Source: Myxococcota bacterium (lineage in GTDB: Bacteria > Myxococcota_A > SURF-8). From it: a DNA stretch of 64,000 nt. Below the pieces are notes generated by a model. It was not told where the DNA came from and did no database searches. It saw only the letters and a list, made by a program, of their open reading frames with translations. Position 1 is the first letter of the stretch. Each line of letters starts with the position of its first letter. Position numbers and translations under genes: made by a program. The DNA lies in NCBI GenBank assembly GCA_965140415.1, contig OZ223209.1:1248001-1312000 (forward strand), read 5' to 3'. Positions 1 to 64,000 of the stretch are shown piece by piece.

Positions 1-2
1 CC

Positions 3-392
3 TGGTTGACGATTCTTCACAGCAGCCCGGTGCATTTGTGGCTGCGGCGACGCGGCAAGCGCAAGGGCGACTTGTTGGAGTTGTATCATACGCCGCTTTC
101 AAATTTACCCATACCCACTCTAGCCGAGCAGGATTGGCAGCACCTGAATGATTTCGGTCGGCGCAGCTTGCAATTCTGCAAGGATTTGCAGGCAAAAACG
201 ACGCTTACTGTTCCCTGGTATCGAATCTGGCAGCAAGAGCGGCTTACATTTGCAGGTATGTCCACCTGGATGCAAGAGTGGCAGCAGGTGGAAATTGTGA
301 TCGCCAGCGGTTACGGTTTGACTCCGAGTGAGCTTGCCGCCATCCGCAAGGCGCTTCCGCAGTTGCCGGATGTAGTGGGTGAAGGAAATTAG
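3..392 (+). CDS. 5'-truncated ORF; probable C-terminal (TaqI-C-like target-recognition) end of an Eco57I/type IIG-like N6-adenine DNA methyltransferase
   Basis: Open from the window edge. ILHSSPVHLWLRRRGKRKGDLLELYHTPLSNLPIP and terminal IVIASGYGLTPSELAAI resemble the ILNS...LPIP...ID.LVY.LYGLT.EEI pattern of this family. Catalytic motifs are not in the window. Confidence 0.5.
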   Translation, partial: WLTILHSSPVHLWLRRRGKRKGDLLELYHTPLSNLPIPTLAEQDWQHLNDFGRRSLQFCKDLQAKTTLTVPWYRIWQQERLTFAGMSTWMQEWQQVEIVIASGYGLTPSELAAIRKALPQLPDVVGEGN

Positions 393-435
393 GTCGGCTA
401 GTCGGGCGAGATATTTTACTACGCTATGTGGCTAG

Positions 436-2283
436 TCATCCCTTTTTCTTCAGATAAAGTTGCCACTGGTTCGCCCCCTCTACATGCACCGGGTGATGTT
501 CCAATAGCTCCATATCCGCCAGACTAGAGATGATCTGTAACGCCTGTTTGGAATGATGATTGCTGAAGTGTTCGTAATTGGGTTGCCCGCCCTGGCTGCG
601 AAGGCGTTGCATGACTTCCTGCGAGCGCACGACGCCAAACGCGATGTTATCCACCACCATCAGGCTGCCGCCCGGCTTCAACCAACGCAGCATGTTTCGA
701 TAAGCGCGGGATTTGTCGTAGAAATGATTGTGGCTGCGCATCACCAGAATCATGTCGAAGCGCTCCGCTTCAAAGTCGATATCCTCCACGTAACCGCGCC
801 TCAGGTGATCTTCGATGTCATGCTCTTTCAGAAATTCGAGCAGCACCTGTGGTGGATTCGGCTCCAACACGAAGTAGTTCATGCCGTGTTTGGTGATGCA
901 GTCGCTGAATTCCTTTGTGTAGCGGCTGGGACCGCCGCCCACATCGAGCAACTCGCCTTTTAAATGCCGGAAGAAGGTCGCCAGTTTCTGCTCGCTTAGC
1001 GCGAAATGCTCCTTGGGGTCGAATTCGTACAGCGCCGGGCACCAGGAAAAATCCGGGCAGGCGGTACAGACCGGATGCGGTGAAAGCTTGACCAGATCGT
1101 GCAGGAAATCTTCGTGGTAAAGGTTGCCGCTGCGGTCGAAGTAAAGCTGGCCGAAGTCCTGCTTGATCTGTCGAATCTGTTCGATGCTGAAGTCGGAACT
1201 GTCGGTGCGACACAGGCGCACCCGGCTTTTATCGCTTAGCAGCAGCAGGCGTTCGGGATCTTCCGGCTTCCATTGTCCGGAACGGATAGAGCATGTGTGA
1301 ATATCGAAATCCGGCAGTTCGCGCAACGGCTCGTAAACAAAGGAGTTACTGATCGGCCCCAGAAACGGCGTGAGCTCCTGCTCTCCGCGCGATTGCAGGT
1401 AACTTTCGTACACCCCAGGGCAGACTTGCTTCAAGCGGCACTCCGTACAAGCCGCGACGTGGCGCCGCCCCAGAAATTCCGCCGGCTGAAAGCCCTCGCC
1501 AAGCAGTTCGGAGACATCGGAAAGATTCTCTTCGCGCAGTTCATCCATGCGGTCAGCGTAATTGGGCAAGGCGCACAACGGCAGGCCACTGTTTGTAATC
1601 GTCAATCGGGCTTGTGTTTTCGGTTGATTGTCACCGAAGACATACAGTGCTGCCAGCGCATCCGCCGCCTCTGAAATCGTCGGCAGCAGTTCATCGAAAC
1701 GCGCGGGATCGATACCCGAGGGATTGGGAAAGACTGCCTCCAGAGTCAGCGGCGCAAAGGCGCGCAAACGCTCGGCCAGCGGCAACAAGTCGTTCAGGTT
1801 GGGCCGCGTCAATACGTACACGACCTTTAGTTCCAACCCGAGCTCGTGCAGCAGCTGCAATCCCGCCCAGCTTTCATCGAAGCTTTTTGACGCGGTAAGT
1901 TGGTTGTGCAGCGCTGCCTTGTTGGCATGTATGGAGAGCGTAACCTGTCGCAGGCCGTGTCGCTGCAATAATTCAACGTAGGTCCGATCCGACAAACGCC
2001 GCCCGTTGCTGATCAGACCCGAAGACATGTGCAGCTTTTCGGCCAAAGCCATCAGTTTGGGCAGGTCAGGGCGCAGGGTGGCTTCGCCGCCGGTAAATAC
2101 CACCTGGCGATAGCCCAGTTGGGAGGCCAGTAAGATCTTTTTAGCCAGCGCTTTGGTGTCCGGTTCCGCCAGGCCGCGATAGGCGGCGCAGTCGCAGAAG
2201 ACGCAGTCATTCTCGCAGCGCGCCGTTACCTGCAACTTGGCGCGAGGTCGCTGGATGCGCGCTCCCTTGGTGGCGGCGCTCAT
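436..2283 (-). CDS. Radical SAM protein fused to a C-terminal class I SAM-dependent methyltransferase domain
   Basis: CENDCVFC (CxxxCxxC), FTGGEATL and SNG motifs. Two further Cys clusters (CTECRLKQVC, CTACPDFSWC). C-terminal LLDVGGGP, FDMI and LKPGG methyltransferase motifs. GGGAG RBS before the ATG at 2283. Confidence 0.85.
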   Translation of the reverse strand: MSAATKGARIQRPRAKLQVTARCENDCVFCDCAAYRGLAEPDTKALAKKILLASQLGYRQVVFTGGEATLRPDLPKLMALAEKLHMSSGLISNGRRLSDRTYVELLQRHGLRQVTLSIHANKAALHNQLTASKSFDESWAGLQLLHELGLELKVVYVLTRPNLNDLLPLAERLRAFAPLTLEAVFPNPSGIDPARFDELLPTISEAADALAALYVFGDNQPKTQARLTITNSGLPLCALPNYADRMDELREENLSDVSELLGEGFQPAEFLGRRHVAACTECRLKQVCPGVYESYLQSRGEQELTPFLGPISNSFVYEPLRELPDFDIHTCSIRSGQWKPEDPERLLLLSDKSRVRLCRTDSSDFSIEQIRQIKQDFGQLYFDRSGNLYHEDFLHDLVKLSPHPVCTACPDFSWCPALYEFDPKEHFALSEQKLATFFRHLKGELLDVGGGPSRYTKEFSDCITKHGMNYFVLEPNPPQVLLEFLKEHDIEDHLRRGYVEDIDFEAERFDMILVMRSHNHFYDKSRAYRNMLRWLKPGGSLMVVDNIAFGVVRSQEVMQRLRSQGGQPNYEHFSNHHSKQALQIISSLADMELLEHHPVHVEGANQWQLYLKKKG

Positions 2284-2347
2284 AACAAGCACTCCCTACA
2301 AAGAGGACGCCTCACGCGCTTGCAAATGGAGAACGGGCAGTTCATTG

Positions 2348-4786
2348 CTAGTTATCGACGCCCCAGCTACCCGGCTCCGGTCCCATTTCGAAATGCAGGG
2401 TGCCGCCGGAGGCGATCATGTCGTGGGTGAACCAGGGACTTTCCAACTCTTCGCCGTTGAAGCTGACGCTTTGCACGTAGATGTTCTCCAGCGAGGCATC
2501 CGGTGCTTCGATTTTCAACACGCCGCCCGGCAGATTGATTTCGGCCTGCGGGAAGAAGGGACTGCCCACGATGTACAGGTCGCTGCCCGGCATCGGGAAA
2601 AAGCCCAGCGCGGAAAAGACGTACCAGGCCGACAAGGTGCCGCAGTCGTCGTTTCCGGGCACACCATCTACGCCGTCTCCGTACAGATGTTCCGCGATCC
2701 AGTGCACCCATTTCTGGGTCAGATCTGCGCGACCCACCCTGGCGAACAGGTAGGCGGCGTGAATGTCCGGCTCGTTGCCGTGCCAGTAATAGGTTGGTGG
2801 CAGCAGGCTGTTCAAGGTATAGCCATCTTCCAGTTCCTGCTGGCGTTCTTCGCGTTCGATGGCCGCCTTTTCGAAGAAGGTATTCAATTCCTGCGCCATC
2901 GTCTCATTGGAGCCGAAGAGTTCCGCCAGCCCTTCCGGGTCGTGCGGCGCCAGGAAACGATAATGCCAGGCATTGCCTTCCGTATACGCCTTGACCTTGC
3001 GGCCACCCGGCTCCACCTCCCGCTCGATTTCGAACTGCAAGGGATCGAAATCGTCCAGCCATGTACCGTCGGGGCGTTTGGCCCAAAAGAACTTGTAGTC
3101 GGAATGCCACAGGTTCTTGTAATTTTTCGAGCGCTGTAAGAAGATCTCGGCTTCGTCGGTCTTGCCCATGGCCGCCGCCATCTGGCTGATGGCATAATCG
3201 GCTACCGCGAATTCCTGGGTGCGCGCCACCGGACCGCCGGTATTGGTAGTGGCGTATCCAAGGTCGATGTAATTCTGGATGTCGCTGCGACCGGAATAGG
3301 GATGCTCCGGAGGAACGGGGGCGTTGGCGGTCAACAGCATGCCCTCGAAAGCCTTTTCCGCATCGAAATCGGTGATGCCCTTGACGTAGCTGTCCGCAAT
3401 CACGACATCCGCCGGGCTGCCGTTCATACAATTGGTGTAGCCTGCGCCCATCGGCCACTTGGGCAGGTAGCCGCCCTGCTCGTACATCGTGACCAGCGAC
3501 GTCAGCATGTCGCGCTGTCGCTCGGGTTTGAGCAGGGTCAACAGCGAATGCAGGGAACGGTAGGTGTCCCACATCGAAAAGTTCGTGTAATAGGTAAAGT
3601 CCTGTGCCTCGTGCACTTGCTTGTCGAAACCAATGTATTTACCGCTTTGATCGGTGAAGGTGTCCGGCATGTAAAAGGCATGGTACAAGGCAGTCGCCAT
3701 CATGGTGCGTTGCGAATCGGTGCCGCCGGTAAAGCTCACCACCGACAATTCCTGCTCCCAGGTATCTTCCAGCTCTTGCGCGGCGGTATCGAAATCCCAG
3801 TCCGGCATTTCAATATTCAAGTTGTTGCGCGCCTCTTCGATACTGACGTAGGAAATCGCCACCCGCGCCTCGACCGGTTCTCCGTCGGAAACGTCGAAAC
3901 CCAGATACGCGCCGATCGGCGTGCCGCTTACCTCGGTGGCGTCGGCAGTGACCGTCCAGTCTTTAAAGGTTCCGGTGGAGCTGAACGGACGATTGAACTG
4001 CATGACGTAGTACACCGACAGGCCGCCGTAACGCCCGGTAAAGCCGCCTTTGCCGGTCAGCCAGCCTTCGATGGTCTGTGTGGCGGAATCGATCGTGATA
4101 TCGCCTTCGGTCACTTCGGTGTCATCCACCGCGTGGTAGTGATCCAACAGCACGAAAACTTCTTTGGACTGCGCGCTTTGTGGGAAGGTATAGCGATGAT
4201 GCGCCGCTCGTGTGGTAGCGGTCAGTTCCACCCGGATGTCGGTGTCTTTCAATGTAACGGCGTAATAACCGGGTCGGGCTTCTTCCGTTTCCTTGTCGAA
4301 GAAGGACCAGTAGCCGTTGGGCTTGACGCTGTCATTGGTGATGGCGTTGGTGGTGGGCATCAGCATGACGTGCCCCAGATCCTGTGCGCCGACTCCGTAG
4401 AGGTGCGTGTGCGAAAAGCCGGTGATGATGTCATCGTCGGCATAGTAGCCGCTGCAATGGTAAAACGGCTCCGCGCCCAGTTCCTTGCGGGTGTCGGGGC
4501 TGGGATAGATCATGCCGAAAGGCGCAGTGGGGCCGGGTAAACCGCTGCCGACATTGAAGCCTGGACCGCCGGTGCCGATGAAGGGATCGACCCAGTCGAC
4601 CATGCGCAGGGGCGCGGCCTGTTCTCCCTCTTCTTCCGTGTCCGCCCATTCGCCATCGCCATCGACCTGATCGCCGTCAGTGGAGTCACCATCCACCGGG
4701 TCGTCACCGCCGTCGTCACAGGCGAACATCAAGAAGGGAATCATCAATAAAAGCAACATCCAAGACCATCGAATAGGTGCGAACAT
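2348..4786 (-). CDS. GH92 family alpha-1,2-mannosidase-like lipoprotein
   Basis: VDPFIGTG, PFGM, GFSHTH, SMWDTYRS, YTEGNAWHY, HGNEPDIH and PGNDDCGTLSAWYVFSALGFFP motifs. Lipobox LMFAC followed by a DGD linker. Confidence 0.92.
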   Translation of the reverse strand: MFAPIRWSWMLLLLMIPFLMFACDDGGDDPVDGDSTDGDQVDGDGEWADTEEEGEQAAPLRMVDWVDPFIGTGGPGFNVGSGLPGPTAPFGMIYPSPDTRKELGAEPFYHCSGYYADDDIITGFSHTHLYGVGAQDLGHVMLMPTTNAITNDSVKPNGYWSFFDKETEEARPGYYAVTLKDTDIRVELTATTRAAHHRYTFPQSAQSKEVFVLLDHYHAVDDTEVTEGDITIDSATQTIEGWLTGKGGFTGRYGGLSVYYVMQFNRPFSSTGTFKDWTVTADATEVSGTPIGAYLGFDVSDGEPVEARVAISYVSIEEARNNLNIEMPDWDFDTAAQELEDTWEQELSVVSFTGGTDSQRTMMATALYHAFYMPDTFTDQSGKYIGFDKQVHEAQDFTYYTNFSMWDTYRSLHSLLTLLKPERQRDMLTSLVTMYEQGGYLPKWPMGAGYTNCMNGSPADVVIADSYVKGITDFDAEKAFEGMLLTANAPVPPEHPYSGRSDIQNYIDLGYATTNTGGPVARTQEFAVADYAISQMAAAMGKTDEAEIFLQRSKNYKNLWHSDYKFFWAKRPDGTWLDDFDPLQFEIEREVEPGGRKVKAYTEGNAWHYRFLAPHDPEGLAELFGSNETMAQELNTFFEKAAIEREERQQELEDGYTLNSLLPPTYYWHGNEPDIHAAYLFARVGRADLTQKWVHWIAEHLYGDGVDGVPGNDDCGTLSAWYVFSALGFFPMPGSDLYIVGSPFFPQAEINLPGGVLKIEAPDASLENIYVQSVSFNGEELESPWFTHDMIASGGTLHFEMGPEPGSWGVDN

Positions 4787-4964
4787 GACTGATCCTTAGT
4801 AATGGTTACAAGACGCTCCCAGTGTACCGATTTTCACCGGAAAGTGAAGGGAGTTTCTTTGCTTTTGCCAGATTGCATATCCTCATCCGCTAGACTCTGT
4901 ACAAGCGGCGAGGCTTGTGATAGCGTTTGAGCGAGTTCGAAACAGACCACGACGAGGAGGAAGC

Positions 4965-6713
4965 ATGATCCGTATCGACCGTATCCTCATCGGCTTCTGC
5001 CTGATGGCCGTACTCGCCTGCGCTTATTCTCCTGCGATTCATGCACAACAGCAACCTGCGGCGCAATCCATCGAGTATGCCGCCTGCTGGTCAAACCCTG
5101 AGCTGGAATCCACCGGGGTCATAAATAGCGATTTGCTACTCTATGCGGCGATTCGCGACCTCGCACAAAGCGAGGGACCGCTTGAAAAAGCATTGATGGA
5201 AATTCAACGGGAGTTACTGCAACAAGGCCGGGACGCGCTGGTAAAACGCTTTAAAATCTGGAAGTTGGACGATGCCGAATTGCGCGCGGCGCTCACGGAA
5301 TTGATGCTGGAACTGGCTGTAATGACCCGAGCTTACGAGCCGCAACGGGAATTTCTGCTGAGCTTCGAGAAATCCGTTCAACTTCGTTTCACCAGCTTTA
5401 CTCGTGAACTGATGGCGGGTGAATGGCTGCCGCTGGTGCCTTTGCCACCATTGCAGCACATGCCCGATCCCGGCGCGATGGCGCAGTTGTATAGCCTGGC
5501 GCATCCGCTGAATATGGCCACGGAAAAGGGACGACTGATGGCGCTGCTTTGGCTGCACCTATTGCGTACCGAACCGGAATTGAAGCAGCTTTGGCAGCGT
5601 CGCCGGGCGCTTGTCGAGTTGGATGACCCTTCGGCCTTTCGCGACTGGAACCGGCTGGAAAATTCCCTGCACGGGCAACCGCTGGGCAGATACAGCGATC
5701 TTGCGAACCCGGAAGTCCGCCAGCGAATGTCGGCATATTGGAAACCGGAATCCACTGCCAGAGATCCCAATACGCCCACGGCGAGCATGGACCCCTTGTC
5801 GCTGCTGCCGCTGCACAATCATGCGCTGCACCGGGAATTGCTGATCCTGGTCGACTGGGGATTGCAGCCTTCGGGTGAATTACTGGCCGCCCTGGCAAGT
5901 AACGATGACACGCTGGATGGCGCAAACCGCTATCGCTTTCAGGCAGAACCGTTGCAGTTCGAGCAGGCGAGCGCCTCATTTGCCGCGTTACTGAAAAAAG
6001 CTCGCAAGCAGGGCGACTGGCTGGCATTGCTGGACAATCAGGACGAAAGCACTTCGATGGGTTTAGCTGCCAACACCGCGCTGGCATTGTGGACGCAGGC
6101 ACAAAACGTCCGCTTGGATGTTTCCAATATGGCAGATGTTTCTCTGCCGCCGTGGGTCGAAGTGAATGAGCCTCTTTACCGGAACGTGGCCGCACTGCTG
6201 CTTGCCAGAGCTTCGCGAAGCTTCGTGATGCAGCAGCAGGATAGGCGGCTTGTCGAAACGCTGAACGCGCGCGCCACCCAATGGGCGCAGTATTTTCAGG
6301 ATCTTGCCTTGCTGACAGCGGATGCGAGCGTGGCTGCTACGATCAACCTTGCGCCGCTTCCAGAAACATTGCGTTCACTTTCCGCTTTAAAAGAAGCGAT
6401 TGCAGCACCACCCTCCGGTCGTGCGGTGTTTTCCAGCACGCTGGCGCGTAAAGGCAGCGCTACGCTTTTCATGATCGGCGAGGCGCGCTGGAACTGTACT
6501 TCCGAAACCGCCATGCAGCTTGTTTCGCAAGACGGTGACGGTGACGGTGACGACGAGATAGAACAGGTGCGGCAGCAGATGCTGTCGTTGTCGGTTCCAA
6601 GGTTGAACTACTTACAAGAAGTGATGCCCTTGCAATCCGATCTGAGCCTGGGACAGCACCGGACTCATTCTAAAGAAACCACACCGAGCACGACGCCAAG
6701 CGCACAGGAGTAA
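4965..6713 (+). CDS. Hypothetical exported protein
   Basis: Long ORF with GAGGAGG RBS and N-terminal signal peptide. Stop is 6 bp before radA. No family recognised. Confidence 0.7.
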   Translation: MIRIDRILIGFCLMAVLACAYSPAIHAQQQPAAQSIEYAACWSNPELESTGVINSDLLLYAAIRDLAQSEGPLEKALMEIQRELLQQGRDALVKRFKIWKLDDAELRAALTELMLELAVMTRAYEPQREFLLSFEKSVQLRFTSFTRELMAGEWLPLVPLPPLQHMPDPGAMAQLYSLAHPLNMATEKGRLMALLWLHLLRTEPELKQLWQRRRALVELDDPSAFRDWNRLENSLHGQPLGRYSDLANPEVRQRMSAYWKPESTARDPNTPTASMDPLSLLPLHNHALHRELLILVDWGLQPSGELLAALASNDDTLDGANRYRFQAEPLQFEQASASFAALLKKARKQGDWLALLDNQDESTSMGLAANTALALWTQAQNVRLDVSNMADVSLPPWVEVNEPLYRNVAALLLARASRSFVMQQQDRRLVETLNARATQWAQYFQDLALLTADASVAATINLAPLPETLRSLSALKEAIAAPPSGRAVFSSTLARKGSATLFMIGEARWNCTSETAMQLVSQDGDGDGDDEIEQVRQQMLSLSVPRLNYLQEVMPLQSDLSLGQHRTHSKETTPSTTPSAQE

Positions 6714-6719
6714 GCCTAC

Positions 6720-8096
6720 ATGGCCAAAGCCAAGACCATCTACAGTTGTCAGAAATGCGGTTACCAGTCTCCCAAGTGGCTGGGACGCTGCCCGGATTGC
6801 CAGAGTTGGAACTCGTTGATCGAGGAAAGCGTGGAAGCCGCCGCACCTGCACCCACCCGGACACAGTCGGGTTGGGCCATCAGTGAGGAGCACAGCGCGG
6901 CGCTGCCCATAACCGATATCGATGTGACGGAAACACCCCGTATGGTCTGCGATTTAAGTGAGTTCGACCGCGTAACCGGTGGCGGCTTGGTGCCGGGTTC
7001 GGTGTTGCTGGTCGGCGGCGATCCGGGCGTCGGCAAAAGCACGTTGGCTTTGCAGGTATTGGGGAGGCTGGCGGAGCAGGGACAATCCGTGCTGTACGTT
7101 ACCGGCGAGGAATCTGCGCGGCAGGTGAAGCTGCGCGCCGACCGGCTGGGCACCTTAAATGAACGGCTTTTAGTTGCGGCGCAGACGGATTTGAACAAAA
7201 TCCTGGGCATGATGAAGAAACTCAAACCAGCGGTGGTGGTAGTGGATTCGATCCAGACTATGTACACCTCCGAACTTACCAGTGCACCGGGGAGCATCAG
7301 CCAGGTGCGCGAATCCGCCGCGCGTTTGCTTGCACGCTGCAAGCGCGACGGTGCCGCTTCGATGCTGATCGGGCACGTCACCAAGGTCGGTTCTCTGGCC
7401 GGACCGCGCGTATTGGAACACATGGTGGACTGCGTACTCACGTTCGAAGGAGAGCGCGGGTACCCCTTCCGCGTGCTGCGTGCGGTGAAAAACCGTTTCG
7501 GCTCCACAAACGAGGTCGGCGTGTTCGAAATGGGCGAGCGCGGCCTGGAGGAAGTGGTCAATCCCTCGCAATTGTTCCTGGCGGAGCGTTCGGTAGACGA
7601 GCCTGGCTCGGTGGTGACGGTATCCATCGAAGGCACGCGCCCCTTGCTGGTGGAAGTGCAGGCGCTGGTTTCGCCTACCAGTTTCGGTACGCCGCGTCGC
7701 ACCTGCATCGGCGTGGACCCCAACCGTGTGGCGTTATTGGCGGCGGTGCTGGAAAAGAAGGCCGGGCTGGATCTGATCGGCTGTGACATCTTCGTCAACG
7801 TGGCGGGTGGCGTGCGGCTGTCGGAACCGGCGGTGGATCTGGGCATTGCCTGTGCGCTGGCCAGCAGTTTCGTGGATCGTCCTGTTCCCGCCGATACGCT
7901 GATCGTGGGGGAACTGGGTCTGGCGGGCGAAGTGCGCTCGGTCGGGCAGCCGGAGCAGCGCCTGATGGAAGCGCGTAAAATGGGTTTTTCCCGCGCGGTC
8001 ATGCCCAGTTACAAACAAAAGGGGCTGTCGATTCCAGAGGGGATGCGCGTGACGGCGGTGCGGTCGATTCAGGCCGCCATCGATGAACTCTTCTAA
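6720..8096 (+). CDS. radA: DNA repair protein RadA/Sms
   Basis: CQKCG...CPDC zinc finger, GDPGVGKS Walker A, KNRFG motif, Lon-like C-terminal domain. Confidence 0.97.
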   Translation: MAKAKTIYSCQKCGYQSPKWLGRCPDCQSWNSLIEESVEAAAPAPTRTQSGWAISEEHSAALPITDIDVTETPRMVCDLSEFDRVTGGGLVPGSVLLVGGDPGVGKSTLALQVLGRLAEQGQSVLYVTGEESARQVKLRADRLGTLNERLLVAAQTDLNKILGMMKKLKPAVVVVDSIQTMYTSELTSAPGSISQVRESAARLLARCKRDGAASMLIGHVTKVGSLAGPRVLEHMVDCVLTFEGERGYPFRVLRAVKNRFGSTNEVGVFEMGERGLEEVVNPSQLFLAERSVDEPGSVVTVSIEGTRPLLVEVQALVSPTSFGTPRRTCIGVDPNRVALLAAVLEKKAGLDLIGCDIFVNVAGGVRLSEPAVDLGIACALASSFVDRPVPADTLIVGELGLAGEVRSVGQPEQRLMEARKMGFSRAVMPSYKQKGLSIPEGMRVTAVRSIQAAIDELF

Positions 8097-8110
8097 TTTG
8101 TGAGCGTTCC

Positions 8111-9067
8111 ATGATGACAGAAACGACTTTTCCCACATTGAGTGACATTCGCGCCGCGCATGAGCGCATCCGGCCTTTCATTCATCGCACGCCGGTCGTG
8201 ACCTGCCAAAGTTTGAACAAATTGGCAGGAGCGGAATTGTTCTTTAAATGTGAGAATTTCCAGAAGGTGGGCGCGTTCAAGTTTCGCGGGGCAAGTAACG
8301 CCGTGCGTTTGTTGACACAAGAGCGGGGCAGGGCGGGTGTGTGTACGCACAGTTCCGGCAACCATGCTCAGGCGCTGGCTTTGGCGGCCAGGCAATGCGG
8401 CTATGCAGCCTATATCGTGATGCCTGAGAATTCGCCTTCCGTCAAGGTGCAGGCGGTGCGCGGTTACGGAGCGCAGATCACGTTTTGCAAGCCGACTTTA
8501 CAGGCGCGGGAGGACACGCTGCAAGAAGTCGTGCGGCAAACCGGGGCGACGTTCATTCATCCTTACAACAATGCGGATATCATCGCCGGGCAGGGGACAG
8601 CGGCGGTGGAACTGTTGGAGGAAGTCCCGGAGCTGGACGTCGTCATGGCTCCGGTCGGTGGGGGCGGATTGCTTTCCGGCACGGCGCTGGCCGTACATTT
8701 TTTATCGCCGCAGACGCGCGTCATCGCTGCCGAACCGGTCAACGCGGATGATGCCGCCCGGTCATTGCATGCGGGAAGGCTGATTCCTTCCGAAAACCCG
8801 CAGACCATTGCCGACGGCCTGCGCACTTCGCTGGGCAGCTTGACATTCCCCATCATCCGGCAGCATGTCTCCGACATTCTCACCGTCTCCGAAGCCGGAA
8901 TTGTCCAGGCTTTGCGCGCCACCTGGGAACGCGCCAAGATCCTGATCGAACCCTCCAGTGCCGTCCCGCTGGGAGCTCTGATCGAGCAGGGCGAGGCTCT
9001 ACGCGGCCTACGCATCGGTGTGATTCTCTCCGGGGGAAACATCGATCTGGATGCTCTGCCCTGGTGA
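8111..9067 (+). CDS. PLP-dependent serine/threonine dehydratase (serine racemase-like)
   Basis: KCENFQKVGAFKFRGA PLP-lysine motif, SSGNHAQ, PVGGGGL, SGGNID. Confidence 0.92.
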   Translation: MMTETTFPTLSDIRAAHERIRPFIHRTPVVTCQSLNKLAGAELFFKCENFQKVGAFKFRGASNAVRLLTQERGRAGVCTHSSGNHAQALALAARQCGYAAYIVMPENSPSVKVQAVRGYGAQITFCKPTLQAREDTLQEVVRQTGATFIHPYNNADIIAGQGTAAVELLEEVPELDVVMAPVGGGGLLSGTALAVHFLSPQTRVIAAEPVNADDAARSLHAGRLIPSENPQTIADGLRTSLGSLTFPIIRQHVSDILTVSEAGIVQALRATWERAKILIEPSSAVPLGALIEQGEALRGLRIGVILSGGNIDLDALPW

Positions 9068-9125
9068 CGAAGAGCCCATCAAGTACTATATACCTAAACA
9101 AAAATAGAAGGCTAAGCCATACGTA

Positions 9126-9134
9126 TGATATAAT
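9126..9134 (+). promoter_or_regulatory. Extended -10 promoter element (TGnTATAAT) upstream of the SIR2 gene
   Basis: TGATATAAT at 9126-9134 in AT-rich DNA about 150 bp before the ATG. Confidence 0.45.
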
Positions 9135-9233
9135 AAACCATATTATTTATGGGAAATAATCCATGAAACATACGTCTCTTGCTAACTTTGCGGATGGAAC
9201 AGATGTCTGGTCTAAATCTTTCTGCATGAACTA

Positions 9234-9262
9234 GTAGAGCATGTCGGAAGACATGTTCCAAC
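9234..9262 (+). repeat. GTAG-type REP-like palindrome
   Basis: GTAG-AGCATGTC-GGAA-GACATGTT-CCAAC. Its reverse complement closely matches 31967-31994. Confidence 0.7.
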
Positions 9263-9284
9263 ATTAGGAATCTAGGAGAAAACA

Positions 9285-11078
9285 ATGATTAATCCGCTGG
9301 ATTCTTTGGCATTTTCGTTGGCGACTAACAAGGGAGTCTATGCTGTATTACTCGGCTCAGGAATCTCTCGTAGCGCAGGTATATACACAGGCTGGGAAAT
9401 TACCCTCGACTTAATCAAACGACTTGCTGTGGTTGCCGGTGAAGATGCTGAGTGTGAGGAGGCTTCTCCTGATAACTGGTATAAAAATAAGTTCAATAAG
9501 GAACCTGATTATTCAAACTTGCTAGAAGAGCTTGCCAAGACTCAAGCAGAAAGAATGCAGCTTCTTCGTTCGTATTTCGAGCCTACAGAGGAAGAGCAGG
9601 AACAAGGGTTAAAACAGCCTACGAACGCTCATAAAGCAATTGCTAAGCTCGTTAATAATGGGCATATTAGAGTCGTTCTCACTACTAATTTTGACCGTCT
9701 AATGGAACAGGCTCTGGAAGAGGTAGGTGTAAATCCATCGGTAGTTTCTTCAAGCGATGGGCTCAACGGCGCTTTGCCATACGTTCATTCCAATTGCACC
9801 TTAGTCAAATTGCACGGTGACTATTTAGATACGAGGATTAAAAACACAAAAAGCGAACTGGCTAAATACGATAAAGAGTTAAATAGTTTCCTCGACCGAG
9901 TATTGGACGAATTCGGCCTTATTATATGCGGCTGGTCAGCAGAGTGGGATGCAGCACTTGGAGAGGCTATTAAGCGTTGTCCGAATAGGAGGTTCCAAAC
10001 TTTCTGGACTGTTCGAGGAAAGGTGCCAGATAAAAGCAAGGATCTAATTCAAAAGCGTCTTGCCAGTACGATATCAATAAATGGGGCTGACGAGTTCTTC
10101 TCTTCTTTAGAAGAGAAAGTAACATCAATAATCGAATATAAAAGACCACATCCTGTAAGCATCCAGGCGGCCATTGCTACTTTAAAGCGTTATCTTTCTG
10201 AAGACAAATATCGAATTCGTTTATACGATTACATTAACGAAGAAGTTGACCGTGTCATTGACGCGACTGGTCCCGATAAATTGCCAATAGGAATTACCCC
10301 TACAAAAGAGACGGTTACAAAACGGATCAAAGAGTACCAAGAAATTACGAAAGTGCTTCAGCACCTCTTTGCTGTTGGCTGCTATTGGGGAGGAGATGAC
10401 CATATCTCCATCTGGACGAAAACATTAAAAAAGATTGCTGACTATAGATCGATAGTAGGAAGCTCTCATGAACTGTTTGAAACCCTAAGACTCTATCCTG
10501 CGCTACTTCTAATGTATGCAGGGGGTATGGCATCAATTGCTGCAGAAAACTACAAAACCACTTTGGCAATACTTTTTCTGGATGGAATTCGAATGAGAAA
10601 TGCAACGTATCAACTGCCTTCCTTTGTAAATCCAATCTCAGTACTTGAAGCTGCGAAGAAACATATTGAAGGAAAAGAAGATCGCAAAACACCAGGCAGT
10701 GACTTGCTTTTTGAAGCTATAATCGATCCTATGAAGTCTTTCGCTTCCCATATCCAAGAAGAAACCCAAGATTATAGATCCTACGAAAGTGAATATCATA
10801 GGGTCTTTGATAGATTCGAATACCTAATGGGTCTGTCTGTCATTGGTGCTAGAGCTACCGGATGGGCTCCTATTGGGCAAAACATATGGAAACATCAATA
10901 CCAGTCCGAGGAATCAAGGGTTTTTAATGTTATTGATTGGGAAGTAGAAAAAATGCAAGAAGACTGGCCTCCTTTAAAAGCTGGGCTCTTTGGTGGTTCA
11001 CTCGAAAACCTTAAGCTGGCAATAGAAGGGCTTAAAACCTTCTATTCAAGAGTTTCTCGGAGTGAAGGAATCTTCTAA
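9285..11078 (+). CDS. SIR2-family (SIR2_2-like) NAD-binding protein, probable anti-phage NADase; AT-rich islet
   Basis: VLLGSGISRSAGI, LTTNFDRLME, KLHGDY and IICGWSAEWD motifs. Visibly lower GC than the flanks. Confidence 0.85.
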   Translation: MINPLDSLAFSLATNKGVYAVLLGSGISRSAGIYTGWEITLDLIKRLAVVAGEDAECEEASPDNWYKNKFNKEPDYSNLLEELAKTQAERMQLLRSYFEPTEEEQEQGLKQPTNAHKAIAKLVNNGHIRVVLTTNFDRLMEQALEEVGVNPSVVSSSDGLNGALPYVHSNCTLVKLHGDYLDTRIKNTKSELAKYDKELNSFLDRVLDEFGLIICGWSAEWDAALGEAIKRCPNRRFQTFWTVRGKVPDKSKDLIQKRLASTISINGADEFFSSLEEKVTSIIEYKRPHPVSIQAAIATLKRYLSEDKYRIRLYDYINEEVDRVIDATGPDKLPIGITPTKETVTKRIKEYQEITKVLQHLFAVGCYWGGDDHISIWTKTLKKIADYRSIVGSSHELFETLRLYPALLLMYAGGMASIAAENYKTTLAILFLDGIRMRNATYQLPSFVNPISVLEAAKKHIEGKEDRKTPGSDLLFEAIIDPMKSFASHIQEETQDYRSYESEYHRVFDRFEYLMGLSVIGARATGWAPIGQNIWKHQYQSEESRVFNVIDWEVEKMQEDWPPLKAGLFGGSLENLKLAIEGLKTFYSRVSRSEGIF

Positions 11079-11199
11079 ATTGTATTATGATTAATCAATA
11101 GGGATTTTGTCGGCTATACTGTAGCCGACATACCTAGCTACAACCCCCGTGTTTAACCTTCCATCACCTCTCTTTTCGCGAGGGGTCACGACAAAACAC

Positions 11200-11228
11200 T
11201 TGCTCCAATAGGCAATCGAACGTATGAT
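11200..11228 (+). promoter_or_regulatory. sigma70-type promoter of selC-selA-selB
   Basis: TTGCTC-17 nt-TATGAT, ending 23 nt before the tRNA. Confidence 0.55.
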
Positions 11229-11251
11229 CATAGCCACGCTGCTACGGCAAC

Positions 11252-11348
11252 GGGAATGGAAGGCTACCTGGTGGGGCCCGCGGACTTCAAATCCGTTGTA
11301 GGGCGTGAGAGCGTCCTGGGTGGGTTCAATTCCCACACATTCCCGCCA
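11252..11348 (+). tRNA. selC: tRNA-Sec (anticodon UCA)
   Basis: GCGGA-CTTCAAA-TCCGT anticodon arm, long variable arm, GTGGG-TTCAATT-CCCAC T-arm, GCCA 3' end; directly upstream of selA. Confidence 0.95.
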
Positions 11349-11383
11349 TTTTTTTCTTTGTCGGCATATACGGAAGCGAAGCC

Positions 11384-12748
11384 ATGACAGACGCCTTTCG
11401 CCACATTCCGAAAATCGACCGCCTGCTGCAACGTGCGGATGTAGGCGAACTGGCCGCCCGCTACGGTCATCCCTACGCGGTGCAGACTTGTCGCAGCATC
11501 GCAAACGAACTGCGCACCCGGCTGGCCTCCGATCCCGGCGAAGACCCGGCGCAACTGGTGGAAAAAGTGGCCGAGTGCGTGATCGACGACGCCCGGCTCA
11601 ATCCATCCCAGGAGGTCATCAACGGTTCGGGCGTGATTTTGCATACCAACCTTGGCCGCGCGCCCTATGGACGCGAACTACTGGCTGAAACATTTGAACA
11701 TTTGAGTGGTCCTTACAGTGTGGAACTGGATCTGGTAGACGGCAAGCGCGGCGTACGCGGGCGTTTCGTGCGTGAAACGCTGGCACGCATCTGTCACGCC
11801 GAGGACGCCCTGGTTGTCAACAACAATGCCGCCGCGGTGCTATTGGCGCTTTCCGCATTGGCCGCAGGACGCGAAGTGCTCGTCTCGCGCGGGGAGCTGA
11901 TCCAGATCGGCGGAGGCTTCCGCATCCCGGATGTCATCCAGCAGGGCGGCGCAAGGCTAAAGGAAGTCGGCTCAACCAATGTCACCACCTTAGACGATTA
12001 CCGGGCGGGCATTGGTCCCGAAACCGGCGCGCTATTGAAAGTCCATTTAAGCAATTTCTATCAGGGCGGCTTCTGTCAACGTCCGGAAACCAGCGAACTG
12101 GCGCAGTTGAAAAGCGCCTCGTTGCCACTGATCGAGGATCTGGGCTCGGGCTGTCTGGTGGAGCGCATCGGCGAGCAGGTCATGCCGGACCCACTTCCCT
12201 CGCGCGTGATCGACGACGGCGCGGATCTGGTCTGCTTCAGCGGTGACAAACTATTGGGCGGTCCGCAAGCCGGGTTGCTTGCCGGGCGCAAGGATCTGAT
12301 TCAACGACTGGCCAAGCATCCGCTGATGCGGGCGGTCAGGCCGGACAAGTTCCAATACGCTATGTTGCAGACCGTGCTGGGTCACTACGAGAAAAACGAA
12401 GCCGAGCACATGGCCCCCTGGAGGCAGATTCGACAGAGCCGGCCACAGATCATTGCGCGTATCGAAGCTTTTCGTAACAGGCATTCCCTCGATTCCAAGC
12501 GCTTTCCAATCGTGCTGACGTTGGGCGAATTCGGAGCGGGCAGCCTACCGGGGCGGACCATCGAAAGCGCCGCCCTTCAACTTCCCGCAAAGCAACCGGA
12601 TGAACTGGCCCAGCGACTACGTCGCAGCAAGCCCCCGGTCATCGGGGTGATCCGCAACAATTCCCTGCATATCGATTTTCTGGCCATCGAACCCGAACAG
12701 GAAGATCCACTCGCCCAGGCGCTGTTACAAGCGACGGGAGAGGCCTGA
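11384..12748 (+). CDS. selA: L-seryl-tRNA(Sec) selenium transferase
   Basis: [53 protein letters not shown]. Confidence 0.96.
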
Positions 12749-14712
12749 TGGCAAACGCGGTGATTGACAATCTCCCTGCCGTACCGGTGATTATCGGCAC
12801 CGCCGGGCATATCGACCACGGCAAGAGCAGCCTGATTCGGGCGCTCACCGGTACCGATCCCGACCGGCTCAAGGAAGAAAAGAAACGCGGTATCACCATT
12901 GAACTGGGTTTCGCGTTTCTAAACGACCGCATCGCCTTTATCGACGTGCCGGGGCACGAGAAATTCGTCAAGCACATGGTGGCGGGCGCGGCTACGGTCG
13001 ATTACGCCCTGCTGATCATTGCCGCTGACGATGGCGTCATGCCGCAGACGCGCGAACATCTGGACGTGCTGACGCTGATGGGTGTCGAGCAGGGACTGGT
13101 GGTTGTGACCAAGGCGGACTTGGTCGAGCCGGACTGGCTGGAGATGGTGCAGGAGGAAATTTCCGACTGGCTCTCTTCCACCGCTTTCAAGAATGCACCG
13201 ATTCACGTGGTGGACAGTTTAAGCGGACGCGGAGTGCCTGAACTGGAGGCTGCCATTATCAAGCTGGCTGCCGGCAAGCGCATCAGCGGCGGTAAAAGCC
13301 TGTTCCGCATGCCCATCGACCGCGTTTTCACCATCAAAGGTTTCGGAACGGTTGTCACCGGCTCGGTACTTTCCGGGCGCGTTCAAAAAGGTGACACGCT
13401 GCAACTGCTGCCCGAAGGCCGCCTGCTGCGCGTGAAGGGCTTGCAAAGCCATGGACACGAAATTCCGCAATCCGCCGCCGGAGAACGAGCGGCCATCAAC
13501 CTTGCGAACATTTCGGTAGAGGAGATCGAGCGCGGCGATACGCTGGCCAGCCCGGACACCTTGAGCGCCGATATGGCGCTGGACGCGCATCTGCATGTGT
13601 TGCCAACTTCCCCCGCACCATTGAAACATCGCCAGCGCGTACATCTGCATCTTGGCACTGCGGATATCCTGGCGCGTATCGTGCTGTTGCAGGGCGACGA
13701 AATCCAGCCGGGAGAGTCCGGTTACGTGCAGTTCCGCCTGGAGCGTCCCACCGCCGCGCAACGGCTGGACCGCTTCGTCATCCGTCGCTACAGTCCGACA
13801 CTGACCATCGGAGGCGGTATAATCTTAGACGCCACGCCCGCGCGGCATCGCCGCAACCGACCGGAAGTCATTCAGGCTTTGGAACGCTTGCAGGGCGGTG
13901 ATGATGGCGGCATGATCCGCACCTCGCTACATGCTACGCCGTTGCAAACGCTCAAGGAGCTTTCCCTTGCACTGAGCAAAGACGAGCAGGAACTGGCGCA
14001 GGCCATCGATACGTTGCTGGCGGCTGGCGATCTACTTGTGTTCGACGGTCCCAAGGGCGCGATGTATTGCGATCTGGACCTGTTGGGTCAATTCATGGAT
14101 CTGGCGCGCGCCCACATGAGCAAACAGCACGCCGCCCATCCCTTGCGGGCGGGTATCCGCCAGGGTGAACTGGCGCCACAACTGAAACACAAAATTCCAA
14201 AGGCGGCTCAACCCTTGTTGATCGAGCACGCCTTGCAAACCGGCCTGTTGATCCGGCCTGGAGGAGATCTGCTGGCGTTGCCGGAACATCGCGTTGCCTT
14301 GACGCCCGAGCAGCAGCAGGCCATCGACCGTTTGATTTCCATTTTCGATCAGTCCGCACTTACTCCACCTTCCCCGCAGCAACTGGCCGATGAACTCGGC
14401 CTGGCGAAATCCGAACTCACACCCCTGTTGACTTACCTTGTTGATACCGACCATCTGCTTTGTCTGGAAGGACAGCTTTTCTTTTCGATGACCGCCATCG
14501 AAAACGCCAAGAAAACGTTGGCAACGTTACTTGGTGGCGGCGAGAAAAAGACGTTGTCCGAAATCCGAGAAGTCTTGAACAGCACGCGCAAATTTGCGCT
14601 ACCCTTGATCAACTACCTCGACGCCTGTGGCTGGACCCAGCGCAACGAGGACGATCTACGCATGGCCGGAGCCGCCATGCAGAAAGCGTTGAAGCTCGAA
14701 ATCGAGTCGTAA
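12748..14712 (+). CDS. selB: Selenocysteine-specific elongation factor
   Basis: [31 protein letters not shown] and C-terminal winged-helix region (STRKFALP); start overlaps the selA stop. Confidence 0.96.
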
Positions 14713-14764
14713 ACGACCCAGGTGTTCACAGTAACGGCAACTATCGGATACAAAGGGGAAAACT

Positions 14765-15094
14765 ATGGATGAGTATCGCGTTGTGTTCATCACCACTCCC
14801 AACGAAGCCACCTCGCTCTCGATTGCACGTACGCTGGTCAACGAGCGGCTGGCCGCCTGCGTCAACATTCTGCCCCAGGTGCGTTCCATCTACCAGTGGA
14901 AGGAAGACATGTGCGACGAAATGGAGCAGATGCTGGTCATCAAAACCATCTCCAAAAACGTCAAGCGGTTGGTGGCGCGTGTGAAAACGCTGCATGGCTA
15001 CGAAGTACCGGAAGTGATCGCCCTGCCGATATTGACCGGAAACAAAGACTACCTCAGTTGGATTTCGCACGAAACGGATACCGAAGAAGGATAA
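14765..15094 (+). CDS. cutA: Divalent-cation tolerance protein CutA
   Basis: IARTLVNERLAACVNI, SIYQW, HGYEVPEVIALP. Confidence 0.93.
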   Translation: MDEYRVVFITTPNEATSLSIARTLVNERLAACVNILPQVRSIYQWKEDMCDEMEQMLVIKTISKNVKRLVARVKTLHGYEVPEVIALPILTGNKDYLSWISHETDTEEG

Positions 15095-15110
15095 GCGCAG
15101 TCCGGCTCGA

Positions 15111-16421
15111 TCACTGTAGGGGGTCGATACGCGGTAACTGAAAACCGCTGATCATAGCCAGGCGTACGGCGTTGATGGGTGAATACGCACCGGATTCCGT
15201 GGACACGCTCCAATCGCTGACATGATCGCAGGAAATTTCAACAAGCTCATCGGCGCTACTTTGTGGTTCGATTTCAGCTGGACCTACCGGGCGGACCAGC
15301 ACCGTATTGGAGCGAACCTCTTCGACTTCGAACCAACGTTGCCGTGATAGTGCCGTGGGGCCGTGTTCTTCTGCCGCGCTTCGCACCAAGAAACGCCAAC
15401 CTGTCTCCTTACGCCCCTTCCACAATGCCAGAAATACGGACCAGCGATAGCGCGCATAGTAGGCCGTGCGTTCCACTTCCTGCTCGGTATGGTATAGCCG
15501 TCCCAGCCTTTCCAGACGCGCCAACAGACCGTCGAGATAAATCGACTGCTGCGGAGGCTGGAAAAAGGAAAGCCCCTGCTTGTCCGCACCGGTTGCTGCT
15601 ACAAGCACCGCCCGTTCCGGTTCGTGGGTTTCGTCCCGGTCGTAGTCGCCACCCAATACTTCCTTGGGAGCGCTATCCAATACGTCCTGTAACGGCAGTA
15701 AGTGGAGCGCCAAGCCCGGTTCCGGGCCGAGCGACACGGTGGAGCCGATTTCTGCAACGCCATCGAGCAGGCGGTCGGCGACCAAGGCGATAAGGGATGC
15801 AGCTAGTTGACGATGCTGCTCCGGCACCGCCAGGACATCCAGATCGGGAATGCCGGTGCGTCCCAGGCCGTGGGTATGCAGCCACAGGCGGGACTCGTCT
15901 TTACTATCGTAAATGGCGTGCAGGGTGTACAGTTCCCGCGCAGGTGGCGCAACGGGAAGATCGGCGGTCCATTCGGCGGAACTGCGCGGAAGGATGCGCA
16001 GGGCGTTTTCGTCGTAGATCAAAGGGGCCGTGCGCCCGAGCGAGAGCGCCACGATCAGCAGATCGCGCCAGCTCATGCGCGGATCGTCCTCGCCATCGAG
16101 CATCATTTCCAGCACCAGCCCGAAATGACAGCGTTCGAACTCGCTGCGTTCGTCGGCCTGAATATCGGTGGCGGACCACCAGGCTTCTTCGGGCAGTTCA
16201 TCCACTTCACCCGGCCAGATCAGAATAGGACGCTCGACCTTGGGAATCTCGACCAAAAGCGCCCAAGGCAGTTCTTCGTCTGCAATCATTTCCAACTCGG
16301 CTTCATGTTCGCGCCAACCGGGAAAATTCTGATTGAGCAGTTCCCGAATGTAGGACTCCAGCGGCAATTCCACAAGCGGCAACGGAACCAGAAAACTGCA
16401 TGGCTGATGGATGGACCTCAA
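15111..16421 (-). CDS. Hypothetical protein (DUF4026/DUF2314-like)
   Basis: WLHTHGLGRTGIPDLDVL motif recalled from the DUF4026-type family; start uncertain. Confidence 0.55.
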   Translation of the reverse strand: MRSIHQPCSFLVPLPLVELPLESYIRELLNQNFPGWREHEAELEMIADEELPWALLVEIPKVERPILIWPGEVDELPEEAWWSATDIQADERSEFERCHFGLVLEMMLDGEDDPRMSWRDLLIVALSLGRTAPLIYDENALRILPRSSAEWTADLPVAPPARELYTLHAIYDSKDESRLWLHTHGLGRTGIPDLDVLAVPEQHRQLAASLIALVADRLLDGVAEIGSTVSLGPEPGLALHLLPLQDVLDSAPKEVLGGDYDRDETHEPERAVLVAATGADKQGLSFFQPPQQSIYLDGLLARLERLGRLYHTEQEVERTAYYARYRWSVFLALWKGRKETGWRFLVRSAAEEHGPTALSRQRWFEVEEVRSNTVLVRPVGPAEIEPQSSADELVEISCDHVSDWSVSTESGAYSPINAVRLAMISGFQLPRIDPLQ

Positions 16422-16844
16422 AAAAGCCTCCCTTGCGGTTTGAATTCAAGCGCATATGCAAGCGCCAGATTTGAGCGAACGTCAATGTCGGCGGTAGCTT
16501 ACCCGGCAACGCCTGAAATAGCAAGCCGGGAGACGGGAGGAAATTCTAGCGTTTCTTTTCTCTTTTTTAATTCTTTCTCATTAATGTCAAGTATTCAATG
16601 TGCCAAGTTTCCATTATCACCCCGCTTTCTTCACACCCGGAACTTGACCTTGACACCTACCCGGGGATTCCGTAAGATGAAGATAAGGGTTGGAGACAGT
16701 ACATACGATATCTGACAATCGAGCGGACGGAATTTTCGCCTGGCATTTCTGTTGAGTTGCAACCGGGGCTAATCCGGGATTCGTAATAGAGCAGTTAACC
16801 CTGCAGTACATTATGACATCTTTCGCAACCGGAAGGAGGGCGCC

Positions 16845-17435
16845 ATGGAAGAAATGAAAGTCCAACGGTACAGTACGGAAGTCAAGGTGTATATCCTTGC
16901 CACCGTGATGCTGACGGCTTTGATCGTCGGGTTGATCTGGTGGAATGCCTCCGAAGAAGCCAAGCGCGAGGCCCAGCTCCTCTCTTTGTACAACACCTAT
17001 CTCGATCTCGAAAACCACATCAAGACCAACGTGGATATCAACGGCATCGCGGCCTGCGAAAAGCTGATGCAACCGCAGATCAGCGAGGAGCAGCGGGAAG
17101 CGCTGTCGCCGGAGGAACTGCAAAAAATCGAGCAGGAATTTCAGACTTCGGTGCAGGCCCAACGTGCCAAGCGGCAGGACTTCACCAATCGGCTGGCACG
17201 CGAGTTCAACTACCTGACCGACCGCAGACCGCAGAACCCGGACCCGGCATTGATGACGGATGCGCTGTTGTTCCGTCTGACCAAGACCTACGACGAATTC
17301 TCCGATGCGATGGAGAAACTGGCGAGCCGTTGCGGCGATCTGACCGAAGATCAGGTGGCCATGCGTAAACGCCGGTTCAACAAAGCGTTGGCGCGTTTTT
17401 CGGAGAACCTGCGCAAGGTCAACGAAAAGAAGTAG
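16845..17435 (+). CDS. Hypothetical single-pass membrane protein with coiled-coil
   Basis: GGAGG RBS, one N-terminal hydrophobic helix, host-like codon use. Confidence 0.75.
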   Translation: MEEMKVQRYSTEVKVYILATVMLTALIVGLIWWNASEEAKREAQLLSLYNTYLDLENHIKTNVDINGIAACEKLMQPQISEEQREALSPEELQKIEQEFQTSVQAQRAKRQDFTNRLAREFNYLTDRRPQNPDPALMTDALLFRLTKTYDEFSDAMEKLASRCGDLTEDQVAMRKRRFNKALARFSENLRKVNEKK

Positions 17436-17456
17436 TATTTCGTTCGGTGTGGGGTT

Positions 17457-18422
17457 TTAGTTTTCGATCATGCTGATTAACGAGCGGATTTTCTGCCGTG
17501 CGTCCTGCATGCGACTGTTGAGCATCATTGGATCGTTCTGACAGGGAATCCAGCTTCCGGGAGAACAGTTCATCACCGCGTACTTCGGCTCCCATTGTGT
17601 GTGTTCGAGTACGACGATAATATTCTGTAGCAGTTCGGTGGCCTTTTTGGTCTGGAGGATCTCCGTAAAATCGCTGCCGACAGCGACCAGCACCTGGCGC
17701 AGTCCCATTGCGACCCCCTGTGCGAAATAGAAGTGGTCGTCTTTTTCCGTCCAGCCTATTTCTACGCGAACACGTTTTTCACCTTGCAGCACGGTATCTC
17801 CTGCGGTTTCTTCAGACAGAAACTCGTTGTAATCACTAGGAATCATCGATAAACGTGTGCAGACGCCACCCAGGAGCGAGTTCATTTGATTGAGCAACTC
17901 GATCAAGTTATCGCCGCGAGGATAGAAGTGCGCCTTGCCGGTCTGCAAGCGTTGCCGGAAGGTCTCCAGGTGCTTGACACCTGCCAGAAACTTGCTTTCG
18001 GCAGAGGGCAGCATCCAGCGCATGGGATCGTTGGAAAAACTGGTATAGGCCATATCGGCGTCATTATCGATCTGATCGGTGGTGCGCAACCGGCTCAAGT
18101 TGTCGCGCAGAACCCGCACGGAGTAGCGCACGACTTCAAGTTGCCCCAACTGGTAATTTTGCGGATTATCCAGCAGTACGCTGGGCCAGGCGACATCGTT
18201 GGGCAGCCAGTGCGAACTGAATTCTTCGCTTAGTTGAATCAGCGTAGACACGGTGGCATCCCCGGTGAGTTTCTTGTCGTACTGGGGAGTAAAGAAATCC
18301 GGGAAACGGTAATTCAAGATGGCCCCAACCAGGTAAAACACCACGATCAGGCCGAACAGAACTTTTAAAACGGTCAGCAGTGTTTTGCTGCGGGTGGACG
18401 ATGTCGATTTCTTATCTGTCAT
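17457..18422 (-). CDS. DUF2333-family membrane-anchored protein
   Basis: WLPND...LDNPQNYQLG, LSRLRT, WMLPSAES, FYPRGDNL and DDHFYFAQG motifs; one N-terminal TM helix. Confidence 0.75.
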   Translation of the reverse strand: MTDKKSTSSTRSKTLLTVLKVLFGLIVVFYLVGAILNYRFPDFFTPQYDKKLTGDATVSTLIQLSEEFSSHWLPNDVAWPSVLLDNPQNYQLGQLEVVRYSVRVLRDNLSRLRTTDQIDNDADMAYTSFSNDPMRWMLPSAESKFLAGVKHLETFRQRLQTGKAHFYPRGDNLIELLNQMNSLLGGVCTRLSMIPSDYNEFLSEETAGDTVLQGEKRVRVEIGWTEKDDHFYFAQGVAMGLRQVLVAVGSDFTEILQTKKATELLQNIIVVLEHTQWEPKYAVMNCSPGSWIPCQNDPMMLNSRMQDARQKIRSLISMIEN

Positions 18423-18445
18423 TAACAATCTCCCTATTGAAGGGT

Positions 18446-20443
18446 TTAGCTTCTTCTCTTGGTGTACTCCGCTTTGTCTTCGTTTTCCAGCACCAAATCT
18501 TCTTTTTGCCGCCACCAGGCGGAAACCTGTTCCAGCCGATCCATTTGGATTGAGCGCGGCAGGCTGCGTAAAAAGAACTTGCCATAGGATTTGCTGCGCA
18601 GGCGACGGTCTAAAATGGCGATGATGCCCCAGTCGCCGTGATCGCGAATCAGTCGTCCCACCCCCTGCTTGAGTTGAATGATGGCGGTAGGCACCTGATA
18701 GGTATAGAAGGGGTTGCGATCCTGTTTGCGCAGGTAATCGATACGCGCTTCCGTTACCGGATCGCCGGGCGACTCGAAGGGCAGCTTGTCGATGATCACC
18801 ACCCGCAGCGCTTCGCCCAGCACATCCACCCCCTGCCAGAACGTCCCGGTGGCGAACAAGACCGAGTCGATGTTGGAGCGGAACTCGTCGAGCAGGCGGT
18901 TGCGGGGAGCATCTCCCTGTTTCAACAACGGTTGCTCGATGCGACTGACCAGCCGTTCATGCACGGCGTTCATGTTGGCGTAACTGGTAAACAACACCAG
19001 CGCGCGCCCCTTGGACAATCGAATCAACTGGTTGATCAACTCGGCGGCGCGGGGAACGAATTGCTGATGCGAGGGTTCCGGCATGACGCGTGGAATGAAC
19101 AACGCTGCCTGCCGACGGTAATTGAATGGCGAGGGAAACAGGCTTTCCACCGCATCCGATGGCAGCCCCAGGCGGCCCTTGAAATAGTCGAAGTTGCCAT
19201 CCGCTGCCAGTGTGGCGCTGGTGAAAATCGGATGCACCGGACGTTTGAACAGGTAGCTGCGCATCAAGGGAGCGACATCCAGCGGCGATCCGTGCAGAAT
19301 GACGGAACGCGGACGCACTTCGCCCCAATACACCATGTCCTCGCGCCGTTCTTCAAACATTTCATGAAGATCCGTGATGATGGCCTTGGCACGGTCGCCC
19401 AGCCCCCTGGCTTCGTCGTCGTCACGCTGTTCCCCGATTTCGATGCACAGACGTTGAACGGCAGATAAGGCCTGCGCCAGTATTATATGGTCTTCCTGCA
19501 TCAGGTTGTCGATCATACGTGCTTCAAAGCGAAAACGAGGCTGCATGGCGGAAAACGCTTCGAACAAGCGCACGGCGGCGCTTTTACATTCTTCCAGCGC
19601 CTTGCTCAACGCGAGAATCGACAACTGCTTGGCCTGTAACCAGCGACTGATGTCGTCGGTCAGCGAAAACACGCGATAATTGGACACCGAAACCCCGAAA
19701 TATTGCGTGGCCACCGATTCGAGCAGGTGCGCCTCGTCGAAGATCACCACATCGTGATCCGGGATGACCTCTCCAAAGCGCCGTTCCCGCACCGCCAGAT
19801 CGGCGAAATAGAGGTGATGATTGACGATAATCAGGTTGGCGTCCTGCGCTTTCTTGCGCATTTTAGTGACGAAACAGGAATTGTAAAATCGGCAATGACT
19901 GCCCAGGCAATTGTCCGAAGTCGAGGTGATTTCCGACCAGGTGCGGAAGTCGTCGGGCAGATCCGTCAATTCGGCGCGGTCGCCGGTTTCGGTCACATCC
20001 GCCCAGCGCACGACTTCATCGAACAGCGGACCTTCAGAGGCGAACCGGAACAAGCCTTGGGCTGTGAATTGACCGAAACGCAGTTTACACAGGTAATTGC
20101 TGCGGCCTTTCATATAGGTTGCCCTGACTGGTAGATCCACGGAATCGATCAGTAATGGCAGATCCTTGAAGAAAATCTGTTCCTGCAAGGTTTTCGTGCC
20201 GGTGGCTACCACGACTTTCAGTCCGGTCAGAATGGAGGGAACCAGATAGGCCAGCGTTTTTCCGATGCCGGTGCCGCCTTCGGCCACCAGCGGCGTCCGA
20301 TCCAGAATGGAATGCGCCACGGTTTGGGCCATCGCCACCTGTCCGGGACGACTGGAGAATCCGTCCAGGCGGTTTTCCAAAATACCACCGGTTCCTAGGA
20401 TGGACTGTAAATCTTCCAGCAGACGTTCGCGGTCGATACTCAT
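18446..20443 (-). CDS. DinG/YoaA-family ATP-dependent DNA helicase (Fe-S)
   Basis: EGGTGIGKTLAYL, KGRSNYLC, Cys cluster, VNHHL, DEAH, TSATL, QGVGRLIR. Confidence 0.93.
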   Translation of the reverse strand: MSIDRERLLEDLQSILGTGGILENRLDGFSSRPGQVAMAQTVAHSILDRTPLVAEGGTGIGKTLAYLVPSILTGLKVVVATGTKTLQEQIFFKDLPLLIDSVDLPVRATYMKGRSNYLCKLRFGQFTAQGLFRFASEGPLFDEVVRWADVTETGDRAELTDLPDDFRTWSEITSTSDNCLGSHCRFYNSCFVTKMRKKAQDANLIIVNHHLYFADLAVRERRFGEVIPDHDVVIFDEAHLLESVATQYFGVSVSNYRVFSLTDDISRWLQAKQLSILALSKALEECKSAAVRLFEAFSAMQPRFRFEARMIDNLMQEDHIILAQALSAVQRLCIEIGEQRDDDEARGLGDRAKAIITDLHEMFEERREDMVYWGEVRPRSVILHGSPLDVAPLMRSYLFKRPVHPIFTSATLAADGNFDYFKGRLGLPSDAVESLFPSPFNYRRQAALFIPRVMPEPSHQQFVPRAAELINQLIRLSKGRALVLFTSYANMNAVHERLVSRIEQPLLKQGDAPRNRLLDEFRSNIDSVLFATGTFWQGVDVLGEALRVVIIDKLPFESPGDPVTEARIDYLRKQDRNPFYTYQVPTAIIQLKQGVGRLIRDHGDWGIIAILDRRLRSKSYGKFFLRSLPRSIQMDRLEQVSAWWRQKEDLVLENEDKAEYTKRRS

Positions 20444-20446
20444 TCG

Positions 20447-21313
20447 TCAACCACCGATCATCATCATGGTAAGGGCATATGCCGCCAAGCCCACAACCGC
20501 ACCTACCACCAAGGCGATGAGTATGCCCTTGGTGCTAAGGCGTTCGGATTTCTCACGGGGAGGACGATCGGGAAGCATCATACCGGCCTGCCGCACCACC
20601 TGATCCAGGCGCAGCCGGATTGCAGCGGAATCGGGATTGGTTGCCAAAAACGCGCGGTAGCGAGTTGAGGCGAAGCGCAGACCGTTTTGCTGACTGCAAT
20701 AGTTGTGAAAATTGTCCAAAGTTCGTTCGTTCTCACAATCGCGTTCCACAGCCTGCCACAACAACCGGGCTTGTTCCAGACTGCCGGGTGGCATTTCGGC
20801 GTAGAGTTCCTGCTCCAGTTCCGGTTTCCAGTTGGCAAAGTTCAAGCCGCACATCGCACAACTCAGTTCGTTGTCATTGCCGTGACCGCACTTGGGACAG
20901 ACTTTCACCGGTGGCTTGACTGGCTGGGCAGAAGTTGCCGGAGGTGTTGGAGAAACAGGAATATCCGATGTGGGTGCTGCTGCTTCGGGAGCGTTTGCCA
21001 TCATCGGATTAGCAACGGCATCAGTAGCCGGAATAATCGGTGCTTCAACCTTGGGTGTACCGCGCCATTTCGCAAACACCAGGCCGCAACGGTCGCAGCT
21101 TTGCGGATTGGATTTTGGGAAACCGCATTTGGGACAGGCTTCGCTTGCTGCCGGAGTCTCTACGGTTTGCGGTTTCACTTCCGTTTCGCTAGCGGTTTTG
21201 GGCGGCTCAGACGGCTCACCCAGCGCCGGACGCCAATCCGAGGACAAGGGCAGATCGACCTCCGCCTGTGCTTTCTTTCGAGCGTCTTGATTGTCGTTTC
21301 GGTCGGCGCTCAT
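20447..21313 (-). CDS. Double zinc-ribbon protein with C-terminal TM helix
   Basis: CPKCG...CDRCG and CPKCG...CAMCG, Pro/Ala linker, hydrophobic C-terminus. Confidence 0.75.
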   Translation of the reverse strand: MSADRNDNQDARKKAQAEVDLPLSSDWRPALGEPSEPPKTASETEVKPQTVETPAASEACPKCGFPKSNPQSCDRCGLVFAKWRGTPKVEAPIIPATDAVANPMMANAPEAAAPTSDIPVSPTPPATSAQPVKPPVKVCPKCGHGNDNELSCAMCGLNFANWKPELEQELYAEMPPGSLEQARLLWQAVERDCENERTLDNFHNYCSQQNGLRFASTRYRAFLATNPDSAAIRLRLDQVVRQAGMMLPDRPPREKSERLSTKGILIALVVGAVVGLAAYALTMMMIGG

Positions 21314-21353
21314 GCTTCGCTCCTGGATTCGCCCTCGGTGCAATCGTCAGCCA

Positions 21354-23510
21354 TCAATTGGTCGGTTTTCCTTCCGGCCTGTCGAATTGTTCGAACTCCT
21401 CATAGACTTCCTCGGGGGTTTTGTCCTGAATGGGTTCCGCGTTCAATTCCTTTTTCGCCGGAACGATTACGCCGTCTGTCAAGGTCAGTATGAGCAATTC
21501 GTTGACCATCTCACCGTTTTTATCGAAACGCATCGAGCCGGTGGCTCCCTGATACTCCGTGAGGTTCAACAGGGCAGCACGAAGTTGCTTGCGGCTTTGC
21601 GCCTGGCTGGTGAGCAGTGTTTCAGCAAGCAGACCGACCGCATCATAAGCATAAGCTTCCATCGTGCCGGGCTTGCGCTTGTAGTCCTTCTTGAAAGCGG
21701 CGACGAAATCCGCGCTTTTGGGGTCCGGTGATCCGGTATCCAAAAAGCCGTCGCAGAAGATGCCGCCTTCCACCCATTTCCCGCCGAAATCCTTCAGGCG
21801 TTCGTGGTTCCAGCCATTTCCTCCCAATAACTGTACCGCCTTGATTTCATGGCCGGTGCGGCGCTTGTTGCGCTCCATGCGGCGATAGGTCGAAGCCAGG
21901 TGATTGTCGATCTCCACTTCTTCAAAGGGAATGGCAGGCGCGATCATGCCGACTTGCTTGGCGTAATCCGGAATGAAGAGGGCTTCGAAATCGACGGTCG
22001 GCACGGTTTCTTCCTCGAACTTGCGAACCACGACTCCGCAGGTCAGCTTGCTGTTATCGCGGCAAATGCCTCCGCCGCTGGCTCCATAGAGCAGTTCATA
22101 GCGCCAGACCATGCTGCGCACCTGCCGTTTGAAGGTGCTGGCGTCGTATTCATAACGCTCCGCCGCCGTGACTTCTCCACCGCGCTTGCGTACCTGTTCC
22201 CAGAATGCCAAGGCCAGATCTTCGCCGTAAGGCTGCATGGGATACAGAATGCCGAAGCTGCGCTTGCCCAGAACTTCCCAGGCATAACCCACGATTGCCT
22301 CTGCCTGCATGGTGGCCGTCATGCCGGAACGGAAGACGTTCGGTCCGATTTCGGGTAGACCTTCGCGCGGCGAGAGGCTGATCAAGGGAACCTGCAACTG
22401 CTCGGCCTGATAGGCGGCAGCCTGCGAGGTGTCGCCCATCAACGGGCCGATAATCGCAATTACGCCCTCATCGTAAACCAGTTCTTCCATGGCTTTCTGT
22501 GTCTGGATGGGATCGCCTGCCGTATCTTTATACAGAAACTTCAGTTTGCCTTCACTGCGCGCCGCAGCCTCGGTGGCGGCCATGTCGAATACCTGCTTGA
22601 CGCGCTCCCCGAATACCTTGAAGCGCCCGCTTAACGGCAGCAGGATGCCTACGCGACCCGCTTTGACGCTCTGGCGCTGCTGAAGACGTGCTAATGCTTT
22701 TTCGGCCTGTTTGCCCGCTTCGCCAAGCGGTTCGGCTTTTTTCGCCGCACTAAAGTGTTCGTGGGCTGAGGCCCAGTTGTGCAGGTGCATCTGGCGACGC
22801 CCCAGGCGATAATGAACCAGCGACAATAACGGGGCATCGTCTTCGACTTCCTCCAGCACCTTTTCCAGGTCGGATTGACTCAGGCGGTCGGCCTTGGTGC
22901 GCAGACGTTCCAGGATTTCCGGGCGCTGGGCCAAGGTCGCTTCGCGCCATGTTTCCACCAGTTCCAGAAATTCCGCTGCCGAGACGGCATGGTATGGCGC
23001 GGCCAGCCATTCGCCTTCGTTTACCGGCAAAGTCGGTGGCGTATCTTTGGTAAGTTCCGTGTCATCCGAATCGCCCGAATCGGGAGTTGGTTCTACCGCC
23101 GGTTTCGGCTTCGGGGGAGGCGGATTTTTGCGTTCCCGCTCCACCACTTTGAGCATGTGACGTGCTTCGATGGTGTACAAGGAGGTAGGAAAACGCTGTT
23201 CTACCTCGTGAAATCGCTTGGTGGCAGCATCGTAGTCCTGTTCGTACAGATCGATCTTACCCAGCGTCAACAAGGCTTCGGCGGCGTTTTTGTCCTCGCC
23301 TTTTTCCTTAATGAAAGCGGACAGTTTGCCGCGCGCCGCCTTCATCCGTCCCGCACGGAAATCCTGTAAACCCGCTTCGAAATTCTCTTGTGGGCCCAGT
23401 TGCGGACCGGATCGGTCGGGACGCGGCTCGGCGCAGGCGGTAAACGTCAGAAGCAATAACAAGCATAACCAGCAGCTTATTCTCCACTTTGCTAGCGGGA
23501 AACCATGCAT
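21354..23510 (-). CDS. LpoA/LppC-like lipoprotein (TPR + periplasmic binding-protein domain)
   Basis: Lipoprotein-type signal (FTACA), TPR-like N-terminus, VGILLPLSG, IIGPL, ALFIPD, AYAYDA. Confidence 0.8.
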   Translation of the reverse strand: MHGFPLAKWRISCWLCLLLLLTFTACAEPRPDRSGPQLGPQENFEAGLQDFRAGRMKAARGKLSAFIKEKGEDKNAAEALLTLGKIDLYEQDYDAATKRFHEVEQRFPTSLYTIEARHMLKVVERERKNPPPPKPKPAVEPTPDSGDSDDTELTKDTPPTLPVNEGEWLAAPYHAVSAAEFLELVETWREATLAQRPEILERLRTKADRLSQSDLEKVLEEVEDDAPLLSLVHYRLGRRQMHLHNWASAHEHFSAAKKAEPLGEAGKQAEKALARLQQRQSVKAGRVGILLPLSGRFKVFGERVKQVFDMAATEAAARSEGKLKFLYKDTAGDPIQTQKAMEELVYDEGVIAIIGPLMGDTSQAAAYQAEQLQVPLISLSPREGLPEIGPNVFRSGMTATMQAEAIVGYAWEVLGKRSFGILYPMQPYGEDLALAFWEQVRKRGGEVTAAERYEYDASTFKRQVRSMVWRYELLYGASGGGICRDNSKLTCGVVVRKFEEETVPTVDFEALFIPDYAKQVGMIAPAIPFEEVEIDNHLASTYRRMERNKRRTGHEIKAVQLLGGNGWNHERLKDFGGKWVEGGIFCDGFLDTGSPDPKSADFVAAFKKDYKRKPGTMEAYAYDAVGLLAETLLTSQAQSRKQLRAALLNLTEYQGATGSMRFDKNGEMVNELLILTLTDGVIVPAKKELNAEPIQDKTPEEVYEEFEQFDRPEGKPTN

Positions 23511-23621
23511 CGGTACTCACCTCATAAAGGGTTCTAAACGGCAATCAAGATACCTTAGCCCCCGGTCGCTTTGCAAGGAAAAGGGTGCCACGGTCTTCGA
23601 TTTGAAGAATCGATGGCCGTG

Positions 23622-23700
23622 CCGAATGTTGGAGCTGGGCTCCCGTCCTGCTCTATGTATTTGTCCGAATGTTGGAGCAGCGGCTCCTGCCCTGCTCCTA
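23622..23700 (+). repeat. Two direct copies of a REP-like hairpin (CCGAATGTTGGAGC...CCTGCTC)
   Basis: Copies at 23622-23654 and 23665-23700. They share the GTTGGA(G)C...GCTC(T)A frame with 9234-9262 (rc) and 31967-31994. Confidence 0.6.
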
Positions 23701-23751
23701 ATGTTTGTCTTCTTCATCAAGACAGGAGCTTTGACCATCCACCCGGAGCTT

Positions 23752-24855
23752 TTACTCTTTGGGGTTTTTCTCTACCCAGAGTCGATTGCTGAAACTGCGA
23801 ACGGTAAAGGATTCCTCGTCGCGGCGCACCAGTCGTTCAGGCGCCAAGGGCACCTTGCCATAGGGCGTATCGGCGGCGAACTGCGGCACAGCCAACCCGC
23901 TGGTGTGACCTTCCATGCGTTCGATGATCTCCAGCCCGACTTCCACCGGTACACGCAAGTGTTCGGTTCCTTTAACTAAATGAGGCAGGAACAGGTAATA
24001 GGGGCGCACTCGGGCCATCAGCAACTTGTGGCACAACTCGGTCATGATTTCCGCCGAATCATTCACGCCACGCAAAAGAACCGACTGATTTCCCAAGGGA
24101 ATTCCGCGATCGGCCAGGCGCGTCAAGGCGGCGATGGCTTCCGGCGTCAATTCGCGCGGATGGTTGAACTGCACGTTGACGAACAAGGGGTGAAAGTCCG
24201 CCAGACCACGGGCGAGTTCTTCGGTGACGCGCATGGGCAGCATGGCCGGAGCGCGGGTGCCGATGCGCAGAATCTGAACGTGTTTCAGTTCCCGCAAACG
24301 CGCCAGTTTGTCGAACAAGACCTTGTCGCTCAGCATCAGGGGGTCGCCGCCGGTCACCAGAACATCCCTGATTTCCGTATGTTCTTTCAAATAGCCCAGC
24401 GCCTGCTCGAAGGCATTGGCAGGTGGGGTTTGATGGGTGCGGCGTTTTCTGAAGCAGTGGCGGCAATACACCTGACAGATGCTGGTGATACACAGCGCAA
24501 CCCGATCCGGGTAAAGGTGGATCATATCCGGTGTCGGGCAGTGGCTCTCTTCCAGCAAGGGATCGTCTTCGCCGAGTACATCGTGGCATTCGCGCTCGCT
24601 GGGAACGATCTGCCGTCGCAGGGGGCAATTGGGGTCATTTACGTCGATCAATGTCAGGGCATAAGGTGTAATCGCCCAACGAAACTCTTCGGCGGCGCGT
24701 TGTGCTCCTTGCTGTTCTTCTTCGGAAAGTGACAGGATTTCAGCAAGTTGGGGAATCGTTTCGATACGATGCTGCATCTGCCAGCGCCAGTCGGACCACT
24801 GCGACTCGGATGCGCCCATCTGTTGGCGGATCTTCTCGGGGACTGGTACGAACAT
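23752..24855 (-). CDS. KamA-family radical SAM 2,3-aminomutase with atypical substrate-site residues
   Basis: WSDWRWQ, ITPY, YPDRV, CQVYCRHCFR, TGGDPL, RIGTRAP, FNHPRE, NQSVLLRGVND, RVRPYY, GHTSGLAVP, GK (PLP Lys). Confidence 0.92.
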   Translation of the reverse strand: MFVPVPEKIRQQMGASESQWSDWRWQMQHRIETIPQLAEILSLSEEEQQGAQRAAEEFRWAITPYALTLIDVNDPNCPLRRQIVPSERECHDVLGEDDPLLEESHCPTPDMIHLYPDRVALCITSICQVYCRHCFRKRRTHQTPPANAFEQALGYLKEHTEIRDVLVTGGDPLMLSDKVLFDKLARLRELKHVQILRIGTRAPAMLPMRVTEELARGLADFHPLFVNVQFNHPRELTPEAIAALTRLADRGIPLGNQSVLLRGVNDSAEIMTELCHKLLMARVRPYYLFLPHLVKGTEHLRVPVEVGLEIIERMEGHTSGLAVPQFAADTPYGKVPLAPERLVRRDEESFTVRSFSNRLWVEKNPKE

Positions 24856-24936
24856 AAAAAGTGCTTTCTTGTGAAAGGGAACCGACGCTTTAACTTGGCT
24901 ACGACCAGGTTCGGGCGTCGAAAGGGAGAACGCGGA

Positions 24937-25341
24937 TTAGACGAGCTGGCTGCTCACCGGCAGACGCGGTCCGGGAACTTCGGCGCGGTCGAGTTCCTTG
25001 ATCCGGTTTTTCTCGTCTACAAACACCAGCTTCGGCGTGTACTTGCGGGCTTCCTCATCGGTCATTTTCAGCCAACTGGCGATAATCACCAGATCGCCCG
25101 GCTTGGCCAGATGCGCCGCCGCACCGTTGATGCAGATTTCGCCTTTGCCGCGAATGCCCCGCAGAGCATAGGTTTCAAGGCGCGTGCCGCGGGTCACGTT
25201 CCAGATGTGAACGTTTTCATTTTCCCAAATGTCGGCAGCTTCCAGCAGGTTAGGATCGATGGTCACGCTTCCTTCGTATTCCACATCGGCGTGAGTGACG
25301 GTTGCCCGGTGAATTTTCGACTTCAGCATTGTTCGTTCCAT
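24937..25341 (-). CDS. panD: Aspartate 1-decarboxylase (pyruvoyl proenzyme)
   Basis: [20 protein letters not shown] (G/S self-cleavage site), [22 protein letters not shown]. Confidence 0.96.
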
Positions 25342-25553
25342 CGTGTTCTCCTCGCATACATATGATGCAGGGTGTCTATTCCAAAGAGACACCAGCGGGT
25401 GAAAACAGATGAAATCCTTAATGGGGGGAAGATGAATTGCGGCGAAACGTCCGGTACAGCATCCCGTTTTCCGGGGTTGCCATCCGCTTTTACGACGAAA
25501 CAGAGGGCCTTAGCATCCATCGTCCAGGTCCACAAGGATCCCAGCGACGGGGG
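25342..25553 (-). ncRNA. Candidate structured 5' leader of panD (possibly pan-motif-like)
   Basis: Lies between the promoter and the panD start; at least four hairpins can be folded by eye. Confidence 0.45.
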
Positions 25554-25554
25554 A

Positions 25555-25583
25555 AATATAAAGTTAACGAAATTAAATGTCAA
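25555..25583 (-). promoter_or_regulatory. sigma70 promoter for panD and the KamA-like gene
   Basis: TTGACA-17 nt-TATATT on the minus strand. Confidence 0.75.
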
Positions 25584-25622
25584 TATTAATGATCAAAAAG
25601 CCATAGGTTTTTGGGGTTTTCA

Positions 25623-25651
25623 TAGACAAACCTCTTTGCCCTTTGTACAAT
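25623..25651 (+). promoter_or_regulatory. Divergent sigma70 promoter for the MBL hydrolase gene
   Basis: TAGACA-17 nt-TACAAT. Confidence 0.65.
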
Positions 25652-25693
25652 ACGGATCCTGTGTGTTTCTTGGTGAAGAATGAGGAAAAGTGA

Positions 25694-26314
25694 ATGAAAT
25701 TAGACGTCTTTGTTGTTGGAGCCTTTCAGGAAAACACCTATATCATGACGGATGAGGCAAGCAAACTTGCCTATATCATCGATCCAGGTGGCGATGTGGA
25801 ACAGATTGTGGCGCATCTGGAGAACAACGGCTTGACCGCCAAGGCGATCATCAACACTCATGGTCACATCGATCATATCCTGGGTGTGAAAGCCTTGCAG
25901 GATATTTTAAAGATTCCGTTTATGCTGCATCAGGCCGATGAACCTCTTGTCGATCAGGCCGAAGCCAGCGCCCGACTTTTCGGTCTACAGGCGCAAGGCA
26001 CCCCGAAGGTGGACGATTACCTTCAAGATGGACAGGAACTGGAACTGGGCGAAACACGCATCAAGGTGCTGCATACGCCGGGTCATTCTCCGGGTGGAGT
26101 CTGTTTCCTGTCGGGAGAAGATGTGGTAGTCGGCGATACCCTGTTCGCCATGAGCATCGGGCGTACCGATCTGCCCGGCGGCTCTTTCCAAAGCTTGATT
26201 CAATCGATCAAAACCCAGTTGCTCACCCTGGACGACGCCGTGCGCGTTCATCCGGGTCATGGTCCGATGACGACCATCGGTCGCGAGCGACGCACCAATC
26301 CTTTCATCGGATAA
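25694..26314 (+). CDS. MBL-fold metallo-hydrolase (glyoxalase II-like)
   Basis: THGHIDH, HTPGHSPG, GDTLF, GRTDLPGG, PGHG. Confidence 0.92.
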   Translation: MKLDVFVVGAFQENTYIMTDEASKLAYIIDPGGDVEQIVAHLENNGLTAKAIINTHGHIDHILGVKALQDILKIPFMLHQADEPLVDQAEASARLFGLQAQGTPKVDDYLQDGQELELGETRIKVLHTPGHSPGGVCFLSGEDVVVGDTLFAMSIGRTDLPGGSFQSLIQSIKTQLLTLDDAVRVHPGHGPMTTIGRERRTNPFIG

Positions 26315-26323
26315 GGCAGTAGT

Positions 26324-27004
26324 ATGAGCGGATACGGAAAACCTTTGCCCGTGCTTTCGTTGCCCAATTCGGTGCTGTATCCGGGAGCGGATCTGCCGAT
26401 TAAGGTTTTCGATCCGGCGCATAAACTGATGCTGATCGATGTGATCAAAGGCGACAAGACCCTGGTGGTGGTGCTCGTTCACAATCCCTGGGAGGAGCGC
26501 GGCGCTAACGCTCCGGCCTTGCATTCGCTGGGAACCGTGGCGGTCGTCAGCGGTCACGAACCGCAAAAAGACGGCAGTGTCAATATTTCGCTGCACGGCA
26601 TCGGGCGTGCCACGGTGCGCCAGGATATCCGCTTAAAACCCTACCGCGTGGCGATGACCGATGCGATTGCGGAAGAGGACGAGTCGGAACAGCAGCCGCG
26701 CATCGACGAACTGCGCAAACAGATCATGAAAATGCTCTATCAAAGCAGTTGGCAGCAGGAGTTGGGGCCTTTCCCCAGTTCGATGCTTAAACGGGTGGAG
26801 GATTCCAAAGCGGCGAATTTCGTGCCGCTGGTCTGCGGCCTGCTGAAACTGAACGCCGAGGAGCAACAGGGCCTGTTGGAACGCGACGGGCAGCTTTCGC
26901 GCTTACAAGGATTGATGGCGCTGTTTGAACGGCAGCTTTTGCAGGCCGCCCATCTGGGCGAGGGGCCCTCCAGTTCGGATGAAGACGGCGAATTTTCCCA
27001 TTAA
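26324..27004 (+). CDS. Lon protease N-terminal (substrate-binding) domain protein
   Basis: LPVLSLPNSVLYPG...IKVFDP and GTVA...DG...I.LHGIGR; no AAA+ or protease domain. Confidence 0.8.
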   Translation: MSGYGKPLPVLSLPNSVLYPGADLPIKVFDPAHKLMLIDVIKGDKTLVVVLVHNPWEERGANAPALHSLGTVAVVSGHEPQKDGSVNISLHGIGRATVRQDIRLKPYRVAMTDAIAEEDESEQQPRIDELRKQIMKMLYQSSWQQELGPFPSSMLKRVEDSKAANFVPLVCGLLKLNAEEQQGLLERDGQLSRLQGLMALFERQLLQAAHLGEGPSSSDEDGEFSH

Positions 27005-27207
27005 ACGACAGGTTGCCCAACGCTAACCAGCATCCGTGATTTTTCCTGCCAATCTCAACACTTGACGAAGGGATCGCAATCGGCGAAAAAGAGTTGCGTG
27101 TCAAAGCGTTGACTATGGTTGACCCCGGCGAAAATCGGGTATAAAAGAAAGAAAAGCGCTCAAAAACAGGTGCCGAGCGTAGCAAAAACGAACCGAAGGA
27201 AGAAATC

Positions 27208-27750
27208 ATGGCGATATTGGAAATCGTGGAATTGCCGGATAAACGCTTGCATCAGAAAAGCGAGCCGATAAAGGAAATCGACGACAGCATCCGCACGCTG
27301 GCCAAGGATATGGCGGAAACCATGTACGCCGCACCGGGAATCGGTCTGGCGGCGGTGCAGGTGGGAGAGATGCTGCGCATGTTGACCTGCGATGTCAGCG
27401 AGAAAGACGCTCCCCCGGCGCTGATGACCGTGATCAACCCGGAAATCACCAGCCGCGAAGGCGAGTGCAGCGGCGACGAGGGCTGCTTGTCGGTTCCGGG
27501 CGTGTTCGACGAAGTCAAGCGCGCCGAGCGCATCACCGTGAAATATCTGGATCTGGACGGCAACGAGCAGACTATCGAAGCGGAAGGCTTGTTGGCGATC
27601 TGCCTGCAACACGAAATCGATCACCTCGATGGTGTTGTTTTTCTGGACCGGCTTTCCTCGCTGAAACGCAAACTGGCGCTGCGGCGCATGGATCGTTTCA
27701 AGCGGGAACGCGAAGAAGAGCAGGACGAGTCACAGCAGGAACAGGCGTAA
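27208..27750 (+). CDS. def: Peptide deformylase
   Basis: GIGLAAVQ, EGCLS, QHEIDHLDG. Confidence 0.97.
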   Translation: MAILEIVELPDKRLHQKSEPIKEIDDSIRTLAKDMAETMYAAPGIGLAAVQVGEMLRMLTCDVSEKDAPPALMTVINPEITSREGECSGDEGCLSVPGVFDEVKRAERITVKYLDLDGNEQTIEAEGLLAICLQHEIDHLDGVVFLDRLSSLKRKLALRRMDRFKREREEEQDESQQEQA

Positions 27751-27755
27751 GCAGC

Positions 27756-28709
27756 ATGAGCAAGGGACGAATCGTATATCTGGGAACGCCGCAACTGGCG
27801 GTGCCGACCTTGGAGCGCGTGGTCGAAGAAGGCTACGACGTCGTGGGTGTCGTCTGCCAGCCGGACAAGACGCGCGGGCGTGACCGCAAGAAACCGATTC
27901 CGCCGCCGGTCAAGCAGAAGGCGCTGGAACTGGGTCTGAACGTGATGCAGCCGGAGAAGGTCAAGGAAGAGGCGTTTTTAGAGGAACTGGAGGCGCTGCA
28001 GGCAGATGCCTTTCTCGTGTTTGCCTTCGGACAGATCTTGCCTCGCCGCCTGATCGACATGCCCCCGCTGGGCACCTTCAACGCGCATGCCTCGTTATTG
28101 CCCAAGCTACGCGGACCTGCGCCGATCAACTGGGCGATCATCAACGGCGATGAGCAGACTGGGATGACCATCCAGAAGGTGGTTTTCGAGTTGGATGCCG
28201 GTCCAGTCTGTCTGCATCTCCCGATCACGCTGGACCCGCGCGAAACCGCGCAAACTCTGGGTGCGCGGCTGTTACCGCTGGCTTCGGAGGGCTTTGTTAC
28301 GGTGCTAGAGCGGGCTTTCAACGGAACGCTGGAATTGATCGAACAGAATCATAACGAAAAGACCTATGCGCCGATGCTGAAAAAGGAAGACGGCTACCTG
28401 GATTTCAGCCGCTCCGCCATTGAACTGGACCGCCGCATCCGGGGGCTGACTCCCTGGCCGGGTGCGGTGACGAGTTGTGGCGAGGAATACATTAAAATCC
28501 ACGACGCCCTGCCGCTGGAAGAGCATTTCGACGCCGAGCCGGGACGACTGGTGAAAATCCGCCCCGACGGACTGGTGCTGGCCTGCGGCGAAGGATCGCT
28601 GCTGGTTCGTGAGTTGCAGCGACAGGGGAAAAAGCGTATGTGCGCCCAGGCTTATCTGTGCGGCTGCAGCATGGAACTCGGTACCTTGTTTCAAGCGCCC
28701 GCCTCATGA
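27756..28709 (+). CDS. fmt: Methionyl-tRNA formyltransferase
   Basis: YLGTP, QPDK..GR, NAHASLLP.LRGPAPI, LDAG, RGLTPWPG; start moved to ATG 27756. Confidence 0.95.
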   Translation: MSKGRIVYLGTPQLAVPTLERVVEEGYDVVGVVCQPDKTRGRDRKKPIPPPVKQKALELGLNVMQPEKVKEEAFLEELEALQADAFLVFAFGQILPRRLIDMPPLGTFNAHASLLPKLRGPAPINWAIINGDEQTGMTIQKVVFELDAGPVCLHLPITLDPRETAQTLGARLLPLASEGFVTVLERAFNGTLELIEQNHNEKTYAPMLKKEDGYLDFSRSAIELDRRIRGLTPWPGAVTSCGEEYIKIHDALPLEEHFDAEPGRLVKIRPDGLVLACGEGSLLVRELQRQGKKRMCAQAYLCGCSMELGTLFQAPAS

Positions 28710-30097
28710 ACGCACGCCGCATTGCCTATAACGTATTGACCCGCGTCGAACGCGACCAGGCGTATTCCAACCTGGCGCTGATGCACGAACTGTCCCGACA
28801 ACGTCCGGCTGCGGAGAAGGAGCGGGAAACGCAGGAAGCCGACCGCCGTCTGGCGACCGAGCTGGTGTACGGCGTGTTGCGTCATCGCCGCCTGTTGGAC
28901 GTCTGGATTCGGCATCTAAGCAGTCGCCCGGATAAATCCATCGATCCGGTGGCGCGTCAGGTGCTGCGTCTGTCATTGTATCAATTACTGAAGCTGGATC
29001 GCATCCCGCAACACGCGGTGTTGAACGAAGCCGGAAGTCTGCTGCGGCAGTTGCAGCGCGGCCATGCGGTGGGTTTCGTCAATGCGCTATTGCGTCGCTG
29101 CCTGCGCGAACTCAAAGAGGAGCGCGGCCCCGAGTTTCCGCCCGATGCCGCCGGACGGCTGGCTATCGAACATTCAATTCCAAACTGGCTCGTGCAGCGT
29201 CTGCTGCAAGATCCGGAAATCCGTTGCGATGATAAGAAAAAGCAGGTCGGGCGACTGACCGAGCGGCTGGAGCGCTTCAACCGTCCCGCGCCGCTGTCGG
29301 TCTGCGTCAATACCACGCGCATGGATGTGGCGAAGCTGATCGCTTGTATCGAAGAGCAGGGTGGGGAAGCGCAGCCAGGAGAATGGTCTGCGGATGCCGT
29401 TACGGTAACGCGTGGTGGAATCGGAGTGTTATTGCCGCTATTGGAGCAGGGGCTTTGCCACGTGGCCGATGAAGCCTCGCAACTGGTGGCGCGTCTATTG
29501 GATGCCCAGCCTGAAGAACGCATTCTGGACTGCTGCGCTGCGCCGGGCGGGAAAACGCTGATGGCCGCCTCTGCCGTTGGTCCAGATGGATCGGTGCTGG
29601 CGGTGGATCTGTCCGAAGCGAAACTGAAGCTGCTATCCGAACAGGCTGCGCGCCACGGCTTTACGCACATCCAAACCTTTGCTGCCGATATGAGCCAGCC
29701 GCAACCGAGCCTGGAAGCGGGATCGTTCGACCGGGTGCTGGTCGATGCACCCTGCACCGCGCTGGGTGTCATACGCCGTCACCCGGAAATCCGCTGGCGA
29801 CGCGAAGCCAAGGACGTGCGCGGCATGGCGGCGCTGGCCCGGACCATCGCCGAGCATGCGCTGAGATACGTCAAGCCGGGTGGGGTACTGGTGTTTTCGG
29901 TTTGTACGCATACCGACGAGGAAGGTCCGCAGCAACTGCGCCACCTGCAACAACTGAGTGGTTGGAACTGTGAACGAAGCGATTCCATAGACGCCGGATT
30001 GTGGAATCGGGAAGAAAATTTGTGCTGGTTCGATACGCGCCGCGCCCCGGAGCTGGACGGCTTTTTTGCCTTCCGCCTGCGGCGACCGCAGCAATAA
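28706..30097 (+). CDS. rsmB: 16S rRNA m5C967 methyltransferase RsmB/Sun
   Basis: NusB-like N-terminus (ATELVYGVLR), LDCCAAPGGKT, DAPC, VKPGG.LVFSVCT; def-fmt-rsmB order; ATGA overlap with fmt. Confidence 0.93.
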   Translation: MNARRIAYNVLTRVERDQAYSNLALMHELSRQRPAAEKERETQEADRRLATELVYGVLRHRRLLDVWIRHLSSRPDKSIDPVARQVLRLSLYQLLKLDRIPQHAVLNEAGSLLRQLQRGHAVGFVNALLRRCLRELKEERGPEFPPDAAGRLAIEHSIPNWLVQRLLQDPEIRCDDKKKQVGRLTERLERFNRPAPLSVCVNTTRMDVAKLIACIEEQGGEAQPGEWSADAVTVTRGGIGVLLPLLEQGLCHVADEASQLVARLLDAQPEERILDCCAAPGGKTLMAASAVGPDGSVLAVDLSEAKLKLLSEQAARHGFTHIQTFAADMSQPQPSLEAGSFDRVLVDAPCTALGVIRRHPEIRWRREAKDVRGMAALARTIAEHALRYVKPGGVLVFSVCTHTDEEGPQQLRHLQQLSGWNCERSDSIDAGLWNREENLCWFDTRRAPELDGFFAFRLRRPQQ

Positions 30098-30153
30098 AGT
30101 AATAGATTTCATACGAATCTCCGTTGTTCATCATTCAAACGAAGGAAACGATC

Positions 30154-31917
30154 ATGCCGTATAAGTTGTTTCTAGGCTGTCTGCTGTCTCTGTTCTTGTT
30201 CGTAGCCTGTGGTTCCGACGACGATCCCGTCACTACTCCCGATGGCGATCAGGATGCCGATGTCGCCGACGGCGATCTGAGTGAAAGTGACGTCGTGGAT
30301 GGCGATGCCGTGGATGGCGACGACGACAGCATGGTGCTTGCAGACTGGGTGGTGCCGCAGGAAGAATGGTCCACCTGCCCGGCAGAAGATTATCTGGGAG
30401 GCATGACGCTGCATGAGAAGGCGGCTTATTACGACTGGATCGTGCCGAAACTGCATCAGGTTCCAACCGATGTTCCCGGTCACGAGGATTACTCGCGCGT
30501 TTTCACCGTCAACTGCGACGCACCGGTGCCGGACAGCATCGTCTCCGACGATCAGTTGCCTACCTGCACGTTTTCGCTTTCGGAGAACAACGGTTTGTGG
30601 ACCGGTTTGTATGTGGCCTCGCAGGCATTCCGTTACGCCGTCACCGGTGACGCCGATGCGCTGGCGCAACTCAAGCGCACGCTCAACGGTACCTACCAGA
30701 TGATGCAGATCACCGGCAAGGACGGCCTGTATACGCGCGACTTCCGCGATCCGTCGATTCCGCAGCAGTACTGCATCGAAGACGAAGATCGTTACGCCAG
30801 CGCCGCTACCGACAACGAACGCTACGCGCGTTACATTCCCCCGGCGGAGAACATGGTTGGCAATCAGTTCATCAAGGTGGATACGGACGGCTGCTTCAAG
30901 ACCTGGAATCCGGAGTTGAACGACGGCAACGGCGGCTGGGCCAAGGACAGCGAACACTGCACCGATCCACGCTTTGCGGGGTTCTGCTGGCAGATGAACG
31001 TCAGCAAGGATGAATACGCGGGTCATATGTTCGCGGCGGGTATCGTAGCGCGCATCGTGGACGACCCGGAAGTACGCGCCATCGCGGTGGATATTTTGCA
31101 GCAGGTAGGACATCACCTGGTGGATCACAGCTATTGGATCAACGATTACGACGGGCGTAACACGCGCTACGGCTCGGCTCACGCCATTTCGCTGGATTCG
31201 GTGCCGGGTGCAAACGCCTTATTGGCCTTGACCTGGAGCAAAATGGGCGCGGTGGTCGCCAACGATCAGGAATTGATCGACAGCTACTACGACTGCCTCC
31301 TGCAACAGTCCGGGGAACTACAGTGCATCGATCAACCCTTTGAAACACCGCAAGACTACAGAGAGCACCTTACGAACATGGGCTACATGCTGGGCTGCAA
31401 CTCCAACTACGACACCATTTCCATCGGCGAGCTGGCCTACTTCAACCTTATCTGGTACGAGCAAGACCCGGAACTGCGCAGCCTGTATCGGCAGCGTTTC
31501 CGCGAAAACACCAAAGGCCCGGATGCCAAGGGGCGCGATTTGTGGAGCGAAGCCAACCCCTTCCGCAACATGAATCTCGTCAGCCGCATGGAGACCAACG
31601 ACAACTACAATGCGGATGAAGCCAAGCAGTTGATCGAGGAAGCCGTCTGCACCTTGAAACGCTATCACACCGACAACATCCGGCGCGCTCACGACGACAC
31701 CGGCTATGAAGAGTGGTGCGTGTCGCCTCGCCACGGCAGCCTGGCGGAAGATCAGATTCCGATCAACGAGCGCTGTCCGTCGATCTTCGAATGGTGGGGC
31801 GATCCCAACCAGCGGGAAGTCTGCTCGGAAAACCTGAATTCGGCCATTCCCCCGGCGGGTTATCTCTTGCCATACTGGATGGGTCGCTACTTCGGCTTCA
31901 TCGGGGAAGAGTTGTGA
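30154..31917 (+). CDS. Acidic lipoprotein of unknown function with N-terminal DGD linker
   Basis: Lipobox FVAC, DGD repeats, then a helical Trp/Tyr-rich domain (ENNGLWTGLY, SKDEYAGH, YLLPYWMGRY). Confidence 0.8.
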   Translation: MPYKLFLGCLLSLFLFVACGSDDDPVTTPDGDQDADVADGDLSESDVVDGDAVDGDDDSMVLADWVVPQEEWSTCPAEDYLGGMTLHEKAAYYDWIVPKLHQVPTDVPGHEDYSRVFTVNCDAPVPDSIVSDDQLPTCTFSLSENNGLWTGLYVASQAFRYAVTGDADALAQLKRTLNGTYQMMQITGKDGLYTRDFRDPSIPQQYCIEDEDRYASAATDNERYARYIPPAENMVGNQFIKVDTDGCFKTWNPELNDGNGGWAKDSEHCTDPRFAGFCWQMNVSKDEYAGHMFAAGIVARIVDDPEVRAIAVDILQQVGHHLVDHSYWINDYDGRNTRYGSAHAISLDSVPGANALLALTWSKMGAVVANDQELIDSYYDCLLQQSGELQCIDQPFETPQDYREHLTNMGYMLGCNSNYDTISIGELAYFNLIWYEQDPELRSLYRQRFRENTKGPDAKGRDLWSEANPFRNMNLVSRMETNDNYNADEAKQLIEEAVCTLKRYHTDNIRRAHDDTGYEEWCVSPRHGSLAEDQIPINERCPSIFEWWGDPNQREVCSENLNSAIPPAGYLLPYWMGRYFGFIGEEL

Positions 31918-31966
31918 GTTGATCGGTTCGAGTGTATTTCTGCGGGCTTACGCCTCGCCGCCTAAC

Positions 31967-32143
31967 GTTGGAGCATGTCTCCCGACATGCTTCAAAAGTT
32001 TTTTGTCGGGCAGAATCTGCCCGACCTACAATTGATATAGATATGCCAATAATAACATGTGGTTACATTTCCACAGTAGGTCGGGCAAATGTCTTGCCCG
32101 ACATCATCAATCGGAAATGTCGGGTCCACTGGACCCGACCTAC
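31967..32143. repeat. BIME-like cluster of four REP palindromes between convergent genes
   Basis: 31967-31994; 32004-32029 (rc GTAGGTCGGGCAG.TT.TGCCCGACA); 32076-32103 (GTAGGTCGGGCAA...TTGCCCGACA); 32118-32143 (rc GTAGGTCGGGTCC...GGACCCGACA). Confidence 0.8.
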
Positions 32144-32163
32144 GGGAAGATCCAGCTAAAATC

Positions 32164-33849
32164 CTAGATCCGTACGCGGCGTCTGCGCAGCAGAGTCAAC
32201 GCTAGCAGCAGCAACAACGCCGGAGACGGCATCCCGGAGCCGCTACAATCCGAGCCGCTGCCAGATCCGCTGTCATCTCCATCGGTTACGGCATCGCCAT
32301 CGGGAGTGCTATCGCCATCGGAGCTCTCGTCTCCGTCTGCAACCACATCGCCATCGGAGCTTTCGTCTCCATCGGCAATTACATCGCCATCGGAACTTTG
32401 GTCGCCATCAGGGCTTGTGTCACCATCGGGAACTACGTCACCATCGGGAGTAGCGTCGCCATCAGGGCTTGTGTCACCATCGGGAGCTACGTCACCGTCT
32501 GGGGTTACGTCACCGTCTGGGGTCGTGTCACCATCAGGGGTCGTGTCGCCATCGGGGGTGGCATCGCCATCGGGGGTGACATCGCCATCGGGAGTCACAT
32601 CGCCGTCAGGAGTGACATCGCCATCGGGAGTCACATCGCCATCGGGAATGACATCGCCGTCTACGGCAGGCGGAATAATGTGAGCTGTCACCTGAACGGA
32701 GGCGGGCCCGCCGCTGGGAGTTGGAGAAAAACTCACCGTTCCCGATCGTTCCCCGCTTGCATCGGCGGCGGGTTCGAACCAGAGTTGTACCATGGCACGG
32801 CCATCGATATCCAGAGAGCCGCTTTCCGGAAGTACGCGCACACCTTGGATATCGGTCTGTGCCTGCCAATCGGCATAGCCGACGCCGCAGTTTTCCACAT
32901 ACACGGGAACCTGGATCTTCTCTCCAGCCAGCACGTTTACATTCACGATTGCCGGGTCCACACAAAGCTGCTGATTGCCGCTGGGAATGGTCGCCGGGTC
33001 CACTTTCAGCCAGTAGGCCGAGAGCGCAAAGCAACTGCTGCCGCGTTTGATCTCGAAAAAGCCATCATCGCCCCAGTCGTCGCCCCAGCTATTCTTGGCT
33101 ATCCAGGAGTTATTGGCGTCGTTCCAGCCGACGAGCAACACGATGTGGTTACTGGCCAGCACGCAGCCGTCGTGTTCGTAGACGCCGCCGCTATAGCGGT
33201 AGAAGTCGCTGTAAACATTGGTTGTAACCGCCATCGGTCCGACCATCAGCTTTTCCTTGATGGCATCTTCGAAGAGTCCGCCGTAAATCGGACCCCAGTC
33301 CGAAATGTGTACGGCGCGGTCGAACCAGTCGCTACAGCGATCGTTGCAGTTACCTTCTTCGGCCAGGTAGGGATAGCATTCCTCATCGGGAATACCGATG
33401 TTCTTCAGATACAGCATCACTTCCTCGGCGATGCCGCCGTAATCGCAACTGCCCAAACCGCAGGAAACCATGGTCTGCTCGGACAGGTCGATGTCGTAGT
33501 CGGGATCGTTCAGGTGAATATTGATGGCCGCTTCCATGGCGGCGATGGTGCCGAAAGCCCAGCAGGAACCGCAGGATGCCTGATCGCGTACCGGCGAGGT
33601 CCAGTCGTGTCCGCCTTGATCGCGCCAGTTGAAATAAGCGGGAAGATCTTCGATGGGTTGAGGCGGGGGCTGGTCGGGATTGTAATCCACGTAGGGTTGC
33701 GGAACAAACAAACCCTCGGTCAAATGGGCGCGCTGCTGTTCCGGGGAAAGACGACCGATTGCGGTGTCACCGGACTGCCATTCGGCTTGAACGACCGCCG
33801 GAGCGAACAGCAATCCCATACAAAGCATCCACAGCATGACCCGTTTCAT
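32164..33849 (-). CDS. Secreted papain-like (C1A) cysteine protease with DGD-repeat stalk and MYXO-CTERM-like anchor
   Basis: Signal peptide; QASCGSCWAF, LSEQ, NHIVLLVGW and KNSWG catalytic motifs; C-terminal GSGSDCS...PALLLLLALTLLRRRR. Confidence 0.92.
   Translation of the reverse strand: MKRVMLWMLCMGLLFAPAVVQAEWQSGDTAIGRLSPEQQRAHLTEGLFVPQPYVDYNPDQPPPQPIEDLPAYFNWRDQGGHDWTSPVRDQASCGSCWAFGTIAAMEAAINIHLNDPDYDIDLSEQTMVSCGLGSCDYGGIAEEVMLYLKNIGIPDEECYPYLAEEGNCNDRCSDWFDRAVHISDWGPIYGGLFEDAIKEKLMVGPMAVTTNVYSDFYRYSGGVYEHDGCVLASNHIVLLVGWNDANNSWIAKNSWGDDWGDDGFFEIKRGSSCFALSAYWLKVDPATIPSGNQQLCVDPAIVNVNVLAGEKIQVPVYVENCGVGYADWQAQTDIQGVRVLPESGSLDIDGRAMVQLWFEPAADASGERSGTVSFSPTPSGGPASVQVTAHIIPPAVDGDVIPDGDVTPDGDVTPDGDVTPDGDVTPDGDATPDGDTTPDGDTTPDGDVTPDGDVAPDGDTSPDGDATPDGDVVPDGDTSPDGDQSSDGDVIADGDESSDGDVVADGDESSDGDSTPDGDAVTDGDDSGSGSGSDCSGSGMPSPALLLLLALTLLRRRRVRI
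32266..32661 (-). repeat. 22 x 18-bp tandem repeat encoding DGDxxx
   Basis: Counted in the translation: DGDVIP, DGDVTP ... DGDDSG. Confidence 0.9.
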
Positions 33850-33984
33850 GGTACGACTCCCTCGTTGTTGGCCTACGACATCCTCTCCTTGTACATTCCG
33901 CCTTAACGGCAAACACCTGTATTACTGCTACAAGTTACAACCCGCCGAAAAGCACCGAAAACGGTACGGAACGCCAGAGGCCCG

Positions 33985-36015
33985 TCAGTATATGTCAACT
34001 TCCAGAGTATAGCTACCATAATCGGACGAGCCGTAGCCATCTACGATGATATAACCGATGCCGCCTGTCGTGATTTCCAATCCCAGCGATTCCGATCCGC
34101 AGAAAAACAATCCACAGGATGCTTCGTCCGCGCCGATGCACACCTGGGCCTGATCGCCACAGGGCGACTGTACCAGCAATACAGAGTCGAAGTCGGCATC
34201 CAGGTAGATGTCCATTTCCGAATTGTCCGGCAGACTGACGGCGTAGACCACATCCGGTGCGCTGGACTGGTTGTAATGAGAACCATCACAGCCCGCTACG
34301 CTGATATCGTTGCCTTGCCCGGAAGTGCTGCCGCTGTCGGAAAAATAGCTGGACGTAATCAGGAACGGCTCATCGCAGGTGCCGTTTTCTTCTGCCGGTT
34401 GCGCCTCGCAATCGGTGCGATCCCAGGCGCAGGTGTCGTTGCAGTCGCATTCGCCATCCCGATTCCAGCCGCAGGGGTTGTCTTCCCGGCAGCAATCGGT
34501 GCGCGAGCCGGTGTAGCCTTCGCAGACTGGCGCAGCGGTATCGCCGTCTACAACCTCATCACCATCGATAGGCGGGTTGTCGTCGCCGTCGATGGGCGGA
34601 TTGTCGTCGCCGTCGATGGGTGGATTGTCGTCGCCATCGATAGGCGGACCGCCCTGGCAATAGCCGTCGTCGGGTACGCAAAGCTCCACCAGGGTATCCA
34701 CTTCCTCGCAAACGTAACCGGACGGGCACTGCTGGCCGAAAAAGGCGCAGGGGGTTGCACAGCCGTTATTGATGCAGGCCGCATCGGACAGCGACCAGAT
34801 ATCACCACATTGGGAATCCGATGTACATGCCTCACACAGTTTGTATTGGCATTGACCACCCAGGCACACCTCACCCAAACCGCACTGGCTATCGAAATAG
34901 CATTCCTGCCCGGTGTTATAGTCGCCATCGATGGGTGGATTGTCGTCGCCATCGGGGAACGTGCCGTTGCAGTACATCGAGGTCGGCCAGCATTGACGTA
35001 CTTCGCTGTTCATTGCGCGACAGTAGGTATCCATCTGGGTGCAGCCCTGCCCCTGGGAGCAGTCCGTTCCGCAGAAGGTATTGCCGGAACCGTCGGGAAT
35101 ACAACGATCTTCCGGGCCGCCGCATTCGTCATCGGTCAAGCAGGCCTCGCAGAAGCCTTTGTCGCCCATCACGATTTCATCGCCATCGGCGGAGTCGTCG
35201 CCGTCGGGCTGGACTTCCGGTTCGCAGCGACCGCTACTGGGACGGCATTGCTTGCTGACCAGTTCGCCGGTGTTGCTGTAAATCGACGAGCAGATATAAT
35301 CCACCGGACAGACGGCGGTATCGCCGCACAAGCGCCCGCAATAGGTTGAACCGGAGGTGTCTTCCAGGCAGTAATTGCTGTATTCGCCCGGTTCGTTGCA
35401 ATCCGGGTCGCTTTGGCAGGGTTCGCACAAACCAAGATCCTGGGAACTGCTGTCGCCGTCGGGTTCCACGACATCGCCATCTTCGTTTTTATCGCCATCG
35501 GTCACATCGCCGAATGGAACGCACACACTGTTGTCACAGCGGTATCCGTCCGGGCAATCGCGGCTTTCACTGCAACGAATTTCGGCGTCGCCATCTTCGT
35601 TTTTGTCGCCGTCCGTGCTATCGCCGTCCACTTCCACGCAGATTCCCATAACCATGTCGCAGGTTTCATCGGCATTGCAGTCGGCGTTGGTGGTGCAATA
35701 TGGGGAGTAGTTGTCCTGGATGGTTTGGCAATATCCGTTCACGCAGTCCATGTTTTCCGGGCATTCTTCCCAGGTGATGCAGCTTGGAGAGGGAACGCAG
35801 GAATTGTTCTGGCAGACGAAGCCGGCCTGGCAGGCGCTGTCATTCACACAGAATTGCGGCGTTTCGCAGGCTCCCGCCATGCAGACTTCTCCCAACGAAC
35901 AATCCGCGTCGGTTTCGCAGGCCACGCCCTGGCTGGTTTCCTCGTTACAGGCCAAGCCGCTTAGTAATAAAACCACACCCAGTATGCCCCTGATGCATAG
36001 ACTGTATCCCCTCAT
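33985..36015 (-). CDS. Cys-rich surface lipoprotein with DGD linkers and a C-terminal PPC-like domain
   Basis: Lipobox GLAC, many C-x2/3-D-x-D/Q-C-x5-C-x4-C modules, C-terminal PDVVY...YIIVDGY...GSYTL. Confidence 0.8.
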   Translation of the reverse strand: MRGYSLCIRGILGVVLLLSGLACNEETSQGVACETDADCSLGEVCMAGACETPQFCVNDSACQAGFVCQNNSCVPSPSCITWEECPENMDCVNGYCQTIQDNYSPYCTTNADCNADETCDMVMGICVEVDGDSTDGDKNEDGDAEIRCSESRDCPDGYRCDNSVCVPFGDVTDGDKNEDGDVVEPDGDSSSQDLGLCEPCQSDPDCNEPGEYSNYCLEDTSGSTYCGRLCGDTAVCPVDYICSSIYSNTGELVSKQCRPSSGRCEPEVQPDGDDSADGDEIVMGDKGFCEACLTDDECGGPEDRCIPDGSGNTFCGTDCSQGQGCTQMDTYCRAMNSEVRQCWPTSMYCNGTFPDGDDNPPIDGDYNTGQECYFDSQCGLGEVCLGGQCQYKLCEACTSDSQCGDIWSLSDAACINNGCATPCAFFGQQCPSGYVCEEVDTLVELCVPDDGYCQGGPPIDGDDNPPIDGDDNPPIDGDDNPPIDGDEVVDGDTAAPVCEGYTGSRTDCCREDNPCGWNRDGECDCNDTCAWDRTDCEAQPAEENGTCDEPFLITSSYFSDSGSTSGQGNDISVAGCDGSHYNQSSAPDVVYAVSLPDNSEMDIYLDADFDSVLLVQSPCGDQAQVCIGADEASCGLFFCGSESLGLEITTGGIGYIIVDGYGSSDYGSYTLEVDIY
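34558..34647 (-). repeat. ~4 x 21-bp tandem repeat encoding PPIDGDDN-like units
   Basis: PPIDGDDNPPIDGDDNPPIDGDDNPPIDGD; one further copy near 34921-34955. Confidence 0.85.
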
Positions 36016-36405
36016 GGTACACCTCGCTCGCAAACTCGTTTTCTTTTGCGTTTTTTCCGTGGCGATATTGCAATGAATCCATGTTACCAATTACTGAACT
36101 GAATCGCAACTATTGATTTTAACAACATTAACGCATTGTGTCAACCTGGAATCGGAACACTTCGGGTTTTGTATGAAATATCTGTCTCTGATTTGAAATC
36201 TTCTAAAACTTACAGTTTTGTAAAACGTGTAGTGATTATGTGCTGCTTAGCTATGATTGATGTATATTATCAATACCTTAGCTGAAACTCGCGCAAATTC
36301 GGTCTTTTACAAAAAGGGAGAAATCTCCCGCCTCGGGAATGTTTTCCTTTTCCCGATTGTCTGGTATAGGGTAGGGGAGTCGCGCTATTTAAAGGATGAA
36401 CACGG

Positions 36406-37629
36406 ATGTTGCAAATCATGTTCTATGTGATCTTCAGCCTGGCATTTCTGCTATTTCATATTTATGTGGGACGTCGTTTGATCGGTCCCTCCAGCCTTTC
36501 CCGCTGGGGACGCGCAGGAGCCTGGGCGGTAGTTGCGACGTCCTATTTATTGTTGTTGGGTGGAAACGTTCTTTATCGCAACTGGACGACCGGGCCGCTG
36601 CCTGGGTGGTTGAGTGCTTTGCAATGGACGCTGTACATTTCCATGGGGTTACTGGTGCTGCTGCTCCTGTTGTTACTGGGACGCGATCTGTTGCGCCTCG
36701 GTTCGCGCATCCTGCGCCTGTTTCGTCGTTTGCTTCAACCGAAAGATTCCCGCAAAACGGATGCTCCCGATCCGTCGCGCCGCCTGTTTTTGACCAACTC
36801 CGTCAATGTCGGCGTGTTGGGCGCTTCCGGTCTGCTGATGGGTGCAGGCGTTTATCATGCAACGCAAGCCCCGACGGTCGAGCGGGTTCGCATTCCCATC
36901 CATAACTTGCCGCAGGAATTTGAAGGTTTCAGCATCGCGCAGATTTCCGATTTGCACATCGGGCCGACCTTGGGGCGGCGCTTCGTGGAATCGGTGGTGG
37001 ATACTGTCAACCGGCTGGGAGCGGATGCCATCGTGATGACCGGCGACATGATTGACGGACACGTGCCGCAGCTGCGCCCGGAGCTGGCTCCATTAACGGA
37101 ACTCCACGCCGCTGAAGGGCGCTACTGGGTAACGGGCAACCACGAGTATTACTGGGGTGCCCGGCGTTGGAGCGAAGAAGCGCAGCGGCTGGGGTTCGAC
37201 GTGCTGCAAAACGAGCATCGCGTGATTCGGCGCGGCAACGCCCGTTTGTTGATGGCCGGTGTCACCGACTACAACGGAGGCCGCTTCGACGAGTCCCATC
37301 GTTCCAATCCCGAAAAGGCGCTTATGGGTGCCAAGGCGGACGACGTAAAGATTCTCTTGGCGCATCAGCCGCGCAGTTGCTACGCGGCGACTCAGGCGGG
37401 GGTGGATTTGCAGCTTTCCGGCCATACTCATGGCGGGCAGTTCGTCCCCTGGAATTTGCTGGTGCGGTTGCAACAGCCTTACGTGGCGGGCTTATTTCGT
37501 CACGACGACAGGCTACAGGTTTACGTCAATCGCGGCACCGGTTATTGGGGACCGCCGCTGAGACTGGGAGTCCCTTCCGAAGTCAGCCTGCTTGAACTCG
37601 TACGCGAGCCGGAGAAGAAGACAACGTAG
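36406..37629 (+). CDS. Membrane-anchored metallophosphoesterase (YkuE/YaeI-like)
   Basis: Three N-terminal TM helices; SDLHIG, TGDMID, GNHE, LAHQP, SGHTHGGQ, GPPLRLG. Confidence 0.92.
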   Translation: MLQIMFYVIFSLAFLLFHIYVGRRLIGPSSLSRWGRAGAWAVVATSYLLLLGGNVLYRNWTTGPLPGWLSALQWTLYISMGLLVLLLLLLLGRDLLRLGSRILRLFRRLLQPKDSRKTDAPDPSRRLFLTNSVNVGVLGASGLLMGAGVYHATQAPTVERVRIPIHNLPQEFEGFSIAQISDLHIGPTLGRRFVESVVDTVNRLGADAIVMTGDMIDGHVPQLRPELAPLTELHAAEGRYWVTGNHEYYWGARRWSEEAQRLGFDVLQNEHRVIRRGNARLLMAGVTDYNGGRFDESHRSNPEKALMGAKADDVKILLAHQPRSCYAATQAGVDLQLSGHTHGGQFVPWNLLVRLQQPYVAGLFRHDDRLQVYVNRGTGYWGPPLRLGVPSEVSLLELVREPEKKTT

Positions 37630-37756
37630 GCTTTCGTTGGGGTGATGAATTATTGATTATAATTTTCTTTGATATATTGTATTTTATTTGCAATCGATTT
37701 GAAAAACGGACAGTTGTTTGACCCATCAAATTGTTTGCCCGGCATCAGGAAAGACA

Positions 37757-38743
37757 ATGCAAATGCAATTTAGGACTATTAGGACAAAGCATCGCGTAGC
37801 GGTTTCTTTGCTAACTGTGCTTTGGGTAGCTACATTTCTTAATGGGTGCAAATCCTCATTAGAGCGCCTCGGAGATAGTCCTAATCAGAGATGCGGAGTT
37901 ACAGGTCAAGAGTCCATTGTAGAAACCAGCCTTGCTGTTAAACCTAGTTGGTTGACCGGCGCTGTCGAAACCCAAAAAGGAACATCCTTTTGGGTTGGAC
38001 GAAAAACCGGGGGAAGTAAAAATTTGGGGGATACTGTTGCTGACGCTCGTATGGATGCTTATCGGCAGATTGTTGAGTCCATGGGTGCAACTATTGGAGT
38101 ATGGTACGAAAGGCTTCGCCAACAGGATACGAATGAAATTCGAGAGGATCTCGTCGCTGTTTCAAGTGGTGCGGGAAGCGGTTGGAAAGAGTCGGAAATA
38201 TATTCGGAAAAGATAGAAACCTGTCAGGCAGACGGTTCTGTAGCCTATTCATACAATGTGTGGATACTGGTGGCGCTCGACAAGGCGCGTTTTCTTGCCT
38301 ATTATCGTGCACAACACGAACGACTTAAGCTGTCTGCACAGTTGAACGCCGAGAGATTTCGGCACGGCGAGCGCCTACGCATGGGAGTTCGCGTTTCGAA
38401 AGACGCGTATGTTTATGTCCTAGCTGTTTCGGAAAGCGGGCGAAGAATATTGGTCTATCCAAATGATATTGACGCAGAGAACTTCGTGCGAAAAAACAGT
38501 ATCTTTTATATCCCCCCTGAAACTCACGAATCTTACCTGGAAGTGGTGCTGCAACAAGATCAAACCGAAGCGACGGAATCGATGTTCGTTTATGGATTCT
38601 GCTCGGCGATTACACCTCCGTTAAGGGCGGAAAGCATTCTGGAAGCGTATGCTTCATGTAATGCAGGTAACGACCCTGTATGTTGTGCGGTGCAAGAGAT
38701 CAGGTATCGGATTGTGCGCAAAGAGAATTCTCTACATCATTAA
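37757..38743 (+). CDS. Lipoprotein with LPP20-like region and C-terminal DUF4384-like domain; AT-rich islet
   Basis: Lipobox FLNGC; KPSW...ARMDAYRQI; F..GE.L...V...KDAYVYVL....G....VYPN pattern. Confidence 0.7.
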   Translation: MQMQFRTIRTKHRVAVSLLTVLWVATFLNGCKSSLERLGDSPNQRCGVTGQESIVETSLAVKPSWLTGAVETQKGTSFWVGRKTGGSKNLGDTVADARMDAYRQIVESMGATIGVWYERLRQQDTNEIREDLVAVSSGAGSGWKESEIYSEKIETCQADGSVAYSYNVWILVALDKARFLAYYRAQHERLKLSAQLNAERFRHGERLRMGVRVSKDAYVYVLAVSESGRRILVYPNDIDAENFVRKNSIFYIPPETHESYLEVVLQQDQTEATESMFVYGFCSAITPPLRAESILEAYASCNAGNDPVCCAVQEIRYRIVRKENSLHH

Positions 38744-38767
38744 GAATTTATCTACATTTTAGGGATT

Positions 38768-40750
38768 TCACGGTTCATTATCATTATTTACTTCAGAGTC
38801 TACTATTGCACAGCGGAAAGATATATTTGCGCTTTCTCTAGAGACGTATTCCCAACCGATGGTATTAGCATCCTCAATTCTGAGAATTGCGTATGCACTG
38901 CTGTAACGGGGACTAGAAGAAGTCCACTCAAGGTTATCCCCTAGTGCCTGAAGTGAGTATGAGCTATCTGAAATTGTATCGGTACCATTTTTAATAGCCA
39001 GTTCCAATTGGAATTTATTAGGAGTATTGGAGGATACAAAAGTGCAATACCTTACGGCTGAATAAGTGTCAATTTCATTAACATACGCGGTTTTGGGTTG
39101 GGGATTCTGCCATTCACCATCATTGTTTACCGGATACCCCAGTTTATTGCAATCGCTATTGAGGACACAGATTTCGTATTGCTTATAGGTAATGGGAGAA
39201 CGGCTGATGTAAAATGAATCAACGGTTACATACTCTTTTTCTTGATCTGCACTCTTGCTTTTTTCTTCTTCTGGCATAAAGTGATCCCCTGGAATCCAAA
39301 CAAATTCGACTCCTTTGTCGAAGTAATTGACAATTTCGTGTGTGCCGTTTTGAATTTTCTCGAAATCTTCGTTAAAACGTTTGTAAGCCAACTCGAATTG
39401 CTGCTTGTACCAGTCTTTCTTCTTTGGAGGAATTCGTCGAGCCGGGGCATCCAGGAGTTTTTTCAGCAGAGATTTATGTTTCCGCCATTGTAAGAATGCC
39501 TTTCTCAATTCCAACGATCGAGCGGCCTTTTTCTTTTCCGCGGTTTCGTACATCGCCACGGCTTTTTTGGCAACAGTGATATGTTTTGGTTTTGCATCAA
39601 CGTGATTGATTACCTCTTCCCACGCGTTGGCTTTTTCCGAATAGGATGTACTCGAATTATCCTCTACATCCCAGGCGTGATTGAGCTGATCGTAAAACTC
39701 CTCTGAAATTCCAAATAGATCTTCTGGTGGCAACTCTCCCGTTTTGGTGATTTTGGGAGCGGGAGGTAAATCTGGGATAACACCGAACGGATTAGGTGGA
39801 GTAGGCTGAGGAACAGGTTTGAACCCCTTCAGGTTTGGCCCATGGCTTTTTGCTCTAATCGCCAGAACCATTTCGGAGTCTTCACTTGGAAAAAACTGCG
39901 GTTCCTGGTCGCGATTAGTTGTGTCGCGGATAGCTCGTCCGGCATAAGCCACCGCCTCACGCACCGTAACCTTTTGATCGTGATTTCCGATCAGGTCATT
40001 GTCTGCCCATCCAAGTAGAGCACCTAGCAAAAGGTAGCTAAATGCCGGGCGCGATTGCCCTTGTTGTAGTGGACCCGCCCATTGATCCTTACGACCGGCA
40101 GTAAGCAAGGTCGCGTTGCGCCCCGAATATGCGTTGTCTCGTACAATGCGGATAGCTTGATGTTTTCCGAAAAGAGAGTCAGATTTTTCGCTTCCGATAC
40201 GGCCACTGAAACAGGTGTCGATTACCATAACGATCTTGCGATGAAAACCGGTATTTGCCAATTCAAGCATCGCGTTTTTTGAGATTCCTGTTGCGTTGAT
40301 GATATCGGGATCTTGTTGTGCATTTGCTCCAAGTAACAGGAGGTCGTTTCCATCATTTGTGGGAATTCCGTGTCCGATAAAGACGATCCACAACAAAGCA
40401 TTGGGGCCAACATCCATTGCAACTTGTTCCAATTTCTTTAATATTTTACTTTTAACTCCTTTTTCATTTTTCAAAATCTGAATCTTGGATGAAGAAAGTC
40501 CGCGAACGGTAAGAAAGTATTTTTCCCAATCTTCGGCGTTGCTCACAGCACCCGGAACGGGTGCAATATGGTCGTATGCATCTATCCCGATTATTAGCGC
40601 TGCATCCTTTTCTCCCCCGCCTTGAAAGGTACTTTGTAACATTAAATCGGATAAATCCGGCCAAGTTGAACGGCTGCTATCCGCACTTGCAAGGTTCGAG
40701 GTAAAGAATAGAAGTAGACTAAAAAGTAAAGTGAGGAGAGCGCTACGCAT
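38768..40750 (-). CDS. Secreted caspase-like (C14) peptidase fused to a degenerate FGE-sulfatase/CLec-fold domain; AT-rich islet
   Basis: Signal peptide; ALIIGIDAY..., FIGHG (His) and IDTCFSG (Cys); QEPQ; Pro linker; C-terminal FVWIPG...VDSFYISRSPITY.QY...DNLEWT...SFRCA; GGAGG RBS. Confidence 0.8.
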   Translation of the reverse strand: MRSALLTLLFSLLLFFTSNLASADSSRSTWPDLSDLMLQSTFQGGGEKDAALIIGIDAYDHIAPVPGAVSNAEDWEKYFLTVRGLSSSKIQILKNEKGVKSKILKKLEQVAMDVGPNALLWIVFIGHGIPTNDGNDLLLLGANAQQDPDIINATGISKNAMLELANTGFHRKIVMVIDTCFSGRIGSEKSDSLFGKHQAIRIVRDNAYSGRNATLLTAGRKDQWAGPLQQGQSRPAFSYLLLGALLGWADNDLIGNHDQKVTVREAVAYAGRAIRDTTNRDQEPQFFPSEDSEMVLAIRAKSHGPNLKGFKPVPQPTPPNPFGVIPDLPPAPKITKTGELPPEDLFGISEEFYDQLNHAWDVEDNSSTSYSEKANAWEEVINHVDAKPKHITVAKKAVAMYETAEKKKAARSLELRKAFLQWRKHKSLLKKLLDAPARRIPPKKKDWYKQQFELAYKRFNEDFEKIQNGTHEIVNYFDKGVEFVWIPGDHFMPEEEKSKSADQEKEYVTVDSFYISRSPITYKQYEICVLNSDCNKLGYPVNNDGEWQNPQPKTAYVNEIDTYSAVRYCTFVSSNTPNKFQLELAIKNGTDTISDSSYSLQALGDNLEWTSSSPRYSSAYAILRIEDANTIGWEYVSRESANISFRCAIVDSEVNNDNEP

Positions 40751-40875
40751 TGTTAACAACCTCCGATGATGCAAATAAGTTTATTTATCTATATACAGAA
40801 TGTTGGTGAATTGTCAAATCTCGATAGAATTAAGAATTGCAGACGAAGTTACCCCGTTGATTCTCCACCCCCACC

Positions 40876-41961
40876 TCAATTCACATTACCTTGTTTCGAT
40901 TTCGTCTTGTCGGCCAGTTGCGCGTGGGCTTTCATTTCCGGCACCGGCAACAGCATCAGGTTCGTGCCGCCCGTTTCGGCGTCGTGGAAACTGGCCGCCG
41001 CCAGGCGTCCCTTTGGATGCAGCCAGACTTCCACGGCGGAACCGGACAGTTCCACGTCTTCGTGGCGGTCCATGCTGCGTGTGTAAAAACTTAGGATGTT
41101 GCCGGCGCGCCCTTGCTCGTCGGGCGGGATGGTGACGAAGAGGGAGGCGTCCGCCGGGATTGACAAATCGCCGGGGCTGTCGATGAACAGTACCAGTCGG
41201 CGCTCGTGGGTTTTCAAGTCCACCTGCTCCACGCGCAGAAAGCGGTTGCCGCGCTCGTCTAACAATTGATAGTGCAGCAGCAGGTGTTCGCCATCGGCCC
41301 AACCAATTGAAATCAGGTGCGAAGCAGGGTCCGAACCGGGGGGAATCAGCTCAGGTGTGCCGCCTTGCAGCGGTACGACGTAGGCTTCGTGACGAAACGC
41401 GCCCAACGACTTCAAATCCGGGGGCTGGTCGAGATCCGGCATCGGAATCGCCATAAAAGCGATGTGGCGGCCATCGGGGGAGGCGCAGGGTTTGGTCGGC
41501 TTGGAGGGCAGCTCTTTTAATGCAATCGCCTGCGCCTTGTCGCGTCCCTTTGGCAAAAAGACCAGGTTACCCGCTCTGTCCAGCGCCACGATACCGTGAT
41601 TTGCTGCGTAACTGGGAAAGCTGCCGCCATCTAGGGCGGAAAGTCGTTCCGTTTCAGGCTCGTCCGGGCGGCTGTAGTCGATCTCTACGATGCTGCGCTC
41701 GAACAACTGGTCGTTATTATTGATGTTCTTTCCTTCTTCCGGCAGAAGTCGCAGCGCCAGCAGGCGTGCTTCGGTCGGATGAAAGACCAGTTGCTCCTCG
41801 CGAAAAGCGCCCTGAGAAAGCCGGGTTAGGGCATCTGGCTCTTTACTCGGCGACTGCGTACAGCCGGAGGAGCAGACGCTACTTACGCCCAGCGTAATCA
41901 ACGCGCAGAAAAAGATGGGAACAATGGCAATCAATCGTGGAAAATGTCTTGACAATCTCAA
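40876..41961 (-). CDS. Hypothetical lipoprotein, TolB-like beta-propeller
   Basis: Signal ending SSGC; SPDGRHIAF and WADGEHL repeats. Confidence 0.6.
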   Translation of the reverse strand: MRLSRHFPRLIAIVPIFFCALITLGVSSVCSSGCTQSPSKEPDALTRLSQGAFREEQLVFHPTEARLLALRLLPEEGKNINNNDQLFERSIVEIDYSRPDEPETERLSALDGGSFPSYAANHGIVALDRAGNLVFLPKGRDKAQAIALKELPSKPTKPCASPDGRHIAFMAIPMPDLDQPPDLKSLGAFRHEAYVVPLQGGTPELIPPGSDPASHLISIGWADGEHLLLHYQLLDERGNRFLRVEQVDLKTHERRLVLFIDSPGDLSIPADASLFVTIPPDEQGRAGNILSFYTRSMDRHEDVELSGSAVEVWLHPKGRLAAASFHDAETGGTNLMLLPVPEMKAHAQLADKTKSKQGNVN

Positions 41962-42122
41962 TATCCTCTGCTAGTCGTAATGGCCCTGTAGCCCTTTGAG
42001 GTTACGGTTGTATACAGTACGTTAATCACGCCCCCGGGGCAAGGAAAGAAGGCAAAGTGCGAAATAATTACGACGGCAAGGGTACACGAAAGATGGGAAG
42101 TCCGCAACGAGGCAGGGATGGA

Positions 42123-42311
42123 ATGACCTGTTTGGAAGTGCGGGTCAACGATGACTTGGAAAAAGCGATCCGTGCGCTGAAGAAGAAAATGGCTCAGGAA
42201 GGGTTGTACAAGGAAATGAAGAAGCGTCGCTTCTACGAAAAACCCTCCGTGCGCCGCAAGCGGAAATCAGACGAGGCCGAGCGCCGTCGCCGGAAGAACG
42301 CCCATCGTTAA
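42123..42311 (+). CDS. rpsU: 30S ribosomal protein S21
   Basis: LEKAIRALKKK...EMKKRRFYEKPSVRRKRK. Confidence 0.93.
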   Translation: MTCLEVRVNDDLEKAIRALKKKMAQEGLYKEMKKRRFYEKPSVRRKRKSDEAERRRRKNAHR

Positions 42312-42365
42312 ATCGGTCGTTTTCGCGCGATTCCAATAGGTTCTTTCATTGCCTGATAAGATAAC

Positions 42366-42403
42366 GAGGAACTCTCTCTCTAGAGGGGTTCCTCTATTTT
42401 TTT
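42366..42403 (+). terminator. Rho-independent terminator after rpsU
   Basis: GAGGAACTCTCT-loop-AGAGGGGTTCCTC followed by a T-run. Confidence 0.8.
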
Positions 42404-42683
42404 ATGCGGAGCAAGCTTTCCGAAAGCACTTTGAAGCTACTTTTCACCTCCACGCTAGTTTTCGCGCTGTTTGGCTGATTCCTTCCTTTATATATAGAGC
42501 GTTCTCCCGTCGTTGCCACTGACTTGTGATTCAGAGTAATATCTGAGATGACTGAATTCTATTGGACAATACCCGATTCATCCGCTACGTTAGCCCCCGT
42601 CTTGCATCGTGAAAAGACTGCGAATTCGGTTAGGTGTCGTGCAAGATGATCCTGCTGAACAAAATCCCGAGGTACAGGCAAGT

Positions 42684-43235
42684 ATGCTGACCAAGCTTCT
42701 GAGCGATAAAAGGGAAGCCATCCTGAAGAGTTGGTTCCAACTGATAGTGGAAACCTATCCGGCGGAGTCCTCTCGTTTTCTGAGTATCGAGAAAGATCGC
42801 TTCGCCAATCCGGTAGGGTTTTCCCTGCGGGATGGTATCGGTGTGTTGTTCGACGATCTGCTCGCCGAGCGCCAGACCGATCAGGAAAGCTCGGAGCTAG
42901 ATGGCATTATTCGCGTGCGCGCCATTCAGCAGTTTCGGGCGAGCGAAGCGGTGACCTTTGTATTTCTGCTGAAATACGCGATCCGCTCGGAACTGGACAT
43001 GAACAACGCCGATGCGGAGTTGTTGCGTGAAATGCTGGCGTTTGAATCGCGTGTGGATCGTCTGGCGCTGACGGCCTTCGACATCCACATCGCGTGTCGC
43101 GAGCAACTTATGGAAGTGCGCATCAACGAGTTGAAACGTTGCGTTCCCAAAACCATGGAATTGGAAGTGGCCCGCATGGCGGAAAAGATCGCCTGTCAGG
43201 CTACTAAGATGGATAAAGACACAGAGAGGCATTAA
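42684..43235 (+). CDS. dsrT: DsrT (RsbRD N-terminal domain protein)
   Basis: W...IVETYP...FL..EKDRFANPVG, IIRVRAIQQF.ASEAV.FVF.LK; directly upstream of dsrM. Confidence 0.9.
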   Translation: MLTKLLSDKREAILKSWFQLIVETYPAESSRFLSIEKDRFANPVGFSLRDGIGVLFDDLLAERQTDQESSELDGIIRVRAIQQFRASEAVTFVFLLKYAIRSELDMNNADAELLREMLAFESRVDRLALTAFDIHIACREQLMEVRINELKRCVPKTMELEVARMAEKIACQATKMDKDTERH

Positions 43236-43268
43236 CCCGCAAATTCACACGTAGTGAGGTGGTGGCCG

Positions 43269-44273
43269 ATGAACGCCCTTGGTTCCATTTTAATTTCGCT
43301 AGCAGCAGTTCTAATTTTGGTCGTGCTCGCAATTGTGGGCTCTTCCATTGGGCTGCAATCTGTTTTCGGGATCGTTCTCCCGTATCTGGCGATCGTCGTC
43401 TTTTTAGTCGGCTTCGTCTGGCGGGTGCTGCGCTGGGCTAAATCCCCGGTGCCGTACAACATTCCTACCAGTTGCGGACAGCAGAATTCGCTGCCCTGGA
43501 TCAAACAGAACAAGATCGAAGCGCCCAGCACCAAGCTTGGAGTGTTCGTGCGTATGGCGATGGAAGTGCTGTTCTTCCGTTCGCTGTTCCGCAACACGCG
43601 CGCGGAAATCACCAAGGAAGGACGCCTGGTGCACGATTCGTCCAAATACCTTTGGGCAGCTGGGTTGGCCTTTCACTATTCGTTCCTGGTGATTTTCCTG
43701 CGCCACATGCGCCTGTTCAGCGAGCCGGTTCCCTTTTTCGTGCATGGGCTGGAATTCTTCGACGCTTTCTTCGAGATCGCCGTGCCGGCGCTGTATCTGA
43801 CCGACCTGATCATCGTGGGCGCGATCAGCTACCTGTTCCTGCGCCGCGTGGTGGAACCGAAGCTGCGCACCATCTCGCTGCCCGCCGATTACTTTGCACT
43901 CTTTTTGCTGCTGGGTATCGTGTTGTCGGGCATTCTGATGCGCTACTTCACCAAGGTGGACATCGTCGGCGTGAAAAATGTGGCCATGGGCTGGGTCAAC
44001 TTCAACCCGGTGGTGGTCGATGGACTGGGCGCGGTGTTCTACGTGCATATCTTCCTGGTCTGCTGCCTGTTCCTGTATTTCCCCTTCAGCAAGCTGATGC
44101 ATATGGGTGGTGTGTTCCTTAGCCCGACCCGTAACATGTTGAACAACAGCCGCGAGCGGCTTCACGTTAATCCTTGGAACCCCGAAGTCAAGCCTCATAC
44201 CTACGATGAATGGGAAGAAGAATTCCACGATGTGTTGGTCGCGGCTGGCTATCCGTTAGACAAGAAGGAGTAG
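43269..44273 (+). CDS. dsrM: DsrM, membrane cytochrome b (NarI-like)
   Basis: WAKSPVPYNIPTSCGQQ.SLPWIK, EVLFFRSLFRN, FH...RH.R.F, YFPFSKLMHMGGVFLSPTRN. Confidence 0.95.
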   Translation: MNALGSILISLAAVLILVVLAIVGSSIGLQSVFGIVLPYLAIVVFLVGFVWRVLRWAKSPVPYNIPTSCGQQNSLPWIKQNKIEAPSTKLGVFVRMAMEVLFFRSLFRNTRAEITKEGRLVHDSSKYLWAAGLAFHYSFLVIFLRHMRLFSEPVPFFVHGLEFFDAFFEIAVPALYLTDLIIVGAISYLFLRRVVEPKLRTISLPADYFALFLLLGIVLSGILMRYFTKVDIVGVKNVAMGWVNFNPVVVDGLGAVFYVHIFLVCCLFLYFPFSKLMHMGGVFLSPTRNMLNNSRERLHVNPWNPEVKPHTYDEWEEEFHDVLVAAGYPLDKKE

Positions 44274-44275
44274 AA

Positions 44276-45919
44276 ATGGCCAAGACTCCGAAACCACAGG
44301 AACTGATCAGTTCGGCTGGATTCAAGCCGATCACCAAGGGGTGGATGGATCCGACCATCGATTTCGAGGCGCGTGCCGGAAGCTGGTCGTATGCGGGCGC
44401 GAAAAAGAATCTGGAGTATCTGGATTTGCCCAATCCCCGTCAGTGGACGCCAACTGATGACGACTGGCAGTTGCCCGACAACTGGAAGGAAATCATTCAC
44501 GAAGGCATCCGCGAACGCTTGGATAAGTACCGCAGTTTCAAGCTGTTCATGGACATCTGTGTACGCTGCGGCGCTTGTGCCGATAAGTGCCATTTCTTTA
44601 TCGGTTCTGGTGATCCGAAAAACATGCCGGTACTGCGCGCCGAACTGCTGCGCTCGATCTATCGTAACGATTTCACCTTGGCCGGAAAAATCATGGGCAA
44701 GATGGTCGGCGGACGCGAGTTGACCAAGGATGTCATCAAGGAGTGGTTCTACTACTTCTTCCAGTGCACCGAATGTCGCCGTTGCTCGGTATTTTGTCCG
44801 TACGGTATCGACACTGCCGAAATCACCATGATCGGTCGCGAGCTTCTGGGCGAGCTTGGTATCTACATCAACTGGGTCATCGACCCGGTCGCCAACTGTC
44901 ACCGCACAGGAAACCACTTGGGGTTGCAGCCGCATACCTTCAAGGATAACCTGGAATTTGCCTGCGAGGAACTGGAAGACGCCACCGGCATCGCGGTCAA
45001 TCCGACCTTCAACCGCAAGGGCGCGGAACTGCTGTTCATCACGCCTTCGGCAGACGTTTTTGCTTCTCCGGCCTACTATACCTTAATGGGTTACCTGCTG
45101 CTGTTCCACCAGTTGGATCTGGATGTGACCTTCAGCGGTTATGCTTCGGAAGGTGGTAACTTCGGTCTGTTCACCTCGCACGAGATGATGAAACGACTGA
45201 ACTACAAAATGTACGCCGAAGCCAAACGCCTGGGTGTCAAATGGATTCTGGGTGGTGAGTGCGGCCATATGTGGCGCGTGGTTCACCAGTACATGGCGAC
45301 CCACTGGAACGGCGCGGACTTCCTGGAAGAGCCGGTTTCGCCGATTACGGGTACCAAGTTCGAGAACGCCAAAGTCACCAAGTTGGTTCATATCTGCGAG
45401 TTCACTTCGGATTTGATTCAGCATAACAAGTTGAAATTCGACAAGAGCCGCAATGATAACGTCAAGCTGACCTACCATGATAGCTGCAACCCGGCGCGTG
45501 GTATGGGCTTCTTCGAAGAACCGCGCCACGTTATCAATACGGTGTGCAACAACTTCTACGAAATGCCCGAGAACACCATTCGCGAGCAAACTTTCTGCTG
45601 CGGCGGTGGTGCCGGACTGGGCAACGACGAAAACATGGAAATGCGTATGCGTGGCGGTATGCCTCGCGCCAGCGCAGTCAAATACGTACACGACAAGCAC
45701 GGCGTCAACATGTTGGGTTGCATCTGCGCAATCGACAAAGCCGTCTTGCCTACATTGATGAATTACTGGGTACCGGGCGTCGATGTCTGCGGTATCCACG
45801 AACTGGTTGGCAATGCCCTGATCCTCGACAACGAGCCGAAGCGAACGATGGACCTGCGCGGCGAACCGTTGCCGGGCGTTGAAGAGGACGAAGAAACGGA
45901 GGGTAACGGCGATGTATGA
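44276..45919 (+). CDS. dsrK: DsrK, cytoplasmic Fe-S/CCG subunit
   Basis: CVRCGACADKCH, CTECRRCSVFCP, GECGH, YHDSCN, CCGGG. Confidence 0.96.
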   Translation: MAKTPKPQELISSAGFKPITKGWMDPTIDFEARAGSWSYAGAKKNLEYLDLPNPRQWTPTDDDWQLPDNWKEIIHEGIRERLDKYRSFKLFMDICVRCGACADKCHFFIGSGDPKNMPVLRAELLRSIYRNDFTLAGKIMGKMVGGRELTKDVIKEWFYYFFQCTECRRCSVFCPYGIDTAEITMIGRELLGELGIYINWVIDPVANCHRTGNHLGLQPHTFKDNLEFACEELEDATGIAVNPTFNRKGAELLFITPSADVFASPAYYTLMGYLLLFHQLDLDVTFSGYASEGGNFGLFTSHEMMKRLNYKMYAEAKRLGVKWILGGECGHMWRVVHQYMATHWNGADFLEEPVSPITGTKFENAKVTKLVHICEFTSDLIQHNKLKFDKSRNDNVKLTYHDSCNPARGMGFFEEPRHVINTVCNNFYEMPENTIREQTFCCGGGAGLGNDENMEMRMRGGMPRASAVKYVHDKHGVNMLGCICAIDKAVLPTLMNYWVPGVDVCGIHELVGNALILDNEPKRTMDLRGEPLPGVEEDEETEGNGDV

Positions 45920-46298
45920 TGGCCCGAAGATCATTACCGGGATCGTGATCTTTCTCGTGATCGTCACGTTCCCGATCTGGTACAACGTCGCAAGCGGCAA
46001 GGCCGACTATCAGCCGGACCCCAAACTGCCTGCAACGGAGAAGTCCTGTGTCATGGACACCGCTTACATGAAGGCCAACCATATGGACCTTCTCAATACG
46101 TGGCGCGATGAAGTCGTGCGCAACGGCGAGCGCGTGTTTACGGCTCAAGACGGTCGCAAATACAATAAGAGCCTCACCGGCAATTGCTTGGGTTGCCATG
46201 AGAGCAAAGCGGATTTCTGCGACCAGTGCCACAACTACGTGGGTGTTGCTCCATACTGCTGGAACTGCCACGTCGACCCTGAAAAGGATATGAAGTGA
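45912..46298 (+). CDS. dsrJ: DsrJ, triheme cytochrome c
   Basis: N-terminal TM helix; HMDLL..WRD.VVR; CLGCH, CDQCH, CWNCH. Confidence 0.95.
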   Translation: MYDGPKIITGIVIFLVIVTFPIWYNVASGKADYQPDPKLPATEKSCVMDTAYMKANHMDLLNTWRDEVVRNGERVFTAQDGRKYNKSLTGNCLGCHESKADFCDQCHNYVGVAPYCWNCHVDPEKDMK

Positions 46299-47071
46299 TG
46301 GATGAGAGCAGGAGAAAATTTCTGAAGTTGGCCGGTGTCGGAGCTTTGATGTTCGGCGCCAATCCGATGGTGAACGCCGTTGCGGCTCCGGGGCAGGGTG
46401 ACGTTCCGCAGGAACACCCGCTGACCGCGAAGCGTTGGGCGATTGTCATCGATGTAAAGAAAATGCAGGCGAATCCTGGCCTGGCGGAAAAATGCGCGGC
46501 GGTCTGCCACAAGGTTCACAACGTCCCGAAATTCGACAATCCCAAGGACGAAGTCAAGTGGATCTGGCAGGAAAAATTCGAGCATGCCTTCCCGAGCCTG
46601 GAGCAGGAAGTCGCTTACGAGAAATTCCACGAAAAGGATTTTCTGGTTTTCTGCAACCACTGTGACAATCCTCCCTGCGTGCGCGTCTGCCCCACCAAGG
46701 CGACCTGGAAACGCGAGGACGGCATCGTCATGATGGACATGCACCGCTGCATCGGTTGTCGTTATTGCGTGGTGGCCTGTCCTTATGGCTCGCGTAGCTT
46801 CAACTGGCGCGACCCGCGGCCTCATATCGAAAAACCGTTCAGCTCTTTCCCGACCCGCCAACGCGGTGTGGTGGAAAAATGCAACTTCTGTGCGGAACGT
46901 TTGGCTATGGGCCAGATTCCGGCATGCGTGGAGCTTTGCAAGAACGACGAAATGATGTTCGGCGATCTGGAAGATCCGAATTCCAAGGTTCGCGAAGTGC
47001 TGGCCAAGCGTTTCTCGATTCGTCGCAAGCCGCATTTGGGCACGAGCCCGCACATCTTTTATTTAGTATGA
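46298..47071 (+). CDS. dsrO: DsrO, periplasmic Fe-S protein
   Basis: Tat signal SRRKFLK; CNHCDNPPCVRVCP, CIGCRYCVVACPY, KCNFC. Confidence 0.94.
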   Translation: MDESRRKFLKLAGVGALMFGANPMVNAVAAPGQGDVPQEHPLTAKRWAIVIDVKKMQANPGLAEKCAAVCHKVHNVPKFDNPKDEVKWIWQEKFEHAFPSLEQEVAYEKFHEKDFLVFCNHCDNPPCVRVCPTKATWKREDGIVMMDMHRCIGCRYCVVACPYGSRSFNWRDPRPHIEKPFSSFPTRQRGVVEKCNFCAERLAMGQIPACVELCKNDEMMFGDLEDPNSKVREVLAKRFSIRRKPHLGTSPHIFYLV

Positions 47072-47078
47072 GGGTGAC

Positions 47079-48236
47079 ATGCTAGAGAAAGCACTAAGTG
47101 GTAACACTCGTTATTGGGGATGGCTCGGAATTCTAGGGCTGTTCATGGCCGTGGCGGCTGGTTGTTATCTTTATCAGTTGCAGCAAGGTCTGGGCGTCAC
47201 TGGCTTGAGCCGTGATATTCCCTGGGGCTTTTACATTGCACAGTTCACCTTCCTGGTCGGTGTTGCGGCCAGCGCGGTGATGGTGGTGATGCCCTATTAC
47301 CTCCACAACTTCAAAGAGTTCGGCAAGATTGCGGTATTGGGTGAGTTCGTCGCCATCGCCTCGATCATCATGTGCCTGAGCTTCATTTTCGTGGATATGG
47401 GCGGCTCGCATCGTATTTTCAACGCGATCCTGCATCCCACGCCGAATTCCATGATCTTCTGGGATATCGTGGTTCTAAACGGCTACCTGGTCCTTAATGT
47501 CATCATTACGCGCGTGACCTTTGCCGCCGAGAAAAAGGGCGTTGCTCCACCGAAGTGGATCAAGCCTGTCATCTATCTCTCGATTCCCTGGGCGGTCAGC
47601 ATTCATACCGTTACGGCGTTCTTGTATGCCGGTCTGGGCGCGCGCGCATTCTGGATGACTGCCATTCTGGCTCCGCGCTTTTTGGCCTCGGCTTTTTCCG
47701 CCGGTCCTGCGCTGCTGATTCTGCTGTGCCTGTTCCTTCGTAAAACGACGAAGTTCGATGTTGGTGAAAAACCGATTCACAAACTGGCCGAGATCGTGAC
47801 CTACGCCATGGCCGTCAACCTGTTCTTCGTTGGCCTGGAACTGTTTACCTCGCTTTACAGCAGTATTCCCGAGCACATTCATCATTTCGAGTATATGTTT
47901 ATCGGTCTGGAAGGACATACCGGCCTGGTCGTTTGGATGTGGATTTCGATGATCCTCGGTATTTCCGGCTTGACGATGCTGCTGATTCCGAAACTGCGTC
48001 GCAACCTGAAACTCCTGCCTGTCTTGTGCGCCATGGTGATTATCGCGCTGTGGATCGACAAAGGCATGGGCATGGTTATCACCGGTTTCATTCCCACTCC
48101 GCTGGGCCATGTGATGGACTACACGCCGACTCTGGTCGAGTTGCTGATCAGCCTTGGCATTTACTCGCTGGGCGCTTTCGTTCTGACCGTGCTGTACAAA
48201 ATCGCCGTCACGGTGCGCGAATACGAAATGCAATAA
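47079..48236 (+). CDS. dsrP: DsrP, NrfD/PsrC-family membrane protein
   Basis: MLEKAL.G...YW, TGLSRD..WG.YIAQFTFLVGVAASAVM, SIPWAVSIHTVTAF, PRFLASAF. Confidence 0.95.
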   Translation: MLEKALSGNTRYWGWLGILGLFMAVAAGCYLYQLQQGLGVTGLSRDIPWGFYIAQFTFLVGVAASAVMVVMPYYLHNFKEFGKIAVLGEFVAIASIIMCLSFIFVDMGGSHRIFNAILHPTPNSMIFWDIVVLNGYLVLNVIITRVTFAAEKKGVAPPKWIKPVIYLSIPWAVSIHTVTAFLYAGLGARAFWMTAILAPRFLASAFSAGPALLILLCLFLRKTTKFDVGEKPIHKLAEIVTYAMAVNLFFVGLELFTSLYSSIPEHIHHFEYMFIGLEGHTGLVVWMWISMILGISGLTMLLIPKLRRNLKLLPVLCAMVIIALWIDKGMGMVITGFIPTPLGHVMDYTPTLVELLISLGIYSLGAFVLTVLYKIAVTVREYEMQ

Positions 48237-48256
48237 TCGATTCGAATTCAGAATTC

Positions 48257-48294
48257 AAAAGCCCTCTGCTTGGAAAAGAGCGGAGGGTTTTTTT
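48257..48294 (+). terminator. Rho-independent terminator after dsrP
   Basis: AAAAGCCCTCTGCT-loop-AGCGGAGGGTTTTTTT. Confidence 0.8.
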
Positions 48295-48500
48295 GTTGGT
48301 ACGTGAAGTGCCACAGTGCAGTATGAAACTTCATGCTGTGACGTGATCGTGTTGGACCGTAAAAGCACGTAGATGACCGGTAAATGACGCCAACTAACCC
48401 ATGGCAAACAGTATGCCGATTTGCCACGAAGGAAACAAAAGGCGTTATGAGGCAGCATGAAGCAGCAAAGTGTTTTCATCCAAGTGTCCACGAACTGCTC

Positions 48501-48549
48501 TTTGGTGTGCTTTTAGTGCGCGTTTAGTGTGTGTTTAGTGTGTGTTTAG
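48501..48549 (+). repeat. 11-bp direct-repeat array (TTTAGTGTGTG-like x ~4.5)
   Basis: TTTGGTGTGCT / TTTAGTGCGCG / TTTAGTGTGTG / TTTAGTGTGTG / TTTAG. Confidence 0.75.
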
Positions 48550-49144
48550 GGTCGGAGCAAAATCACGTTTAGTCTCTTTTTTGAATGCTGAAAAGAAAAT
48601 TCAAAGATAAAACTGGAAGCCAGGGAAGAGAAAAAGTCGGAAAAATGTGAATGACGTTGTTAAGATAATCGACGGACTAGTGACTGCTGGTAGTCAGCAT
48701 GATAGCCGGAAGGAATATAAGAGTTTTAGGCTTCCTTGGAGATTTAATCGTCACCATCTTGATATGAATTGTAGTCAATGCCGTAACCCACTGGAAACAC
48801 TGAATTCTTTTTCAGCAGCATAGATACTGAATGTAATCGTGAAACGGTGTTTAGTAGTAATGGTTTATTATTACTTTTTCGAATAGTTCTCAGATTAATA
48901 AATCATTGGAATTGCGGTCGTTTTTACTTGAATTGTCCGTGAGTTTGCCCTAAAAAACATTGCGGATAAGAAATGTATAGGCACGAGAACTGTAACTTGC
49001 GGAAAGAGGCTTTGGTTATACAATTACACAAGAAATTGCAAGGTCATTTTTTCCGATGTGCTGTTCCTATTTTAGGTTTGGAATCAATAATGTGTGGATT
49101 CCAAGGCGATCATTCCATCAATTGAGGAAGGAAGGAGATCGAGT

Positions 49145-49576
49145 ATGCCGAGTTTTGTAATCACTGAGAAGTGTGACGGATGCAAAGGGCAGGATAAAAC
49201 CGCTTGCATGTACATCTGTCCCAACGACCTGATGGTCCTGGACAAGGACAAGATGAAAGCGTTCAACCGCGCTCCCGATATGTGTTGGGAATGCAGTTGC
49301 TGCGTAAAAATCTGTCCGCAGCAGGCCATTGACCTCCGCGGCTATGCCGACTTCGTGCCGCTAGGCGCAAGCTGCGTGCCGATGCGCGGTTCCGACAGCA
49401 TCATGTGGACCGTGAAGTTCCGTAACGGAATGGTGAAGCGCTTCAAGTTCCCGATTCGCACCACCCCTGAAGGTAGCGCGGTCCCGAACGGCGGCTTTGG
49501 CGATGGCGACGGTGCGTTCGACAACGAACTGCTGTTCTCCGAGCCGGCTTCCCTGAACTTCGTCCCGGGCAAATAA
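49145..49576 (+). CDS. aprB: Adenylylsulfate reductase beta subunit
   Basis: MPSFV..EKCDGCKGQDKTACMYICPNDLM, CWEC..CVKICPQ, IMWTVKFRNG..KRFKFPIRTTPEG. Confidence 0.97.
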   Translation: MPSFVITEKCDGCKGQDKTACMYICPNDLMVLDKDKMKAFNRAPDMCWECSCCVKICPQQAIDLRGYADFVPLGASCVPMRGSDSIMWTVKFRNGMVKRFKFPIRTTPEGSAVPNGGFGDGDGAFDNELLFSEPASLNFVPGK

Positions 49577-49587
49577 GGAGGTAAATA

Positions 49588-51501
49588 ATGGCTAATTTCG
49601 AGACTGTTGAAGTTACGACTGATCTGTTGATCGTCGGTGGTGGTATGGCCTCCTGCGGCGCTGCCGTTGAAGCGGCCTACTGGGCAAAGAAAAACGGCCT
49701 GAAGGTCACCTTGGTTGATAAAGCAGCCATGGATCGTTCCGGTGCGGTGGCCATGGGCCTCTCCGCCATCAACCAGTACGTTGGCGTCGCTGAAGGCGAC
49801 AACACCGTGGAAGACTACGTACGTTACGTCCGCCAGGATCTGATGGGTGTCACCCGTGAAGACTTGGTTTACAACATCGCGCGTCACGTCGACTCCACCG
49901 TCCATCTGTTCCAGAAATGGGGCCTCCCCATCTGGGCGGACGAAGAAGGCAAGTACATCCATGAAGGTCGTTGGCAGGTCATGATCAACGGTGAATCCTA
50001 CAAGATCATCGTTGCTGAAGCAGCCAAAAACGCCCTGAAAGAATACGGTCACGAATACTTCGAACGTATTTTCATCGTTGAGCCCCTGATGGACGGCGAC
50101 CGCGTCGCCGGCGCCGTGGGTTTCAGCACCCGTGAAAACAAATTCTACGTATTCCGCGCGAAAGCCGTCATGTGTGCCATGGGCGGCGCCGTGCACGTGT
50201 TCCGTCCGCGTTCCGTCGGTGAAGGCTTTGGCCGTTCCTGGTATCCACCGTTCAACTCCGGTTCCTCCGCGTATTTCACGATCCGCGCCGGTGCCGAGAT
50301 GACCTGCCAGGAAGTCCGCTTCATCCCCGTGCGTTTCAAAGACGGTTATGGTCCTGTCGGTGCGTGGTTCCTGCTGTTCAAAGCCGCTGCCACCAACGCG
50401 TTCCATGAGAGCTACATGCAGACTCATGCTGACGAACTGCAGAAATATGCCCCCTACGGTTTGGTCAAGCCGATCCCGGCCTGCCTGCGTAACCACTTGG
50501 GCATGATCGATCTGTTCGCCGGTAAGGGCCCGATCTACATGCAGACCGCCGAAGCCATTCAGGCGATCGCCGAGAACACCAAGTCCGAGTTCGCCGACGA
50601 TCCGAAGAAAGCCGAGAAGGCCTTCAAGAAGAAGATGAAGCACCTCGAAGAGGAAGCTTGGGAAGACTTCTTGGACATGACCATCTCCCAGGCTCTGCTG
50701 TGGGCCGCCACCAACACCGAGCCGGAAAAGGCCCCGAGCGAGATCGCTCCTTGTGAGCCTTACTTCATCGGTTCGCACTCCGGCGCTTCCGGCGCTTGGG
50801 TTTCCGGTCCTGCCGATCTCGAAGGCAAGGGCGGAATGTTCTGGGGCTATGCCAATATGTGCACCGTCAAGGGTCTGTTCGCCGCCGGCGACGCCTCTGG
50901 CGCCAGCTCCCATAAGTTCTCCTCCGGCTCCCACGCCGAAGGTCGTATCGCCGGTAAGGCCGCTGTGAAGTTCATCGTTGAGAACAACACGCTGCCGAAC
51001 ATCGACGCCGCGAAGGTGGACGAACTGAAAGAGCGCATCCTGCGCCCGATCGATCTGTTCGAAGCTCACCAAGCTGAGACCACTGACCCGATGATCAACC
51101 CGAACTACCTGATGCCGCGTCAGTTCATGGATCGCCTCCAGAAGATCATGGACGAATACGCCGGTGGCGTCAGCATGCAGTTCACCACCAACAAGCACCT
51201 GCTCGATCGTGGTATGGAACTGATGACGTTCCTGCGCGAAGACAGCGAGAAGCTGGCTGCCGAGAACCTGCATGACCTGATGCGCGCTTGGGAGAACATT
51301 CAGCGTATGTGGCAGGCCGAAGCCCATCTGCGTACTCTGATGTTCCGCGAAGAAACCCGTTGGCCGGGTTACTACTATCGCGCTGATCTGCCTGAAATGG
51401 ACGAAGAAAACTGGAAGTGCTTCGCCAATCTGCGCTGGGATCCGGCGACTGGTGAATGGGAATCCATGAAACGTGAGATTCCGAGCATCGGTATCGAATA
51501 G
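49588..51501 (+). CDS. aprA: Adenylylsulfate reductase alpha subunit
   Basis: RSGAVAMGLSAIN, WQVMINGES, RFKDGYGPVGAWFLLFK, EAWEDFLDMT, HKFSSGSHAEGR, REETRWPG. Confidence 0.97.
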   Translation: MANFETVEVTTDLLIVGGGMASCGAAVEAAYWAKKNGLKVTLVDKAAMDRSGAVAMGLSAINQYVGVAEGDNTVEDYVRYVRQDLMGVTREDLVYNIARHVDSTVHLFQKWGLPIWADEEGKYIHEGRWQVMINGESYKIIVAEAAKNALKEYGHEYFERIFIVEPLMDGDRVAGAVGFSTRENKFYVFRAKAVMCAMGGAVHVFRPRSVGEGFGRSWYPPFNSGSSAYFTIRAGAEMTCQEVRFIPVRFKDGYGPVGAWFLLFKAAATNAFHESYMQTHADELQKYAPYGLVKPIPACLRNHLGMIDLFAGKGPIYMQTAEAIQAIAENTKSEFADDPKKAEKAFKKKMKHLEEEAWEDFLDMTISQALLWAATNTEPEKAPSEIAPCEPYFIGSHSGASGAWVSGPADLEGKGGMFWGYANMCTVKGLFAAGDASGASSHKFSSGSHAEGRIAGKAAVKFIVENNTLPNIDAAKVDELKERILRPIDLFEAHQAETTDPMINPNYLMPRQFMDRLQKIMDEYAGGVSMQFTTNKHLLDRGMELMTFLREDSEKLAAENLHDLMRAWENIQRMWQAEAHLRTLMFREETRWPGYYYRADLPEMDEENWKCFANLRWDPATGEWESMKREIPSIGIE

Positions 51502-51517
51502 TCCTCTTCGGTTCCTA

Positions 51518-51554
51518 CTCCAGGCGCCCATTGGGCGCCTGGAGACTTTTCTTT
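51518..51554 (+). terminator. Rho-independent terminator after aprA
   Basis: CTCCAGGCGCCCA-T-TGGGCGCCTGGAG followed by ACTTTTCTTT. Confidence 0.75.
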
Positions 51555-51616
51555 GTATGCCATTCATTTCGGTCTTTATAATTCCCGTTAACGAACAGTG
51601 AAGAAGTGGAAATACC

Positions 51617-51892
51617 ATGACGGATCAAGACCCGAGAATTTGCCCACATTGTAACCAGAAAACCAAGAAGTGGCTACCGGTTGAAGAATTGAACTGGGGG
51701 TTGGATCCGCAGTACATCTGTTTCAACGACGAGTGTCCTTACTATATCCGTGGCTGGGAACACACCAGGAAAAGCATGAAAAAGCCGGCCTCTTATCGCT
51801 ATCGCTACATTCCCGCGACTGGTGCGGTTCAACCGATTCCCGTCTGGTCGGAAACGGCGTTGAAAGACCGGATCGTTCCCGAAGATGAATAG
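51617..51892 (+). CDS. Small zinc-ribbon-like protein
   Basis: CPHC...CFNDECPYY.RGW...SYRY; lies within the apr-qmo cluster. Confidence 0.8.
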   Translation: MTDQDPRICPHCNQKTKKWLPVEELNWGLDPQYICFNDECPYYIRGWEHTRKSMKKPASYRYRYIPATGAVQPIPVWSETALKDRIVPEDE

Positions 51893-51918
51893 CTGGCTGT
51901 TGAAAGTGGAGTAGTCTC

Positions 51919-52815
51919 ATGAGCGAACGTGATACGATGGCCGATGTGTCGAAGATGAAGGATGAAATCCTGACTCAATACGAGCGATTGGGTTTGGAAG
52001 ACGAAATGATCTTCTCCTGTAATCCCAGCGTTCCCTGTTTCGGGAAATGCTGCCACGATATCAATATCTTTTTAACCCCTTATGATATTCTGCGCTTGAA
52101 AACACGCCTTGGAATTTCTTCCGAGGAGTTTATTGCAAAATACGCTTTGTCACCGCCGGTGGCGGCTACAAACCAGGTGCCCATGATCGTATTGCGTATG
52201 AGCGATCAGGAAGGCAAACCCTGTCAGTTCCTGAGCGAGCAGGGATGCACGGTCTATGAAGATCGTCCCTGGGCCTGCCGTATGTATCCGCTGGGAATCG
52301 CCAGCCAGAAAACGGAAGCCAATCCCGACGGCGAGGAATTTTTCTATTTGATCCATGAACCGGAACGCTGCAAGGGCCACGGCCTTGGCGAACCGATGAA
52401 AATCAAGGATTATCTTGACGGACAGAAGGTGCAGGATTACAACGAAATGAACGATATGTTCAAAGAGTTGACAATGGCACCTTTCTGGCAGCGGGACGAT
52501 CGCCATCTGCCGCCGCAACAGGTGCAGATGTTCTATATGGCCTGTTACAATTTGGACATGTTCAAGCGCTTTATCTTCAACAGCCGCTTTTTCGAGATCA
52601 TGGATGTGGAAGAAGGGCTGAAAGAGCGAATCGAAGCAGACGAAGTGGAACTGATGAAGTTCGGTTTCCAATGGCTGCGTTACTCGCTTTTCGGTGAAGG
52701 TCCGTTGAAGGTAAAAGAAGACGCGATCGAAAAGAAAAAGGTGGAATGGGCCGCTCAGATGGAAGCGGAACAAGAGAAAAAGCAAAAGGCCCAACACCAG
52801 AACAAGAAATCATAA
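51919..52815 (+). CDS. YkgJ-family cysteine-cluster protein
   Basis: C...CFGKCC, LTPYDILRL, CQFL...GCTVYEDRPWACRMYP, CKG, FYMACYNLD.F. Confidence 0.87.
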   Translation: MSERDTMADVSKMKDEILTQYERLGLEDEMIFSCNPSVPCFGKCCHDINIFLTPYDILRLKTRLGISSEEFIAKYALSPPVAATNQVPMIVLRMSDQEGKPCQFLSEQGCTVYEDRPWACRMYPLGIASQKTEANPDGEEFFYLIHEPERCKGHGLGEPMKIKDYLDGQKVQDYNEMNDMFKELTMAPFWQRDDRHLPPQQVQMFYMACYNLDMFKRFIFNSRFFEIMDVEEGLKERIEADEVELMKFGFQWLRYSLFGEGPLKVKEDAIEKKKVEWAAQMEAEQEKKQKAQHQNKKS

Positions 52816-52970
52816 GCCGTTCAGCATCAATTGTATCGGCGTGAATGTTTCGCATTCGGTTCGGTTCCCAGGCGTCAGAACCGGGTATGACCTTTGCGGG
52901 GCGCACGTCGGCGATAAAAATCCAATCGGAGATCAAGGTCACATTGACGCCAGTCGCTAAGGAGTGATTC

Positions 52971-54236
52971 ATGACAGAGGAAAAACACAGTAGCGTGATG
53001 GTCGTTGGAGGGGGCATTGGCGGGCTCACTGCGGCTGTCGAAATCGCGGAGATGGGATACGACGTGATCCTGCTTGAAAAATCTCCGTCTCTCGGCGGAC
53101 GAGTTGCCCGGATGACCAAGTACTTCCCCAAGCTCTGCCCTCCCTATTGCGGGTTGGAGATCAACTACCGCCGGGTCAAGGAAAACCGCAAATTGCGCGT
53201 ATTCACCCAGGCGGAAGTAGAGCAGATCACGGGAGAGCCGCAGAACTTCGACGTGAAAGTCAAACTGAATCCGCGTTATGTACTGCCGGAGCAGGACCAG
53301 TTCGACAAAGCCGTGGAAGCTTGCAAGGTCAACGCTCCCAACGACTTCAACTACGGATTAGATGAAATCTCCGCGATTCACTATCCGCACGATCTGGCTT
53401 ATCCCTACCTGCCGGTCGTCGAAGCGGAATTCAAGGACGATCCCGGTGTGAAGGAAGCCATCGAAGAGAGTGGCTGCACCAAGTTCGACCTGGAAATGCA
53501 ACCGCAGGAAATGAATTTCAAAGTCGGCGCGATCGTCTGGGCCACCGGCTGGACGCCCTTCGATCCCACTCCGGTGCATTACCTCGGTTACGGCAAGTAC
53601 CAGGATGTCATCCAGAACGTGGAAATGGAGCGCTACTGCGCGGTCAACGGTCCCACCAAGGGTAAACTGCTGCGTCCCTCCGATGGCAAAGAAGCCAAGC
53701 GAGTGGCCTTCGTGCAGTGTGCCGGTTCGCGCGACTCCAATTATCTGGGATATTGCTCGGGCATCTGCTGCCTGGCTTCGATGAAGCAGGCCACTTACGT
53801 GCGCGATCAGTATGCGGAAGACGGCGAAGCCTGGATGTTCTACATCGACGTCCGCTCCGGTCGTTACCACGATTTCCTGAATCGTGTTGAAGGTGATGAT
53901 AAGATTCATCTGGTCAAAGGCAAGGCCGGTTCGGTCAGCCGCGACGATGAGAGCGGCGACATGATCGTGACGGTGGAAGATATCGAAGCCGGTAAGGTCA
54001 ACCGCTATCCGGTAGACCTGGTCGTGCTCGCCACCGGCATGGTGCCCAACACGGCCACCGAGAAGATCCCGTACGACGGCCTGGAGTACGACGATTACGG
54101 GTTTGTCATTTCCGATCCGCAGAAGACTGGAATTTATCCGGTTGGTTGCCTGCGCAAGCCGGTGGACGTGTCCACGACGGTTCAGGATGCGACGGGAATT
54201 TCCATTAAAGCGATTCAGACTATCTTGGGTGGGTGA
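52971..54236 (+). CDS. qmoA: QmoA (HdrA-like flavoprotein)
   Basis: VVGGGIGG FAD motif, KYFPKLCPP.CGLEIN, FVQCAGSRD.NYL.YCS.ICCLAS.KQ. Confidence 0.92.
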   Translation: MTEEKHSSVMVVGGGIGGLTAAVEIAEMGYDVILLEKSPSLGGRVARMTKYFPKLCPPYCGLEINYRRVKENRKLRVFTQAEVEQITGEPQNFDVKVKLNPRYVLPEQDQFDKAVEACKVNAPNDFNYGLDEISAIHYPHDLAYPYLPVVEAEFKDDPGVKEAIEESGCTKFDLEMQPQEMNFKVGAIVWATGWTPFDPTPVHYLGYGKYQDVIQNVEMERYCAVNGPTKGKLLRPSDGKEAKRVAFVQCAGSRDSNYLGYCSGICCLASMKQATYVRDQYAEDGEAWMFYIDVRSGRYHDFLNRVEGDDKIHLVKGKAGSVSRDDESGDMIVTVEDIEAGKVNRYPVDLVVLATGMVPNTATEKIPYDGLEYDDYGFVISDPQKTGIYPVGCLRKPVDVSTTVQDATGISIKAIQTILGG

Positions 54237-54241
54237 ATACC

Positions 54242-56407
54242 ATGGAGCACAAAGTCGGATTTTATATTGACGAAGGCTGCGGTCTCGACAAGGTCATTGA
54301 CCTGGACCGCTTGGAAAAAGTCGCCACCGGTGAATACAAGGTGGCCTTAACCCGGCGTCTGCCGCATGCGTGCAGCGCCGAAGGTGCGGACATCATCGGC
54401 AAAGACATCGCCGATGAAGGCATCAACACGGTGGTCATCGCCGGAACGTCTCCGCGCCAGAACTGTCCCTACCTCGATTTCCCGAGCTGCATCGTAGAGC
54501 AGATCAATCTGCGCGAGCAGGTCTTGTGGTCTCACGATCCGGAATTCCTGGAAGAGACGCTCGAAGAGGACGAGGCGGAAGACTGCGTGAACATGATGGC
54601 CGAGGATTACGTGCGGATGGGCATGGTGCGTGCCACCTTGTCGCAGCCGCCGGAGCCTTACCTGATCGATTCGCCCAAGACCGTGCTGGTTATCGGTGGC
54701 GGCGTTGCCGGTATGGGTGCGGCGCTCAACGTAGCCAAAGTCGGTTACGAAGCGGTGATCGTGGAGAAGCAGGACACGCTGGGTGGCTGGGCCGCCAAGA
54801 TTTATCGCGATCTGCCCAAGGGTGGCAACTACGAAACGCTGCCCAACACGCCGGTCGAAGGCATGGTCGAAGAAGTACAGGGCCACAAGAACATTTCCGT
54901 TCACACGGGCTGCACGGTTACGCAGATTGCCGGTGCGCCGGGTGAATTCGCGGTGGAACTGAGTAACGGTCAGAACATCAAGGTCGGTAGCGTGATCGTA
55001 GCCGCCGGTTGGAAACCCGTTGACACCGTCAAATTCGATGCCAAATACGGTTACGGTGAGAATCCGAACGTCATCACCAGTTTGGAACTGGAAGAGATGA
55101 TCAAGGAAAAGGGCAAGATCGTGCGTCCGTCCGACGGCGAAGAAGCCACCACAGTGGCCTTTGTTACCGCCGTGGATATGGCCGAGGGTGAAGATCAGCG
55201 TCCCCATTTGGGTAACGTAGCCGACATCGTGGCCATCAAGCAGATTCATTACTTGCTTGAAGGCAATCCGCACGCAACGCCGTATCTCTTCCACGAGCAG
55301 GTCAAAGCGGCGGGTTTGTACGAAGACCTGTATCGCGAAGTGCAGAAAAAGGGTCTGTTGCTGGTGCGCGGTAACGTGACCAGCCTGAGCGAAGGCGACG
55401 AAAAGCCGGTTATGATCGAAGGCGAAAACAAGCTTTTGGGCGCGCCGGTCATGATGGAAGCCGACCTGGTCGTGTTGTCCGTCGGTATGGTGTCGGTCGC
55501 TTCCGACGAGAACCTGCTGAACTTGAAATACCGCCAGGGACCGGAACTTCCGATCCTGTCCAACGGTTATCCGAATTCGCACTTCATCTGCTTCCCCTAT
55601 GAAACGCGACGTTCCGGCATCTACACCTGTGGTTCGGTGCGTGAGCCGATGGAAGTGATGCGTGCGGTGGAAGATTCCGCCGGTGCGGCGATGAAGGCCG
55701 TGCAGGCTATCGAACTGGTCAGCCACGGTGGTGCGGTGCATCCGCGCGTCAACGACATGAGCTACCCGGAGATCGACTTCGGTCGCTGCACCCAGTGTAA
55801 GCGCTGTACCGAGGAATGTCCCTTCGGTGCGTACGACGAAGATGAGAAGGGGACACCCAAGCCGAATCCTTCGCGCTGCCGTCGTTGCGGCGTGTGCATG
55901 GGCGCCTGTCCCGAGCGCGTGATCAGCTTCAAGAACTACTCGGTCGGCATGATCGGTTCGATGATCAAATCGATCAACGTTCCGGACGAATTCGATGAAA
56001 TGCCGCGTATTCTTGTGTTTGCCTGTGAAAACGACGCTTACCCGGCATTGGACATGGCGTCGCAGAACAAAATCCAGTACAGTTCCTACGTGCGCATCAT
56101 TCCGCTGCGCTGCCTGGGTTCGATCAACCTGGTGTGGATCGCCGATGCGCTGGCCAAGGGTATCGACGGCATCCTGCTGCTGGGTTGCAAGCGCGGTGAC
56201 GATTACCAATGTCACTTCATTAAAGGTAGCGAGTTGGCTAACACGCGTATGGAGAAGGTATCCGAAACGTTGCAGCGCCTGATGCTCGAATCCGAGCGTA
56301 TCCGGGTGGAAGAAGTGAATATCACCGACTATCACACCCTGCCGCAGCTGATCAATGATTTCGTAGCCGAAATCAAAGAGATGGATCCGAACCCTTACAA
56401 AGAGTAA
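54242..56407 (+). CDS. qmoB: QmoB (HdrA-like + 2x[4Fe-4S] + MvhD domain)
   Basis: NLRE, SHFICFPYETRRSGIY, CTQCKRCTEECPFG, CRRCGVCMGACP, CENDAYPALD, DDYQCHFIKGS; alternative GTG start at 54233. Confidence 0.93.
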   Translation: MEHKVGFYIDEGCGLDKVIDLDRLEKVATGEYKVALTRRLPHACSAEGADIIGKDIADEGINTVVIAGTSPRQNCPYLDFPSCIVEQINLREQVLWSHDPEFLEETLEEDEAEDCVNMMAEDYVRMGMVRATLSQPPEPYLIDSPKTVLVIGGGVAGMGAALNVAKVGYEAVIVEKQDTLGGWAAKIYRDLPKGGNYETLPNTPVEGMVEEVQGHKNISVHTGCTVTQIAGAPGEFAVELSNGQNIKVGSVIVAAGWKPVDTVKFDAKYGYGENPNVITSLELEEMIKEKGKIVRPSDGEEATTVAFVTAVDMAEGEDQRPHLGNVADIVAIKQIHYLLEGNPHATPYLFHEQVKAAGLYEDLYREVQKKGLLLVRGNVTSLSEGDEKPVMIEGENKLLGAPVMMEADLVVLSVGMVSVASDENLLNLKYRQGPELPILSNGYPNSHFICFPYETRRSGIYTCGSVREPMEVMRAVEDSAGAAMKAVQAIELVSHGGAVHPRVNDMSYPEIDFGRCTQCKRCTEECPFGAYDEDEKGTPKPNPSRCRRCGVCMGACPERVISFKNYSVGMIGSMIKSINVPDEFDEMPRILVFACENDAYPALDMASQNKIQYSSYVRIIPLRCLGSINLVWIADALAKGIDGILLLGCKRGDDYQCHFIKGSELANTRMEKVSETLQRLMLESERIRVEEVNITDYHTLPQLINDFVAEIKEMDPNPYKE

Positions 56408-56491
56408 AAACCGCGGTCGCCTGCGGTGGACGAAGCACACCCAGGCGGCATTATCTCAGGATTTGGGCTTCGTCTAATATGGGAGCATAGC

Positions 56492-57667
56492 ATGGAACCG
56501 AAAAATCCATTTCCCGAGGTCACGGAAGTCGTCGTAGAGACCGGCGCCAAGACCATTTTCCAGTGCATGCAGTGTGGCATGTGCACCGCGGCCTGTCCCT
56601 GGCGTCTGGTCGAGGGCGAGATCGCGGAGAAATTCAACAACCGCCTGCTGCAACACATGGGTCAGATCGGTGTGGACGGCTACGAGGAAGAAGACATCCT
56701 GTACGCCTGCACCACCTGCGGCATCTGCACGACGCGCTGTCCGCGCGAAGTCAACGCCATCGAGAACACCCGCGTGCTGCGCACGATCATTTCCGAAACC
56801 TCCGGTCTGCCCAAGAGCATTCGCCCCATCGCGGGTAGTCTGCACGACAACGGCAACCCCTGGTCGGGCAAGCGCGAAGACCGCTTCGCATGGGCCAAGG
56901 ATCTGGAGATCCCGACCTTTACCGAGGACACCGAATACTTCCTGTTCATCTGCTGCACCTCCTGCTACGACAAGCGTAGCCAGAAGATCGCCAAGAGCGT
57001 GGTGAAGCTGCTGAAGGAAACCGGCGTCAGCTTCGGCGTGATCGGCGCCGAGGAGAACTGCTGCGGCGAATCGATTCGCAAGACCGGCGCGGAAGACGTC
57101 TTCCAGGAACTGGCCGGCGCGAACGTGGAACTGTTCAACAGCAAGGGCGTAAAGAAGATCATCACGACTTCGCCTCACTGCCTGTGGACCTTCAAAAACG
57201 AGTACCCGGAACTGGGTGGCGAGTACGAAGTGATTCACTACACCGAGCTGTTCAACCAGATGTTGAAAGACGGCAAGCTGGAATTGAAGAACGAAGTCGA
57301 AGGCAAAACCATCGCCTTCCACGATCCCTGCTATTTGGGCCGTCATTCCAAGATCTTCGACGAGCCGCGTCAGTTGGTGCGTAACCTGCCGGGCACCGAG
57401 ACAAAAGAGCTGATGCGCTCCGGCGAAGCCAGCCTCTGTTGCGGCGGCGGCGGCGGTCGCGTGTGGATGGAAACGGAAGTCGGCGCGCGCTTCGGCGATC
57501 TGCGTATTTACGAAGCGCAGGACAAAGGCGCGGACATCCTGGCCACCGGTTGCCCCTATTGCGTGATCATGCTGGAAGCCAGCAACATGGCGCTGGGCAA
57601 GGATGAAGAGATCAAGGTGCGCGACCTGTCCGAGCTGGTCTGCGCCTCGGCGTTGGGTGACAAGTAA
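56492..57667 (+). CDS. Soluble HdrD-like (HdrC+HdrB-type) Fe-S/CCG protein in the qmoC position
   Basis: CMQCGMCTAACP, CTTCGICTTRCPR, CCGE, SPHC, FHDPCYLGR, CCGGGGG, CPYC; no TM segments. Confidence 0.88.
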   Translation: MEPKNPFPEVTEVVVETGAKTIFQCMQCGMCTAACPWRLVEGEIAEKFNNRLLQHMGQIGVDGYEEEDILYACTTCGICTTRCPREVNAIENTRVLRTIISETSGLPKSIRPIAGSLHDNGNPWSGKREDRFAWAKDLEIPTFTEDTEYFLFICCTSCYDKRSQKIAKSVVKLLKETGVSFGVIGAEENCCGESIRKTGAEDVFQELAGANVELFNSKGVKKIITTSPHCLWTFKNEYPELGGEYEVIHYTELFNQMLKDGKLELKNEVEGKTIAFHDPCYLGRHSKIFDEPRQLVRNLPGTETKELMRSGEASLCCGGGGGRVWMETEVGARFGDLRIYEAQDKGADILATGCPYCVIMLEASNMALGKDEEIKVRDLSELVCASALGDK

Positions 57668-57794
57668 CCCGGTTTAACGGGGGACGGTTCGCTTGATATT
57701 CGCCCGGATCGGTGTGCTGATAGTGGCCCGGTCCGGGCGCTTTCGTTTCGCTGCGGCGAGGCGATGACGTATGAACGCAGGACGTAAAAAAAGC

Positions 57795-57823
57795 TTGTCA
57801 ACATTGGCAAGCGAGGGTATTCT
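57795..57823 (+). promoter_or_regulatory. sigma70 promoter of tRNA-Pro
   Basis: TTGTCA-17 nt-TATTCT preceded by an A-tract. Confidence 0.6.
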
Positions 57824-57853
57824 TCCCCGGCCTGCATGAGCGCAGGGCGATAG

Positions 57854-57935
<82 letters not shown>

Positions 57936-57974
57936 AAAAAAACAGCCACTCCTGATACCGGGAGTGGCTGATTT
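57936..57974. terminator. Probable bidirectional terminator between tRNA-Pro and the convergent AT-rich gene
   Basis: A-run then CAGCCACTCC-loop-GGAGTGGCTG then ATTT. Confidence 0.7.
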
Positions 57975-57994
57975 GGGTTTATGGGGGGGAAAAA

Positions 57995-60900
57995 TTACTC
58001 TTCTGGGTCTTCATCGATGTCTTCATCGGGAATAGAAATCGAAAAGCAGATCGCTGCGTTAGGATCAGTGATTTCGAATTTGGATTTCTGATACACTTCG
58101 ATCACAACTTTTTGACGCAGGTAGCCTTCTTTGTCTTTATACTCGTTAAGCCAGTCTGGCTGTTTATTCAGTATCTTTTTTCTTCGTTCATCGTCTGCAT
58201 TCAGATCCGTAACTCGGATAAACAAAGGTCCATGCTTGTGTTCCTGATCTTTGGAGTCTTCAACTGGGGAGTATTGCTTCAATATGCCATATCGAGAAAG
58301 ATCTGCGAGGAGGAGTTTGTTATCCAATTCACTTTCTCCTACAAGCACGCGTATGGTAGGAATGCTTTTATTTCCTATTTTCAGAACACCTTCATAGGCT
58401 CCAATTCCATCAAACTTTGTTTTTGGGCAGTCTTCATTGTTTTTGCCAAAGAATGAATCTGCATCAAGTAAATACCTATAATAAACGGAAAAGTCCAAAG
58501 AATGTATAATAACAGGAGTTTTTGGTACAATTTCATTAAGAGATTCCGAGATTTCGTTAAGTAGTTCTTTCGGTAAAATCGCCTTCCTATTTTCGGAAAC
58601 AGTTCCATCTATCATGGATTCAAAGATCTGGTAATCCATAGTTCTGGCCAATCCTGGACCGTATTGTCCTCCCCAAAGAGAATGATCGATATACCAATCA
58701 GGGATAAAGGCTTCTTTTGGACCCATATCGTTATAGCCGTAAGAATAAATATCCGATGGTGGAGGTTCATTGGTGAGATCTTGCTGTTTGCCAACGAGTT
58801 TAAAAACTTTAAGCAGATCACCGGATTCGTTGAATGTTCGCTGAACATCGTCAATGAATGATTTGAGCTTTTTGGGATCGATTGCATAAGATGTCAATTT
58901 CTCTTCATCAGATCTTTTTTGTTCTAATCCCAATAATTCCAAACGTTTTATCAAGGCAGTGCTTTTTTTACACTGTTCTTCTGTTAGGACAAAGGCCCAC
59001 TGCTCTGGGTGAGTACCCATTTCCACCAGTTTTTTGTAAAGACTGTGTTGCTGTGGATCTTGATCCGGCATGATGGCAAGTTGCCTATTTAATGGGAGTG
59101 ACGTATTCAAAATTCGATCATCGGTCAAATTGTCAAGAATTCGTAGGGCTAATATGCAGTAAAGATAGTGGAAATTATTTTCAAAGGTCAATATGCGGGC
59201 ACCTCGTTTCCCTTCCATTTCCCAGAACATCCAGCCCCAACGCGAAGAAGCGCCTTCGCTTCGTACGGAAATATATACTTCTGTTAGAGTCTTGATGTCT
59301 ATAGCAAAGGGGACACGAGAGATTATATATTCGAAGAATGGTTTGATTTCCTCATTATCGGGATGCTTATGGAAGCGACTGAATATCCAAGACGACAGTC
59401 CGAACAAGATTTGATTTCTTGCCGTAAAGATATGGTGCTGAATCTGACTGCCGTATTTGCCCTTTGGGTAAAAATATTTAAACAAACCATTAAACTCATC
59501 AAGAATGATTTTAAAGGAATCAAAATCTTTATCATCTATACAGCTTTTCAGGATCTTCTGAAAAGTATTGAAGATTGGCCAGATAAATTCTTCATTTTCC
59601 TTAATTTCTTCCTGGCTAGTGTTTTCCGAGTGGTCTTCAAGGATAGGTTGAATGTGTAATTCTAATAATTCGGAAAGATGCCGCCATGAACGATCTATCA
59701 TGAATGCTTTGGCTTCATTGTTGGATTTGTCTTTTGTCATATAGTAGAGGAAAGCTGGAAAAACAATAAATTGCTGAAATAGCAAATGATCTTTAGCCAA
59801 AATAGCTCGGGTGGCGATAGCGATAGGCAAGTACATCACGTCAGCTATTACATCTCGATTATCACTTTTAGCTGCAACTTCCATCAGCTCACGAATGTCT
59901 CTATCTAGCCAACTAACGATATCCCAGCCCTCGAAAAGATCGCCACGCTCTTTTTTCGCCTGCTCGGCCGTGTATCCACTCCCAAGTTGGTGGATTGTAT
60001 CAAGAAATATTTCTGCCAAACCAAGATAGGTGTTTTTAAATTCTTCAATTGAACCACTCATCTCAGAATGAATAGCTAGAACGAATTGATCTTTGATCAA
60101 TAAAAGTTCTCGACGAAATACGATTGAAGATCTTTCCGTCTTCTCAAATTTGAATATGAATGGAATGGAATTCTGAATTCTTGCAATTAGCTTTTTGTCA
60201 TTTGCAAGTTCATTAGGCAAGGCAAAAAGAGCATTTCGATTATTATTGAAACTAGATAGCGGATGGGTTTCTTCTTCGTATCGAATACAAAGGTAAATAT
60301 TCTTTTTATCAGGAGAAACGGTTGTTAAATCTTCTAAAGGATCTATATATTCCATATCACTCTTGGAAGTATCATCCAGTCCATGTGCTAGAAATGCTTC
60401 CTTGATATAGCGAATAACCTTATTCAGCCTACTGATATTGATATCTGTAAGACGCCCCGAGTCTTCATTTTCGATAAAGAAATACTTATCCGTATTTGAA
60501 TTATCCATCATTATGATGAACTTTGATTCTAGGTTAACTCCATGAAATTCAGACCATTCTTTACGAAGTATATAATTTCCCAAACGTTCACGGACGAAAT
60601 CAAGAACGATTGCGCGAGTCCTTTTTTTGAAAAACTTGGCTTTATAATAATTACGTTTTCTTGGGTCCATCAGTAGGTGGATAACCTGCCAAAATGAAAA
60701 AAGAACCAGTACACTAAGAAGTATTGGAAGTAGCAAACTGACTACTCTAACATCAAAGTATAAGAAGTTAATAAGCATCAATACTGTAATAATAATTAAA
60801 ACCCACAGATGGCTTTTTTTAAGGAACAGACGTTTTTCATCTTGATCCGCAGATTTACGAATGGATTCTGCTATAAAGAAAATAAGAGCAAATACAATCG

Positions 60901-61390
60901 TCACCAATCCACCAAGAACAAAATAAATACTAGACAATTTAGTATCGATTGAAACTTGTTTTGAAAGAAAATTGTACCAACCTAAGAGTGAAGTGAGCTG
61001 GTGGCAAGGAACATCGATATGAGAAATAATGAAGAATAATAGAAAGGCTAAAAATATTAAAATGGCCTCTTTTTTTGCTGGTAGATCTAATTGATAAATA
61101 TCTCTTGGCGCTTTTCTTCCAAAACTGCGTAGAGTGTTGAAATAGCATTTGAGTAACCATACTTTGGTTGAAAAATAATATCCTTTTGATTCGCTTTCAA
61201 GAAATAGTATTTTTACCTGCTTGTTTTTCCTGTTCTTTTCTAATTCTGCAAGCTTTGCTTCTATCTGATTGGACAGCCACCCTTCATTCCATTTCCTGTA
61301 TCTACGGTATAGAAGATATAGTATGCCGATTACAGCAAAGCCAATCAGCAAGTAAACCGGCCATGAGAAGAAAGACATCATAACCCTCAA
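57995..61390 (-). CDS. Large AT-rich hypothetical membrane protein (about 5 N-terminal TM helices + large soluble region)
   Basis: Uninterrupted 1131-codon ORF in AT-rich DNA; hydrophobic helices in the first ~240 aa; no motif recognised; start may be the ATG a few codons downstream. Confidence 0.8.
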   Translation of the reverse strand: MRVMMSFFSWPVYLLIGFAVIGILYLLYRRYRKWNEGWLSNQIEAKLAELEKNRKNKQVKILFLESESKGYYFSTKVWLLKCYFNTLRSFGRKAPRDIYQLDLPAKKEAILIFLAFLLFFIISHIDVPCHQLTSLLGWYNFLSKQVSIDTKLSSIYFVLGGLVTIVFALIFFIAESIRKSADQDEKRLFLKKSHLWVLIIITVLMLINFLYFDVRVVSLLLPILLSVLVLFSFWQVIHLLMDPRKRNYYKAKFFKKRTRAIVLDFVRERLGNYILRKEWSEFHGVNLESKFIIMMDNSNTDKYFFIENEDSGRLTDINISRLNKVIRYIKEAFLAHGLDDTSKSDMEYIDPLEDLTTVSPDKKNIYLCIRYEEETHPLSSFNNNRNALFALPNELANDKKLIARIQNSIPFIFKFEKTERSSIVFRRELLLIKDQFVLAIHSEMSGSIEEFKNTYLGLAEIFLDTIHQLGSGYTAEQAKKERGDLFEGWDIVSWLDRDIRELMEVAAKSDNRDVIADVMYLPIAIATRAILAKDHLLFQQFIVFPAFLYYMTKDKSNNEAKAFMIDRSWRHLSELLELHIQPILEDHSENTSQEEIKENEEFIWPIFNTFQKILKSCIDDKDFDSFKIILDEFNGLFKYFYPKGKYGSQIQHHIFTARNQILFGLSSWIFSRFHKHPDNEEIKPFFEYIISRVPFAIDIKTLTEVYISVRSEGASSRWGWMFWEMEGKRGARILTFENNFHYLYCILALRILDNLTDDRILNTSLPLNRQLAIMPDQDPQQHSLYKKLVEMGTHPEQWAFVLTEEQCKKSTALIKRLELLGLEQKRSDEEKLTSYAIDPKKLKSFIDDVQRTFNESGDLLKVFKLVGKQQDLTNEPPPSDIYSYGYNDMGPKEAFIPDWYIDHSLWGGQYGPGLARTMDYQIFESMIDGTVSENRKAILPKELLNEISESLNEIVPKTPVIIHSLDFSVYYRYLLDADSFFGKNNEDCPKTKFDGIGAYEGVLKIGNKSIPTIRVLVGESELDNKLLLADLSRYGILKQYSPVEDSKDQEHKHGPLFIRVTDLNADDERRKKILNKQPDWLNEYKDKEGYLRQKVVIEVYQKSKFEITDPNAAICFSISIPDEDIDEDPEE

Positions 61391-61687
61391 AATCTAAATA
61401 ATGGTTTATTGATAACAACGAATAATAGCCTACTTGTATCATGATGAGAACATGAGGTCAATTGGCAAATGCCCCCTGAAAATAGTGCTTCGATATGAAA
61501 CTCCTGAGAAAGTAAGTTACCCTCGACTTACCATCCAATCCTAAAACCAATCGCTTGACAACTACGCGCCACGGGGATTAATATACTGCCACAGTGGATT
61601 AAAACAAAACGGGTAAACGAATAAATTCTTTGGATCGATTCGTGTGGATAAAACGGAATCGTTACGAGAGAAAAAAGGGGATCGGAC

Positions 61688-64000
61688 ATGCTTAAGCTGA
61701 TTCGAGGGATGTCGGGGTTTGCTTTTCTGGCCATTTGTTTTCTAGCGCTTACAAGCGGCTGTGGTGGATCGGGCGGCGATGATATCGAAGTCGACGGCGA
61801 CTCCGATAGCATCGATGGCGATCTGACCGATTCCGATTTCGAAGGTGAGCAGGCCGAAGATTCCGAAGAGCCTGAAGGCAGCGGAGACGAGGCCACCTGC
61901 TGGACGCCTTGTCATACCGGGACGGTTATCGATGGAACCTACGTCGCCTGCTCGGAAGAAGGTCTGCTCCCCGGTTGCCTGGGAGGGACAGTCTGCGAAA
62001 ACGGCTGGTGTGTGGCCGCTGGTGCAGAAAAGAGGGCTCGCTTTAAAGATAATGAAGACGACAATAGCTGGGATCTGGGCGAATGTGAGAGCGATTGCGA
62101 TTGCGCGGAGCATGGCACTTGTGTCGATGGTTTCTGTAAAAGCATCTGCAACACCGATTCCCAGTGCAGTGAGGGCGAATCCTGCTACAAAAAGGTATGC
62201 CGACAGGTTTGTGGCGATTCGAGCTCGGACTGCGATGAGGGCAGCTACTGTCTTGCAGGCAAAGACGGCGTAAGCGGACACTGTATGCCGCTGTGCGAAA
62301 CGCAGGAGGATAACTCGGCCAGCAGGAATTGCTTGCTATCTGCAAACGACAACTCAAGCAGCCCATTTACGCTTTCGGGTGATGACCTTATAGAGAAAAT
62401 CCTGCTGTTTACCGTTGATCGCACCGACGCCCTGTTTACGATCACGAACAATACTCAGTGCGAATTGAGCTTTCAGATCACCAAAAAACAACACACCGTT
62501 TTCAGCGTCGATGGTTCCACCGTGGTCACGAACGATCCGATGAACTGGGTCTCTTTGCAGCCTGGCGAGCAGGACGCCGTGACCGACAATGAAATTACAG
62601 TGACACTGCAAGCGGGTGATGCAATCGACATCACCGTGGCGGATGTACATAACGACCAGATTCCGAACTGGCGCGGCATTTTGAATATCCTGAATACCAA
62701 CGGTCTCGGAAGTACGGAAATCAACCTCAGTTTCAGTAGCGGTGCAACGGGGCGCTGGAACGGTAAAATGTACTTTTTCGCCAACTTCGGCTCCGATAAT
62801 CTAGATGCCTGGATGGCCGACAAGGACAACGCCTCCAAGTTGAATTCCGTAAACAACGCATTCTTAAAACGCTGGGATGTGCTGCGGCGCGGCGAAATTT
62901 CCATGGATAACTTCATGGCGCTGGTGGCTTCGACGCTCAATGGTTCCTGGCAATGGCCCAGCATCGAAGAAGTCTGCCCGAAGCGCAAAGGCGCCTGTTA
63001 TCCCTTCGCCAATCCTGCGGAAGGAGCGTCCGACGACGGCATCGAGAATTACTCCGACGATCTGGACCGCGACCCGATTCCCACCGGACTGGTTGAGTTG
63101 CCCATCGCCATGAATCTTCAGAAAAACAGCGGAAGCGCAACCGATCTGGAGGGACGCATCATTTCAGGCGATACGCTGCATTATGCAGGGGAACCGAATG
63201 TCTCGCTTTCGATGCAAGATAACGCCGATACCTGCTCGGAAGTCGGCGAATTCAGGGTGTGCATCAATCGCATCGCGGACATGACGCTCGACGTCGTTGT
63301 GGGGGGGCGCTATTACTCGGAGCCTGGGCAGACGACCTGCGATCTTGCGACCGGTTACGAAGTGGTGCAAACACCGTGGTTACTGGCCGATTTCCAGGAT
63401 GGCACGGAACTGATAGACGGTTACCGTTATCGCCCGGAATGCCGCGACACCTATCGACCCTACACCGAGAAGCCGGAAGACTCCGGAGCGACGTCGCTTG
63501 AAGATCTCAACGCCACCCTGGCAAGTTCCAACCCGCTGCCAGACGGGCGCAGTCTGGAGCGTTCGCTGCAACTTGTGGATGGCGCCATCATCGACCGCGA
63601 TACGATGATCCTGATTTTCCGCGAAGAGTTCTTCGTCGATCTCGATACCTTACCCGATCCGGAAGATTTTTCAGCATACGGTTTCATGGTTCTGCGACGC
63701 ACTCCCGACCCGGTTGAAAGCGCCGAGTTCATCGGCTCCGATCAAGCCGAAGATCGCGCGATGCCGGAAGGGATACTTACGGTCGGATGCAGTGCGGATG
63801 TTTTGGAAGCGGCTGGATTTTCCGCAATGCCGACAGACACGGACGATTTGCGGACGCTGGCGAACATCATGATTGCGGGGTACGACATCAGCTCGCCGTT
63901 AACGGAACTTTCACGTCCGGTACATTACCTGTGTTGGGAAACGGGCGTCTTCGATGCCGGTTCGACCGGTTTCATTCCCTGTCCACTTGGTAGCCCCGTT
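61688..64000 (+). CDS. 3'-truncated large Cys-rich lipoprotein with DGD linker (absent from the ORF track because it runs off the window)
   Basis: ATG 61688 reads MLKLIRGMSGFAFLAICFLALTSGC-GGSGGDDIEVDGDSDSIDGD..., then CESDCDC/CNTDSQC modules. Host-like codon use continues to the edge; I did not check every codon. Confidence 0.8.
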   Translation, partial: MLKLIRGMSGFAFLAICFLALTSGCGGSGGDDIEVDGDSDSIDGDLTDSDFEGEQAEDSEEPEGSGDEATCWTPCHTGTVIDGTYVACSEEGLLPGCLGGTVCENGWCVAAGAEKRARFKDNEDDNSWDLGECESDCDCAEHGTCVDGFCKSICNTDSQCSEGESCYKKVCRQVCGDSSSDCDEGSYCLAGKDGVSGHCMPLCETQEDNSASRNCLLSANDNSSSPFTLSGDDLIEKILLFTVDRTDALFTITNNTQCELSFQITKKQHTVFSVDGSTVVTNDPMNWVSLQPGEQDAVTDNEITVTLQAGDAIDITVADVHNDQIPNWRGILNILNTNGLGSTEINLSFSSGATGRWNGKMYFFANFGSDNLDAWMADKDNASKLNSVNNAFLKRWDVLRRGEISMDNFMALVASTLNGSWQWPSIEEVCPKRKGACYPFANPAEGASDDGIENYSDDLDRDPIPTGLVELPIAMNLQKNSGSATDLEGRIISGDTLHYAGEPNVSLSMQDNADTCSEVGEFRVCINRIADMTLDVVVGGRYYSEPGQTTCDLATGYEVVQTPWLLADFQDGTELIDGYRYRPECRDTYRPYTEKPEDSGATSLEDLNATLASSNPLPDGRSLERSLQLVDGAIIDRDTMILIFREEFFVDLDTLPDPEDFSAYGFMVLRRTPDPVESAEFIGSDQAEDRAMPEGILTVGCSADVLEAAGFSAMPTDTDDLRTLANIMIAGYDISSPLTELSRPVHYLCWETGVFDAGSTGFIPCPLGSPV

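Follow-up and report, generated by a model that had tools for sequence, protein, structure and literature searches.

The window, that is, the whole 64,000-nucleotide stretch of myxococcotal DNA that was analyzed, carries on its minus strand the aspartate 1-decarboxylase gene panD and, behind it, a gene of the KamA family (the KamA-like gene). The following features were recognized at this locus, given in the direction of transcription:

25555..25583, minus strand: putative sigma-70-like promoter site (TTGACA, 17 nt, TATATT; 11/12), found by motif scan
25447..25551, minus strand: conserved structured 5' leader with two hairpins, starting just 3' of the promoter-like site, found by alignments and covariance model R1
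24937..25341, minus strand: panD, aspartate 1-decarboxylase, 134 aa, the sole genomic copy, identified by ORF, Pfam, NCBIfam, and genome search
24856..24936, minus strand: spacer of 81 nt between panD and the KamA-like gene, free of terminator-like sites on the minus strand, from translations and a terminator scan
23752..24855, minus strand: gene of a predicted KamA-family radical SAM/PLP 2,3-aminomutase, 367 aa, with pocket residues L114, R136, H292, D329, and K334, a short D-T-P-Y-G-K loop, and no Zn tail, characterized by ORF, profiles, 2A5H alignment, and tree
23620..23745, minus strand: pair of tandem hairpin units whose sequence ends in ...GCTCCAACATTCGG, 3' of the KamA-like stop codon, seen in the sequence

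The panD gene starts with an ATG placed after a GAGGAG Shine–Dalgarno sequence, and a longer frame with a GTG start extends to position 25392. The initial annotation had put the KamA-like gene 81 bp past panD on the same strand, with no clear terminator between them, and both statements held: the gap (24856–24936) is exactly 81 nt, and the scan of the spacer gave 0 terminator-like sites on the minus strand, all five sites found being on the plus strand. Sigma-70-like sites showed no excess in the region (2 vs. 1.4 ± 1.2 in shuffled sequences), and a TTGAC box was present at the equivalent position in four of the seven aligned upstream regions (this genome, G030, G036, and G042). We infer that one transcript, begun at the promoter-like site and including the leader, covers panD and the KamA-like gene. 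The tandem hairpin unit lacks a T run and for that reason went unscored in the terminator scan; it occurs at a single location genome-wide and possibly marks the transcript end.

The PanD protein matched the Pfam Asp_decarbox domain over positions 1–115 of 115 and passed the NCBIfam panD equivalog TIGR00223 (161.3 bits vs. cut-off 106). Its sequence contains the motif YEGSVTID, the Gly-Ser of which we take to be the self-cleavage site. The panC gene and two copies of panB are located away from panD; as the only copy in the genome, panD serves CoA synthesis in any case.

The KamA-like protein contains the Pfam Radical_SAM and LAM_C domains, and among the NCBIfam models it passed only that of the KamA subfamily, TIGR00238 (300.5 bits vs. 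cut-off 199.2). All models of a named specificity scored below their cut-offs: the glutamate 2,3-aminomutase model TIGR04368, which was the best-scoring of these (414 bits vs. 650), the AblA lysine 2,3-aminomutase equivalog TIGR03820 (383 bits vs. 525.4, a failure that leaves lysine possible as the substrate), the arginine 2,3-aminomutase model TIGR04468 (357 bits vs. 600), and the EpmB equivalog TIGR03821 (225 bits vs. 369.3), the last being a narrow model passed by one of 14 control genomes (E. coli only), though two of the 14 have EpmA. Residues were mapped by HMMER alignment of the protein to chain A of 2A5H, the lysine 2,3-aminomutase (LAM) of Clostridium subterminale (E = 8.9e-108, residues 15–358). 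The cluster motif CxxxCxxC (LAM C125/C129/C132, here C127/C131/C134), the GGDPL motif, and the equivalents of Arg134 (R136), Asp330 (D329), and the PLP lysine Lys337 (K334) are common to both proteins, whereas H111-R112-Y113-P-D-R of LAM corresponds to H113-L114-Y-P-D-R (Arg112 replaced by Leu), C268 to S267, Y-Q-C-D293 to F-L-P-H292 (Asp293 replaced by His), and D330-APGGGG-K337 to D329-TPYG-K334, so that Asp330 is kept and the PLP loop is two residues shorter. The protein continues for just nine residues past the last aligned position (LAM 361 of 416), and the C-terminal stretch of LAM, about 50 residues with the Zn-binding cysteines, is missing. In LAM, Asp293 and Asp330 bind the epsilon-amine, Arg134 the alpha-carboxylate, and Lys337 PLP. 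The five motif statements of the initial annotation (Asp293 to His, Asp330 kept, shortened loop, HLYPDR, absent tail) were all correct by this alignment. C127, C131, C134, R136, D329, and K334 were invariant in 20 clade members, and at 17 clade-conserved positions, residues 114, 120, 135, and 290–292 among them, the pocket differed from that of LAM. Thus, with a catalytic apparatus that is intact by sequence (CxxxCxxC, GGDPL, carboxylate Arg, PLP Lys), the gene is predicted to encode a functional amino acid 2,3-aminomutase of the KamA radical SAM/PLP type, which by its profile scores and residues fits no named specificity class.

The pocket features of the protein define a large unnamed KamA family, to which 86 of the 119 best database matches belong and which shares the signature of a hydrophobic residue at 112, Gln or His at 293, Asp at 330, and a D-T-P-x-G-K loop (V/L-R-Q/H-D-K). 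In the tree, this family and the glutamate clade are sister groups, and the panD-linked clade is nested inside the former (clade support 0.998, superclade support 0.873). Positions 112 and 293 covary: in 184 sequences, loss of Asp293 was always accompanied by loss of Arg112. The net charge of the pocket would, therefore, stay as in the lysine enzyme (R+/D−/D− vs. L/H/D−), and a cationic side chain, for example that of lysine, would still fit. This bears on the original claim that the pocket fits neither the lysine nor the glutamate enzyme and indicates a new substrate: the first part stands insofar as no named class is matched, but the pocket is not evidence for a new substrate, since the two positions change together, the charge is retained, and the features are family-wide.

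Members of the unnamed family sit beside a Ddl-like ATP-grasp ligase gene and not beside pan genes. The sister genes with the V-R-Q-D-K signature were found directly behind or fused to a PF07478 ATP-grasp gene at 16 loci, and among the longer proteins listed (120), 21 were such fusions; four loci of the sister family also had a DUF2156 gene (by clustering; the Pfam domain was seen for three). The panD-linked clade resembles the V-R-Q-D-K family in its pocket signature and short loop and differs from it in having panD upstream and EpmA in the genome, whereas the family has ATP-grasp upstream or fused and occurs in genomes without EpmA: EpmA was over the cut-off in 0 of 23 genomes carrying the sister clade. 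Since the sister clade occurs in EpmA-less genomes and is welded to ATP-grasp, the ancestral job of the family was probably something other than EF-P modification. The full-text literature search yielded no description of the ATP-grasp-linked V-R-Q-D-K family. A metagenome scan returned, among the matches listed, relatives of at most 50% identity and no additions to the close clade.

The genome itself encodes EpmA (TIGR00462, 325.8 bits vs. cut-off 286.9; NF006828, 280.3 bits vs. cut-off 264), with epmA placed among holB, ricT, and metG, well away from every KamA gene, and a single EF-P with a PGKG lysine tip, as in E. coli. EpmA was found in six of the seven clade genomes; among the relatives, it was over the cut-off in five of six, the exception being G036, which is 86% complete. 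In G012, assembled as a single 5.18 Mb contig, EpmA and a Lys-type EF-P are present, and the panD-linked gene is the sole match to both the KamA family and the EpmB model. The panD-clade enzyme is likewise the only KamA member in the incomplete G036. A canonical LAM is also present in this genome and in G024, G030, G054, and G042; the LAM of this genome lies elsewhere, in a lysine-fermentation cluster (581 bits vs. cut-off 525 with the AblA model). G005, a relative in the same order, has the canonical LAM type only. Elsewhere in the phylum, a KamA gene was present in each of 16 further EpmA-bearing genomes checked, scoring over the cut-off in 15 and lying less than 3 kb from epmA in 8, and the KamA genes fetched from EpmA-bearing families bore the RRDDK lysine signature in 16 of 16 cases. 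The Spirochaetales genome G401 had been considered as a second case of a sole KamA gene accompanied by EpmA; it was rejected because it has two KamA genes and its EpmA-like match (277 bits) is just under the cut-off.

The presence of EpmA and a Lys-type EF-P, together with one complete genome without another KamA gene (G012), leads us to favor, tentatively and at somewhat less than an even balance of belief, the reading that the enzyme is a non-canonical, EpmB-like lysine 2,3-aminomutase providing beta-lysine for EF-P rather than a new route to beta-alanine. The enzyme would still act on L-lysine and yield beta-lysine, EpmA of this genome would ligate the product to the tip lysine of EF-P, and the enzyme would thereby be a non-orthologous stand-in for EpmB. 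According to a review (PMC12856214), EpmB (YjeK) of E. coli is the lysine 2,3-aminomutase that supplies EF-P with (R)-beta-lysine. The KamA-like protein and E. coli EpmB (342 aa) are alike in being short, without the C-terminal domain, and in having Phe after the third cluster Cys, and the partner ligase EpmA and the Lys-type EF-P are present in this genome. It should be borne in mind that the key argument draws on the one genome G012, plus relatives that are not independent. Ties of the homologues to efp and epmA, which the initial annotation had listed as evidence against its own proposal, were found phyletically (through the distribution of EpmA and the genome with no other KamA gene) and not as adjacency.

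Several observations run against the EpmB-like reading. Identity to E. coli EpmB is 33%, and the score of 225 bits is below the EpmB cut-off of 369; EpmB carries Lys at the 112 site and retains the Asp of the 293 site, which is lost here. E. coli epmB adjoins efp, whereas the panD-linked gene is near neither efp nor epmA, in contrast to the 8 of 16 other KamA genes lying close to epmA. The canonical LAM of the five clade genomes could feed EpmA, and the sister clade is found, welded to ATP-grasp, in genomes without EpmA. A role in EF-P modification also leaves the conserved coupling of the leader and panD without an explanation, which counts against it.

This coupling is one of the grounds for supposing instead a new specificity tied to beta-alanine metabolism. 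The panD–kamA pair recurs in five of the seven genomes of one order, three of them with unrelated flanks, and always with the leader 5' of the pair; the panD linkage is therefore conserved beyond simple synteny, in agreement with what the initial annotation had proposed to check. Model R1 recovered the leader in five of the five panD–kamA genomes, which are also its training set, at 0 of 22 panD-alone loci, and neither at the panB/panC loci of this genome nor at the kamA-alone, epmA, and efp loci. Base pairs with double changes numbered 7 vs. 3.3 in shuffled sequences, and the genome has no second copy of the first hairpin motif. The fold of the whole leader was no more stable than shuffled sequences (z = −1.47). 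The search of Rfam with positions 23000–26000 at E ≤ 1 gave no match to the leader, its sole result being an sRNA hit at chance level (15.9 bits, E = 0.53), and the full-text literature search gave nothing on panD adjoining a KamA gene. The leader is a candidate new cis-regulatory RNA preceding a pantothenate gene. Under a new specificity, the mutase would act on a non-lysine amino acid (ornithine, diaminobutyrate, arginine, glutamine, or asparagine), and its beta-amino product and the beta-alanine from PanD, governed by one leader RNA, would enter one shared end product, for example an osmolyte, a polyamine-like compound, or a small peptide. The failure of the protein to pass any specificity model, the 17 clade-conserved pocket differences, and the shorter PLP loop agree with this proposal, which we regard as unlikely. 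No ligase, transferase, transporter, or other conserved third gene was found beside the pair, genus g4 has both genes unlinked and leaderless, panD as the sole copy has its duty in CoA synthesis anyway, and unrelated housekeeping genes often share operons. A more far-reaching version would make the leader RNA, panD, and kamA a self-contained, riboswitch-controlled beta-amino-acid module, with the leader as a new ligand-sensing RNA, a mutase specificity undescribed in natural enzymes (for alanine or for a short amino acid with a cationic or amide side chain), and the V-R-Q-D-K family with its fused ATP-grasp ligases as an undescribed beta-aminoacyl-conjugate pathway that replaces EpmA/EpmB-type chemistry where EpmA is absent; this we consider distinctly unlikely.

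It is improbable, in our estimate, that the enzyme retains a role shared with its ATP-grasp-linked sister family, in which a beta-amino acid would be joined into a peptide or conjugate by a Ddl-like ligase encoded elsewhere. The nesting of the clade, the common signature and loop, and the ATP-grasp neighbors and fusions of the sister genes suggest such a role, and this genome encodes a 685-aa double Ddl-like protein adjoining an S58 peptidase. As a partner of the mutase, however, the latter pair was rejected for its lack of conservation in G012 and G036: full-length orthologues of the double ATP-grasp occurred only in G030, G024, and G054, while G012 gave only a weak match resembling housekeeping Ddl and G036 gave none at E ≤ 1e-30. 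Moreover, no LPG_synthase_C/DUF2156 gene was found in this genome, and panD occupies the ATP-grasp position in the clade.

The explanation preferred in the initial annotation was a natural L-alanine 2,3-aminomutase as an additional source of beta-alanine, anaerobic and parallel to PanD; it gained no support and is very improbable. The aspartate lost here is that of the 293 site, while D329, at the Asp330 site, is invariant in the clade and kept in the sister family; the aspartate replaced in the engineered alanine 2,3-aminomutases is reportedly that of the Asp330 site, so that the KamA-like protein would keep the one and replace the other. PanD was present in 21 of the 23 genomes with the sister enzyme and in seven of seven clade genomes, so the distributions are not complementary; a second enzyme for the same product within a single operon would be redundant, and among the 120 longer relatives listed, none was fused to PanD (PF02261, 0 of 120). 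The position of the gene next to panD, with which it is probably co-transcribed, and the bulkier or more hydrophobic residues at 114 and 135 relative to LAM are compatible with alanine. No natural alanine 2,3-aminomutase was found in the full-text literature search; a precedent in favor of alanine is that, according to a review, engineered enzymes (Cargill) were obtained from lysine enzymes on a KamA scaffold by replacement of one active-site Asp (D331G or D339H, that is, with His in one variant; PMC9850924). A glutamate 2,3-aminomutase is scarcely credible, in spite of Glu_2_3_NH3_mut being the top NCBIfam model and of the sister position of the glutamate clade, since 414 bits is far under the cut-off of 650, three of three tested sequences with the R-R-K-N-K signature passed the model and have Lys/Asn in place of the His/Asp of L-R-H-D-K here, the net pocket charge is opposite, and Lys occupies the 293 site in another, long KamA protein of this genome.

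If the KamA-like enzyme is indeed a stand-in for EpmB, the two-aspartate rule for lysine specificity in KamA enzymes would not be general, and EF-P beta-lysylation would be served by one or more enzyme lineages beyond those recognized in current annotation. The analysis also exposes a very large uncharacterized KamA family, welded to Ddl-like ATP-grasp ligases, in EpmA-less families of the phylum, and brings to light a candidate new cis-regulatory RNA upstream of a gene for pantothenate synthesis.

On the minus strand, panD precedes a KamA-family (radical SAM/PLP) aminomutase gene, hereafter the mutase, with a spacer of exactly 81 nt and no terminator-like sites between them on that strand; this arrangement, read in the initial annotation, was borne out by ORFs, translations and a terminator scan.

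25583-25555, minus strand: sigma-70-like site, 11/12 positions
25447-25551, minus strand: conserved two-hairpin structured leader, right after the promoter-like site and before panD
24937-25341, minus strand: panD, 134 aa (ORF and translation)
23752-24855, minus strand: KamA-family mutase, 367 aa (ORF and translation)

Because a sigma-70-like site lies upstream and a terminator-like site is absent between the genes, panD and the mutase are likely co-transcribed. PanD had a full-length Pfam Asp_decarbox match and scored 161.3 bits on the NCBIfam equivalog model, above its cut-off of 106. Since no second panD occurs in the own genome or in any of the five relatives searched (G036, G042, G012, G024 and G054), and panC and two panB copies of the own genome are located elsewhere, this is the housekeeping PanD. 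The mutase contains Radical_SAM and the start of LAM_C, and the general KamA model was the sole NCBIfam model that it passed (300.5 bits, cut-off 199.2), its scores being below the cut-offs of the glutamate (414/650 bits), lysine AblA (383/525), arginine (357/600) and EpmB (225/369) models. Just 3' of the mutase stop, two tandem hairpin units (23620-23745, minus strand), each ending in GCTCCAACATTCGG, are absent from the rest of the genome and, having no T run, were unscored as a terminator. Further downstream are a 718-aa TPR and periplasmic-binding-protein lipoprotein-like gene (21354-23510, minus strand) and a 298-aa ORF matching no family (20447-21343, minus strand); G030, which is fully syntenic, is the sole relative that keeps both.

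Recurrence of the mutase beside panD was confirmed in five genomes, with panD lying immediately 5' of it on the same strand in the own genome, G030, G024, G054 and G012, the last from a different family of the same order. G030 adds little, since it is syntenic with the window across 11 genes; in G024, G054 and G012 the other window neighbours are absent and the flanks differ, and the pair is retained. Genus g4 (G036, G042) has a 53-55% identical mutase orthologue, with panD on a different contig. The structured leader is common to 5/5 joined loci, with seven pairs changed on both sides versus 3.3 in shuffles, a value reached by 1/500 shuffles. A covariance model trained on these five loci had no match upstream of stand-alone panD genes (0/22) or at the own panB/panC, unlinked g4 mutase, epmA and efp loci; the first hairpin motif occurs once in the genome, and no Rfam match to the leader was found. 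The leader could be a new cis-regulatory RNA.

The FastTree phylogeny grouped the panD-linked sequences into a clade of 23 (support 0.998) inside a V-R-Q-D-K superclade (support 0.873), itself the sister of the glutamate and QREAK clades; the closest relatives belong to one order (records labelled as Myxococcales, Myxococcota and Deltaproteobacteria MAGs). Alignment to Clostridium subterminale lysine 2,3-aminomutase (LAM, PDB 2A5H; E 8.9e-108) confirmed every motif named initially: Arg112 and Asp293 of LAM correspond to Leu114 and His292, Asp330 and the PLP lysine are retained as Asp329 and Lys334 with a loop between them two residues shorter, and the C-terminal tail is absent. In addition, Cys268 is replaced by Ser, and the cluster cysteines and carboxylate arginine are kept (residue roles are those of LAM).

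Five sites (112, 134, 293, 330 and 337 of LAM) were surveyed in 183 KamA genes from genome and metagenome loci plus the query, a sample in which three genomes occur twice and every locus was picked for similarity to the query; the signatures were RRDDK (80 sequences), VRQDK (36), QREAK (27), RRKNK (23), RREDK (6), LRHDK (5) and rarer ones (7). RRKNK appears to be the glutamate enzyme (TIGR04368 passed by 3/3 tested), RREDK genes adjoin efp and epmA, and none of the 11 VRQDK, QREAK and panD-linked sequences tested passed an equivalog model. The best 119 near-length matches in a 5.8-billion-protein collection included 86 VRQDK and 15 LRHDK sequences. The short D-T-P-x-G-K loop is common to 45/45 sequences hydrophobic at 112 (VRQDK, LRHDK, ARQDK, LRQDK and LRHSK, query included) and to 27/27 QREAK sequences, and His/Gln switches at site 293 are repeated inside the family. 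Thus, the mutase pocket is not unusual. Residues 112 and 293 covary (Arg with Asp/Glu/Lys, Val/Leu/Ala with Gln/His, Gln with Glu), from which we infer that the net charge at the variable pocket positions of the mutase would be -1, equal to that of the lysine enzyme and unlike the +2 of the glutamate enzyme. The earlier statement that the pocket fits neither lysine nor glutamate was therefore too strong for lysine. QREAK represents a further unnamed KamA clade (L064, L071-L072, L152-L158 and other loci) of green sulfur bacteria and Desulfuromonas-like genomes, with a glutamine synthetase gene downstream at 4/27 loci.

A lysine-handling, EpmB-like role of the mutase is tentatively preferred, as the evidence favours it over all rivals. 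According to the review PMC12856214, EpmA joins (R)-β-lysine, the product of the KamA-family EpmB, to the tip lysine of EF-P. In the own genome, a bona fide EpmA gene lies among holB, ricT and metG (TIGR00462, 325.8 bits against a cut-off of 286.9; NF006828, 280.3 against 264), and the single EF-P has a PGKG lysine tip. No protein in five searched genomes of the order (G000, which is the own genome, G005, G012, G018 and G048) passed the EpmB equivalog, a narrow model passed by 1/14 control genomes. EpmA was above cut-off in 5/6 clade relatives (none in G036, 86% complete), and in 0/23 sister-clade carriers. It was found in 220/401 genomes of the phylum sample, but in none of those sampled from the families with the sister enzyme (f22 0/25, f18 0/8, f15 0/11, f29 0/11). 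A KamA gene was present in every EpmA-bearing genome checked: those fetched from EpmA-bearing families were RRDDK in 16/16, and 16/16 further EpmA-bearing genomes had one (15 above cut-off, 8 within 3 kb of epmA). G012, a single contig of 5.18 Mb, has EpmA, a Lys-type EF-P and one KamA-family gene only, the panD-linked mutase; by this logic, the clade would supply β-lysine there. However, the argument leans on this one genome, its kin not being independent; the own genome has a canonical LAM too, as do four relatives, G005 of the same order holds the canonical type only, and the mutase is not near efp or epmA.

The canonical LAM of the own genome (L001, G000:C1:805832-809815; AblA model 581 bits, cut-off 525) adjoins Kdd (3,5-diaminohexanoate dehydrogenase) and a KamB-like reactivase, a lysine-fermentation cluster that points to an anaerobic lifestyle. 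A 639-aa KamA-family protein (L002, G000:C1:2396359-2400399, ORF 1291-3210, minus strand) has an N-terminal extension of ~220 residues and Lys at site 293, with similar long forms in G018, G048, G024 and G030; it recalls a long glutamate 2,3-aminomutase reportedly known from a methanogen.

A new β-alanine-linked specificity is a less probable reading than the EpmB-like role, and a doubtful one. The initial interpretation is borne out in part, in that the clade has no name and its link to panD is genuine.

That the mutase does the same job as its sister family is rather improbable. The sister V-R-Q-D-K genes lie directly behind a Ddl-like ATP-grasp ligase (PF07478, found at 16 VRQDK loci), often overlapping it, and among the 120 longer proteins listed, ATP-grasp::mutase fusions of VRQDK signature numbered 21; from this position, the sister product would be passed to a ligase. 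By clustering, LPG_synthase_C/DUF2156 is the third gene at four loci (Nitrospirota, Planctomycetota, metagenome), three of which were run against Pfam. This large unnamed family (loci L009-L011, L085, L088, L172-L194; proteins P0122-P0150) occurs within the phylum in families without EpmA; the EF-P tip is KPGKGGAF in 13/13 genomes carrying it and PGKG[S/V/Q]AF in EpmA-bearing genomes. The pairing may represent an alternative β-aminoacyl ligation system. In protein P0163 (944 aa), a KamA domain is fused with ATP-grasp and Peptidase_S51 (cyanophycinase/dipeptidase E), a hint that KamA enzymes linked to ATP-grasp ligases may form dipeptide-like products. At locus L212 of the own genome (G000:C1:3408000-3423000), a B12-binding radical SAM gene precedes two ORFs:

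6157-8214, minus strand: 685-aa double Ddl-like ATP-grasp protein
5039-6160, minus strand: S58 (DmpA/BapA-type) peptidase

Full-length orthologues of the double ATP-grasp protein were found only in G030, G024 and G054, and it was rejected as a mutase partner because its conservation does not extend to G012 or G036.

An alanine 2,3-aminomutase giving a second route to β-alanine, proposed initially, is very improbable, and β-alanine formation by the family is unlikely. In the review PMC9850924, engineered alanine mutases are described as having lost one active-site Asp. The distributions of panD and the enzyme are not complementary, since panD is present in 21/23 sister-enzyme genomes (20 above cut-off) and in all genomes carrying the panD-linked clade, and no PanD-mutase fusions were found among the 120 longer relatives listed. 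The Asp lost by engineering is reportedly that of the Asp330 site, the residue at which is invariant across the panD-linked clade. A glutamate mutase, to whose model the score came below cut-off and whose pocket charge would differ, is barely credible.

The conserved leader-panD-mutase unit is explained by none of these five readings, and it is the part most deserving experiment.
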